Positions 1-64,000 of a DNA stretch of 64,000 nt are shown here, in pieces. Source of the stretch: Malacoraja senta. Its lineage: Eukaryota. The DNA is taken from positions 145,576,001-145,640,000 of the forward strand of contig CM075977.1 of NCBI GenBank assembly GCA_038087875.1. The letters are read 5' to 3'. The translations under genes were made by a program, and so were the position numbers. The first letter of the stretch is position 1; every line of letters starts with the position of its first letter. A model generated the notes under the pieces. It saw nothing but the letters and a program-made list of their open reading frames with translations, made no database searches and was not told where the DNA came from.

Positions 1-585
1 CAGCAGGAACTGGGAGACTAGTTAGGATCGAGGAAAAGATGAACGGAGCAAAGTACAGAGAGATCCTTGATGAAAACTTGTTCCTAAGCCTAAAATGACC
101 CTAAGCACACAGCCAAGGCAATGCAGGAATGGCTTCTTGACAAGTCTGTGAATGTCCTTGAGTGGCCCAGCCAGAGCCTGGACATGAACCCGATGGAACA
201 TCTCTGGAGGGACCTGAAAATAGCTGTGCATCGGCGCTCCCCATCCAACCTGACAGAGCTTGAGAGGATCTGCAGAGAAGAATGGGAGAAATTACCCAAA
301 TACAGGTATGCCAAGCTTGTAGTGTCATACACAAGAAGGCTATAATCGCTGCCAAAGGTGCCTCAACAAAGTACTGAGTAAAGGGTTTGAATACTTATGT
401 AAATATGATATTTCAGTTCTTTCTTTTTAATTACTTTGCAAAAATGTCTAAACACCTGTTTTTGCTTCTTAATTCTGGGATATTGTGTGTACATTGATGA
501 TTAAAAAAATGAATTTAATCCATTTTAAAATAAGGCTGTAATGTAACAAAATGTGGAAAAAGTGAAGGGGTCTGAATACACTGTA
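1..585 (+). mobile_element. Tc1/mariner DNA transposon, degenerate 3' part (transposase C-terminus plus right IR/DR-type terminal repeat)
   Basis: VLEWPSQSLDMNPMEHLW is a decayed WPSQSPDLNPIE motif; repeated GGGT(T/C)TGAATAC at about 382 and 568; ends CACTG followed by TA (584-585); the FQQDND segment appears deleted near nt 90. Confidence 0.88.
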
Positions 586-1534
586 TATTCCCCTCTGAAA
601 GCTGGCCATGCATATACCTGCCCCAGGGAACATAGGTTGTTTGCCAGGTTCTGTCTTATAAATACTTTGTAAAAAAAAAGCATCACTAATCTTTCATGCA
701 AAATGTGCTTAAAATGATTGATAATTGTAAGAATAAATTATTGCAGGCCTGTAGAATATGTTCTTTCTCTCACATCAGTAGATAATTATACACGATCAGC
801 TCCTAATTATTTTTAAAAGATACGTGCGCCTCAAAAATATGTGATCATTTAGTAGAGTGAATTGACTGAAGCAAATGACCACATCAGGCATGTAGCATTG
901 AACAATTTGCACATGGTTACTGATACACCCAAGTTTGTATTAGTGTGCAATTTATGAATACATGGAAAATATTTTCCATTTGCAATCAATGTAATAATCT
1001 GCCACAAAAAATAAAATAAATAAAAAATAAAAAATAAATCAGGATCAGTGCAGTTTGTGGTTCCTGATTGGGAGGTAAAACTGGGACAATTGTGTAGACG
1101 ATTAGGCTCCGTTACATGTCCTCTGAAGATGGGAGCAAGAACTGGAAATCAACCCCATTTCAGGAAAATGGGTATCCTACTGTTTTATCTTTTTTATTCA
1201 GTCAGCTTGACATTGAAATCAGTAAAGAACAGCCATATGGGTGCAATTTTCATCAAATGTTTATCTCTGGGAGATGGGGGGCAAATGTGAATTCTGGTAA
1301 TCTTTGGCATTTTGCTGATCCTTCTTTTACAATTGCAGACCACAACCAGGCACTCTTTTTGTTGCTTGCCTAACCCAACCTAAAGAAATTCTCAGAGGAC
1401 ATAACAGTTGGCTTGAGTGTATGACCTATGTTTGGTTGCATGCAGTTTTTTATAAACCCAAATTCCCCTCTGACCATATGCACTATGTGACTGTAAATTC
1501 AAAACATTTAAAACAGAAACCATCAAGAACACCA

Positions 1535-4365
1535 AACTAAAAGTTATATTATTTTTATTTGTTAGAAATTCTATCAGTGTTTGAACATTAATATTTAGGA
1601 AGCTTGCACAATATCCATTTCCCATGATGCAAAATAGATAAAATACACAAGGCACGTATTCCATGGAAGTTGAAACCAAATTATGTAACATTTCGAATAG
1701 TTGCTTTTCTTTTTAACTGTAAAACATCTCCAATTGTAAGTTACAATGAAAGTATGCACTGAAATTGTCTCTTATGATCCAACACAATTGTATCATTACA
1801 TATAAACTCTTTAAAAATATACTTCTGTCAAAAGACTTGATGACTACTATGTACACTACAAAAATAAATTTTCATATAAATAAATTATATGGCATACATT
1901 TATCTTTGTAACTGAAATGACACAAACTCACCCCTCCCAACGCTGACAGGTGATGAGACCCAGTTTGAATATTTTTCCTTTTGCATCCTCATACTAAAAT
2001 CTACTTTCTTAATGTAACTGTTATATATCTTTCCTATTTAGTATTAACATTAGTAAGCACTTTATACAGATTAAAAATCCATTACAAAAACATTACTGTA
2101 ATAGCGTTTCAAACAGACAAAAGAAATCCCTGCATTTGTTATAAACTGGCATACAAATTCGGTCAGAAACAATCTTATGATACAAAAATATAAATATCAC
2201 AAAAATACATTTTTTCTTAAAAACATAGTTGCCAGCCATTGAGAAATTCTCCCTTTGCCTGTGAGACTATAGGAGAAAATGTCTACATTGTGCAGAAGCA
2301 GCAGACAGTGGAGGGAGTGGAGAAGGTACACAAACATATATGCTTCTAATAGATTGTGTTTTGTTAAACAAGTGGGGGAATGGGGGTGGGGGTGGGGGGG
2401 GGGGGGTGGATGGATTGGTGAGAATTGACACACCAAGGCAAAAGCAGTGGGAAGTCATTCTGAACTTTTAACACAATTTACACTATGGAAACTGAAGTTA
2501 GTTCCAATTAACACCAAGCAATTTTTTTGTGAATTCTGGATGATAATGGGTCACTGCAAGTGCCATATTGAAGTCTGTTGTTGAATATCACACACATTTC
2601 TATGCCAGAGATTTTAATATATAAAAAAGGCAGTTAAGGTTAACCCTTAGTGTGCTAATGGCAGTAGCTTATTTTAACACTTAAAAGAAAAGACAAAACC
2701 CAGCTTACCTGAAACACAATTTGGCATCATCTGTTACCTCAATCAAAGTGGCAGCATTGAAAATACACAAAATTCAATTTCAACCTCTGGCATTAGTACT
2801 CAGATTGGCTGTTCATAATTGACCTATGCTGATCTTCCTTTCCATTTATCTTTGTTGGGGAGGTGTAGAAATGGTAAATCCAAAATCTATTACATTCTAT
2901 TGGCACAAATTACTCCCAATTTTTCCCATATTGAACATCTGAATTTTGTATTGAACATTTTTGTAATTGTATGGAATCCCTCTGTTTATTGCTAATAGAT
3001 GAATAAATGCATTAAAATTATGAACAGGTTAATTTTATGTGGATGCATGTTACAAATATTAGAAAGGCAATTTTATCCTATCAATGGTCTTTCACTACCA
3101 AAAAGCCGAAATAAGGCATCTGGATAGTCATTGACATTAGTGCTTCAAGCTCTGTTACCAAATTGGTATTGGAATGAAGCATTCAATGAAAAAAAATGCT
3201 GGTCATGACCTAAGGATCCCCCTAAACTCTACAGCCAAAGAAATACTTTTGAAGTGCCATTGGTGTTATAAAGTAGGAATGCCTTGTAATTTTTCCATAG
3301 GACACATTTTTTGTGTAAATAAAAAATTACATCAAGCTGCAATTGGAGAATTATGTCCTTGCCTGCCCACATAGCTTGAGTACAATGATGCCAAACCTGT
3401 ATAATAGTAGATGAGTTTAACATTAATATAAACCAGTGTTTTGAAGGGACAGTTCCTGCATGCCTCCCTACATATTTACAAATAAAGATGCGATTGGAGT
3501 TGAATCTCCTTTCACAAGTTTACTTGGCTGGATGTATTTTTACAAATGTACAAATCTTTGCTAAAGAGAACAGTGTATGAGCTTACTGGTGGGATTTTTG
3601 CAAACAAAACATAGATTGATAATAAATTAAAAAAAATTAAAACTGTCTTTGTTAGGCCTGACAGTTAGAAATTGCAGATACAGTTTATCATTCAAAGATT
3701 CTCAGGGTGTCAATAAATATACACACATACAGACACACACACTAAGGGTTAAATTAAAACAACATGGACATGTATAATACACTGCAAGGAGTCAAACAAC
3801 TATTAAGATCATAAAGATTAACGTGCTTTTCTTCATATCTGGTCATTTTAAAAATCACGCATAGCGTGTTTGAAAGTTAACAGTGACATTTTATACTACC
3901 ACAGATCTGTGATATACAAAATTAAAATATTTTAACAAATGTGTACCTTTACAAAAATCCTATCACTTGAACAATATTTGCATAGAATAATTATACAATT
4001 ATACAATATTTCAAGCAGCAGCAACATATGCTGACATTTATGACTAAATTAAGCTTAAATGTGGCACAGATAAACAGATCAATGTACATACCATATGGAT
4101 CACACAAAATTGTTCCCAATCCATTCACAGGAGTTTTACAACTCCTAAAATTATACTATTTTACATTGTACATTTGTATAATACATGTGTACATCCTTTA
4201 AATATTATAGAGAAGCAATATTTAACAATACAATAGATTAACAGTTACAGTAAACTGTTTTCACAATTCAGGATCGCCTGTATTCATAGCCTGCAGCTTC
4301 GAGGATCAGACTACACAAAGTAACTGTTTTCCCATCTTTGGCCATCTGTACATCAAAAATTCCAA
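1535..4365 (-). other. PTCH1: PTCH1 non-coding last exon (3' UTR, about 2.8 kb; 3' end approximate)
   Basis: Polypyrimidine tract plus cag acceptor at 4367-4366; first about 550 nt resemble the human PTCH1 3' UTR as recalled; end inferred from poly(A) signal. Confidence 0.75.
1554..1559 (-). terminator. Candidate poly(A) signal AATAAA with downstream GU/U-rich element
   Basis: AATAAA on the minus strand followed by TTTTAGTTTGGTGTTCTTGATGGTTTCTGTTTT (about 1543-1510); alternative AATAAA at 2985-2990. Confidence 0.55.
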
Positions 4366-4637
4366 CTGGATAAAGTAAAAGAGAACAAAGCTATTAGTTG
4401 ATCACAGTATTTTACGTGACATAAAATATATACGTTTTTCACACTCAAGACAAATATTACTTGCTAATGCAAATTTAACTTGAGTGGTGTTTGAATAAAT
4501 AATTTTCCACTTATTAGAACAAATCAGGAATGGTTTTGCTTTCATTTAATCTAATCTAATCAGATGGCAGATGAACAGTTCAAAAAAATGTTTTAAACAT
4601 CATTGCATCTTTCACAGAATGCCCCTCGGAAACTTAC

Positions 4638-5162
4638 CTAATGTGTTCTGTTTCCATTGCTCTGTGTTTCACATTCATCGTCTTCCAACTCTAAAACTTC
4701 CACCTTTGAGTCCCTTTTATAAGATGCATCAAAGGGCACATGAGGATCAACAAATGCTCCCGCCTTAGTTTCACTGTACTCCTCATAATGTGGGCATCCT
4801 CCAAACGCATTTTGGCTGGGGATTGGAGGATGCACAGCAACAGTAACGGATGCTGTGGCAGTCACAGTAGTGATAGGCTGGCAGTATGTTGGTGCAGAAA
4901 CACCATTGGCAGTGAATGTTGGATTCCTAGTCTTATGAAAATGTGACCGACAACTCGACTGATCGTTATTGCCGAGTCTGGAATGCCCTTCGTGAGCAGT
5001 TTCAAAAGCGTCCATGCGCGGCCTATAAGGAGATGGTCGAAACCCTTCTCTCGCCTCCAAACCATGGTCCCTGCAATTCCTCCGCGATTGCTGGCGTTTG
5101 ATGTTCTGTGGAGGGGGCGGCCGAGGTCTTGGTCGATGGAATCTGGATTCCGGCTGAACAAC
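4638..5162 (-). CDS. PTCH1: PTCH1 exon 23 (525 nt), C-terminal tail ending in TAG at the exon end
   Basis: VVQPESR...RPSPYRPRMDAFE...DSKVEVLELED...NRTH*; TAG at 4640-4638 is directly followed by gtaagt. Confidence 0.94.
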   Translation of the reverse strand, partial: VVQPESRFHRPRPRPPPPQNIKRQQSRRNCRDHGLEAREGFRPSPYRPRMDAFETAHEGHSRLGNNDQSSCRSHFHKTRNPTFTANGVSAPTYCQPITTVTATASVTVAVHPPIPSQNAFGGCPHYEEYSETKAGAFVDPHVPFDASYKRDSKVEVLELEDDECETQSNGNRTH

Positions 5163-6158
5163 CTGAAATTAAAGAAAATCATTAATGATACAAAAGTATC
5201 CATGATAACATACTGTAGCATTCCGATTATGCTGCACACAAATCACAGCATAATCAAAAAAACTTTTGTTCGTTGAAAGATTGACAAAAGCCAATGAATT
5301 GATTCCAAAGAAATTTAAGTGAAATAAATAAGCTGGGAAGACATTAACTGGACTACAAGATGGTTCAAGTAAAAAAAAAAAAATCAGTGTATTACTAAAT
5401 GGATGTTGGTAACACAGCAAGATGGAAACTCCCCAAACAGTTAGTTTGTCTCAAACAATCAAGTTTATGCAACATCAAACTGTGAATAAATATTTTTTTA
5501 ATTTGGTACTACATCTGGGGAGAGGGGCTATGACAAGAATTGTGGTAATCATCATCATTGGAAAGCATTGTCCATGTAAACATCATTTACAGATGAAAGA
5601 CATTACATTTGTAAGGAATTTATTAAAATTTTATTTGCAGTTATGATTTATCCACAATGAATGACATTATAAGTATTAATAGCAAAAAATACACTTTCAT
5701 TAGAATTGCTAATGCTTAACTATTGCTGTAAAGATCAGATAACCAGGATATAATGGAACTCATGGATCATTTTCACCTACATTGAAAAAACTCAGATTGT
5801 TCAGAAATCGTCATGATTCAGCTTCCAGCTTACAGCAATTTGTTTCTCACAGCCCCTTTAAACTCACCAGGACATCAGTTCCAGTATTTTTTTAACCTCA
5901 CTACCATTCTGAATCCCATGCTTGCTTTAAACTCACTTTGAACCTGTATCCCACAAACCCATCATTCTCACTGTATCCCCATATATGTGCTTCTTGTAAA
6001 CTCACTGGATTCATTGGAAAGTTTAGCAATGTCCATGTAAACATGAAAAAAATAAGTGAATTAAAATTGTGGTGGAATATTAATAGACGTAATAGCCACT
6101 AGTTTGGAATATGTGTATCCCTGCACCACCAAACAAAATTTAGAAATACTTCACTTAC

Positions 6159-6413
6159 TGTAGACCTGGGGAAAACAGGATTTTCAGTTGCTTCCACCAT
6201 GATTTGGTGGGGTGCTGCAGTAGAACTGAGATTAGATTCATAATGCTTAAATTCTTCATTAATCCCAGAAACTGTAGTTTGAGAGCTGAATTCAGAATCT
6301 GAAGAATCAGATCCATTATTCCCTTGTTCATTTGGAATTGCAAACCTCACAACGCGAGGTGGTGGATCTGGTGATGGAGTAGGTAAATTTGTTCTTCCAT
6401 CAGAAGGCGAGAT
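6159..6413 (-). CDS. PTCH1: PTCH1 exon 22 (255 nt) [19 protein letters not shown]...[13 protein letters not shown]
   Basis: Overlaps ORF 6099..6350; AG/GT boundaries. Confidence 0.95.
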
Positions 6414-6672
6414 CTATGGATAAATGTGTGAAGAATGATTAGAATCACTAGGAGTTCATATCTTTACTATAGCTGGTTTCAGTGAGGTGACAGAACAAAT
6501 ATCTTGGGATTGGCTTGGCTTTAGAGTAGGACAATCGCAAGCTTAACATGATAAAGTCAAACATGACAATTGACTGCCACATCAATTATGTACCAAGTAT
6601 GCTCTAGTTTTTAAAGCAATGATTTTACAGCATGGACAATACAGATAATGCCACTATTATTAAAATTCATCA

Positions 6673-6906
<234 letters not shown>

Positions 6907-8753
6907 TCACAGCAATTATTTACCTTTCACATCAGAGGCTATTTCCTACAACAAGTGTTAGTTGATCAAAAAAAGAGAAGATTATATTAGTTTGTTAATT
7001 GTACTAACACTTTGACTGTTATTCATGAAGTTTGTTATACACACAGAAAAATATGGAATGTGGAATGAATTACTAAACAGGTTCATACAACATGCACAAT
7101 GCGAGGGGCCCCCATTACCTTAACCTCAGCAAAAGAGTGTAGAATTTAAACAATTTAGACTAGAGGCAGGGGGAAGCAAACGCTCAGTCAGCTAATCCAT
7201 TTGCATCTCACAAAAGAATCACTACTAATTAAATTTGTAGTGTATCATCTAACAACACTAATCAAACCTTTTTGCCTACACCACTCAGAGAAGCCGAGTT
7301 GTTGTTTTACCAAATAGCTAAATCCAATATAGAGCATGAATCAGGGCTCTGATGTAAAATGCTATTAATTCTATAGCAGCTTCTGGCATTGTATTTCATA
7401 AGATTATTTCACAATTTCAGTTCACATTAGCATCATTGCACTGCAAAATATATATTTTCTGAGGTACAACTTGCCCTCTATAAATATGCTGTTTTGCATT
7501 AAGTATTTCAAATTTGCAAGTGTGTAACTGGTTATCCATTCAATTTCTTAAGGTCAAGAAATGCAAAGGTAACGTTTTAATCAAAAGTGAATATATTACT
7601 AGCGGGTATTCAATCTATCTGGGAGAAGCCTTGTGGATATACTTATGGTTAAAGATTTCATGGCTGAGGTTTTAAAGGACATTAATAACAATCCATCTAT
7701 CTTGTACAGAATCACAGTTATATTACTATACTTAAACATAACATAATTCTCTTAAAAAAATTAAAGAATACATTAAGGGCAGTCAACACGGCTTTAAAAC
7801 AAATGATGTCATCCATTTGTGATTTTGTTCGCAAAGTGTAACCTTGTCATTATAACCCAATATAAGCAAGTAAGTATTCCTATCACACTAAGAGCAATAT
7901 GTTATAGAGCATTTTGATCCACTGTTTTACAATGGAGTAAACGAGATCTGTTCACTTCAAATGTATTGCAAATTTTAAGCCAACATTGTCATTTGGTTTA
8001 ATGGCTGCCCTAGTTTGACGACTGGCTGAATCTGTTATTGGGCCCCATCTGCAGCCTTGCAACTATATCCTGTGTTTATTTAATATTTCACTTATATAAA
8101 CATGCATAGACCAAGCTAAATTTTGCTGTAGCTAAATGAGACAAAGTCCCAAAGCTTAACAGGCTACTCTCTTTAAAACAAATAAACTACAAAATATAAT
8201 TGAAGTGTCAATTTAATCTATAATTGGAAAATAGGCTCCAACTCCCTAGCATGTCCAGTTACAGAACTGAACCATATACAGTAAAACTCCGATAATCCGC
8301 TATCTGACTATTCAGAACTCCCAATGGTTTGTCATCTGTCTCACCAAATGATGTTTGCTGTGCTCCTTTCCAACTTACTGGGGCCCTGGTTCCTGTTCCA
8401 GCTCATCGGGACCCTGGTGAGTTGGAAGTAAGCAAAGGAACCAGAGTCCCAGCGGGTTGGGATCAATCATTCATTCACTTCCCATTGTTGAAATTATAAA
8501 ATCACAACAGACTTGGTGTAAAGGTTAAACAGTAAATGTGGTAAAATAAATCTCAATCAGGAACCATTATTTACACTTTAATTTTAGAAAATATTTTAGC
8601 CAGTAAATTATTAGAAAGTAAGGTTTAATAGCAAAACCTATTTCACAATGGAACATCACTGACAAAGATTTTAAATGAAATGACCATGCAGCTCATAACG
8701 ATCATGTGAAGTGCAGAACTTCTGGTACTGAATGGGAAGAAGATAGTTTCTTA

Positions 8754-8912
<159 letters not shown>

Positions 8913-9788
8913 TCAATGCACTCAGGTGTGGTACTCACTGAAGACATTACATCAAATTTGTAAAGCCATACCCAATAGTTCAGCAGCTGCTGTGATTATG
9001 CTTCCTAAACTGAATGCCTCAGGTACTTTTTACCAAGCAAGTTTCAAAAGAAAAATCGACGCCATTTTTAAAAACGAAACCCAAAAATCAAAACATCGAA
9101 GGGATGATTTGATACAACTTTTCATTGTTTTATGGATCTTCTGCAGTAATTACGTCAAATGGTTAGGAGGCGGTTCAACCCAGAAAAAAACTATGTTACA
9201 ATAAAATAATGTACATTTGACATTCTGGAACAGTAAAACAAGATGACAACCAGATACTGACTCCTCAATTCTATAATTTAAAATGTTTCCTTTGCTCACC
9301 ATAAAATAGAGGGATTATTTAAAATTGAGTTATTTATGATTATGCCTAACCAAATGCAGAAAATGCGTTTAGCAGTCAGATCCTACTACTCCGACTTGCA
9401 TACTTCTGGAATAACAAATTTTGTACCAATATTTTAAGCAGAGACATGATTTAAAAAAAAAAATTAAAACCCATATCTTCAAATTTCCATTTAGTGTGGG
9501 CACCATCTCATGATTTCTTTTAATACAAAGTCATTTTTATAAACTTTTTCCAATGGTGGACTTCCTCAAGGAATATCCCCAAAGAATTACTGACATGCAC
9601 AGGTTTTCGTCTAATTTATATGGAGATTCTATCCTAACCTACTTCACAGTCACGTTGAAATTAAACAATCATATGTGTTGCCTAAAAATAATCAAAACAT
9701 TGTTTTGGTTTGCCTGTCTCAGACTACAAGCACTTAATTTTCTATTAAGAATTTCTACCCATAGGTAGTTCATTTTTACAGTAGCTCA

Positions 9789-10007
<219 letters not shown>

Positions 10008-11836
10008 CTAAATGTGGTTTAAAAAAAATCAAAATACAGTAGCTTGCTATTGTTATTCTTTAATTTGACTGGATCATTCTTTTCACAAAAATGAAGACAC
10101 ATACAGTTTTTTTGCTAGTTTATTCATGAACAAATTAACTTTTAAATGTAATTTGAACTGTTTTACAAAGAGCCTCATATTTTTGAGTTTGACAGGTTCT
10201 GAGCATTCTTTGCATTAGGCAGCAAGCAAGGCCCTCACTTTGTAAACACTGTGCCACTATTTTTATACTGGAAATATTTCAGATTTATACTTAGCTCTCA
10301 TTCACCAAGAAATCCACAATTTAGAGCACCTTTAACATGTCAATTCATTAAAGGTGAATCAATTTAAAAAAGACTGCGTCAAAGATGATATTAAGGAGGA
10401 TGATAAAAAATCCTCCTGGCCATGAGCTTAGAGTTGATGATTTAATATGTGGATTGCAGCTTTGTGGATAAGATGAAGTTATGGAAAGTGGTTAATCTAT
10501 CTGAAGGGCATTGAAATGGTCGAGTCTGGAGCAAGATAAAACTTGATTTAGTGCCAAAAGCAGATACGCTGAGGTCGTAACAAAGACAATGTTACATTGA
10601 CGGTTTCTTTCATGGAAAGGACGTGAAATCAGAAGCACAGCTTAGAATTTTATAGTTTGTAAAATGGTGGTGTCAAAATACATGCAGTAGCTGTTGTAAT
10701 ATCTTTGTACAATACACCCATATTGCCTGTTGTACAGTATATAAATGAGGAATGGGGAGAAAAGAGAGATCTTTCTAGGACTTCATAGTTGCAGAACAAA
10801 GACGACAGTGCGCTAGATTTTCTGGCTGAAGATATGAGGTTGGGACCAGGTGACTGTATAAACTTATGACTGAAGAGAGGCAAACAAGGAGGATGCTTTG
10901 GTCGCCTAGGTCAAAGCAGGAACAAGGTTGTGAGCGACAGAGGGAGGCTGTACCATGGTCGGATGATGAGGGTGTGTTTTAGTGTCGCGCAGGGGCAAAA
11001 ACATAATTACAAAGGTTCAGAAAGAAATCTGGATTATTTTAAATACTTTTGCAAAATGCTTTGTAAGTGAAGATGAATCAGGTTGGACTAAAAGCTTCAA
11101 AAGACAAGAATGCTATTATTGGCTGATGAGTGTCAGATTACCGGAGCCTCTTTGCCTCTTACAAAAATAAATTGGTCTGGTTTGTGTTTAAATTCAACAA
11201 TTATAATTGAGACAAAGTCATGCTTTCTTCCCATCTCGCTATCAAAAAAGAAAATATGTATGCCAATAGAAACAAGAAGATTTGCACAGTATTTCAATTA
11301 TATTTTGTAGTGAGGTCAGAATCAAAATGCAGTATTTTTCCTTTAGGTTCTGACCAACCATTTTATTTAAGAGAGCTGCAGAGCTTAGTGTGACATTGCT
11401 TTAAATTTTAATGAAATTACAGGTGATATCCTAAATCACAGAACACTCCATCCAACATATTGCATACTAAACATTTCTCTTCATCAAACATACTGGCGTA
11501 TAGAGCTTGTGACAGTATCAGTTAATTAGCTCACATCTGGTTTTATTAACAGCCTCTAATGCTTTCACCAATTTCCCTCTTACCTTAAATTAGTCAAAGC
11601 AAGGGAACATTTCTTTCTTTAGATGACATACTCCTTGCTAAACTTGAAACTAACTCTAAAGTTTATCTTTCCACTGCTTAAATTTTCACCATCGTCATGT
11701 TTCCCAGCCGAATAAACATCTCATGAATGATGTCACAGGCATACCCCACCAAAGGCCCAGACATAAACAAACGTTTCCCAATTAAAAAGCTATACCAAAA
11801 GGAATTCAGCAGTATTAAAGCTCCTTCTAAACTTAC

Positions 11837-12117
11837 AATGATCCCAGCCGTCCAGGGGTTCAAGAGGAAAAGGGCGCACACCAGGAAAGTACAAGCCAAG
11901 ACCACGCTGATGGCGAGCAGCAACCAATGTCGGAGCCCAACGTATTGTTCCCAGAAGAGAAATGGGTATCCGTTCGGATAACTGGCAAGTCCTTGGTTAC
12001 TGAAGTTGCTGCATATATTTCTGACTTTTTCAATAGCTTCCACAAAGTCCGTTGTTTCACGCAGTATATTGAGGTAGAAAGGAAACTGGGCATATTCAAT
12101 GGGCTCAGCTGCTGGAA
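11837..12117 (-). CDS. PTCH1: PTCH1 exon 18 (281 nt) [16 protein letters not shown]...[12 protein letters not shown]...NPWTAGII
   Basis: Protein match; AG/GT boundaries. Confidence 0.96.
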
Positions 12118-13044
12118 CTAAACAAAATGAACCAGTTTACATTTGTAAAATACTCATATTTTTCATTGCTATTTGCATTGCATAAATGAGAATTATTTAT
12201 TAATGGATTTATTCTACTATTGCTAATCAGAATTACTCGTCAAATAATAACTTCTTAAACCTACAATTAAATAACTGTCCCTTCAATTCAGAACAAGTCC
12301 AACTTCAGTCCCCCAGCCTGTGGGACTGTAAATTTGATAATCTTAGCCGAGCTGTAGTTTATACAATCAGTAGACAAGCTCAGAGGCTGAAGGGGAAAGG
12401 TTTTGTTTCTGATTATTATGCATTTTCTCCTGAGGTTAGAGCCTCTATGACAGTGAATATAGAGTTGGGGTAAGGAAGATAAATAATTAAGAATTGGAGT
12501 GAGAAATTGAACTTTGATTAAGGTGCAAAACAGGTAATAACTGATATTGAAGGGAAAGTCAGATGCACAATGGGCAAGTAACCAACCCACTGTAGTCAGT
12601 TCTGAGACTGCATCCCAGCCAAATTTCATTATCACCCCCATTCATTCCTTTCTAATTAGCTTTACAACATCAATCAATATGCTGCATCATTTTTGCAGCA
12701 ACTTTTACTTTACTCTTTGGTAAAATATTATAACTATAGTGGCAAAATGTTTTGGCCAAAGACACTATATGGGCCCAAAAATGAAAAGTAGAATTGGTCC
12801 TTAATTTAAAAACAATGCTTTATTAAGCTTAATCCTTCCACTCCAAGAGCCGCAATGAATTGTAAAACTAATTATACAGCCAAAAGGATCTTGCAAATAT
12901 AATCATTCATTTTACCTATGCCCACATTAATGATGGAAATGACATTAATTTTTGGAAAGAAATTTAATAAATTCCCAAAATACAATAATGTTTTGTATCT
13001 TATGAACAGAATAACTATTTAAATTCAGATTATAAATATATATC

Positions 13045-13053
13045 TGGGTGGCC
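13045..13053 (-). promoter_or_regulatory. GLI variant site GGCCACCCA in intron 17
   Basis: 8 of 9 match to the consensus. Confidence 0.35.
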
Positions 13054-14675
13054 TCAATGGCATAAAAATTAAACAATATCCAGACCTAATTACCTGGTGA
13101 AAGCAAGTTTTATCATACTGTGACAATTGAGCCTTTGTTTAAAAATCAAAATGTGAAACCTCTACATCTGAAGGTCTCGCTGTATTTTTTTTACCAAGTA
13201 CCTATCCTTTCTTTTTAAATACAAGTCTTTGACCAAAAAAATCCCCCAACAAAACCAGCATTGAGTTTTTGCTGCTGTGTGTTCCAGACCCTGCAGGGTC
13301 ATTCAACTGACTTGCTAAACATGATTTGCCCTATTATAATCTCAACTATAAATTTTCATTAAGACAAGACTTGGCTGGCTGCCACCAGGCTCCGGGGTTT
13401 GGAATACAGTGAAATGTCTTTGTCCAATCACATACCCAGCACTCACTCAGCAGACCAATAACCTCGACTTGCAAGCACTCACATAACTGAAACCTGAATG
13501 GAAATTAAATCAATCCAAGTTCCCTCCTTGAGATATAAAGGACCCCCTCCCCGGCCAATACTACACAGAAATATCGTGATGAAGCACAGGTGTGCAAAAA
13601 CCCACATACTGGTATCATATCATTGACTAATGATTATGGAAAAGCCTTTACAGTTTGTGGAGGGAGTAAAACATGCGCCCTTTCCACAGGAAATCAAATT
13701 AATTCTAGAACAAAAATACACATGTAATACTTTTGCTCACTTGACCTTCAGCATTCTTATTGTAACAGTGACGGGGTTTATATAGTTATTTTCAAAAATA
13801 GAATTTATGCAGGAGCAGCAGTTCCAGAATGCAATTTTGTGCATTAAAAAAAGATTAATTTATTATATTATTGATAAGAAAAGCAGCATTTTCAAAACAA
13901 CAGTGATAACTTGATTAGAAGCTTTCCTGTCATTTTCCACACCTTGCGCCAATTTACAATTTTCAAACTCCCCAGGGCATTATAATATAACAAGATCCAG
14001 ATTTTACTATTATTGTAATGTTAAGATCATCAGCTTCACAGTCATAACATCACAATACATCATCAGCTTTGTGATTTCTGTGCCTTCATAGCATATAGTG
14101 AAGTCACAAGTTCATCCTTACTCTTTTGATTCCTTTTGTTTTTACAGGCGTCTCCAAAGGCAGTCAAGAGAAAGCAGTTAGAGTTGATTTAAATGGGATG
14201 TTCGTGAACCAGCCAGGCTCAAAATTCTCAAAAGGTGTAAAGGTTTGTGGCATGAAGTTTCAGAAAGTTTGCAATGGTACTATCAACAAATTGATCGCAA
14301 AATCGCTAAATCATTGGAGTCTCCTGCGAAAGCTTCTTCATTGCCACTTCCGAAACATGCAACCGCTACTGCCAAGAAGGCCAACCATGAGTTACACGCC
14401 ACCCCGACTTGGAAGTATATTACCATTGCTTTATTGTCACTAGGACCGATTCCCAAAAAACCCTATTCAACAATATTACGGGAATATATCCATCAGAAGT
14501 ATGGATGTTCAAGAAGGTGTGGCTTATGACTATCTTCCCAAATCAATCTGTTGGAGTGACCAATTTTGTTGAACAGTAAATATGGGTTATAACCATGGGA
14601 TCCGATAATTCCTTGCAAGACCACCGCCCATTCTAGCCATCCCGTTGCTGTACTAACTCAACTTTTATAAAGACA

Positions 14676-15886
14676 CTCGACCAAGTGGGAACAGTTGGGT
14701 CCCTGTCACACGGTAGGCCTGGTCCCCCAACGCAACCCGTTCCCCAACACAATATTCCGCCACTAACCCGTTCCCCCAACGCAACCCGTTCCCCCAACGC
14801 AATATTCCACCACTCACCCAGAGCCCCCAACTGCGCAGGCGCGGCTCATTTCCCCTCATCCCCCAGCACTCATTCCCTCTCTTCACCCTCTCTTCTTTCC
14901 CCTCGTCCTCCCCTCCCCACTTCCTCCCTCTCCCCTACCCTTAGTCCCTCCCTCCATCCCTAACCCCTCTCCCCTCCCAACCCCCTCCTCTATTAAACAA
15001 CCATCCTCTCCTTGTCCCCTCCCCTACTCCCTCCCTCTCCTTACAACGTTACAAATCTCTCATTGGACTGGGAGTCCTGTCTTTGTTAACATTGTCCATA
15101 ACCCCTCTCCCCTCCCTACCCTAAGTGGGACCGTTGGGCCTCGTTCCCCCAATGCAATATTCCGGTCTGGAGCCGCGGGAGGGGGAGGGAGGAGTGCGGC
15201 TCAGGGCCCAGTCCGTATCTTTGTGCAGCCTCGCTCAGGGCCCTGGGCTGTGATTTGAGCTGTGGAGCCGCGGGAGGGGGAGGGAGGAGCGCGGCTCCGG
15301 GCCCAGTCCGTGTCTGTGTCCAGCCACGCTCAGGCTGTGGTTCGAGCCGATGTGGGCGGGGAAGCTTCTCCTTCCCCCCTCCTGCGGCTGGTTGAGTCTC
15401 CCTCTCCCCTCCCTTGGCTGGTTGCCTCTCCCTCCCCATCCCGCAGCTCCATACCCACGGCATTTTAAAATAACTGAAAGTCAGTCAGTGACTTTTTGAG
15501 GCTGTGGTCTTGATTCGCAGGAGGGGGAGGGAGGAGCACGGCTCCAGGCGCAGTCTGTGTCTAGGGTGCTTTTATCGGGGACAGCGAGTTTAAAAAAAAT
15601 GTAAATGAGATCCCATTGTGACGTCATAGCTGTAACTGCCACTGCACTTGAAATTTTTGTTCTCAAAGTGGGGTTTTGTAAAGTTAAAAATGTGAATAAC
15701 TTGTAACATATAACATCAATCTGAACGAAATGACACAACACATCAAAGGACAATGGTGAGTAAGATGGTGCAAAAACTGTAGCGCTATCCTGTGCCTTTT
15801 TGGCATAGTTCAGGCCATGAAAAGCAAGCAAACAAACGCAAACTCACTCACAGACAAGATGAGAGTTTTAGTAATATATAGATAGA
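14676..15886 (-). mobile_element. Non-autonomous Helitron copy A
   Basis: Minus strand starts TCTATCTATATATTACTAAAACTCTC and ends with GGGACCCAACTGTTCCC hairpin plus ACTTGGTCGAG (decayed CTAG), flanked by A and T; shares blocks with copies B and D. Confidence 0.8.
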
Positions 15887-16080
15887 TATTTGGTCATGGA
15901 ATGTGGGCATTACATTTGTTGTCCAACCTTAAAGGACCCTGAAATGAGGAAGCAGTCGACTCAACCATGTTGGTGTGCCTCCTGTCACTTACGGGCCAAA
16001 ACAGAAAAGGAATGTGGAAGAACATTAGTAAACCAAATGGGTTTTTGCAACAAGTCAATTAAATTAATCGATTAATTGAA

Positions 16081-16365
16081 GGATACAGCATGGAAACATG
16101 CCCATCGCCTATCGATTCCATGTCGACCATCTATCACACTAATTCTATGTTATTCCACTTTCCCATTCACTCCCTACACACCAGTACTCCCTACATACAT
16201 AGACCAATTAATCTATACACCTGAATGAGTTTAGGATGTGGGAGGAAACCCACGCGGTCAAAGGGAGAACATGCAAAGTACAAATGGACTGCACCCAAGG
16301 TCAGGGTTGAACCCAGGTCTCTGTCGACGGGAGGCAGCTCTACCAGCTGAGCTACTGTGCTACCC
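16081..16365 (-). mobile_element. tRNA-derived SINE with CR1-type tail (HE1-like), inserted in an older SINE remnant (about 15900-16500)
   Basis: Head GGGTAGCACAGTAGCTCAGCTGGTAGAG (A box) ...GGTTCAACCC (B box); tail ...TGTTTCCATGCTGTATC. Confidence 0.72.
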
Positions 16366-16555
16366 TTGAATTATGGTTACTGGTACTGAGAGAAACTTTT
16401 TCCACATGTTTAATGAATGAATTTAAATTTCCCGGCTACTATGTGGGATTGATACAGGTATTTCACCCTATTTCAGTCAGTGCTGACTTAGTTGCCAGCA
16501 TTCCCACTTCCACGATAGTGACTTCAAATCCCACTCCAGTGAGATACAATAGTTT

Positions 16556-16990
16556 GTACACAAAAATGCTGGAGAAACTCAGCGGGTGCAGCAGCATCTA
16601 TGGAGCGAAGGAAATAGGCAACGTTTCGGGCCGAAACCCTTCTTCAGACTGATAGGGGGTGGGGAGAAGAAAGGAAAAAAGGAAAAAAGGCGGAGGAGCC
16701 CGAGGGCTGGGGGATGGGAGGAGACAACCAGAGGGCTGATGAAGGGGAGGGGACAGCAAGGGCTAGCAGAGTTGGGAGAATTCGATGTTCATGCCCCCAG
16801 GATGTAGACTGCCCAAGCGGAATACGAGGTGCATTTCCTCCAATTTCCGGTGTTGCTCGCTGTGGCTATGGAGGAGACCCAGGACAGAGAGGTCAGATAC
16901 GGAATGGGAGGGGGAGTTGAAGTGCTGAGCCACCGGGAGGTCAGGTAGGTTATTGCGGACCGACCGGAGGTGTTCGGCGAAACGGAGGCT
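16556..16990 (-). mobile_element. Penelope-like retroelement 3' fragment (GIY-YIG C-terminus plus terminal repeat)
   Basis: RFAEHLRSVR...PVAQHFNSPSHS...RKLEE.HLVFRLGSLHPGGMNIEF is typical of the PLE endonuclease C-terminus; followed by CTGAAGA...GAAAC motif. Confidence 0.85.
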
Positions 16991-17076
16991 TGGCGTGGAA
17001 GCCAAATGGAGTGGAAGCCAAATCAAGTCAAGTGGGAGTGATATGATCCTGCCCATTTTCAAGATGTTTTCCAAGT

Positions 17077-17282
17077 ATACACAAAATGCTGGAGTAACTC
17101 AGCGGGTGAGACAGTATCTATGGAGAGAAGGAATTGGCGACGTTTCGCAGCGAGACCCTTCTTCAGTTTCGACCCGAAACGTCGCCAATTCCTTCTCTCT
17201 ATAGATGCTGCCTCACCCGCTGAGTTACTCCAGCAATTTGTGTCTACCTTCAATTTACCAGCATTTGCAGTTCTTTCTTAAA
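17077..17282. mobile_element. Penelope-derived terminal repeat, inverted pair
   Basis: 17079-17147 is the reverse complement of 17175-17243 with few mismatches; same sequence as the tail of 16556-16990. Confidence 0.82.
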
Positions 17283-17470
17283 CATTCTCCAAGTATATCC
17301 TGGTTTATTTGGTCCCTGTTCTTTTCCCCTTTGTTTTACCTGGTATTGATACTAAAAACACTTAAAAAAACTGAACTTAAAATATCTCTGGTTACAACCA
17401 CACAATGGCTCAGAGAAAATACTTGAGATTAAGAAGTTAGATCCAAAACAAAGGGAGGGAAAAGACTTAC

Positions 17471-17654
17471 TTCTAAGTGCAGTTTCTGGCCTGTTGTCTG
17501 CCTTGTCGTGAACCCATTCAGGAGGAGGTGGCCGAATGTTCGCTTGGGAGGCAGCATAAGCCACAGGGTCGTTACTGACCCAGGCAGTCAGGTAGATGTA
17601 AAAAGCATTGGGATTGATGATTCCATCAGCATTCACTAATCGCTGTTTAGTCAA
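17471..17654 (-). CDS. PTCH1: PTCH1 exon 17 (184 nt) [30 protein letters not shown]...PETALR
   Basis: Within ORF 17352..17663; AG/GT boundaries. Confidence 0.96.
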
Positions 17655-19027
17655 CTGCAACACGATGAGAAACTGCTTAGATCACAGTATTTTTATTTCG
17701 TTTTTACTTTCATTAACAGACATCACAGCCACAGAATAAAACAACCAAAATCCTCACATAAAGCAATCTTGCTCACAAGGAATGAAGTAAAAACAAATTT
17801 TACTTCAGTTAAAGGTTCAAAATACATAACAAACACATCAGTATTTAGCATTCCATATATATTTATAAGAAAAATCTAAAATGAGAACGAAAGAAAATTT
17901 GGCAAGAGTCCCCCATGCACGTCTGTGTGCAGTTAACCTCTGTTGTTAACGCCAAAGGAAATGCCACCCAGCAAATGGGGGAGAGCTATAAAAATAAAAC
18001 AACATCTGTACAAATTTTGCTAGCACTTGCTTCATCTGACCTGTGTATATTCAGATAATGCACCATGCCAAAAAACAGACAGAAGCAGAATCTTGCTTGG
18101 ATCACCCGTGGAGCCGTTTTCTTTTGAATTTTCATCTCAGACAGAAAACAGCATGGACTTTAGTGTCAAAAAGAACTGCTTTTGTTGCCAAAAATTGCAC
18201 ATTTTGGAAGGGGAAATGAAATATATGGAAACTGTATAGTTTTACTTTTAAGTGCACTTGTCATGTTCTGCTTTTAGTTTTCTATTTGAATGACAGAGGC
18301 ACTGAAAAAATGTGATACACTAGATCTGGATTTAATTAATCCACAGGATACTCGACAACTGTACGTCTTCTGCTGTATGTGGAATCAAACAGTGCGGCTT
18401 GCAACCCCTGTGGGCATGGCACACTTTTCTCCCTCCCAGGCACAGGAAATTACATCAGAAGTTACAGTCCCAACATTTGGTCCCACAAGCTACACCTGGT
18501 AAAGAATGAACTACTGTATTTAGAGCTTACATGGGTAAATGCTCATTCAGGCCAACTCTTGATCAGTATTTTGTGTCTTAATTCTTTCAGTGTTAACGGG
18601 TACGCTGTAGCCAGCAGAAAAGCAACATGTTTTACACTGTAATAATTTTAAACAATGTACTCTGTAAAACTGTCACGTTGAATATGGCAGAGAAGGTCGA
18701 GAATAAACAGGACTATTCTCAGAACATTATTGATGGTACTTTGCCAAAAAAGACAAATGGCTAGAGTGAGAATCTAATTGCTTTTCAGTGCTTAGTACCA
18801 TTTCCACTGAGACGTCGCATTTGTAATGAAAGCAGACAATAAAAAATTGCAATTCTGTAACCTTTTGTGCAGAAACCATGTGGAGAAATAATGTATTACC
18901 ACAAAAGAGGCCACTAAAATGTTTGAGGAATTTTGGGTTCACACTCAGCAACTCAAAACATAAAATAAATTCAGTTATTCTCTCACTCATCAATAAAGCA
19001 GGTGTTGATTTTCTTATAAACCCTTAC

Positions 19028-19170
19028 CCGACTTAAGTCAGTAGGTTTGTGCCTATTGCCAGTCTGAATTAGCAACTTGTATGCCAGAACACCATCATCA
19101 GACCCATTTTTGTAATTGTTGTGGGTGATCTTTCCAGCTTTCCATTCCCTGTCAAAGGTATCTTGCAGAT
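19028..19170 (-). CDS. PTCH1: PTCH1 exon 16 (143 nt) [47 protein letters not shown]
   Basis: Hand-translated; [13 protein letters not shown] motif; AG/GT boundaries. Confidence 0.94.
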
Positions 19171-19854
19171 CTAATTATCAAAAAGTTGAAACATTTTGTA
19201 AACAACAAATAATCTGCAATTCCAAAACATGTAATTTTTCACATAAGGGATTTAAATCAATGAAATGAACTCACAGAATCACATACATAAAACACAACAA
19301 GTGGAGGCATGAAAATGTAAATCAACATTCTGCATAACTGTCTACTTTTTTTTAAATGAATGGAAACCTTATTGGTTTTTTTTTTTAAAGTTTTGTGGTG
19401 TTTGGCCAGTTTGGCTGCAGGAGTCAGTCCATTCTCGTGAAAATGGCAAGACCTGTTATTTATATCTGTAAACTAGTCATTCCTATCGTCAGCACAAGAT
19501 GGACTCAGAGAAATTTGTGTGATTGAAAATGTAATTTTTGTTACAGTGAAATGCAGGAATTATGACTTCCACAACAAGTGATTTCTACAATGTTTTATGT
19601 CGTTTCATTACACTCCAGAAATTCAACAGGATATTTCCCAAGAGGGTCATATTGTGTCATATACACAAGTATAAGAAATCGACAGTTAATAATTGGAAAT
19701 ACCACCAACACGCAGGTTAGGCTCAAGAGGAACATTGGTCAGAATTGATGTTCCTGATTGCCAGCAATAAGGATTGATGAAAACCACATTAGTACAGATA
19801 CAAAAAAAAATTAAAGTCTTGTTTGTGCATTGCCCATGAGACTGAATAGTTTGC

Positions 19855-20190
19855 AAAAGGAAACACAAGAGACTGCAGATGCTGGAATCTGGGGCAAAAA
19901 CAACTGCTGGCTCTGCCGAGTCCCTCCAGGAATTTGTTTTTGAATAGTTTGCAAATTCGCTGTATGGACTCATCCATGAAAAGAACTAAGACTAGTCTCA
20001 TTTTGCAATTGGAGCTGTAACCAATTATAAATCACCATAATCAAGAGATGCAAATAATTATTACATGAGAATGTAGAAACAAAGAACTGCAATTTACAAC
20101 AAAAGGCACAAAGTGCTGGAGTCAGGAGGCAGCATCATTGGAGAACATGGATAGGTGACATTCCAGGTTGGAACTCTTCTTCAGACAGAT
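19855..20190 (-). mobile_element. Two decayed Penelope-derived tail fragments (about 19855-19940 and 20073-20190)
   Basis: ACTGCAGATGCTGG, AAAGTGCTGGAG...GGCAGCATC...CTTCTTCAGAC blocks. Confidence 0.6.
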
Positions 20191-20859
20191 TAGGTCTCAG
20201 ACAAGAGATTTGTAATAATGAATATTTTTTGTCTATAATCAGAATCAGTAAGCTTGCTCTCTCAGGTAGAATGTTTTGAAAAGATTCAGAATATACCAAT
20301 ACTGGAAAGTCAACCCACAGAAAGCCCTGTGTAGGAGAATTGGACAGGATGGGGATGGGTGAGGAAAATGGGGAAGTTTCTTCATTGACCTCTATTCATC
20401 TACAATGACAGGAAATCATAGAATTGTTACAACACGAAAGGAGATCATTCTGTCCGTCGTGTCTGTTTCACTCTCCACTAGAGAGGTTCTTGAGTTTCAT
20501 TCATTTGGTCTTTTCTCCATGTTTGACATTTTTCTTCACCATACTTGTATCCAATTCCCTTTTTACGGCTACAATGGAACTTGTCTCCACCATGCAGTTC
20601 ATTCCAGATTCCAACCACAAGCTGCGTAAAAATGTTTTTCCTCATGACACTCTTAATTCCCTTCCCTGTTTTTTCAAAATGTGATCTCCAGCCCTCGACC
20701 CCTCCACCGAAGGATACAGCCTCCCACCATCCACTCTGTCCAGATCCCTCATCATTTTATATACTTTCAATGAAACCCAGAGAAACAATTGCAACCTCTC
20801 TAATTTATCTGTGTAACTGTAGTCCCTCATCTCAGTGATCATTCTCAGAAAAAAATGTA

Positions 20860-21422
20860 TACACACATTATATATTTATATATATACCCCAGGCGAATGG
20901 TAAGGTGGGCCTAAAATTGTAGCGCTATCGTGTACTGTTTTGGCTGTATTTTGGATATATATGACGATATATATATATCCAAAATACAGCCAAAACGGTA
21001 CACGATAGCGCTACAATTTTAGGCCCACCTTACCATTCACCTGGGGTGTGCAGTAGCAAGTTACGTTCGATTTGACAAAGTAATTCCCTTTAAAAACTTT
21101 AATTTACTTTAAACCCCCTGAGTCCGCTGCGCTCCCACTTGCCGGCCCAGTCAGCCGCGCCTGCGCAGTTGAGGGAAGGTTGCCAGGCCTGGTATCCGCG
21201 CATGCGCAGTTGGGGAGGGTTGCCGGGCCCGCCGCCATTGTGACTCACGTCACAACGGGGATCTCTGGCATCACAACAGGGATCCGTCAGCCGGGCCTGC
21301 GCAATTGGGGGAGAGTTGCCGGGCCGGGATCGTCATTTTTACTGAACATCGCCTCGTGTATGGGTAAGTGGTGGAATATTGCGTTGGGGGCGGGGAACCC
21401 AACGGGTCCGCGCTTGGTCTAA
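20860..21422 (+). mobile_element. Non-autonomous Helitron copy B with fold-back 5' part
   Basis: 3' end GAACCCAACGGGTCC hairpin plus GCGCTTGGTCTAA|T; shares CCAAAACGGTACACGATAGCGCTACAATTT with copy D. Confidence 0.78.
20886..21047. repeat. 162-bp near-perfect palindrome (77-nt arms, 8-nt spacer, 2 mismatches)
   Basis: 20886-20962 is the reverse complement of 20971-21047. Confidence 0.95.
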
Positions 21423-21579
21423 TATTTTATAAAGCTCAGCATAATTTCATTTATTTTGTACTCCATGAATTGGGTGCACCCCATTAACTGTTTTCACTGT
21501 TGTACAATCTGGAATAATTTATGCACACACAGCCGAGATCCTCTATTCCTATATCCCTTTTAGAAAAGCATCCTTCAGT

Positions 21580-21724
21580 CTAGGGGCTAGCGGAATCAAG
21601 GGATATGGGGAAAAGGCAGGCACAGGTTACGGATTGTGGATGATTAGCCATGATCACAATGAATGGCAGTGCAGGCTTGAAGGGCCAAATGGTCTCCTCC
21701 TGTACCTATTTTCTATGTTTCTAT
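21580..21724 (+). mobile_element. CR1 3' tail fragment
   Basis: Matches 63110-63229. Confidence 0.8.
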
Positions 21725-21789
21725 ATTGCATCTCATCATTCTTCTTTCCAAATCAAACTTCTCTACATTAATTCTGTCAACTCTTGAAA

Positions 21790-21918
21790 AGAATGTGAAG
21801 GGACCCGACCCAAAACGTCGCCTGTCCATTACCCTCCACTAATATTGCCTGACCCGCTGAGTTCCTCCAGCAGTCTTTTTATTTTACTTAAGATTCCAAC
21901 ATCTGCAGTCTCTTGTGT
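21790..21918 (+). mobile_element. Penelope-derived tail fragment followed by (TG)/(TC) microsatellite
   Basis: GAAGGGACCCGACCCAAAACGTCGCC...GCCTGACCCGCTGAGTTCCTCCAGCA...CATCTGCAGTCTCTTG. Confidence 0.7.
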
Positions 21919-24479
21919 GTGTGTGTCTCTCTCTCTCTCTCTCTTAAACCATTGATCCCAAACACTGATTCCTGGAGAACACCACTTTTTCACCTTCCCG
22001 TCAAAGCAATCATCAATCATTCACCACAAGCCTCCACTGTTCAATACATAGCCAACCACATCCATCCCATATATGTCTCTTTTACGCCATTTATTTCAAA
22101 CTTACCGATGAACCAGTTATGTGAGTTTAAATTAATGCACATTATACTGACTGCCTTACCCTGATCATAGAGTCCTATTAAAATAACTAAACACAATTTG
22201 CTCTGCATAAACCTGTGTTGGCTCGCATTACTCCATTTCTCTCCAGGTACCTATTAACCCTGCAATATTTCTAAAAGCTTCTATGTTTCTAAAAGATTTC
22301 CCACCAATGTGATAAAAGTGACTGGCCTGTAGTTGTAGACCATAACATTGCTCCCCCCTTTGAATTAGTAACGAACATCTACTTCTCTCCAGCACTTTGA
22401 CACCACCCCTGTGTGTAAATAGTTTAGGAGAATTAAGATCAGCTCCCATAATTTCTTCTTGCACTTCCCTCAAAATCCTACGAAGATCCGATCTACTCCT
22501 GATGACTTAAGTTCATCAAGCTTTTCTACATACAATCAATTTTTAACATATCCAATGACGCACCGTCTCCTGTTCCACTATTACTTTGGAAGCACCTGGT
22601 GAAGACCAATGCAAAGTATTCTTTCAGAATTCATGTGAAAGTTCCCATTTTTGTCCTTTATGGACCCCGTTAATTTATGTATTACCATTTATATGCCCAG
22701 AGAATACTTCACACATGGTCGCTTCACTTCCCATTTTAATTTTCACTTCCCCTCTGATTCTTTTATAACCAGCCAGGTGGTTGCTGGTATTTACAACCAT
22801 ACACGCGTCACAAGTAGCTGTTTTTTTGGCTTCATCTTCCTCTGCATCTCTTTCATAAATGGCGTCTCTGGATTTGTTTGTCTTTCTTTTGCACTTCATG
22901 GGATGTGCCTCAACTGTGCTTGAATCATTCTTCCTAAAAGATTGGTTCCATTTTAATTTTGCATATCAACCTTCAGTTCCAACATACTTAGGATGGATGG
23001 CTTTACTCCAATTAATCAGTTTGTACTTTGGCTCTCGCTCCCTATTGAGATAGACTGGTCACCAACAGCTTCAGCCTCTAAAACATCTCGTGCCAGCTTA
23101 AAATCAATTTTGTTAATGCCTCTAAGCTCCTCCTCGGGACCTTGTTTGCAGTTACAGGTTTTAACAAAAACCTGAATGCAAGCCTGTGTGTTCTTGATAG
23201 ACGGCAACTTTCTCTAACAGCAATTATACAAACTAAGTTTCACACAGTAGACTGGAGGAAAATGTGTACAGCACAGGGCGAAAACAGTATGAACGTCCAA
23301 GTTAAAAAGAAAAGGAACTCAGCCGTTCCTCGAGCACAGCATGAGTTAGCACTCAATTCATTCCATCTGTTTGACTTGGGCAGCACATATAAGTCGTGAG
23401 ATCTGTTGCCAGCATATGTAAAGATCACAGCCAACACCTATTCATTCTGAACTGCTATTTTCCTCTGCACCCTTTTTTACAAAAAAGCATAGAAGATCAG
23501 TGGCTGTTCCAAGCAGGTAATTTGGATCACATTTGGAACAGGAAGCCACAACCCTGTACAACGAGCCTCTGTGTGAGCAGATGACAAACCGCATACCCAA
23601 CATTTAGACCCACCTCACAGCTGCACTGAAGCTGTAATCAAAACCATCATTACAAATCTGATAGGTTAACTACAGCTGTAAGGAGATAAGGGTAAAAAAG
23701 CCAGGCACAAATGCCATTGCCCGAGGGCTGAGTTTGCTCATTCCAGATTGAAAAAAAACTCCCACGTAGACTTGCAGACTCCAACCTAAAACAAACTGGT
23801 TTGAAACAATGGCAAGAGCTTCAAAAGGACACACTGCACACCTGCCAAACTTGATGCACATTCCCAGACATGCCTTGGAATGAAGAGGAACCAATGCGTA
23901 AATACCACCTAGGTGATTTCAAAGCACTCCACTGAGTGTGGCCTTGGGTTGCACACATGGTTTCAAAGCTTAGTTTCCACAAATAATAATAGCGCAACTG
24001 GATTATCTTCTATCCCGTCAACACAAACACCCACCGGCACAACATTTAATGAACATGTGTGCCCCACCAATAATAAGATTGTTTACCTCAAAGGTGGACA
24101 CTACAGCGCTTATTATTTTTCACACAGTGATGCATATTCATCTTTAATTTGGAATGAATCTCCAGGTGAAAATGCTAACCTTTGAAAAACTAGACTAGGC
24201 ACTTGTTGTAGAGATCCACACTGGTATGTCAGACATTCATGGACATCAGTGCTCATCCAATTACAAATCAAGTTTTGATTACAAATCACCCACAACCAGT
24301 TGAATTTGGGTTTTCCACATCAAGATAATAACATTCACAATGAAGTCCCATGGAGGTGAGCAATGTCAATCTTTCCCCCCCCTTCAGGCAATCAGTTAAG
24401 CAACATCTTGTTATCTCCCTACCACTGTTATGAATCAGAGATACTGTATACGGTCTACAATCGATGCTCTATATGGTGC

Positions 24480-24650
24480 TCTTGAAATTGAATTCTGTCC
24501 TTGATTTGTGTACTGTGGTGTTTTTATATTTAATTTATTCCGATTATGTGTTTTGTATTTTTTTTTTTGTGATTCTATGCATTGTAAGGTGTCCTTGGGT
24601 TTTAGAAAGGCGCCAGTAAATAAAATGAATTATTAATTATTATTATTATT
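24480..24650 (+). mobile_element. L2-clade LINE/SINE 3' tail
   Basis: TGTAAGGTGTCCTTGGGTTTTAGAAAGGCGCC...AATAAAATG followed by (ATT)n. Confidence 0.55.
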
Positions 24651-26715
24651 ACAATCGCTAACCTGGCAATATTATTTCAATACTAAAATTCCAGCCAGAA
24701 ATCACAGCAAAATCCAAAGCTAGGACTAAAAGATAGTTTAAAATATAAACATCAGTGAGTGAACCAAATTATTTGAGAGGATGAATGAGAACAGAAATAT
24801 CATGATTTTGATTAAACCAAATAACCGTTGCAGATTTTAACAGCAAAACGAGCAGGTTCTCAGCACAAATGGATTAATTCTGACCAGTTAATCTGCATGA
24901 GTGCACAAATGGATGCATGTTTTCCAACAGGGGTCACTAGCTATTGATCAAAGGCAGTCTCTGTCTGATCTTTCTCCTTTCAGATTAGAGATGCAGGGCC
25001 ATCTGTCACAACTACAGAGCTGAAAATGGTTTGGTTTATAATGGTTTCTGCATTTCACGGTGAAAGATTTATAATTCAGCATTTGGTAGGCAAATATTGG
25101 CAATTATATCATAATTACACCCAGCAGTTAATAGAATAGGCACCTGATATATCATTCCAAAAATGACAATTTTTGATCATTTCTTCTTTCTCTCGAAAAA
25201 TTCCTACAATTCTCAAATTTAAATATTCCCGTTTGCTTTCATGGCTTCTGAAAATTTAGACCTTTTTAAGAGATCATTTATATCATCCTGGCCCCCTTTC
25301 AGAAACACGTTTACAATAGAAACTATTTATCTTCTAGTTGGGTTCCAATGGGTTATCAGCATGAAACTTTAACTGTTTCTCTCTCCAAAGACAATGCCCG
25401 AACTGCTCAATATCGCCAGAACTCTCCGCCTTGATGTCAGATTTCCAGCATCTACACTATTTTGCCATGCACAATTAGAAAGAAATCTTGTCAACTATGC
25501 AAAAATATCTAGTTTCAAGCACATTATAACAAACGCTCTAATTTATTTCCAGTATTTAAAATACAGCGGGTATTACCACCTTATGAAAACATGAAAAGGA
25601 AGAAAATCTAGTACTGTCACCTGAGCATCAACTATACCGTTTTGCATTCACACAGTGATAGCAGGTAGGTTTTGGATACCAAACGTGTTCTAAACTAGTT
25701 GGATTACCATGCAAAGCATCTACCTATTCCAAACAAGGCAATCATATCAAGGAGACAGAGGATCAGTCGTTGTCATAATGTCGCCAGGAAGCCGGCTCAC
25801 TGGGTCCACACTGACCATCAAGCACCCACCCTGACAGTATTCATAAGGGATTTATTATATGTCCTGGTGTGTCACTAGTATTCGCCAGATTAAAGTCGGG
25901 CTGCTATTAGGGAGCACCAAAGATTACAGAACAGACTGTGACGGCTGGGATGGTCAGAGGGATGGTGATAAGCAGATTAAGGCAGGGAAAGGGGTGGCCA
26001 AACACTTCTTGGCTGGATCATTCCCACTACACTTTCCAGAATTATTTTCTAGAGATGAATGTCCAAGAATCATCTTTTGCAGAACAGAACACCCATTGAG
26101 AGGCATATGAGTATGTCATCTGAGCCCTTAAATTCCAGTCAATCCAATAATGGAAGAAACACCCAGCACACAGAATGAAACGTGCTCTTTCATTGTAGAT
26201 TTTTAGATAAAGTCCAACAGCACAGAAACAGGCCCTTTGGCTCAACTCATCTCTGCGAGCATGGTGCCCTATTGAAGCGAGTCCCATTTGCCCAATTCAC
26301 ATTTGGCCCAATAGTCATAAGAGATCTCCTGAAATTTTGATTAGACTTCCATATTAAAGATCAAGGATGATCTCTCTGAACTTCACACGGCCTTCCACGA
26401 TTTCATGTAATATTTGGATTTTGGGATAAATTAATTTCATCTAGTAATAATTAAATATAATTTACAACATGCATTTACATGGTAACACAAAAAACATCAT
26501 GAACAATTAATAATCAATAGCATGTTCATACAAATGCCGATTGTAAACTCCTCTTCAATGGGCTAAATACGGCTATATACATGACGTTCCTTTCGCTCAT
26601 AGGTATGTATTTCTTATATGTGCTTTTTTGAAAATTGTACAATTTTAAGGGTAACATTTCTTTCATCTTCCCCAATCCATAATTCAAAATATGAGGAAAT
26701 GAATACTGTTCTTAC

Positions 26716-27028
26716 CTTGTAACCAGTCATGAAAATAGTGCAGCCACATTCTTGGAAGATCTCCATTTTCTTCCAATAAAATGAATTTCACATTTCTGAA
26801 GCTTTCATGCAGGTCATACAGCAGATACTGAGCATTAGGATAGTCTGTTTCTTGTTTAGTTACAATGTACATGTTGTAGAATGAGAAGTATTTAAACTGT
26901 GCTGCAATAAAGTCATATTCTCGAGTGTCACGAGGCACAATGTCTGTAAGATCCAGTCCATCTCGGACTGTTGTAGTTCCATAGAGACTGATCCCAAGTA
27001 ATCCCAAAAAGAGAAATATGACCGCAAT
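26716..27028 (-). CDS. PTCH1: PTCH1 exon 15 (313 nt) [12 protein letters not shown]...[13 protein letters not shown]...[11 protein letters not shown]
   Basis: Overlaps ORF 26684..27007; AG/GT boundaries. Confidence 0.95.
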
Positions 27029-27592
27029 CTGTGATAAAGGGGGAAAAAAAGTCAGTTTAAATTTTTTTTTTAATTCACAACGGATCTACAAAAACTACTT
27101 CTGGCGGCACTTGGTTACAGGCCAAATAAATTATACGATCAGCACAATGATAAGCGGAAATCACGTAAAAAAACTAATGTGATATATTCATAAGCAAAAA
27201 TAAATGTGTTATTTCATTTGCAGGTTAGATCTCTCCATTCTATTGAACTTTAAAGTCCTACGAATTAATGTACCCCTTCATTCTTTTCAAAATGTGCTAT
27301 TTCACAACATCACTGAGATATGTCAAATGTATTCGTTTGTCTGTGGCTTGCAATATTGTTCATTTAAAACATCCATCTCTATCTGCCCCCCCAGCCCGAT
27401 CCAAATATTGTGCTTTATTCTGCATATATCGTCTGCAAAGATTGTTATTATGCCTCAAAGTAGTTTTAACATCCATACAATACTGAATGGAATGAAAATG
27501 TAGACTGAATGGAAATATTTTACTGTAATATTGCTTAATATATTATGGCAGCAAACAGAATATAAACAAAAAGGGGTTTGACTAGTACTCAC

Positions 27593-28007
27593 CTTTGACG
27601 TTGGTTTGAGCAATAGCGGTGCATAATGTTTTTCGGCAAAGAAAGAGAGAGTCCACTTGGTGCAGGGTGGATCTGCACAGTTATTACTGGGATCTGTAAA
27701 CTGGGAGAGAAGGTCCCGTGTTGAACTGGCAGTATCCGGGCTCTGAGGGGCAAGTGAATCCTGTGTAGTTGGAGTGACTGGCTGAACGGAAATCTCAGAG
27801 CAAGGCTCTGCAGTTGTATAGTACACTTGGGTATGAGGATCATATTCTGTGCGCAGCTGCACTGTAGACTGCATGGTAATTTGGGTCTCATGGGTAAAAT
27901 TTTGATTAACATATGGTGGTGGTGGTGGTGGTAGTTGGCGAGGATGGTTGTCATTTGTATCTCTATAAGCTTGTGGTTCAATCTGAATAACTCGGTTGGC
28001 ACAGGGA
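27593..28007 (-). CDS. PTCH1: PTCH1 exon 14 (415 nt), cytoplasmic middle loop with PPPPPPY
   Basis: [14 protein letters not shown]...[15 protein letters not shown]...[16 protein letters not shown]; AG/GT boundaries. Confidence 0.95.
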
Positions 28008-29392
28008 CTAAAAGAAAGAGGAGAAAAATTAATGTGTTGACAGTGCAGTTATCAGTTACTTCAACACTCATTATTTACATTTTTCATGGAATCCCAGAGA
28101 TTACTAAACACGCATTGGACTTGCACCGAATTACATCAATTACTTCCTATTGGTGCAATAGAAGTCAGGATTAAACTTCAACATTTATCTGATTATCTGG
28201 ACACAAAAGGTCACGTAAGTGGTTATTGGTGGCTGAGGTGCTAATGAAAATAGCTCACTAAAAAAAAGTGACCCCAAAACATTTTCTTTGCACATTTCTT
28301 GCAGACCAGTTACATCACCTATATAACCCCAGAAATTGTGATCCAGATTTCTATCCCGGAGACAGTGAAGGGGTTTGGGATTGGTTTAAAGTTGGAAAAT
28401 GGAGCTGAATGGAGCGGAGGTATGGATGAGGCATCTTGGTCAGCATGGGCAGGTTGGGCCGAAAGGTCTGTTTTTATGCTGTATGACTATGGCTGGGGAG
28501 ACATAGGGCACTGGTGGAGGGGTTGCAGTAAGATGTTGACGTTCTGGAGAACTGGAGAACTACATGTTCTAGGGTCAGATCCGTGAGGTAGACTAGTAAT
28601 GGAAGCAGACTGGAGGATGGGGTTAGGGCATCAGCAGGACTGCAAAGTCAGAGGCAAAATAGGAAGCAGGGTAATCTGATTATAAAGTCAGGACAAGATC
28701 AGAACTGTCAGGATGGAGTAGTATCCCATCACAGGGTTTGGTGAAACAGGTATAATTGATCAAGCAGGTAAATGGAAAAGCTTTTTGCTTCTGCTTCCAG
28801 CAGATATCATCTCCCTTTAAAAACTGGCTTCTCAAGGTCATGAACACTCAGCTGTTCAATGAGAGGTTCAAAATGAAATTTAAATATGATACAAATTTCC
28901 TAGTCACCTCATGTGTAATAATTTGTCTCTCATCTCCCCTCTGCTACAATTAGAAATGGATGGGTTGAGGTCAGGATGATGTTATTTTACATTTTAATGT
29001 CCTACTAGATCCTGACCCCACAATATTTGTTAAATTTTCCTTCACAGTGAGAGAAATCTGCAGCAAACCTATTATCTTGTACAAGGTTACAAGGTTATGG
29101 TAAAGAACCAAGCAGGAGGCCCTTCAGGTTTCATGAAATAACTCGGCCCAGCAATGCTAAAGCTAAGCTCTTCCATAATCTACACATTATTAGTTTTGCT
29201 ATGACTGTCCACCATTCACATTTTAGGTTTAAGTTTATTATTTTCATGTACACTAAGAAAAGTTTTGTGTTACATGCTATCCAAATGGATCAGATATACC
29301 ATACATAAATACAATCAAGTCAAAATCAAGTACAATAGGCAACTAAAAGGGAAAAGAGTGCAGAATATAGTTCTTAACATTGTAACGCATCA

Positions 29393-29617
<225 letters not shown>

Positions 29618-30592
29618 TTACACACATGTACTGCACATGAAGTTTGGCATAACTTCTTCATTTTTAAGTCTTAACGTTTACGGACAAAATATTTACTTTA
29701 TCCTTTGAGAGGCAGTTTCCATAATTACAACTCAAATTAGCGAAATCATGACCATTCATGAAAGATTATTTTTCAGAGAAGTGTTGACAGTTATTGTATA
29801 AATAGATTCTAAAAATTAAATCAAAAGTCTCTTTTCGCCTAAAGATGTTTGAAAATGGGAATTATTGACTTGGTTTTTGCCAAGTGTTTTTTGCACATTC
29901 AGTGAACCTTATCCAAATCTTTAAATTCACTATTAAATGCAACTTACACAGCATTTATCAACAAGTACAAAAGAATGGAGTCAAAACTCCACGTACTAAT
30001 GTGCTCTGCACTACAACTAAATACAAGCAGTGAAAGAGCAACACTAGTGGGAACAGTAACAAACCAGAGATATTTAATTTTCCCACCTACAGACTGCCCA
30101 CAATAAATATCATAACCATATTTAATATTGTGCACTTTCACAGGTTACGCATAAAATAGCGTTTCTTACTAGGCTTTTTAAAATACATATCAATCCCAAA
30201 TGGGAAATCATGTATCCATGCTATTCCTGTAAAATTCTTAAAATTTTATTTATCTTCTTGTGAGACCGAGTTCTAACAAAAAAAAAATAACGTGATATCC
30301 TTCGAAAACATTTTCCAAATGAACATATCAACTTTGAAAGTGATAGGGATTAAGCTTTAAAATTCATGTCTCTGTGGTTTCAAACACAGAAGCTATTCTC
30401 ACTTTTTTAGAATTCAAATAAATCAAACAACTCAAATATGCATCATCAATAAGCCGTCCATAGAGAAACCGGTTACTTCATGCTAAGGTTAAAAAGAATG
30501 AAAGCCTGTGCACAAGATCCACAAAGAGAAGTCAGCATGACTGGTTGGTGGGGCCCACTCCAAGGTACAGGCTGTATATGCCATTCCCGGTG

Positions 30593-30601
30593 GACCACCC
30601 A
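30593..30601 (+). promoter_or_regulatory. Consensus GLI binding site GACCACCCA in PTCH1 intron 12
   Basis: Exact 9-mer; PTCH1 is an established direct GLI target; function untested. Confidence 0.55.
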
Positions 30602-32442
30602 GAGAGCATGGATAGACTGCATAGCCAGAGGTGATGAGCAGATGATGAGGCCTGTCATCCACAGTTCCCACCTTACTTCTGCCTGCTTGCAACTCTGTTA
30701 GATCCTCCTTTTGTTGTGCTTTTCAATACCCTGTTCTTAACTGCTAGAACAGCTTTTCTTCAGTGCAATTCTATTTGTCATACAATCAAGGCAGGGGTCT
30801 ACAAAGGTTAAGGAATTGGGGAAGGGGGCTATGTAGGTCATTCACTGCACTTACTCAATCTGCCACAATTGTGCCAAGGATTTCACCACCACCACCACCC
30901 CCCACCTCAATACACTCTAAAGTTTTCCAATGAATGTTAAACATACTATAAAAATGGGTACAAATGCATTTCGAAGTGATTCAGCCAGTCTTATCTACAG
31001 GCCTGTGCAAGTTCCACAAAATTACCAAGTTAGATCTGATTAGCTTAAAATACACTACCACACTGTTTGTCAACTGTGACACCATAAATTGATCAAACAT
31101 AGATTTGTTACATGATCAACAATGCGAGAAAACTACACCAAACATTCCAAGAAAATCACAGTGAAAAAGAAGAAACCACTGACACGCAAGACTGAAAGCA
31201 GACTGCATGTGCAAGAGCTAATCAGGAAACCATTTATTCTCCCTCAGCAACCGGATTGCTTTACAGATACTGGGCCTCAAGACATGGATGCTTTGATAAT
31301 TATCACACACTGTCTTAAGGAAAAGGTCAAAATCAACTCCCTTCATAACCAAATAAATCGAGGGGGGAATTAAATTATTAAACCAGAGGGAAAAAAGGAG
31401 AAATCAAAATCAAAAATGAGAAGACATTCCTTTCTGTTGAAAGTTCCAAAGTGCTACTAAACGTCCCCTTGGCAAGCCAAACAAATTGATTTGAACAGGT
31501 GGTTAGGGAAATCAAATCTATATTTTCAAGAGTTAGAAGAGTGAGCATTTGTTTTTGTTCAGTCCATTATGGCAGTAAATATTATGCGATGTTTTTCAAA
31601 AATAAGTTGCTAAATATTTTCTCCCTCTCCCCACTTCATTTTATGACTAATCTAACGGCCAAATTATCATTCTTGTTTTCAAAGAACTAAATTTGTGTCT
31701 TTGTATTTAGCTGTTTGAATATTATTCCATGTATCAAGAATAATTACTACCCTTCACTTCTGCTGGAGAGAGTACAGATCAAACAGCGTGAAAAATGAAT
31801 GGGGACATAGGTTACGAATGTAAAAATGCTTTTCTGAAATAGTACTGTTAATCTCCACTGTAAATGTTAACTGACCTCATAAAATGTTTCCCCGTTAAGC
31901 TAAGAAATTAGGTTTCCAATAGCAAAATTGAAAATGAATAAAATCCTAAAATGTCAACACATCAGCTAACTGGCAGGATCTACCTTTGATGTTTCTGGCA
32001 TTGGTAAGAGACTACTTGAAACAAAAACAAGTTATAGTTAGCTCTTGCACATTTTTACAAGATTGATTTTTAGTTTGGATTATTGCAAATTAATTGGGCT
32101 CCTTGCCCAAATGATCCTGGTACTTTATAACCAATCAGGTTATTGATAAAAAATATTTTACAGACAGAGAAGGAAGTTTGCTTCACAATATCTTGAACGA
32201 TAAAGTTAGATTCCAATTTTAATAGAATTAGATTTAACCTACGTAGCAATTAAAAGCAACTGGAAACATAAAACTAAATTCATAAAGAATTTAAATCTCA
32301 GTGTTTATACTTCTGGCAATTAAGGCATTGTTATGTCATTAAACTGTGACCATGTTCAAATGGCAAAACATGATCACAGTTCCATGACACGTGCAAATGT
32401 ACAAGTATTTCACTCTGACAGGACTACCATAGTTAGCTAAAA

Positions 32443-32616
32443 GCAAAATGCTGGAGGAACTAAGTGGGTTGGCAGCATCTGTAGAGGGAATGGCAGACAA
32501 CATTTCATCTTGGGATCAGACTATCCATTCTCTCCACAGATGCTGCCTGACCACTGAGTTCCACCAGCACTTTTGTTATTTGCTCAAGATTCTAGCATCT
32601 GCAGTCTCTTGTATCT
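32443..32616. mobile_element. Penelope-derived terminal repeat, older inverted pair
   Basis: TGCTGGAGGAACT...GGCAGCATCTGTAGAGGGAATGG opposite CCATTCTCTCCACAGATGCTGCC...GAGTTCCACCAGCA. Confidence 0.72.
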
Positions 32617-32918
32617 ACAATGTTACAGGTATAGGTTTCTGTTATTCTTCTGACAGCTCATTGACTATATTGTGGTTTTCAGCTTTATTTTTTCCAATCA
32701 AAAGATAACTGGTGGATGGTTTTAATCCTGTGAGAGTGACAGATTTGATAAAGGTGAAATTCACCCAAGGGCAAATTATTGCTTCATTAAATCAGAATTC
32801 CTTTTGTTTTATGCTATTTCAATTTCTCCACTTTACTTTCAGGCAACACAACACTTGGCTCATTCATCATGAATTTGACTTTTAATACAATTTTTCTGAA
32901 CAGAGTGTTTTCACATAC

Positions 32919-33044
32919 TTGTAAGGAAAATGCTCTTAGGGCAGGAATCGGTATTAAAGCAGCCATGAAAAAGGCAGTCACATTACTGATCGAGGTAAGG
33001 GCCACACTTGCTCCAGTTCTTTTTAAACATTCTCCTGTTCGATC
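32919..33044 (-). CDS. PTCH1: PTCH1 exon 12 (126 nt) [21 protein letters not shown]...RAFSLQ
   Basis: Protein match; AG/GT boundaries. Confidence 0.96.
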
Positions 33045-34146
33045 CTGTTGGAGACAAGTGGAAGAAAATCAATATGCGATATAGGATGGCTATTCCCAAA
33101 AAACCTTAAATGCCAGAACACATTAAAACCAATGCCCTTTTTCAGTAAACAAGAATAAAGCATACCAAACTGGTACTGTGCAGAAAAAATAACAATAGTG
33201 AATGAAGGCAATTTAGATTGTCATCTGGCTTTAGAAGCCAATGTTATTCAAATATTAAACTAATTATAATCAACTTACCAATTTAGAAACTGGAAAATTG
33301 TATTTTTGCTTTGTTTGAAGATACTATTCACTTTAACTCTTCAAAGGCATTCGCCACCATATCAAAAATTCATACACTGCTACGAAAAACTACAATTAGC
33401 TATTTGGTTTTATAGGCTGATACCTCACAAAACAGAATGGGCCTCATTTTTGTCGTCATAAACTCTTCTATATGTCAGAAGTTCTGTGGATGCAAAGCAC
33501 CAGACTCAACGTCCTGCATTGTATGACAATAGTGGACTCTTTAGGATAATATAGTCTTATGATAAATCTTCCCTTGAGAAAATAATGCATCCCAATCCCA
33601 TTCTGCTTGGAAGAAGGGAGTTCATCTTTTCTTCCATAAAAGCTAAACAGCTTGTGTCTTTGATGCAATTATTTGATGCAATTATTTCAGCTGATGGTAT
33701 ATTGGCTGGGCTAAAAACGTGTGCCACTACACTCCTTTTCTTCCTGTGTATAAATACGTTTGCAGCAATAAAATACCAGATCACATCTTAAGTCAGCTTG
33801 CCATTCAAAACGAAAGGGACAATGTTTTTCTGCCAAATAACCTGTTTACTCTTTGATCTAAGCCACTTTAAAGCTATTGCAGAAGCAAAGCATTACAAAC
33901 TTACTTGTGAAGAAACTGAGGAGTTTTCATATCTTGGGACAATGTATAAGTTTGGGGCAGGTGTAGATAAGAAGTTAATAAGCAAATGGATTACAAAACT
34001 TCTTTGTGACTACTATTTTATTGTGGAGCTGTAGAAGCTCACACCTAAGATACAGATGTAAAAATGGCTTTTGTTACATTAAAATACCGATGATTACTTC
34101 CTTTTCAATGTACAGACTGCAAATAAAATGACATTAACTTGTTTTA

Positions 34147-34434
<288 letters not shown>

Positions 34435-34749
34435 TCACTAAACAAGAATTTGAGAGACTGAATCAATCAATTATTACTGCAATTGGCAAAAATTTCACTG
34501 ATAAAGTGAATAAACAAACCATCACAGAATACCTTTACTGTATATTTTATTCCATGAAGTGCTTGCAATGCCCAATAATTCAGTGCAAAATCCAATACTC
34601 AGGAATCAAAGTTCTGATTGGCCTACTCTGCTGGCAGAAGTAGAGCAAGCTTTGCATGTGCCTAAAGTTCTCTACCCTATCATTACTGCAGGAACCAATG
34701 TAGATAGATCAGGCAACTATGGCGCCTAGACACACACATGTAGTCCACG

Positions 34750-34924
34750 GTGTTTTCAAGAGAGAGTTAAATTTAGCTCTCAGGGCTAAGGGAATCAAGG
34801 GATATGGGGAAAAAGCCAGAACAGGGTACTAATTTTGGATGATCAGCCATGATCACATTGAAAGGCGTTGCTGGCTCCAAGGGCCAAATGGCATACTCCT
34901 GCACCTATTTTCGATGCTTCTATG
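34750..34924 (+). mobile_element. CR1 3' tail fragment (further short copies at 34167-34217 and 50047-50142 on the minus strand)
   Basis: Matches 63075-63229. Confidence 0.8.
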
Positions 34925-36219
34925 ACCCAGCAACAGAGATAGACCAAAGTAACTCAACAAGGTTATGTCCAAAGCGTTCAATGTGGCACAAAAATCTCCC
35001 AAATCCTCGACCTCCAAAGAAACGTTCAAGCTTACTGACAAATGAAAAGTAACAATGCTTGCGAAAGATTTGGTACCATTTTGAAAATCTCAAAATGTCA
35101 TGTTGTTCTTAGTTCGCAAACATCCTACTGAGGCTTTGAGGTGTGCTACCAAATTCCAAAGGTGATGCAGGAACTCTTCCAAACACACCCCGGTGATGTA
35201 CTAATTGGTTTACTCCAGTTTTAATTAAAACACAATAAGGTCAAAAGGTAGCCAAAGCCCATGACTCATTAAAGATTTCATTTGATGGCCGTGATGAACA
35301 TAATTATTTTTACAATTTTCTTCTGAGCAATGATTTTACTGATTTTTATTCACGTCTTCTCCATGTGGATGATTGTCTATGATGTGGCTTCCATAACTTG
35401 TTTTAGCTGGGGTGCCGATCTAATCCAGGTAGCCCAATGAAAGTTAGATTTACTATTCTGCCACTGCTGCCCTGGCATCTAAACTAAGCAAGCATCAGAT
35501 AAAACACATTTTCAATTTGCAATTCAAAGTATCAAAAAAGGCAGCATTACCATAAATTGAAAAATGTTACTTTATTACATTGCATGCCTCCAGATGATTT
35601 TAAAAACACAAGTTTTTGTTCTATTTTGACAGTTTGAAATACAGTCCAGATATGGAAATTAAAAATCCTTACAAATTCTGTACAGGATAAGGTTACATAA
35701 AAAGCAAGCACTCTGACATTAGGTACCCAGCTCTGAAAGAAACCTATTTAATTCCCTTTCCTGAAAAAAAAGTCTTTATGTGATTGTATTTTAAGTTACT
35801 CCAAGGAACAGTTCACGTAATCCAACTGCTGAGTGAAAATCTGCAGTAAATGTGTTCTGCAGACATTTTGGGGTCATATCTACCTCTTTATACTAGTGAC
35901 ATTTTCAAGCGTTCTTTTTTTAAAATTGGAAAATCTAAAATTCAGAGTTTGATCTAATGAATCAAACACAAAGTTACTGCACTGCCAACCGCGATCAGAA
36001 TTTGAAATACTCCAATAAGATTTTAGCATTTGACTTTGTCGAGTGAATGAAGACTGACCCATCTGTAAATAGAGTATTCATGTTTCTTGGTGGAAGGTTA
36101 TTAATAAAGCTAATCTCTAAAATGAAAAATGATCTGTTGGATACCCCATGGAATAAATTACTAGCCTTAGTAAATTTAACTGACAAGGCTTTTCTTCTTA
36201 ATTACTTGATTTTATATTA

Positions 36220-36414
<195 letters not shown>

Positions 36415-36645
36415 TCAAATTATTATGATACTTTTCAAACACAAAGTTACTTAAATTCATCGCTGAATCAATCACTACCATAAATTCATACATTTGTCCA
36501 CGCAAAACACACATGAATGTGCCATAAATTGGGATAATTTTATGATGCTGCGCATAACCAGTGCTTAAGTAGCAGACATATTTTTTAGTGATAAGCAGTG
36601 CTATTACTTGCATAGCTACACCATGAGATACACAGAATTACTTAC

Positions 36646-36777
36646 CATTAAAAGATAGCCACCAGCTACTCGTATAACACTGACACTGGAAAATGACTTG
36701 AGGATGTCTTCAAGGGTAGTAGTAGAGAACGAAAGAACCTTTTGGGTCGAATTCTGTGCAACACTGTCATGAACAAC
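36646..36777 (-). CDS. PTCH1: PTCH1 exon 9 (132 nt) [17 protein letters not shown]...GGYLLM
   Basis: Within ORF 36616..36891; AG/GT boundaries. Confidence 0.95.
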
Positions 36778-38579
36778 CTGCAATAAAAGTTTAACATGAA
36801 GGAAACTTGAAAAGAGATCATTGATTGGATCATTTAAGAAACATTTTCCATAAAAATTGTGTTCAAATTCTGTCGTTTTTCTGCAGCACAAACATAAAAA
36901 GTTGTGACAAAATATTTAATTGATGAAGTAAACAGAACACTTGGATCTTGCATATTATCCATGCATTAATTTAAAAAGTATACACCCCAGTTAAGTAATA
37001 CTACAAAGTGAGTTGAACTACTGCATATTTGTCAGCTTAGTTTAACTGAATTCCTGATTTACAGACATTTAATGAACCTCCTATTCTGCTTGTATGCAAA
37101 ACAATCTTTGTTTTTTCCCCCCCGACCAATAGTAAAAGTCACAGCTTAGGTAATTCATCAAGTTCTTCTTCACTCAAACAAAAAAAAATCTTCAGAATTT
37201 CTCATTCACGCTTCATTGGCTGGCTAGCACATAGGGTCACAGGCTGCTTTACAAAGGTCACTGCCCGGGAAACAAATGCCAGATGATGTCACATGACCCT
37301 ACCAATGGGACTGCAGCTGTGAGAAGAATCTGTGCCTAGCTAATGTTTTCCAGACACCTTTTTTTTTTAAATAAACAGAGTAACAATCATAGTGGGCGAC
37401 TATTGCTCAGTTCAGTGTTGGCTTTGTTTGTTTCCATATTGTGCGAATAAATGCAAATAAATATCATTGTAAATATGTTTGAATTTTTAATATAACGTCT
37501 GTTGTATTAAACTTGTATTCTCCACATAGTATTGTAAAGAAAAACTATACTGATAGTTCGGAATCCCACAGGTTTACCTCAATTCAGGCACTGCATGCAT
37601 GGACAAAAAAACTTGTGCAAGCAAAAAGAGACAGAAGCAGGCTTCACTGCAGGAAGCCACATCTGGAGGCTAAATTGACCATTTGACAGACACATCCTTC
37701 CTATTACACATAGCCTTACATGCAAGGTTTTCTCAACTGAAATGCATCTTATTTCCAACACATTTAAATAAGAAATGCACCAGAGCATCAATGGGATTTT
37801 TTTTTTTTTTTTTTTTTAAGGACCAGAAGATTTCAGATTTATAAATTTTGATTCATGTTCTGGAGTGTTTTTATTTAGCAAGATCAGGTAGCTCGGATTA
37901 TTAAAAAATCTGTAGGCAACATGTTAACTTTCAGATTCTATCATAAATTACAACCAAATAGGTTATAATAAATAATCTCTGTACAAAATTCTACAATTTT
38001 ACTAATCTGTTTACCCGGTTATCTAGGCACATTACAGACTGCTGTATTGTGCATAAACAAACGTGATTGTTATGTACTCTAAGCATGTTTGAAAACCGCA
38101 TTCCTAACGCAAAATGAATGCTTGATGTAAGATATATTGCTAAAATAAAATTTACTGCTGCAAAAAAAAAGTAGAACTGAATCCTTAAGGATGTCCGCGC
38201 ATGTTTTCCGTGTTATTGGGGTGGGGGGGGGGGGGGGGTGGGGGGTAGAGGGGAGGGAGGAATATCAAAATAAAGGCCGGTTGAAGAGCAAGTTATCAAA
38301 GGGCAGTTTTGTACAAAAGGGCTGGAAAAGTATAAATCTCTGCTAAATGTATCAAAATACCACACACCAGATATTTATCTGAAGGGCATTGACTGGCAAT
38401 TATATAGAACTAACACAGCAGTCATAATGCTTACAGCCAACATTCATATGTTGTACAGCAAATAGATATAGTGGTAGCTGCCCCTTTCTTTAAATCCTAA
38501 AATGTTTTGTTACATTCTGATCCAATACACAGGACCAGGCATATACCGATAAGCACTTTTATGTTTCTTTCCATTTTAC

Positions 38580-38727
38580 CTCAACATATTTCCTTTGCCA
38601 GGCCTCCAGAATGGCTGCTGCTTTGTCCAGATTCCAGTTGATATCCGAAACGTAGTAATAATCCTTGAAGTTCTCATACATCTGCTTGGGGGTCATTAAC
38701 TGAAACATGGTCTGGAAAGCCTGGGCA
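38580..38727 (-). CDS. PTCH1: PTCH1 exon 8 (148 nt) [18 protein letters not shown]...AWQRKYVE
   Basis: Within ORF 38559..38780; AG/GT boundaries. Confidence 0.95.
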
Positions 38728-39634
38728 CTGAATAGAGGCACGCAGAGATGGGGGATGGGGACAAAAATAAACATCATCAACAGTTCACAAAGCTTTAAAT
38801 GAATAGCAGAAAAAGTTTTTGCTACTTTCCTCCACCTCTAAAAATCTGACTTTTACAAAGCATTCATTTTAGTAACTTGTAAATATACAAATGAATGATG
38901 CAGCTTTTCTCTGTAGTATAGAAAGAATGGTAATTTATTATTAAATAGTTGACTGAACTCAATATAGTACGAGATATAACGGTCCTATTTTACTATTAGT
39001 TAGTTGACTAAGGTCAATATTGTATGAAGTAACGTTAAAAGTCACTTGAAACCATATTAGAAAGTGTACTTTTTAAAGACAAGGTAATTGTTGTTTATCT
39101 GTTTCTTTATGTTCTTTAGTTGATAAACAATGTTTACAAAGCAGCAAGCCGTAACTAAGGTAGGAATGATCTTCCCCAACAGTGTTTTCATCTTGATATT
39201 CAGATAAATAAATTTTAGAATTCAAGAAAGAGTAGGAAATGCTACCCCATCCCATCTCAGCATCACCTTCTCTGGTCCATAGAAGTATATGAATAAAGAT
39301 ATTTGATTGCATCCTTTTTCAGGTTAAATACAATATCCGCCCTACCCAAGTAATGGATCAGTAGATCCATTTTTATAAACTCCTTTGAATATAATTGGAT
39401 TCTGACCAAAGATTTTGATCAAAGAATTAGGATCAAAGTTTTGTCCTTTACTGAAAGGCAAAGATTTGTTCGAGGTTCACGAAAGGTCTATAATTTGAGC
39501 TATTATTGCGGCTATTACAGAATGAGGCCCCGAGACAAGAGAATCCCATATCCTATACAAGTCCTGTCGTTGAAATCAGCTGCAACTTGGGTTGCGCTAC
39601 ATGGTTTCCCTGCCATTCAAGTTCAGTTGCTTAC

Positions 39635-39756
39635 CTGCGAAGTTTCCCACTGCTGTTCTTGGTGGTTCCGCCTAATATTAGCTCCTCTTGCCAATGCATG
39701 TACTTTTTAGACAGCCCCTGGCAACCACCACTTAATATACGAGGAATATCAAGAGG
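39635..39756 (-). CDS. PTCH1: PTCH1 exon 7 (122 nt) [40 protein letters not shown]
   Basis: Hand-translated; MHWQEELI motif; AG/GT boundaries. Confidence 0.95.
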
Positions 39757-40009
39757 CTGTAAATATAATAAGCATCATCAGACATGATTATATAACTAGA
39801 GTATGATTACATAAATAACTTGCAAGTTCATTAGAATTTACAATTTTCAATTCTAACAGCAGTTTTATTACCTTTGGTACAGCAATACCCAAGGATGATA
39901 TTTAACCCATTGCAAATCAAAAATCCAGTAAAAGACACAATAACCCTGATTTGAATGAAACAACTCCACCCACAGAAACACAAGTAGAATATCTGGCATA
40001 ACTGCTTAC

Positions 40010-40208
40010 CGTTGTTGAGTTTTTGTTCGGGGCAGTAGACGGGCAGTCAGGATCCGCGGGGTTCAGGCAAGGGCGATCCATGTAACCATGTCCCACACCA
40101 GCCTTGGTCAGCATTTCTTCCCCAATATCCACATCATGCTTTAGGTCCTTTAACTCCTTCAGGAATTCTATGGGGTCAAGATTTGTCCATTGCAACTGTG
40201 GCTTCCCT
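40010..40208 (-). CDS. PTCH1: PTCH1 exon 6 (199 nt) [12 protein letters not shown]...[22 protein letters not shown]
   Basis: Within ORF 39917..40222; AG/GT boundaries. Confidence 0.95.
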
Positions 40209-40337
40209 CTGTCAAGAAACAAATTGCATCTTTCAGCAAACCTGCACTAGTGGTAGTTGCTTATGAACTGAAACATTGGCAATTTGTTTGTTACCATTTG
40301 AGTATAGATCAAAAATAAGATAACTGGTTCAGTTATT

Positions 40338-40650
40338 TGGGAGACATAGTGGCACATCTAGTAGTTGTAGTGACATGGATTCAGTCTGACTTCCCATCTT
40401 CCTGCGTGGTGTTGGCATGTTCGCTGCGTGGTGCATGGGTTTCCTCTAGGTGCTTTTAATTCCCTTTCACATTCAAAAACAGCCAGTGTTGCTATGTTAA
40501 TTGTTATTGTAAATTATTGTTATTGTAAACGAGTGAAAGAATCAATGAGCTGATGGGAATACAGAGAGAATGGGTTACACGTAAAGTTAGTGGGGAAATT
40601 AGATTGACCTGTGAGCAGGTATAGATTCATTGGCAGAGTGGCTTCCTATC
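40338..40650 (+). mobile_element. Decayed copy of the same tRNA-derived SINE family
   Basis: GCATGTT...CATGGGTTTCCTCTAGGTGCT...CACATTCAAAAAC core resembles the reverse complement of 16081-16365. Confidence 0.5.
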
Positions 40651-42729
40651 TTGTGAGGAGATAGTGCATGAACTAACTGACTCAATGGGGCATAAATGCC
40701 AGCACATCGTAATCGGTAAATTATATGCAAAAAAGTTAGCTGTTCATTAGGATGCCATATGGATTCAGATATTTATACACAGGGCCAGTACTCATTGAGC
40801 TTCTCACAAACCCACAGCGGTTATGCAAGAGTATTTCCCACTAAAACTGTTTCAAGCTTGACTTAGCACAACAGAAAGCCAATTTATTTTATTGGAGACG
40901 ATCGACAGCGACAGACCAAATTTGTATATGACAGCATGGATCAATTTCAGGCCTACAAATGTTTTACTGCCCAGCCTGCAGAGTGAGCAACAAGTTGCAC
41001 ACACAAGTTCCTGAGATTGTTTTCTGAGCAATGATATCTGGTGAAGTGCAAAAGTCTTGCTGATGTAAATCATAAGCCCTAAACACAGAAATACTTTGAA
41101 AGCTAAACAAGGCAAGTTTATCGACTATGTAAACTATGCAGGAACTTGAATTTTTATGAATGTACCCGAGCTTCACAAATGTCACAAAGTATTCACAATC
41201 TACTAAAATGAATCACTGAATTAAAAATACTATTATTTAAAATTAAAGATTGTAAAAAGTCTATTAACATAGAAAAACAAGGCAATTAAATGAACTCAAT
41301 TAATTTTAAAAATATCTACATTACACAGAACTCTCCTCTGTTTCTCACAGATGTTCCTCTTCACTGAAATGAAGAGATTTGCTGAACCAGAGCCAGGTCT
41401 GATGTGACAGAGTCCAGCGCCCACATTTTCCAACGTAAACTGCGAGAAGCTGCAAGAAGTCTGCCTATGCCACTGGTCTCCACAAGGAGTGCAGCAGTCA
41501 GTGACCAAGACCTCTTGGGATGTTGGGACCATCCATATTTGCATAAATGAGCCTCAGAAGTTGCATGGATTGTTAACATCCCCTGCTTGCATAAATATGA
41601 TGCACTGATGATATAAATTAATTTACATTTTCAATTAATAGAGTTTACTTAAATATTTGTAATACCACAATGTTCTTTCATTATTTCATTTTAATAATAT
41701 GTTTAAAAAATGTCATTGATTTTATTATTTATTCATTAATTTTATAGAATTGTCAATGTTTGGGTGACATTCAGAACCGTTCAAATTTGTTGAAAGATTT
41801 TACAGTTTTGGCTAATTTTGTGGACATGACTGAAGTGGGTTTTTTGCTGTCTCAGGGGCTTGTTCTGGACCTGCATTTGCCAGATCCATCAATTTAATTC
41901 AAATGACCCTCCATTGTACATGAAATGGGCTAGGTTTTCATGCTAGGAGAGCGGCCCGACTACAGTCAAAGTTAATAATTTTGTTTGTCAGGACTAAAGG
42001 AATTTAAAAATAAAAAGGCATATTATTACATGAATTTCATCGCTAAACAGAAGCGTAATGAATACGGAGTATTGTAATTTAAAATAAGTGGCAAATTAAT
42101 AATACTGAATTTATCATTTGGCTGTGAAATTTAAATTTATTCTACCACCTTTGCTGTAAAATTTTAGCAATATGTTTAATTTGGTATTTTCAACCATATT
42201 TGTTACAGTAAGCTTAACAATGAAGGTTAACGATGGGCATCAGTGAAATTGCTATCATAAATACACTATTTTAAAGAGATTGGGCTGGAATTCAAAAATT
42301 GTCTCAATTCACTATCATTTTACAAACAATTTTTTTTTTTTAAACGCTCACTATAATTCTTCAGTGTACAATGGGTTAAAATGAATTTGGAGGCCTCAGA
42401 GTTGTTGAAGTGTTGAAAAGGTGATATGCAGGTGCTGTGGCTTCTGATTAACATTCATTTTTGATCTGCATCAAGAGGGAGGCTAATGCATTTCCCAGGA
42501 GAAATGATAGAAAGTTAAGTTTGCTAGCACATCCTAGCAGCAATGTATGACTATGATCCCATCCTCTCCCAGGCACTGAACTTAGGTGAGGTCCAATAAA
42601 ATCAATGTTGTCACAATAATAGGTTGAGGATAAAAATATTAACGTTTATATAATGACGAGAATGTGGAACATAAGTTCTACTATAGTGCCTACATTTCTT
42701 CAAATTAGATCAAGAGTTTTATTGTCATA

Positions 42730-43835
42730 CTAGATCAAGGGGGACCCGTTGGATCCCGTCCCCTCAACGCGTGGTTGCGGAGGGGGCGGCCTTCAGCGTC
42801 ACATACACACTAACCATCCCCCCTTGACATTATATTAATATTATTCATTCGCTCCTTTTACCCCATCCCCCGGCCTATCCATTCACACATAACCCCCAAC
42901 TGCGCAGATCATTCTCGTTCTTTCTGCGTCTTTTGAAGAACGGGGGGGGGGGGTGCGTGGAGTAACGTACCTCGTGGAAAACTGCACATGCGCGTTGACA
43001 GCAGCTGCATTAATCCACAGCGACGAGGGGGGGGGGCGCAGGAGGCAGGTGGGCCTCGATTGGTGGGCATGTGGGCATTGTGATGTCAGCAGCTGGCAAG
43101 ACGATCGTCCCCTGTGATGGGTAGAGAGCAAAGATCCTATAGCGGTCGGTATAGGATCTTTGGTAGAGAGGAGAGGGGAGGAGGTGAAAAGAGGGGGGGG
43201 TGGAGGGGAGCCGGACGAGTGAGTGGGCTGCCAAATGAGGAGAGAGACAGAAGCGGCTTCTGACTCTCTGGAAACCCACAGCTGGAATGAGCAGGCAGGC
43301 GGGCAGGGGATGGGAGGGGAGGGGCTTCATGAGCTGCGCCGGCAGTGAGAAGGTTCAGCACGTGAGGCGCCGCTGACCCCGAGATCTGCAGAACAAAGAT
43401 CCTATAGCCGAGCTGTAGAATCTTTGTTCTGTAGAACTTTCTCGATCTTTCTGCGCCTTTTGAAGAACGGGGTGGGGATGGGTGGGCGAACGTACCTCGT
43501 GGAAAACTGCGCATGCGCGTTGACAGCAGCTGCATTAATCCACAGCGGCGGGGTGGCGGGGCCTGGATTGGTGGGCATGTGGGCATTGTGACGTCAGCAG
43601 CTGGCAAGCGGCGATTATTTTTGAAAAAGTGAGTTTTGTGAACAACTTTATTCAAAATCTGGGGAAATAATCGACCGAATTTAGAGATGATTGGATTTCT
43701 GAAATCATAAGTTAAATCCCTACCGAAATTGTAAAAATCTCCTAGTTTTTGCGTCTGGTTTTCGAGGAGATACGTTTCAAAGGCAAAATGACATACACCC
43801 ACACACACAAACACAGAGTTTTAAAAGTATATAGA
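42730..43835 (-). mobile_element. Non-autonomous Helitron copy C (different subfamily, internal duplication)
   Basis: 5' TCTATATACTTTTAAAACTCT; 3' GGGATCCAACGGGTCCC hairpin plus CCTTGATCTAG|T. Confidence 0.8.
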
Positions 43836-45179
43836 TAGAAGATAGATAGATAGGCACATTAAATGTAACAATTCAACAAATAAATGTACAATAAATGATC
43901 AGTTATTTCTATGTAAACACCAAACATTTGGCTGCCATCATCCTCAAAAAAAAAAATTGGGTAATTCCTGTTCCAAAAGTTTAATCTATTTAATATAATT
44001 CCTATTACACCGGATAAGCAATTCCAAATTTTGTCTGAATGCTACACTGGTTAATGCTGAGAGATAAATTAGTTCTGAATACACAAGTTCCGCCAGTCTA
44101 CACACTTTCTGTCTATTACAAAAGAATCTTTCTATCATAACAAGTTGTCATTTTACACATTGACAGAGTAAAATAAATAAAAAATCCAATTGAATCAACA
44201 GATCATGATATAATGTCTTCTGTATTACAATAATAAAAGCTGTTTTTATTCTTGAATCAATCATAGAACCTTACCTTTATTACTGCTAATGATACCTTAC
44301 TTCTTTATGCTTTTTGACAGCCTGGCAATCGACCAACATCCCCCCCTTTTGAATTTCTTCCTGCTGCTGACAGATTAGAGAAGCTTTTGGCTGGGTTACT
44401 TTGTGGTTCAAACCACATTGTATCTGCCTAACCAGGCTTGAGTTATTATTTCAATTCTCCCAACCAGAAAACACAAAACTCTTATTTACAATTCAATTTT
44501 TACATTATCAATTCCTTGCCCCTGCCTACTTTTCCAACAAACTTTCAGCCACACAGGGAAAAAAAACATGATTTGAATTGGGAATCAGAATTTTGTAAAT
44601 CTATACATTCTGTGAATGAAACACTAAATCCAACTGACTGATAAACAGCCACATGTGAGAAAATATGTTTTCACTACTCTCTGCTAATTGATGTCAGCAG
44701 CCAAATGTCTTTGCTGATTGATGGGAATGGATAGTGGGACAGAGGCTAATGCCACTAAAGTATTAGCTGTGTGAACTGAGTAGAAAGGTTGCAGGGTAAA
44801 TATTTGTTCAAGCCCCACTTTGGGCACCGCCAGGAGATCTGAGCCTTGGACAAAAATGGCCCTTGAACCTGTTAATTGCTTGAGCTGCCGGTTCTTGTCA
44901 GGATGGCGCAGGCAGCTGAACAAGCTGAAGAAATAAACACCAGGCCACTTGCCTCACTGGTAGTTGGGAGGGTTGGGGTTGAGGGGTTCTCGTGCACCAT
45001 TTGGAATACCATGGAGTTGAGGAGCAGGCTATTCCTCCTGGATCAACGTCAACAGCCAGTGAAGAACAGGTGCTGACCCTGCCTTGATGTATGTCTGATT
45101 TCTCCAATGACAACCTAAACAAGTGTCAAACCTACATGCACATAGGTTCTAAGACAATCTGCTTAAAAGATACCCCAAC

Positions 45180-45375
45180 AGGCCCCGATTGGTCCTGTTC
45201 TTTTCCCGCCTCCAGCTCCTCAACCCCCCCCCCCTTAATTTCAGTCTGATGAAGGGTCCTGACCCAGAACATCACCCATCCTTTTTCTCCAGGGATGCTG
45301 CCTGACCTGCTGAGTTATTCCAGCACTTTGTGTCTATCTTTGGTATAAACCAGCATCTGCAATTCTTTGTTTCCG
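45180..45375 (+). mobile_element. Penelope-derived tail fragment
   Basis: TCAGTCTGATGAAGGGTCCTGACCCAGAACATCACC...GATGCTGCCTGACCTGCTGAGTTATTCCAGCA. Confidence 0.72.
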
Positions 45376-45802
45376 ACTCTTTAGGATCAGTTGCTTTTCA
45401 GGTGTCTTTGGACCATAAGGTCTTAGTGCTTCATAGCACTAGGGTTCATAGCACATATTTCTGTCCATAAAGCAAGCACATTAAGGTCCTATTCTTAACC
45501 TTATCTGTTTAAAAGATATTAGGTCAAGGCATTAATAACCTTGATTATTAATGGTAATAGTATTGGACATACCAAAGTGGAAATTGATATATCAGCAAGG
45601 TCATCTGGTTAATGTCCTTGCGAAGATACTCAAAAATGCTGAACCTATGTACGATCAGTATTTTGCCTTGTAGGTTGCTTTTCCTTATGAATGATCCAAA
45701 TATACTTTTTGTAAAATAAAATATCAACAAGAAAACTCAGAGGATATTTGCCAGCAATATAAAGTTGGCATTTATAACAGAAGGCAACGGAGATTTACTT
45801 AC

Positions 45803-45894
45803 GGCAGGTAGACTGTTCCCAGTTGTAATCTAGCACCTTCCCAGAAACAGTCCAAGGGTGTGATTATTAGACAGGGATACAATTGTTCGATAAA
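45803..45894 (-). CDS. PTCH1: PTCH1 exon 5 (92 nt) [31 protein letters not shown]
   Basis: Patched signature [14 protein letters not shown]; AG/GT boundaries. Confidence 0.95.
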
Positions 45895-46010
45895 CTGGTA
45901 AAAACATGGAAAAATCACTAAGCTTAATAAGGATAGTCATTATGAAAAGTGAAGTAAAATTTCAATACTTTGTGTAACAGTTTAAAATTTTAACAGCATT
46001 CTAATTTTAC

Positions 46011-46080
46011 CTGGGCCATCAAAACCCCTTCTGTTACAAGTGCTCCTGATTTATAACACAAGTGGTCTAAAGTCCACGGT
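46011..46080 (-). CDS. PTCH1: PTCH1 exon 4 (70 nt) PWTLDHLCYKSGALVTEGVLMAQ
   Basis: Not in the ORF track; hand-translated; AG/GT boundaries; HLCYKSG motif. Confidence 0.93.
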
Positions 46081-46342
46081 CTAAAGAAAAAGGGAAAACG
46101 TTTTAGAATGTATAATAAAAATACGCACACAACTTAAAAATGTGGAAGCAGGATGATTAGATGGCAATTCAATAAAATGACTTGACTCAACTTCAGACTT
46201 AAAAAGGTAGCAGCACCTAAGTGTATTTGTCAGTTGAAAAGTCAAATTTCCACGAAAAACAGATTTCCTTTGAGTTGGGGCAAAATGTTCTTCATGCAGG
46301 GTCAATAACATTGAGAAAGGTGATTAATTCAGTGTAACTTAC

Positions 46343-46532
46343 TTGTTGTACAAATAAACCTGCACTCTGCTGGCTTTAAGTGCAGAGTCAAGGTGTTGCT
46401 GCAGTGCTTCAACTGTTAGAATATTAGCACCTTCCTCAGGTGTGGTTTGAATCATGATCTGTGGATTGAACATGGCCTCCTCTCCTATCTTCTCTCGTGT
46501 GTATGATAATTCTCGACTCACTCTGCCACCAA
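46343..46532 (-). CDS. PTCH1: PTCH1 exon 3 (190 nt) [25 protein letters not shown]...VYLYN
   Basis: ag acceptor at 46534-46533, gtaag donor from 46342; protein match. Confidence 0.95.
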
Positions 46533-47091
46533 CTAAGGGTAAAAATGATTTTTTTATAATTATTACTAAAATTACAATGTTGGTATACAAATTGCATGCA
46601 ATTTCATAATTAATGATTACCAATAAATAATTACATATAACTTCAAAATGTATACTTTAATCAGCATTTCATGTCAATGACATTACTGCATTCCTGATGC
46701 AATATATGAAGAAAATGTTTGAGAAGTAAAATTGCACAAATTTTAAAAATCAATAAAACAAAAACTAAAGTCTGGACGCAATTTACAACACTTTTGAGCT
46801 TTCTGGTATTAGATTCAGACTGGCACACCCATATCTATGTACACATTGCAACAAAATAAGCACAAACAACGACTGATCATTTCCCATTTAAAACAAAACT
46901 GACATCCATAATCACCATTTCCATTATTGTTCCTGAAAGATGCATGCTTAAAGATCAGGAGGCATCAAACACATTGAAAATAGTTGGGGAGAAAGTAGTC
47001 AATTTCTCAGATCTTAATTTACGCATGTAACTAAATTCAATGACCAGATGATCATCCTGTGCTGCGCTTCAACCCATCACAATCGGGTCCC

Positions 47092-48105
47092 ATATTACTA
47101 AAACTCGCATCGTGTTTGTTTGTATTCGTGCGTGCGTGTGCATGATATCTCAAAACCCCGCCAAAACGGTACACGATAGCGCTACAATTTTTAGCCCACC
47201 TTACTCACCATTGTCCTGTGATGTAAATGAAACAAGTTCCGTTTGGATTGATGGTATATTTTACGTTATTGACATTTAAATTTTACAAAAATCACTTTTC
47301 AAACCACTTTTCCACTTGCCCTGCCCGTCAGCCGCGTTACAATGACGTCACAATGGGATCCAGAATATCATTAACATTTTTTTTAAATCACGCTTTTCAA
47401 AAATAACTCAAGTTTTAATCAGATTCTTCCATTTACATTGACAGGTAAAATTGTGTTTAGGTTATTTAAAATAGAGATTTTCTTTTTTTTTTTAAACATC
47501 GTGGTTTTAATTGGGGGGGGGGTGGGATAAGGGGGAGGTTTCATTTTTTTTTAAACTTTGTAATTTTCATTGTGGGGGGTGGGATAGGGGGAAGGTGAGG
47601 AGTGGGGGAGCAGGGGGATAGAGGGAGAGGAGGGAGTGGGGGATGTAGAGAGTGGGGGATAGAGAGGAGTGAGAGTGGGGGGGGATAGAGGGGCAGTGGG
47701 GGAGGAGAGGGGGGGATGGAATGGGGGGGTGAGGAGTGGGGAGCAGGCAGATAGAGGGAGAGGTGGGTAGGGAGGGGAGAGGGGTTATGGAGGGAGGGAG
47801 TGACTGAGGGTAGGGGAAAGGAGAGGGAGGGAGAGAGAGTGAGTGGGGAGGAGAGGGGAAAGAAGATGGAGGGTGAAGAGGAGGGGGAGGGAGTGTTGGG
47901 GATGAGGGGGAATGGAGGAGGATAGGGGTAGGAAGAGGGATGGCGAGACGCAGTTGATGGAGGGTTGCCGTGACTAGTGTCACAACGGGGATCTCTGGAG
48001 TCACAACGGGAACCCCTCAGCCGCGCCAGCGCAGTTGGGGGCTATGGGTCAGTGGTAGAATATTGCCTTGGGGAACGGGCCCCAAAGGGTCCGCACCTGG
48101 TCTCG
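47092..48105 (+). mobile_element. Non-autonomous Helitron copy D
   Basis: 5' ATATTACTAAAACTC; G/A-rich tract 47570-47940; 3' GGGCCCCAAAGGGTCC hairpin plus GCACCTGGTCTCG|T; collinear with copies A and B. Confidence 0.78.
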
Positions 48106-49410
48106 TTCTTTCTAAAATGTTGTACAAAAAGTGCTTCAATCTATTACCATCTTTATTGCTTTGGCATTAAGTATTGCTTGAGAGAATGGGAGAGATTAAC
48201 CTTGGATGAGGTTGCATGCCATCAGCAGAGCCTTCTCTTTGATTAATGCAAAGCAAACTGGACAGGTTCGCTAATTGATAGGCAATTCACCAACCCCTTT
48301 ATATCCAGACAGATGGTATACACAAAGGTTTACTCCAATGTCTCTTGATAAATCATAAAATTAAGTAATGCACTTTAGCACTAACATACTCAATTGTACT
48401 TCAAGATGCAGTTTGGCGATTTGGTACCAGCTAAAAAAAATCCAAATATTCTCAATTTATTTAAATATTTGCAGCTTAGATACTAATCACATGTTATGTA
48501 AATTGCAAGAAGAAATTCCTACATTTTACATTTTCCTTTTCCATTTAAGAAAAACTTGTGTACACAGTGACCAAAGATACATTTCAAGTTTCACAATGCT
48601 AACTTTGCACATTATAAAAATTACTTTTCCAAATATTTATAACTATCATTTCCAATTTAAATACTTGCCTGTCAGTTTGTTGATGAATTATAATTATCCA
48701 AAACATTAAAATATTTTTCTTAGTAACAAAATTATAATGTTCACAAAGTTTAAACAAAATTTTCAATTACATTTTACAGAAGATTAACTTTGTTATTCAA
48801 TTTCTATTAAACTTTATATTTCCCATCCCTCCAGAAGAGCTGCCGAATGCATCTACATATTTTACAAACTGTCAGCATTTAATAAGAGAAAATTATTTAA
48901 AATGTGGTCACCCTGTTAATACTTGGGAGCTTCAAACAAATTTTAACTAAATAGAGAATTAAGTTCCAAAGATTTATTTTGGGTTAATTGCACGTAAGAA
49001 CTTTGCTATTACACTTTCTTAACATGGGAGTGAAGTTTGTTTGTGGGAATGGATTTCTTTTCTTTCCAAAATGTTGTTCGTTCTCAATTCTCCACCTAGA
49101 TCCAAACACCTGTTGGAATCCTCCTGAAACCACACAATCTGATTTGCTGGTACGGACTTCTAAACCATGCTGAAGCAATCCCAAATTCTGGAATCCCAAC
49201 AATGTCAGAGTTTCAGTCTGCTACTAATCCAATTTTAATCGGTATTCCTGATAATACCAACAAAATAACACACCTTTCCGTATGAAATATGACAGACTGT
49301 GAACAGCACCACCATGATGCTCCTGTGTGTTGTTGGATGTTTTAGTATTCTCTTCCTTCAGTTTAATATGGTTATTACAAGCATTGTAAGCTCAGGTTTT
49401 TATTTGGCAG

Positions 49411-50655
49411 CTTCTTCTTCTTCTTCTTCTTCTGAGGTTATCCCTCAAAATTCAGGATAAACTGTTCCAGCTTTTTTTCTGGGTTGAGCAATCATGCAGC
49501 ATTTGGGCTGCCTAATGAGACCAATGTGGGAACGGATGACTCTTCTACAGATGGGGCTTACAGGGCTGGTAGATGGGTAGTTTGAGATAAGGATATCTGT
49601 ATGCAGGGCCTCTGTAACTTCAGATAAACTTGGAACTCTTTCTCAAAACCATTCCAAATGCTCCTCTGCTTTGAGTGGTCTCAGAGCATAGATTCCGAGG
49701 AGCTGGTGGAGGTGTTGCCTTCCTTCAAGGCGTCTTTGAGCACATGCTTGAACATTTCCCTTTGTCTGCCTGAAAACTAACTTCTCAGCTTCCTGAACCA
49801 TGCGTTCAACGTCTTCCTTGCTGAAGCGACACTGGTTGTTTGTGATGGTGATCTTATTTTCGTTTCCAGTATGATTTGGGAGCCTGGTACCAAGCATGTG
49901 AATAACATGCTCTGCTGAATATATCCAATTGAGTATAACTGGTGTCTCAATAAAAAGAATATTGGCCTAAAAGTAGACACTGACATTGATTCATTTGATA
50001 ATTCCAGTGAATTTGGAGCGGTGGCTTTGGTGTTATTTTTCCAATCTTAGAAACACAGAAAATAGGTGCAGGAGTAGGCCATTCTGCCCATTTAGCCAGC
50101 ATCGCCATTTAATATGATCATGGCTGATCATCCAAAATCAGTGGATGTATATTGTAAATAATCCAGGCCTCAGAAGAGCATGGAAGGTGGGGATCACTGC
50201 AGTCCTGTATTCTATGATTTTGATGCCAGGGCTGAGGTCTTGATCTGCAGATTCCCTTTTTTCCCCAGTGAAAGACTCTGCTGATGTATCGAAGGCAATA
50301 GTAAATCTCATTGTCTTCTATGAGAGGTAGCTTCTGAGCTATGGGAATTTGTCCCTGTTTTCCAGGGTCTCAACGTGAAACATCATTGGAGAGCAAAGAC
50401 AAGGTAATAGGGGATTGCTGTCTTGTGGATGTTGATTATAAAGGTCTATTCTCTCATATACTTCATTGAATGAGTCAGCGATGGCTAGAGCTTAGCTTCC
50501 AAATATGTGCAAATGCATGCACAGGATAACCTTGGTCTTGAAGTGTAGTTGCTGAAGGTTGAATAGCTTCTCTTTAGTTCTGAAGGATAGCAACACTCCC
50601 ATGGGAAATTGATTAGAGGCGAGGTGCAACTATGTTGTCAGATAGATTCAGAAAA
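49411..50655 (-). mobile_element. Older RTE-clade LINE remnant with (GAA)n tail, containing foreign insertions
   Basis: GAGGTTATCCCTC near 49434 matches GAGGCTATCCCTC of the 56730 element; decayed TRLPN...GRQREMFKHVLK; left end at (TTC)n 49411-49433; right end approximate. Confidence 0.55.
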
Positions 50656-50687
50656 GGGTTGAGCAATCATGCAGCATTTGGGCTGCC
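49481..50687 (+). repeat. Perfect 32-nt direct repeat (49481-49512 and 50656-50687)
   Basis: GGGTTGAGCAATCATGCAGCATTTGGGCTGCC occurs twice, 1175 nt apart. Confidence 0.95.
49781..49870 (-). pseudogene. 90-nt HSP70-family (HSC70/HSPA8-like) coding fragment
   Basis: [30 protein letters not shown] versus HSPA8 [30 protein letters not shown] (24 of 30 identical, from recall). Confidence 0.9.
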
Positions 50688-50870
50688 CACTCACGTGGAC
50701 TAAAAAAAAGAATAAATAAAATATCCCATGCCACCATTCCCATAGAACATGTATTGTGTCTTTGCTTGTATTGACTATTCAATCATCATCACTAAAAGAG
50801 ATTATCTGAATATCTCATTGCTATTTATGGGAACTCACTACTTGAAAACTGGCTGCTGCATTTCCAACTG
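50683..50870 (+). mobile_element. Deu-domain SINE remnant (SacSINE1/AmnSINE1-like)
   Basis: ATCCCATGCCACC...CATCACTAAAAGAGATTATCTG...ATCTCATTGCT...TGGCTGCTGCATTTCC resembles the recalled DeuSINE core. Confidence 0.5.
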
Positions 50871-51094
50871 AACAACCTCAGTGGGTGGAATCTAACCAGT
50901 TTTACTGTAGCTATTCCTTTCGAGTCTAATATTTCTAAAATACTTTGTAAATGGCACATGGCAAACTTGGCAATTCATTCATTAGTCTTCTACTTGACAA
51001 TATTATTACAACGAGAGGCATGTACAACATGCATTCTGTAGATCAGAATCAACATTTTAGAGCACAACAAAATCAATTCTCATATTACAACTTA

Positions 51095-51822
51095 GACACA
51101 CAAAACTACAGATGTTGACATCTTTTGCTTTCGATGTTAATGTCTGACATCCTCCACTTCAGCTGGAGGAACTCAGTGGATCAGGCAGCATCTGCAGAGG
51201 GAATGGACAGATGAGGTATTGGGCCGGAACCCTTCTTCAGTCTGATGGAGTTGGGGGGGGGGGGGTAGATGGAAACGAGGGGCGAGGTGGGGCCAAGCAT
51301 GGAATGTGATCGGTGGCAAGGGGGGCTGATTGGCAGATGGGTAGCTTATAACTCAACAGTATGAACATTGAATTCTCCAATTTCATGCAAAGCACCCCCC
51401 TCCCACCTTTCTCCGTCTCCACCCTAACTCTAGTAGACACACAATTCTCCCACCCTAGTCACCCTGCTCCTTTCCTCACTTCCAAACTGTCATCTCCCAT
51501 CCTTTTTTTATCCCTCGCTTTCCACCCATATCTTTCTTTCCAGCTTTACACTTCTCATCTCTGATACCCCTTTGTCTCCTTTTCATATTTTGCCTTTGTC
51601 ACTTACTCCACCCATGGGACAATCACCACTCCCTTCTCTCACCTTTATCCACCCATCACTCGCCAGACTTGTCCCCAGCCCTAACCTCCCATTTCCAGCT
51701 TTCTTCTCCATCAATCTTTCTGCTCCATCAATCTGAAGAATAGTTCCAACCAAAACATGTTCCAACCATTTCCCTCCACAGATGCTGCCTGATCAGCAAA
51801 GTTCCCCCAGCCATTTGTTTTT
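51095..51822. mobile_element. Penelope-like fragment with inverted terminal repeat (minus 51095-51340, plus 51338-51822)
   Basis: Plus arm encodes MNIEFSNF (end of PLE ORF), a pyrimidine tract and the tail; left arm is an inverted tail copy. Confidence 0.72.
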
Positions 51823-53719
51823 CTATTCATATTAGGATTAATATTTTCACCCATGTTGGTACTTGGTATGAAAGAACTTTGAAATCAGTACATGCTCAAA
51901 AATGATTAAGACTCCATAGAAAGGTTAGAAACACTGAGAAATGACAATACCAATTTTTTGTATTCTGTAAAACAGGTGTGAAACAATTATAGGATTAACT
52001 CTGTGGGGACAAATAATTTATTCATTGTGTTAATGACAGGGTAATTCACACCAAGACCAAGTATGAAAAGATTTACATTTTATTTTTTATTTAAAATTCA
52101 GGTTAGCTAAGGTTCACAGAATACTGGAAGGATAATCAACATTAAATCAAGCCTTATTACAATGGGTAATTTATGTAGAAGTGAATATTTTGAATGCCCA
52201 GATAATACATGGGTTGGTAATGTATAAATGTTATGAAAAATAATTACTGCATCTACCTGATCATTTATGCGAGTTTTAGTTGCAAATGAAATAATGACAG
52301 AATTCTCATGACTGGTGAGTCACATCTTCCAACAATGACCTGAAAATGCAGTGGAAGTATGCAATGGTCAAGAAATTTGTTAAGTTAATCATGCAAAATG
52401 TTTTTTTCTGTAAAATGGACATGTCATCCAATGCCAAAGCAGCACAATTTTGATGCAAAACAAATTCTCCAATCTTCAAAAAAAGATAAATGGACTAGTT
52501 ACGCAATGTGTATTGATAATTATTTTAGATTTCTTCTGTGGTACTTGCGCAAACCTGCAACAAAATTGAGTTTGCACACACACCAAAATAGAATGTGTGC
52601 AATTGTGTTTTAAATGAGTCAATACAACTGCAAACCAATAGCACATTTGCTGTTTACTACTTGGATCACAATTTTAGATCACAAATTTCTTTGAAAAATC
52701 TACACCAAAGACAATTTTTACTAATAGCCCACGACAAACTATTATAGGAAATGCTGCAAGTTATCATAACAAAATAGCTAACATAAATAAAGTGACAGAG
52801 ATATGCAGCATAGACTATAATAAATTATTTTCCTTACTTCAAATCTAAATTACTGTAGGGACCCAGAAAGTAATTTTGTGCACCACATGCTATTATTTCC
52901 CATCACGACAATTACTTCCTGGTTCTCATTAATCACTATATTATGAAACTTGAACTGCATGTTTTCTTACTACTCTCAGCCTTAATTTTCCATTTTTGTA
53001 AAGAGTTAGGTTTTGCCATAGTAATCAGCATCTTGCAAAGGGAGTCCAAAGTGATTAACTTACACAATTCATTAACAATCACTCAGAGCTTCCATTAATC
53101 CAGCAACAAGACACTCTGCACCAGTCCTTAGGATCAGTACTGCTATAATATTTTCCAGCACCACCATCAGCCTAATCAAAGATTTTTGAAAGCTGAAACA
53201 GTAGAGGGCCTGACATCCATACGGATAAAGTATTGCCTAATAAGATATGTTAAATCCCCAGCAGGGTCACGACAAAAAAAACTTCAACTGCAGAAGCCAG
53301 CCTTTCATTCAATACCAAAGGTACTCTATTACAAATTCTTGCTCGAGATGATATTTCCTTTTGGGATCAATGGAATTTAACACTAATTTGCATCAAAGAC
53401 AAATCCTGACCGGGACAAGCAAGTCATTCTTCATCTTTTCTCAAAATGACTAACTGTTTACTATCAACAGTAGTTATTATTTCACAAACAAGCTCCTGTC
53501 AAATTCCATTAGAGATCTGAGGAGATTGGATTGTGGATCAATGTTATGTGACATTGCCCCCACACTAAGAAAAATAAAATTCTGAATCTCACCATTTGAA
53601 TATGCTATAAAAATCATGCAATTATCTCTAATGTCTGGCCCCTCTGATTGCATCTTGCAAATTTTTTGCAGTAATTATCTACAAAATATACAGAGTACAA
53701 AACATTAATAAATATCCTA

Positions 53720-54860
53720 AGATAGACACAAAAAAAAAAAAAAAAAAAACTAACTCAGCAGGTCAGACAGCATCTCTGGAGAAAAGGAATAGGTGACATT
53801 TCGGGTCACTACCCTTTATCAGACTTTCAAGTAAAAGTAATTTAAAATCCATCAAGTGTTAAATTCATAATTTTAGATGTTTTAATCTGGATTCTCTTAT
53901 CTATCATATGACATCAAATTTTAAATTGACTAAAACAATAAAAGGATGGCAGCAAATTGTTACGATATGTGGCAATAGTGGGCAGATTGTGGTGTATTAG
54001 GGTTGAAATACAGCATCAATGGCCTGCCATGTTTATGATGCTCCTTGAACTCAACCCAAACCAGAAATGTGAATGCTCTACATTTCCCATTTACAGATGC
54101 ACTTGACCGACCTGGAATTTGTGGTGGTGAATAAAGAGAAGCTCTTGAAGGGAGACAAAAATGCTGGAGAAACTCAGTGGGTGGGGCAGCATCTATGGAG
54201 TGAAGGAATGTGACGTTTCGGGTCGTAACCCTTCTTCAGACTGATGTGGGGGCGGGGGGGGTGGGGGCGGGAAGAGGAAAGGAAGAGGCGGAGACAGTGG
54301 GCTGTGGGAGAGCTGGGAAGGGGAGGGGAAGGAGAGAGAATGCAAGGACTACCTGAAATTGAAAATGTCAATGTTCATACCGCTGAGGTGTAAACTACCC
54401 AAGCGAAATAGGAGGTGCTGCTCCTCCAATTTGCAGTGGGACTCATACATATGTGTATTCCTATGAATGGCAGACTTGTTTCTTCTCTTCCTTCTTCTCT
54501 CGCCCCCCAACCTTTAGTAATTATGCTTTCTTATCAGTCTTGTGTACTTTTGAAACCATTCATTACCAATGATCACCACAGTGAGTGACGTGTGTATTTT
54601 CCCACATAGGGACTGCAATGACATGGCCATCTGTTAAAATTGAACCATTAGCTACCCAGATACAGCCAGTAATCAGAAAATGCTTAAAGAACTCAGCAGG
54701 TCAGGCAGCATCTGTGGAGGGAATGGACAGACAGACTACGTTTTGGATCAGGACTTTTCTTCAGGGCTGATGGAGGAGGAAGAATGTTGGAAAAGAGGTG
54801 GGGTCGGGGTGGTGATTGGGATGTGGGTGAAGTGAATAACAAAGGCTGGCGGTGAAATTG
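53720..54860 (-). mobile_element. Three Penelope-derived fragments (53720-53825, 54153-54445, 54675-54860)
   Basis: Middle copy encodes KLEEQHLLFRLGSLHLSGMNIDIFNFR* and carries CTGAAGAAGGGTTACGACCCGAAACGTC. Confidence 0.78.
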
Positions 54861-56729
54861 TATTCATGCTTACTCAAACCAGTTTATAGATACTAATCAA
54901 TTAAAAAAATCACTGATAGTACTTTTAGAAAGGTAATAGTTTGTCAATTCCTAGAATGGGACAACTTTTAATAGACCCAGATTATTTCATAACCACACAG
55001 GTGGTAATTCAGCTCAGTAAATCCATCAATTCCATTATCCCATTTTTAGTCATTCCATCTACACTTTCTCTCATGGCTTGACTTTGCCTATCATCCACCT
55101 GGGGTAACTTACAATATCCAACTAACTAATCAACACTTAATCTAGCCACAAGAGCCTGAGGCTTCATGATGGATAAGTCTTATCATCTTGCGTTTTTTTT
55201 AAAAACAAACGAGATTGAAGATCAACACCCCCTTCAGTTAAATAAAATGCTCTCCTTTCTCTCATGCTTTCATAATCTTCACATCTCCTTACAATATTAT
55301 TAATTAGCATAGGATGAACTTTTCTATTCTATACCTACCTTTCCTGATTATTTCCATAGGTTTCAGCTCAGTGTTTTTTTGATAACTAACATTTCTATCC
55401 ATGGACACAAAATCTTTAACATTCAAGCTCATCTTTCTTCTGATTTAACGATAACATACAACTTCCCAGGCCTGCTCCAGCCTGGTCAATACTGTAAATG
55501 GTATGTTCATGGGCACTGTTCTCCACTTGAAAATTAATTCTTCCTCAAAGATTACACTCTTAACCCTTTTCTCATCAGCAGCTGCAATCCCTCTTCTCCC
55601 ACAAACCTGTTTGAATCCCTAGAATACAATTTTTACACCAGTGAATAAAACCACAATTCTCTTACTTTGTGACCTCTTGTGATCAATGAGCTACAAAGAT
55701 CCAAGCCCTGTAGAATTGTTGTGCTACTTCGTTTCAGTCACATCCATCCATTTGCAACCAGAACATCTTTCATCAATGGTTTTCCTTCCTACACCCATGA
55801 CATGTAATTTTGGAGTTCTGTCTTGGACCCAAACTAGATTCCTTCCTCATACTCATCCACATACAAACCATGAAAATAGAGGCAACTTCCACCTGTATGC
55901 CATTAGCATATATTCAGGTAAAATAACAAAATGATCATAATATTGATCAAATGTCTGTGGTACACACCCAAAAGCAAAGGCAAGGGACTGAATTATTTTC
56001 ATATCAATCAGCCCTTCATACAAAGAGGTATTTTAATGCACTGTTATAATCTGTCATTTCACAAACAGCAATGTCAGCAAATTACTTCAAGGTACTGCTT
56101 CAATACAGGCCATTTGTTTCATAACATGGATTAATATGTTCAAGAAACTTCTTAGTAAGCAGAGTAATATTTTTTTTTCCAATAAATTATAATGAAGGGA
56201 TTGGATCTTGAATCACAAACACTGTGGTTCTATTTTAAACTGCAATATGGTCTTTGCTATTTTACTTATTGACAGAATCAAAGCCCTACTGGAAATACTA
56301 TGGCTCAATGAAACAATTTAATACCATCTGTTGCTGTGGTCTTACTCAAAAAATTGTTTTGCATTGACACAAAACTTCAAAACCTATTTTTATAGTTACT
56401 CCTTGCCCATCCTGATCAAGTGGAATCAACATTTCCTAATGTATACAACAGATCATGTCACTGCCTGTATGGTTCCATGTTTGTTGTAGACCATGATGGA
56501 GCTGTTTAAAAAAAACTTCAAACAAACCTCTTTTATATTTGTGAATTAAGGCTAAAGATTGTTTCTCCTCCCCCCCCCCGCCACCCAATAAAATGCTACC
56601 CTAATCTACCTGCCATCCAATCAGGGCAAATTTTACTTGGACAATTTCAACACTAGATCAAGATTGCTGCCACCCACAGGCATAAAAAGAACTTGTTTTC
56701 TTAAATAAATTGAACGAGTGCCCAATTTC

Positions 56730-57420
56730 ACCTCGCCGAGGCTATCCCTCGAGGTCGAGGATGATGGTCTACATTCCGTTGTTTTTATGGACTCTCAGGT
56801 GGCTTACGAGTCCAATCCTGGCTTTGAAAGTTCTTCGGCATTCAGGACAGGTAATTCCAGATGGCAGATCGGGCTTTGGCTGTTGCTGCCTCTCTTTCCA
56901 TTTTCTTCTCTTTTCTAATTCTGCGCATCTGTTGGCTTTGAAGGTCGCTGTTCCTTCTTGAATGATGGTTCGCCAGAGTTTCCTGTCCTTGCATTGGTTT
57001 CCCAACTGTTGATTTCACATTTCTTCATGCTGGCTTAAGGCGTCTTTGAATCTCTTCTTTTGTCCGCCTCTTTTATGTTTGCCTTCTTTAAGCTGGAAGT
57101 AGGTTTGCTTTGGTAGACGCTCGTCTTCCATCCGAACAACATGACCGACTCATCTTGATGACGGAGGCTTCGATGCTAGATGTTTTTGCTTCATTCAGCA
57201 CGCTGATGTTGGTTCTTCTGTCTTCCCAACTGATATTTAAGCTGCTTCGAAGACATCGTTGATGGAACTTTAAGTGTTTTCAGATGGCATCGGTATGTTG
57301 TCCAGGTTTCTGATGCATACAGGAGCGTTGGAATCACCACTGCTTTGTACACTAACATTTTGGTGTCTGTTCAGATGTCACGATTTTGAAAGACTCGTTC
57401 GAAGACGTCCAAAAGCTGTT
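56730..57420 (-). mobile_element. RTE-clade LINE 3' fragment with frameshifts
   Basis: RMEDERLPKQ...GKHKRGGQKKRFKDAL and terminal CPECRRTFKARIGLVSHLRVH zinc finger. Confidence 0.82.
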
Positions 57421-60400
57421 TCTCACCTAAGCTACATGGCACAAAACTATACATGGCACAATACCAACATAAGATACAACAAAAATCAGAAAGTGAAGCT
57501 CTACTGAGCCAGTCTTACTGGCAATCAAAATGCCCACTTTGCCCTCTTTGTTACACACTGTTAAAATACCAATCAGTATTCCAAAAATAACACGGGGAAA
57601 ATTTGACTTTCAGTGAGAATCTCCTTCTTTCCCACTTTTGGTCAACACAAACAACAAAAGCTTCAAAAATCAATCAGATATCAGGATTATTAATGCAGTC
57701 CAAAATCCTTGGGCCTGCTCTACAAGCTTAACGAAACTTGCACTGATGATTCCATCTCCTACCCCTGCCCATGTTTAAAGTAAGATTGAGGATCAGTTGG
57801 TGTTTATTCAGATTGTGATGCCGTTCATTGACAAGTTTATACTACTGGAGGATGGACTGTAAAAGGGGCTGCTAGCAGGTCTGGCCAGGCTCAAGAAAAT
57901 AAAATGTTATTAGGTCTGAGATCAAATATTAGTAGTACAAGTGAATTTCTGATTAGGATTCTGGGCTAGGACCAAGCCTGGACAATTTTGTGTTAATAAT
58001 GCTTTAATGATTTCAAATAGAACTGGACACTGAATTCATCACTGCGTCCAATCTGTTCCTCACTGGAGTCTAAAGATCTTTTTAAATGAATATGGAACCA
58101 TCCCCTGCTTGTCAGGCTATTCTTATATTAATATTTGTTGCAAACAAAATCCTTTCCCTACCACATTCTATTTCAATTATCAATAAGTATGAATCAGGTT
58201 TTGGACGATGTTCCATCTCACTCATGCATCTGCATCTCACTTCCACCACAGAGTCGGGTTTTGAGATCCATATTCCTTCAGGTAGCGCATTGTGAAACTG
58301 AAAACAATTAATCTTTACCATCTATCCAACATTAACGTACAACCATGTGTGAAACAACAGTACTCCAGTGAAGAACAGTATTAAGATTTTGCACCTCAAT
58401 ATCATCATTAAAAGAGGAAGACAGTTTCAGTTTTATCCCTAGACGGAAACAAATCAGGTTGTACACTATACTATGGATGCTGGGATCCTTGGATACATGC
58501 ATAGCCTAGTTCAAGTCTGACACTTAGCCAAATTATTCTACCTTCAGTCAAAGTTCAGACACACCCACTTTTCAGCAGGCATTTCTGATCATGAGCAAGA
58601 AATTTGGTTTGATTTTATTTTTCACCTTAACTACTGGCTTTGGCGACCAACTGCTAGATCAGACGTGAAAGCTTGGTCTGTGCAACTGTGCACCCCACCA
58701 TTCAGTGCATTCACTCACTGCAGCAAGTAGAACTGAAGATGACGGTTTTGTAGCATTACATTTTTAGAATTTGGTGGATTATAATTTATGCTTTTACAAT
58801 TGCAAATGTTTGGTATGAAAAATCTTTTGCATCCTTTGAAAAATGTTTTTGTTGACAACATTAAACACCCAAATTCAATTTTTAGATATAATAAGTGTTT
58901 TAGATATAATGAGTGTTGCCGAGTGTCTCAACAAACAGCCGCTGGTTTAAGGCTGCAACTTCATGTCAATCCACTCACTTCTGCTGCGTCACATTGACCC
59001 CATGCCTCTTTTGAAGCTGACATCACCAATCAGTTCTGAACAGGCCTCACCTCTCAGCAACAAAGTCTCTTTTCATTGGTTTTCCACTGTAGGCCACATG
59101 GGCAAACACAATGGTTGCCTCCAGCTTCACACAAGCTCCCCAGTCTGTATGGATCATTTTGGAGTGATTTATAACCAACACTTTTCCTTCTGCATCTGTG
59201 CAGGGAAACACACATCACTGGGGGCCACTTTCATGATTTTGTTGCGACTAGGATTAGTTGGATTAGGGACGGACTCATAAGAACCCCCCGCAGCTATGAG
59301 GAAGTTTCATTGCGGGATCAGTGTGATGCTAACTATTCTCTACCACCAGCACCACAAGTCTGTCATAAAATAGATACAAAACCAAAATCTGCACAAATAA
59401 TTTATAACTGATGATGAATTTTACTCAAATATGCAACTATGGATTATTAATATTTGCTTTCATGAAACTTACATTCAATTTCCCCACATCAAATTAATAA
59501 CAATTTGCTTGAAGAAACATTTTAGAGGAAAAAAGTTTCAAATGTTTACAAGCAGTTGCTGTTCCATTTCATTCCAGGTTGAAACAGTTGCTTCCTTTCA
59601 AAAATAAACTTGATGCCTTTTAAAAATTGAAATAGGTAGAAGGCTGTTGGGAAATTCTGATGAAAAATGGTCATCAGTGGACAAATGAAGGAAGGCATGG
59701 AAGATGAAAATCTACTGAAGAAAATTGAAAAACATGATTGCTCCAAAAGTTTCTAAGTGTTATCTGTTATACTTTTTTTCTCTTCTCTCTAGTTCTTTTT
59801 CTCCTCTATTCTGTTTAGTGCATTCACTATCAAAAGAAAGGGGGTAAGCAATGGAGGCTTTGACCTGCAGCTGTAACACAATACTTTCACACAGCCCTGT
59901 CGACCCTCTGACATAAATTTTACACCGCAGCTGGCATTTACACACTTAACATTTCCATATGTATAGCATGGTCTGTGCTAATTATGCTAATCACCTGTCT
60001 AACTCTCCACTGCGAAAAATGGTTGTATTTAGCAGTCCACTGCTTACAAATACAGCTTACTGTGTGGCTGAAATGTACATTCAGACAAACCTGAATGGTA
60101 AGATTTTTCCACGTTGCTGGCTTCATTCAGACTGCAAAAAAATGTATTCAAGTCAACTGGTTTCGGCCAGCAACATAAAAGTTACGAGAAAAAAGTGAGT
60201 GTGCTCCTGCCCTAACATTCTAAGTCTGCTTGCAAGCAAAATGATAAATCAATTGGTGTGGGAAACAAACGAAGAGATATATTTTGCAAGGCATGTGAAA
60301 CAGTTGCCTTTTAAAAAAAAGAAAACCACTAGATCCACCCATTTCTTCCCAAGATCTCCAAAATGAAGAGCATTTGTTTCTCTTACGTCAGGTATTGAGA

Positions 60401-62089
60401 CAATAGAGGTAGTAAGAAAAACTTGAGAGAAATCAACTCTTCCAATATAACAGAGAATAAATTAAATACTACTCAACAATAAAATAATTTTGGACTTGTC
60501 AGATACTTTGTACAACCATCTTATGAATTCTAATGAATAGAAAGACTTGTACGTTAAAGAGAAAATGATACACATTGTGAGGCCCTTAAATATAAATCAT
60601 CTGCAGTATATGTTGATGAAGTAAATAGCTTATAATGATAATAAATAGATGTAACTTAAAGATCTTTATTTTTCTTTTATACAAAAGACTTAAGATTTTT
60701 TAAACTGGTTAATTCACTTTACAGAAAATTTTGAGCAGAAATAAATTATGGAACTGGAATTTGGACATTTCTCACAAATAACCTTTTTAAACAGTGAGAC
60801 ATATACATTTGACCCAGATTCTACCCAATTTTAAATTCAGTTACACTCCTTTGGCAGTCCAGAGCCTTATAATAATTAAAATGTTCAGTTAGTTCTATTC
60901 CAAAATCTGGCTCAACAGCCAAAACAGAAATAACACTACAACTACTGTGGTCATTTCACAGCAGATTTTTTTTTTTTTAAATGGTACCGGGGGGGGGGGG
61001 GGGGGGAGGGGGCTGTGGGGGGTAGTGGGATGCAAGTTTAGACCACCCTGATTCTATGGCACAGTATTCTGTTTACATTTCAGTGCTTGATTGTGTAATA
61101 CATATGGCATTTTTGGGCAGGAATCCCGAGTCTTCAGCCAAAAGTCTTTTAGCAATACTATTTCAAAAACTGTACACTAGCCATTTATTTTATTTTCCTT
61201 TTTGGAAGACATTTATTTGGATTTTTAATCACCAAGCTTGATTGCATCAACCACTTTGCCCTCTATTCCATCAACAATGGCATTAAACTGCTTTTTAATC
61301 TAATTTAATCATAAACACATAACAAGGAAACATCTTAATCTACACATATAAAGCAGGCCAAATTGTTGTCAAAACACATTCTCAATAATGTAACAAGATG
61401 TAATTGACCAGTTCCTTTCAACTATCAACATCTCAGCACAAGGTCCAAATTTATCTGAACAAAGTTAATCCCAAAGCAGGACAATGAAAACAGAATGGGG
61501 GAAAAAAGGCACAATCTCCGTTTTTCAATCTGAGATCAGCTGTGGCCAAGATGGAGTGAGTATACTGGTGGACATAGTCTATCAGCAGGTCACAGGGAGG
61601 TCAGCTTTGAAGGAGGAATCCAAATGAAATATAAACATGGCATCGTGGAAACCAGACAAATCTCCCATAGTTTTGTCCAGCCAGCACTAATCTAGGCATC
61701 AGCTGTGGAGCAAAACCTAAACAAATGGATCACTCAGTTCACACATCTGGAAGCTGTCTTATTTTAGTCTTCAAGAACAGATATGTACAGTTTAAACACT
61801 GGTCCAGCACACAAAAACATTTCATTTAAAAACATGCTTGGACACATATGTCCTCTAAAATTAATCTACATGCATTGCCCTGGGCTGTTCAATGCTATCC
61901 TGAAGATGGCTTTGTATTTGTCAGACAATAATTCAAGTGTATATAATGCAAAGTGAGATATTCGACAATAACAGAATGTCAAGGAATTTTCTTACGATTC
62001 CTTACACATGGCATTTCTGTTAAATTTAAATTCTGCTTCAATAACCAGTTTTAAAGAACGCAGAACATGGAGCACGATAGTGTAATAGG

Positions 62090-62400
62090 AAAGTAAGTGG
62101 ACTAGCCTCACATTTCAGGAACGTTGATCCAGGAGTAGTTGGGGAATGTAAATTTGAGTAATTTAATAAATCTGCAATTTTAAACTTGTTTCTGTGATAT
62201 TGATAATGAAACTACTAGATTGTTGTAAAAGCCCCATATGGTTTGCAAGTGTCCTTCAGGGACAGAAATCTTCCACTGTATCCACTCTGGCCGTTAGATG
62301 TCTCCAGATTACCCATGTAACTTGACTCATCGCTGCCTTCTCAATAAGGGATGCACAATAAATGCCAGTATTTCCAGCAATATTCATGTTCAGTGAATGA
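62090..62400 (+). mobile_element. Old SINE-like repeat; related copy on the minus strand at about 15900-16500
   Basis: GATTGTTGTAAAAGCCCCATATGGTTTGCAAGTGTCCTTC resembles the reverse complement of 16015-16058. Confidence 0.5.
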
Positions 62401-62513
62401 AAGTTAACAAAAAGCAACAGATATTATTGCAACACAAATACTTTTAAATGTCTTGTTTACTGCTAACAATAAAAGCAGTTTTTGATGAGTGAATTCTCCA
62501 ATTTTTAACAAAA

Positions 62514-63229
62514 GGGGAAGTACAACGGGATCTGGGGGTCCTTGTTCATCAGTCACTGAAAGTAAGCATGCAGGTACAGCAGGCAGTGAAAAAAGTGAAT
62601 GGCATGTTGGCCTTCATAACAAGAGGAGTTGAATATAGGAGCAAAGAGGTCCTTCTGCAGTTGTACAGGGCCCTAGTGAGACTACACCTGGAGTATTGTG
62701 TGCAGTTTTGGTCTCCAAATTTGAGGAAGGGCATTCTTGCTATTGAGGGAGTGCAGTGTAGGTTCACAAGGTTAATTCCCGGGATGGCGGGACTGTTATA
62801 TGTTGATAGAATGTATAATCTGGGCTTGTATAATCTGGAATTTGGAAGGATGAGAGGCTATCTTATTAAAACATAAGATTATTAAGGGTTTGGACACGCT
62901 CGAGGCAGGAAACATATTCCCGATATTGGGGGAGTCCAGAACCAGGGGCCACCCAGTTTAAGAATAAGGGGCAAGCCATTTAGAACGGAGATGAGGAAAT
63001 ACTTTTTCACACAGAGAGTTATGAGTCTGTGGAATTCTCTGCCTCAGAGGGCGGGGAAGGCTGGTTCTCTGGATGCTTTCAAGAGAGAGTTAGATAGAAC
63101 TCTTAAAGATAGCGGAGTCGAGGGATATGGGGAGAAGGCAGGAACGGGGTACTGATTGTGGATGATCAGCCATGATCACATTGAATGGCGGTGCTGGCTC
63201 AAAGACCTACTCCTGCACCTATGGTCTAT
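62514..63229 (+). mobile_element. CR1-clade LINE 3' fragment (ORF2 C-terminus plus 3' tail)
   Basis: RDLGVLVHQSLK...LYRALVRLHLEYCVQFWSP...EGVQCRFTRLIPGM; tail GATCAGCCATGATCACATTGAATGGCGG...CCTGCACCTAT. Confidence 0.9.
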
Positions 63230-64000
63230 AATCTTGCAGGAAAAGCCCCCATTTATGAGCATATTAAAAAATGTAAAATTTATGTTTCAACTTTGAACTC
63301 AAAACTAGCAATGAGCATATGTTACAGCTTCTTGATTAGAATGACCAGGTAAGGCAGCTAAAACTATTTTTTAAAAGCCCAAAGGCAAAAAAAGCTTGTT
63401 TTAATTCATGTTATCAGAATTGATTAAAAAGCAGCAATAAATTAAAGAACCTAAACCAGATATTTTATATTTATATATATATATATATATACACACAGAT
63501 ATATACACACACATATATAAAATATCAAAATGGCTTGTTTTATTAACAATGTCTTGAGGCCACAGACCAATAATCTGACCTCAATGTAAATGCTGATCCA
63601 ATTATTTATCACAGCATCAACAGAAAAAAAAATTACCTTTACAAATGAGAATAAACAACATTTGTCAATGAAAGGCTAGCACTTCATAAGCCTAAGATTC
63701 AGTTTTTGGAAATGCCTGTTTATTAGTTCACTGAACTGTTGATCATTATTCCAACCAATAATTCCCTGGGCGAAATAAGCTTCTTTTGATCCAAGAACAG
63801 ATCTGAAGGACTGAAAGCATCAATGAATGCAACTTTAAAATTGAAAAACTGTCAACAATTCAACATCCATTAACTTCAACACCACTGAGGAATCAAGAGG
63901 AAAAGCACTAGTATACTCCTCCTGCAAGAGTTTCTGTATAATCTTTCAGAAAATAAAGCTTTCAAGGATGCTATATGGGATTTAAGTAATTAGAAAACTC

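What the first reader, a model, noticed from the sequence alone, without database searches (positions are those of the whole stretch)
49781..49870. A 90-nt piece of HSC70 coding sequence patched into a dead RTE LINE in PTCH1 intron 2
Seen: 30 uninterrupted codons matching HSP70 (TGNENKITITNNQCRFSKEDVERMVQEAEK), with no poly(A), no evident TSD and no other HSP70 sequence nearby. The flanks read as RTE ORF on both sides (..TRLPNH | ..GRQREMFKHVLK), and roughly 10-12 RTE codons seem to be missing at the site. The ENK and KED residues are HSPA8-like. By recall, vertebrate HSPA8 has an intron inside NDKG|RLSK; this fragment spans that point, implying a spliced-mRNA template. Inference: RNA/cDNA-templated double-strand-break repair or a double template switch by a LINE RT. 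An internal mRNA snippet with deletion is unlike an ordinary processed pseudogene.
Basis: partly seen in the sequence, partly recalled or inferred. Interest (0 to 1): 0.72.

Follow-up and report, generated by a model that had tools for sequence, protein, structure and literature searches.

The report
Spliced HSC70 mRNA patch in LINE
A 91-base piece of spliced heat-shock-cognate-70 messenger RNA was copied back into DNA and now sits as filler inside a dead jumping gene in a skate PTCH1 intron: a real, old, single-site scar of a kind already known from mammals, with no sign of function.

Summary
On the minus strand, 49780-49870 encodes 30 codons that are 24/30 identical to HSC70 residues 495-524 (E 1e-9). 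It is the only HSP70-like segment in the window.

The patch lies in sense orientation inside the ORF2 C-terminal tail of a decayed LINE. It replaces about 10-11 LINE codons and has no poly(A) or target-site duplication.

- **Not multi-copy.** Only the locus itself covers the middle of the patch in two skate genomes, and seven public contigs carrying the chimera are orthologues of this site (0.3-1.7% apart, about 4.5% from the window).
- **Parent has an intron there.** Skate genomic contigs match only 49780-49826/49830. A trout hsc70 gene has a phase-1 intron in codon G508, and its exon 8 starts at the base that aligns to 49830.

The template was therefore spliced RNA. One junction has a 3-5 nt overlap and the other has 2-6 orphan bases.

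Most likely explanation (about 0.55): break repair using a reverse-transcribed mRNA patch (class 2 templated insertion). Main rival (about 0.3): a double template jump by the LINE's own reverse transcriptase. The patch evolves at the neutral rate. It is a new member of a known kind.

The parts
49780..49870 (-). Patch copied from spliced hspa8-type (HSC70) mRNA: codons T495-K524 plus the first base of codon 525, in the same orientation as the LINE
   Evidence: 24/30 aa identical to HSC70; only HSP70-like segment in the window. Present in all orthologous contigs.
49830..49831 (-). Exon 7 | exon 8 junction of the parent, contiguous in the patch (49831 = last base of exon 7, 49830 = first base of exon 8)
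   Evidence: Trout gene L008: exon 7 ends ...AAA G|gt and exon 8 starts ag|GT CGT. Unspliced L008 aligns as two separate pieces, 49830-49780 and 49870-49839. Skate genomic contigs stop at 49826-49830 (records 7, 16, 24).
49866..49870 (-). Junction overlap (ACT, possibly ACTGG) that fits both the LINE and HSC70: 3-5 nt of microhomology
   Evidence: LINE homology reaches 49868 (record 8; RLPNHT against RLPKQT). HSC70 homology starts at 49870. One unpatched LINE copy's loose end reads ..CCAAATTCTACTTGG.. (table 7).
49774..49779 (-). Orphan filler (2-6 nt) between the end of HSC70 homology and the resumption of LINE homology
   Evidence: HSC70-type pieces end at 49780. Other LINE copies diverge from the window at 49772/49773 (tables 7 and 8).
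49871..50044 (-). LINE ORF2 tail upstream of the patch (..HQ..NxSV..AN..IE..HVIHM..TRLPNH), decayed
   Evidence: Repeat pile-ups at 49868-49915 and 49972-50015.
49434..49773 (-). LINE ORF2 C-terminus (GRQREMFKHVLKDAL.., a C2H2-like CxxC..IGL remnant) and 3' UTR with a GAGG-loop-CCTC hairpin
   Evidence: Pile-ups at 49507-49559 and 49706-49773.
49412..49433 (-). (GAA)n microsatellite tail marking the 3' end of the LINE; shorter in the orthologues
50045..50142 (.). SINE-like repeat inserted into the LINE; also present in the orthologue L004
   Evidence: Four other copies in the window at 81-85% identity.
50143..50790 (-). Further upstream remains of the same LINE (reverse-transcriptase end, ..QxxxxxSTLF.., ..YRTAVIPT..). 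Read by eye against the second copy; too decayed for Pfam.
   Evidence: Pfam found nothing.
49643..49897 (-). 84-codon open frame running from the LINE through the patch into out-of-frame LINE; 82 aa in the orthologues. Not under constraint.
   Evidence: Substitution rate is the same as in the flanks.
49486..49520 (-). Second, younger patch found only in the window species: 27 nt copied from 50661-50687 plus 8 orphan nt, replacing 4 nt, with a 5-nt overlap (GGGTT on the + strand, 49481-49485 = 50656-50660)
   Evidence: (table 5/5c joint in X2).

Best explanation
After the LINE had landed in the PTCH1 intron, the DNA broke inside the LINE's ORF2 tail. About 30 bases were lost. The gap was closed with a 91-base piece reverse-transcribed from a spliced hspa8-type (HSC70) mRNA. 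One end joined through a 3-5 base overlap (ACT/ACTGG) and the other through a few orphan bases. This is break repair with a reverse-transcribed patch: a class 2 templated sequence insertion, also called RT-product-mediated repair. The scar was fixed before the skate lineages sampled here split and has drifted neutrally since. Shown: the HSC70 origin, the single locus, the shared ancestry, the junction anatomy and the neutral rate. Strongly indicated: spliced-RNA origin. Inferred: that the event came after the LINE inserted, and which enzyme copied the RNA.
For: HSC70 identity. Spliced origin: skate genomic contigs match only the exon-8 part and stop at 49826-49830; the trout gene has its phase-1 intron at exactly that base. 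Single locus: over 49840-49861 the depth equals the locus contig alone in both genomes, and all 7 public contigs are colinear orthologues. No poly(A) or TSD. A small local deletion of about 10-11 codons, sized by a second LINE copy. Overlap at one junction and orphan bases at the other. These are the features that define class 2 insertions (PMC5110952) and the capture of spliced mRNA at breaks in mouse zygotes (PMC4516963). The same dead LINE carries a second, species-specific templated patch with the same junction style (5-nt overlap plus 8 orphan nt), so break-and-patch events did happen here long after the LINE died. Earlier notes on this genome describe similar scars.
Against: The patch is in the same orientation as the LINE and lies inside a LINE. 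Random break repair gives that only about one time in eight by my rough estimate (assumed LINE share of the DNA times one half). Nothing here dates the patch as younger than the LINE: patch-to-parent mismatch (3/51 and 6/47) and LINE-to-LINE mismatch (6-9 per 44-51) overlap. No species with the LINE but without the patch was found, and the search that found the orthologues could only find patched ones. The skate intron was inferred from an alignment break that coincides with a cluster of substitutions (NNQC for NDKG).
Confidence: 0.55

Rival explanations
1. Double template jump during the LINE's own insertion. While copying LINE RNA from its 3' end, the reverse transcriptase left the LINE RNA at the position of 49773 and added a few bases. 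It then copied 91 nt of a nearby spliced HSC70 mRNA and returned to the LINE RNA about 30 nt further upstream through the ACT(GG) overlap, carrying on for another 900 nt or more.
For: The patch is in the sense orientation of the LINE and lies inside it. The direction of synthesis fits: orphan bases at the departure junction and microhomology at the return junction. Single and double template jumps by LINE enzymes are documented (PMC2104539; 10.1101/2025.02.02.635956). Patch and LINE decay are compatible with one age.
Against: Known LINE chimeras are end-to-end fusions in which the enzyme does not return to its first template. A return to the same RNA within about 30 nt needs a special constraint, whereas a small deletion is what break repair gives by default. 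No target-site duplication for the whole element was identified. The same LINE shows a later patch that cannot be the work of its own insertion.
Confidence: 0.3
2. DNA-templated copy. The 91 nt were copied during repair or replication template switching from an HSC70 processed pseudogene that has since been lost or has decayed. RNA was then involved only one step earlier.
For: The younger 35-nt patch in the same LINE was DNA-templated from 1.17 kb away. A MITE patch noted earlier in this genome was also DNA-templated.
Against: No contig in two skate genomes spans the exon junction at 80% likeness or better, apart from this locus. Contigs can miss copies, so this is not proof.
Confidence: 0.08
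3. TE-borne capture. The chimera arose in a LINE master copy and was spread as a subfamily.
For: None beyond the location inside a LINE.
Against: Depth over the patch centre equals one locus in both genomes. The word search found one protein cluster only, and all of its contigs share this site's unique flanks over up to 2 kb.
Confidence: 0.03

Closest known systems
Class 2 templated sequence insertions (TSI/TSIP) of the human genome (PMC5110952)
   Same: A short piece templated from a distant transcribed locus. The donor is kept. There is no poly(A) and no TSD. Junctions show microdeletion, microhomology and orphan bases. Some donors are spliced cDNAs. The insertions are germline and heritable.
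   Different: This one is in a cartilaginous fish, is old and fixed rather than polymorphic, and lies in sense orientation inside a LINE, which keeps a LINE-enzyme origin open.
RT-product-mediated break repair in mouse zygotes (PMC4516963)
   Same: Capture of intron-less mRNA fragments at breaks with 1-7 nt microhomology at one or both ends. One reported capture is a 50-bp cDNA piece.
   Different: Those breaks were made by Cas9 in the laboratory. Here the break is natural and only inferred.
LINE chimeric retrogenes made by template switching, including tripartite ones (PMC2104539; 10.1101/2025.02.02.635956)
   Same: Parts lie in the same orientation and are fused directly. A cellular RNA is copied by a LINE enzyme. 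Double jumps are documented.
   Different: Known chimeras place the foreign RNA at the 5' end and are flanked by TSDs. Here the foreign piece is internal and the LINE resumes about 30 nt upstream of where it stopped.
Processed pseudogene of HSPA8
   Same: Derived from spliced mRNA.
   Different: Only 91 internal bases are present. The mRNA 3' end, the poly(A) tail and the TSD are all absent.

Membership tests
Class 2 templated sequence insertion / RT-product-mediated break repair | Insert is templated from a distant locus that is itself retained | tested here: met
   HSC70 match. A single-copy-depth genomic contig with the exon-8 part is still present in both skate genomes (records 7, 16, 24).
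Class 2 templated sequence insertion / RT-product-mediated break repair | No target-site duplication, no poly(A) tract | tested here: met
   Read directly. The flanks resume LINE sequence on both sides.
Class 2 templated sequence insertion / RT-product-mediated break repair | End-joining marks: microdeletion, microhomology, orphan bases | tested here: met
   About 30-33 nt missing by the spacing of a second LINE copy. ACT(GG) overlap and 2-6 orphan nt. The deletion size rests on a different LINE family as yardstick.
Class 2 templated sequence insertion / RT-product-mediated break repair | RNA intermediate (intron absent from the insert) | tested here: met
   Trout intron in codon G508. Unspliced trout gene and skate genomic contigs both end at window 49830/49826. 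The skate intron itself was not read.
Class 2 templated sequence insertion / RT-product-mediated break repair | Recipient existed intact before the event (an empty allele is known) | not testable with these tools
   No unpatched orthologue was available. The reads and run-search tools were at their caps.
LINE template-switch chimera | Parts in the same transcriptional orientation, fused directly | tested here: met
LINE template-switch chimera | Foreign RNA forms the 5' part and the whole is flanked by a TSD | tested here: not met
   LINE sequence resumes upstream of the patch for about 900 nt. No TSD was identified.
Processed pseudogene | mRNA 3' end with poly(A) tail, and a TSD | tested here: not met
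   only residues 495-524 are present.
   The RT remains are too decayed for Pfam and no LINE reference library is on hand. The word search on the flank found nothing. The tail motifs, a C2H2-like finger (weak Pfam hit in the second copy, E 5e-4), a 3' hairpin and a (GAA)n tail do not decide between RTE and the CR1/L2 group.
HSP70 family (for the patch) | Significant match to HSP70 at colinear positions | tested here: met
   PDB E 1e-9 at residues 495-524. Pfam PF00012 at profile 488-516 but 13 bits against a cut-off of 20.6, as expected for 30 residues.

The most novel reading that the evidence does not exclude
A CR1/L2- or RTE-type LINE reverse transcriptase jumped from its own RNA onto a cellular mRNA and back again within about 30 nt during a single insertion. 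That would leave an internal host-mRNA patch, a product class not catalogued among LINE chimeras, which are end-to-end fusions.
Probability: 0.3. Interest if true: 0.5.

Novelty: new member of a known kind. Interest (0 to 1): 0.36.

Why it matters
It is a clean, dated, germline-fixed case of reverse-transcribed spliced mRNA used as filler DNA in a cartilaginous fish. This extends a repair scar documented in human polymorphism data and mouse zygote experiments to a distant vertebrate lineage. It is also a rare genomic change that marks the common ancestry of the skates that share it. It has no visible effect on PTCH1 and no sign of function, so its value is as a mechanistic example. It could also seed a genome-wide count to show whether such patches come from break repair or from LINE enzymes.

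Tried and rejected
- **Chance or assembly artefact:** rejected. E is 1e-9, and the patch is present in independent public runs of several coded organisms.
- **Multi-copy LINE subfamily:** rejected.
- **Intronless parent:** not supported.
- **Function or exonisation:** the 82-84-codon frame is kept in all orthologues, but the patch (4.4%) and the rest of the frame (5.2%) diverge like the non-repeat flank (4.4%). No RNA holder was found, and a small run of the source organism laid nothing.
- **Getting the LINE family sequence across the site:** nucleotide and translated self-searches of the window found only a distant second copy. The word search with the flank found no candidate.
- **Fetching the skate hspa8 gene itself:** the representative search returned mostly transcript-like fragments. 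The homologue search listed bony-fish and tetrapod proteins but no skate. Two look-ups were not on record. A trout gene was used instead.
- **Pfam on the RT remains:** nothing found.
- **Bacterial promoter/terminator scan:** irrelevant here.
- **Dating patch against LINE:** the mismatch counts overlap, so there is no answer.

Full report
**What is there.** The minus strand of 49781-49870 reads TGNENKITITNNQCRFSKEDVERMVQEAEK with no stop. Against all PDB chains the best matches are HSC70 (E 1e-9; 24 of 30 identical; chain residues 495-524). HSPA1A, HSPA2 and BiP rank below it. A trout HSC70 protein searched against the whole 64-kb window hits this segment alone (E 4e-9). Pfam places it at the right part of the HSP70 profile but below threshold, as expected for 30 residues. 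Nucleotide homology runs one base further, to 49780. No A-run and no adjacent direct repeat flank it.

**The host element.** On the same strand, the sequence upstream of the patch reads ..HVIHMLGTRLPNH in the patch's frame. Downstream, in another frame, it reads GRQREMFKHVLKDAL.., then a CxxC..IGL remnant, a GAGG-loop-CCTC hairpin and a (GAA)n tail at 49412-49433.
- A second, 5'-truncated LINE in the window (about 57360-56769) has the same order of motifs: HVVRMEDERLPKQT, twelve residues, GGQKKRFKDAL, then a C2H2 finger (Pfam zf-C2H2 E 5e-4).
- Contigs of other copies pile up on 49507-49559, 49706-49773, 49868-49915 and 49972-50015, so the flanks are repeated-element sequence.
- Upstream, the element is interrupted by a SINE-like repeat (50045-50142). 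It then continues with reverse-transcriptase remains to about 50790.
- By the second copy's spacing, 10-11 LINE codons (30-33 nt) are missing at the patch.
- I could not decide between RTE and the CR1/L2 group. The RT is too decayed for Pfam, no LINE library is available, and the word search on the flank was empty.

**Genomic context.** PTCH1 exons lie on the minus strand, with an exon-3-like exon at about 46530. The site is in the intron upstream of that exon. Exon 2 was not found inside the window.

**One locus, shared by related skates.**
- A word search with the 107-codon frame found a single cluster of 82-residue proteins that carry LINE-HSC70-LINE.
- Their seven retrievable contigs (L001-L007) align end to end with the window. 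The alignment runs past the (GAA)n tail into unique intron sequence, over up to 2 kb.
- These contigs are 0.3-1.7% apart and about 4.5% from the window.
- The run search lists seven coded organisms that hold the stretch or parts of it.
- With contigs of two organisms laid at 80% likeness, the depth over 49840-49861 equals the locus contig alone.
- The chimera is therefore not multi-copy, and the event predates the split at about 4.5% neutral divergence.

**The parent has an intron where the patch is continuous.**
- In both skate genomes one further contig, at single-copy depth, matches the patch only over 49780-49826 (organism A, 6 mismatches in 47; seen in two runs) or 49780-49830 (organism B, 3 in 51). 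The match is internal to contigs of 1.4-3.2 kb that run on as unlike sequence.
- A trout hsc70 gene (L008) has exon 7 ending ..AAT GAC AAA G|gt and exon 8 starting ag|GT CGT CTG. This is a phase-1 intron of about 720 nt inside codon G508.
- The unspliced trout locus aligns to the window as two separate pieces: exon 8 from its first base to 49830-49780, and the end of exon 7 to 49870-49839.
- The skate contigs thus stop where exon 8 begins. The exon-7 part (40 nt, about 33 after trimming) is too short to be laid.
- Caveat: three substitutions (NNQC for NDKG) sit at the same spot and could trim a local alignment. However, a contiguous parent should still have aligned through to 49870, and none did.
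- I rate spliced-RNA origin at about 0.85.

**Junctions.**
- LINE homology reaches 49868 (record 8; RLPNHT against RLPKQT) and HSC70 homology starts at 49870. ACT, perhaps ACTGG, is therefore shared.
- On the other side, HSC70 homology ends at 49780 and other LINE copies diverge from the window at 49772/49773. This leaves 2-6 orphan bases.

**Mechanism.** Both candidate mechanisms write the + strand in ascending coordinates from an RNA template, so the junctions do not separate them.
- For break repair: the small local deletion is its default outcome. The feature set is the definition of class 2 templated insertions (PMC5110952) and of spliced-mRNA capture at breaks (PMC4516963). The same dead LINE also bears a younger patch, specific to the window species, with the same junction style.
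- For a jump by the LINE enzyme: the patch lies inside a LINE and in its sense orientation, and double jumps are documented (PMC2104539). However, known chimeras do not return to the first template.
- Patch-to-parent and LINE-to-LINE mismatch counts overlap, so relative age is open.
- I put break repair at about 0.55, the double jump at 0.3, a DNA template from a lost retrocopy at 0.08, and TE-borne capture at 0.03.

**Function.** None is indicated. Between the window and L002 the patch differs by 4.4%, the rest of the open frame by 5.2%, and the non-repeat flank by 4.4%.

- Some protein hits listed are mammalian, and one (P0032) is a GFP-HSC70 construct. They were only displayed, and no contig of theirs was fetched.
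- In one search a local script joined the ends of trout exons 7 and 8 for a pairwise count (70/90). The conclusion rests on the unspliced, exon-by-exon comparison.
- The PTCH1 motifs used came from memory and served only as leads.

Noticed in passing
window 49486-49520 (donor 50661-50687): Second templated patch in the same dead LINE, present only in the window species. It has 27 nt identical to a stretch 1.17 kb upstream in the same orientation (the LINE's own RT motif region), entered through a 5-nt overlap (GGGTT, + strand). This is followed by 8 orphan nt and replaces 4 nt that all seven orthologues keep. It looks like a polymerase-theta-type or replication template-switch scar.
   Followed up: partly
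window 50045-50142; also 34828-34925, 21629-21723, 63151-63222, 34168-34238: About 98-nt SINE-like repeat with five copies in the window (81-85% alike). One copy is inserted into the LINE studied here and is shared with orthologue L004. Public contigs break at it.
   Followed up: no
window 56769-57360, minus strand: 5'-truncated LINE of a different family with an intact 78-codon C-terminal frame that ends in a C2H2 finger. It shares the 3' hairpin GAGGGATA(A/G)CCTC with the patched LINE, which suggests a common 3' recognition element.
   Followed up: partly
records 7/24 against record 16 (window 49780-49830): The exon-8-like genomic contig of the source organism differs from the patch at 6 of 47 bases, but that of organism B at only 3 of 51. 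This is more than expected between orthologous coding exons of species 4.5% apart. Skates may have two hspa8-type paralogues, only one of which is the parent.
   Followed up: no
proteins P0013-P0017, P0021: Several public open frames consist of an internal HSC70 fragment (around residues 470-560) flanked by unrelated sequence. They could be retrocopy pieces, other patches or chimeric transcripts in other animals.
   Followed up: no
window about 46530, 45849, 40087, 27844, minus strand: PTCH1-like exon translations ([25 protein letters not shown].., ..CFWEGA.., ..[17 protein letters not shown].., ..[14 protein letters not shown]..). They confirm that the gene runs on the minus strand, in the same orientation as the LINE and the patch.
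   Followed up: partly
window 48830 and 48435 against L002: 21-nt and 8-nt insertions in the orthologue relative to the window, in the non-repeat flank; ordinary indels.
   Followed up: no
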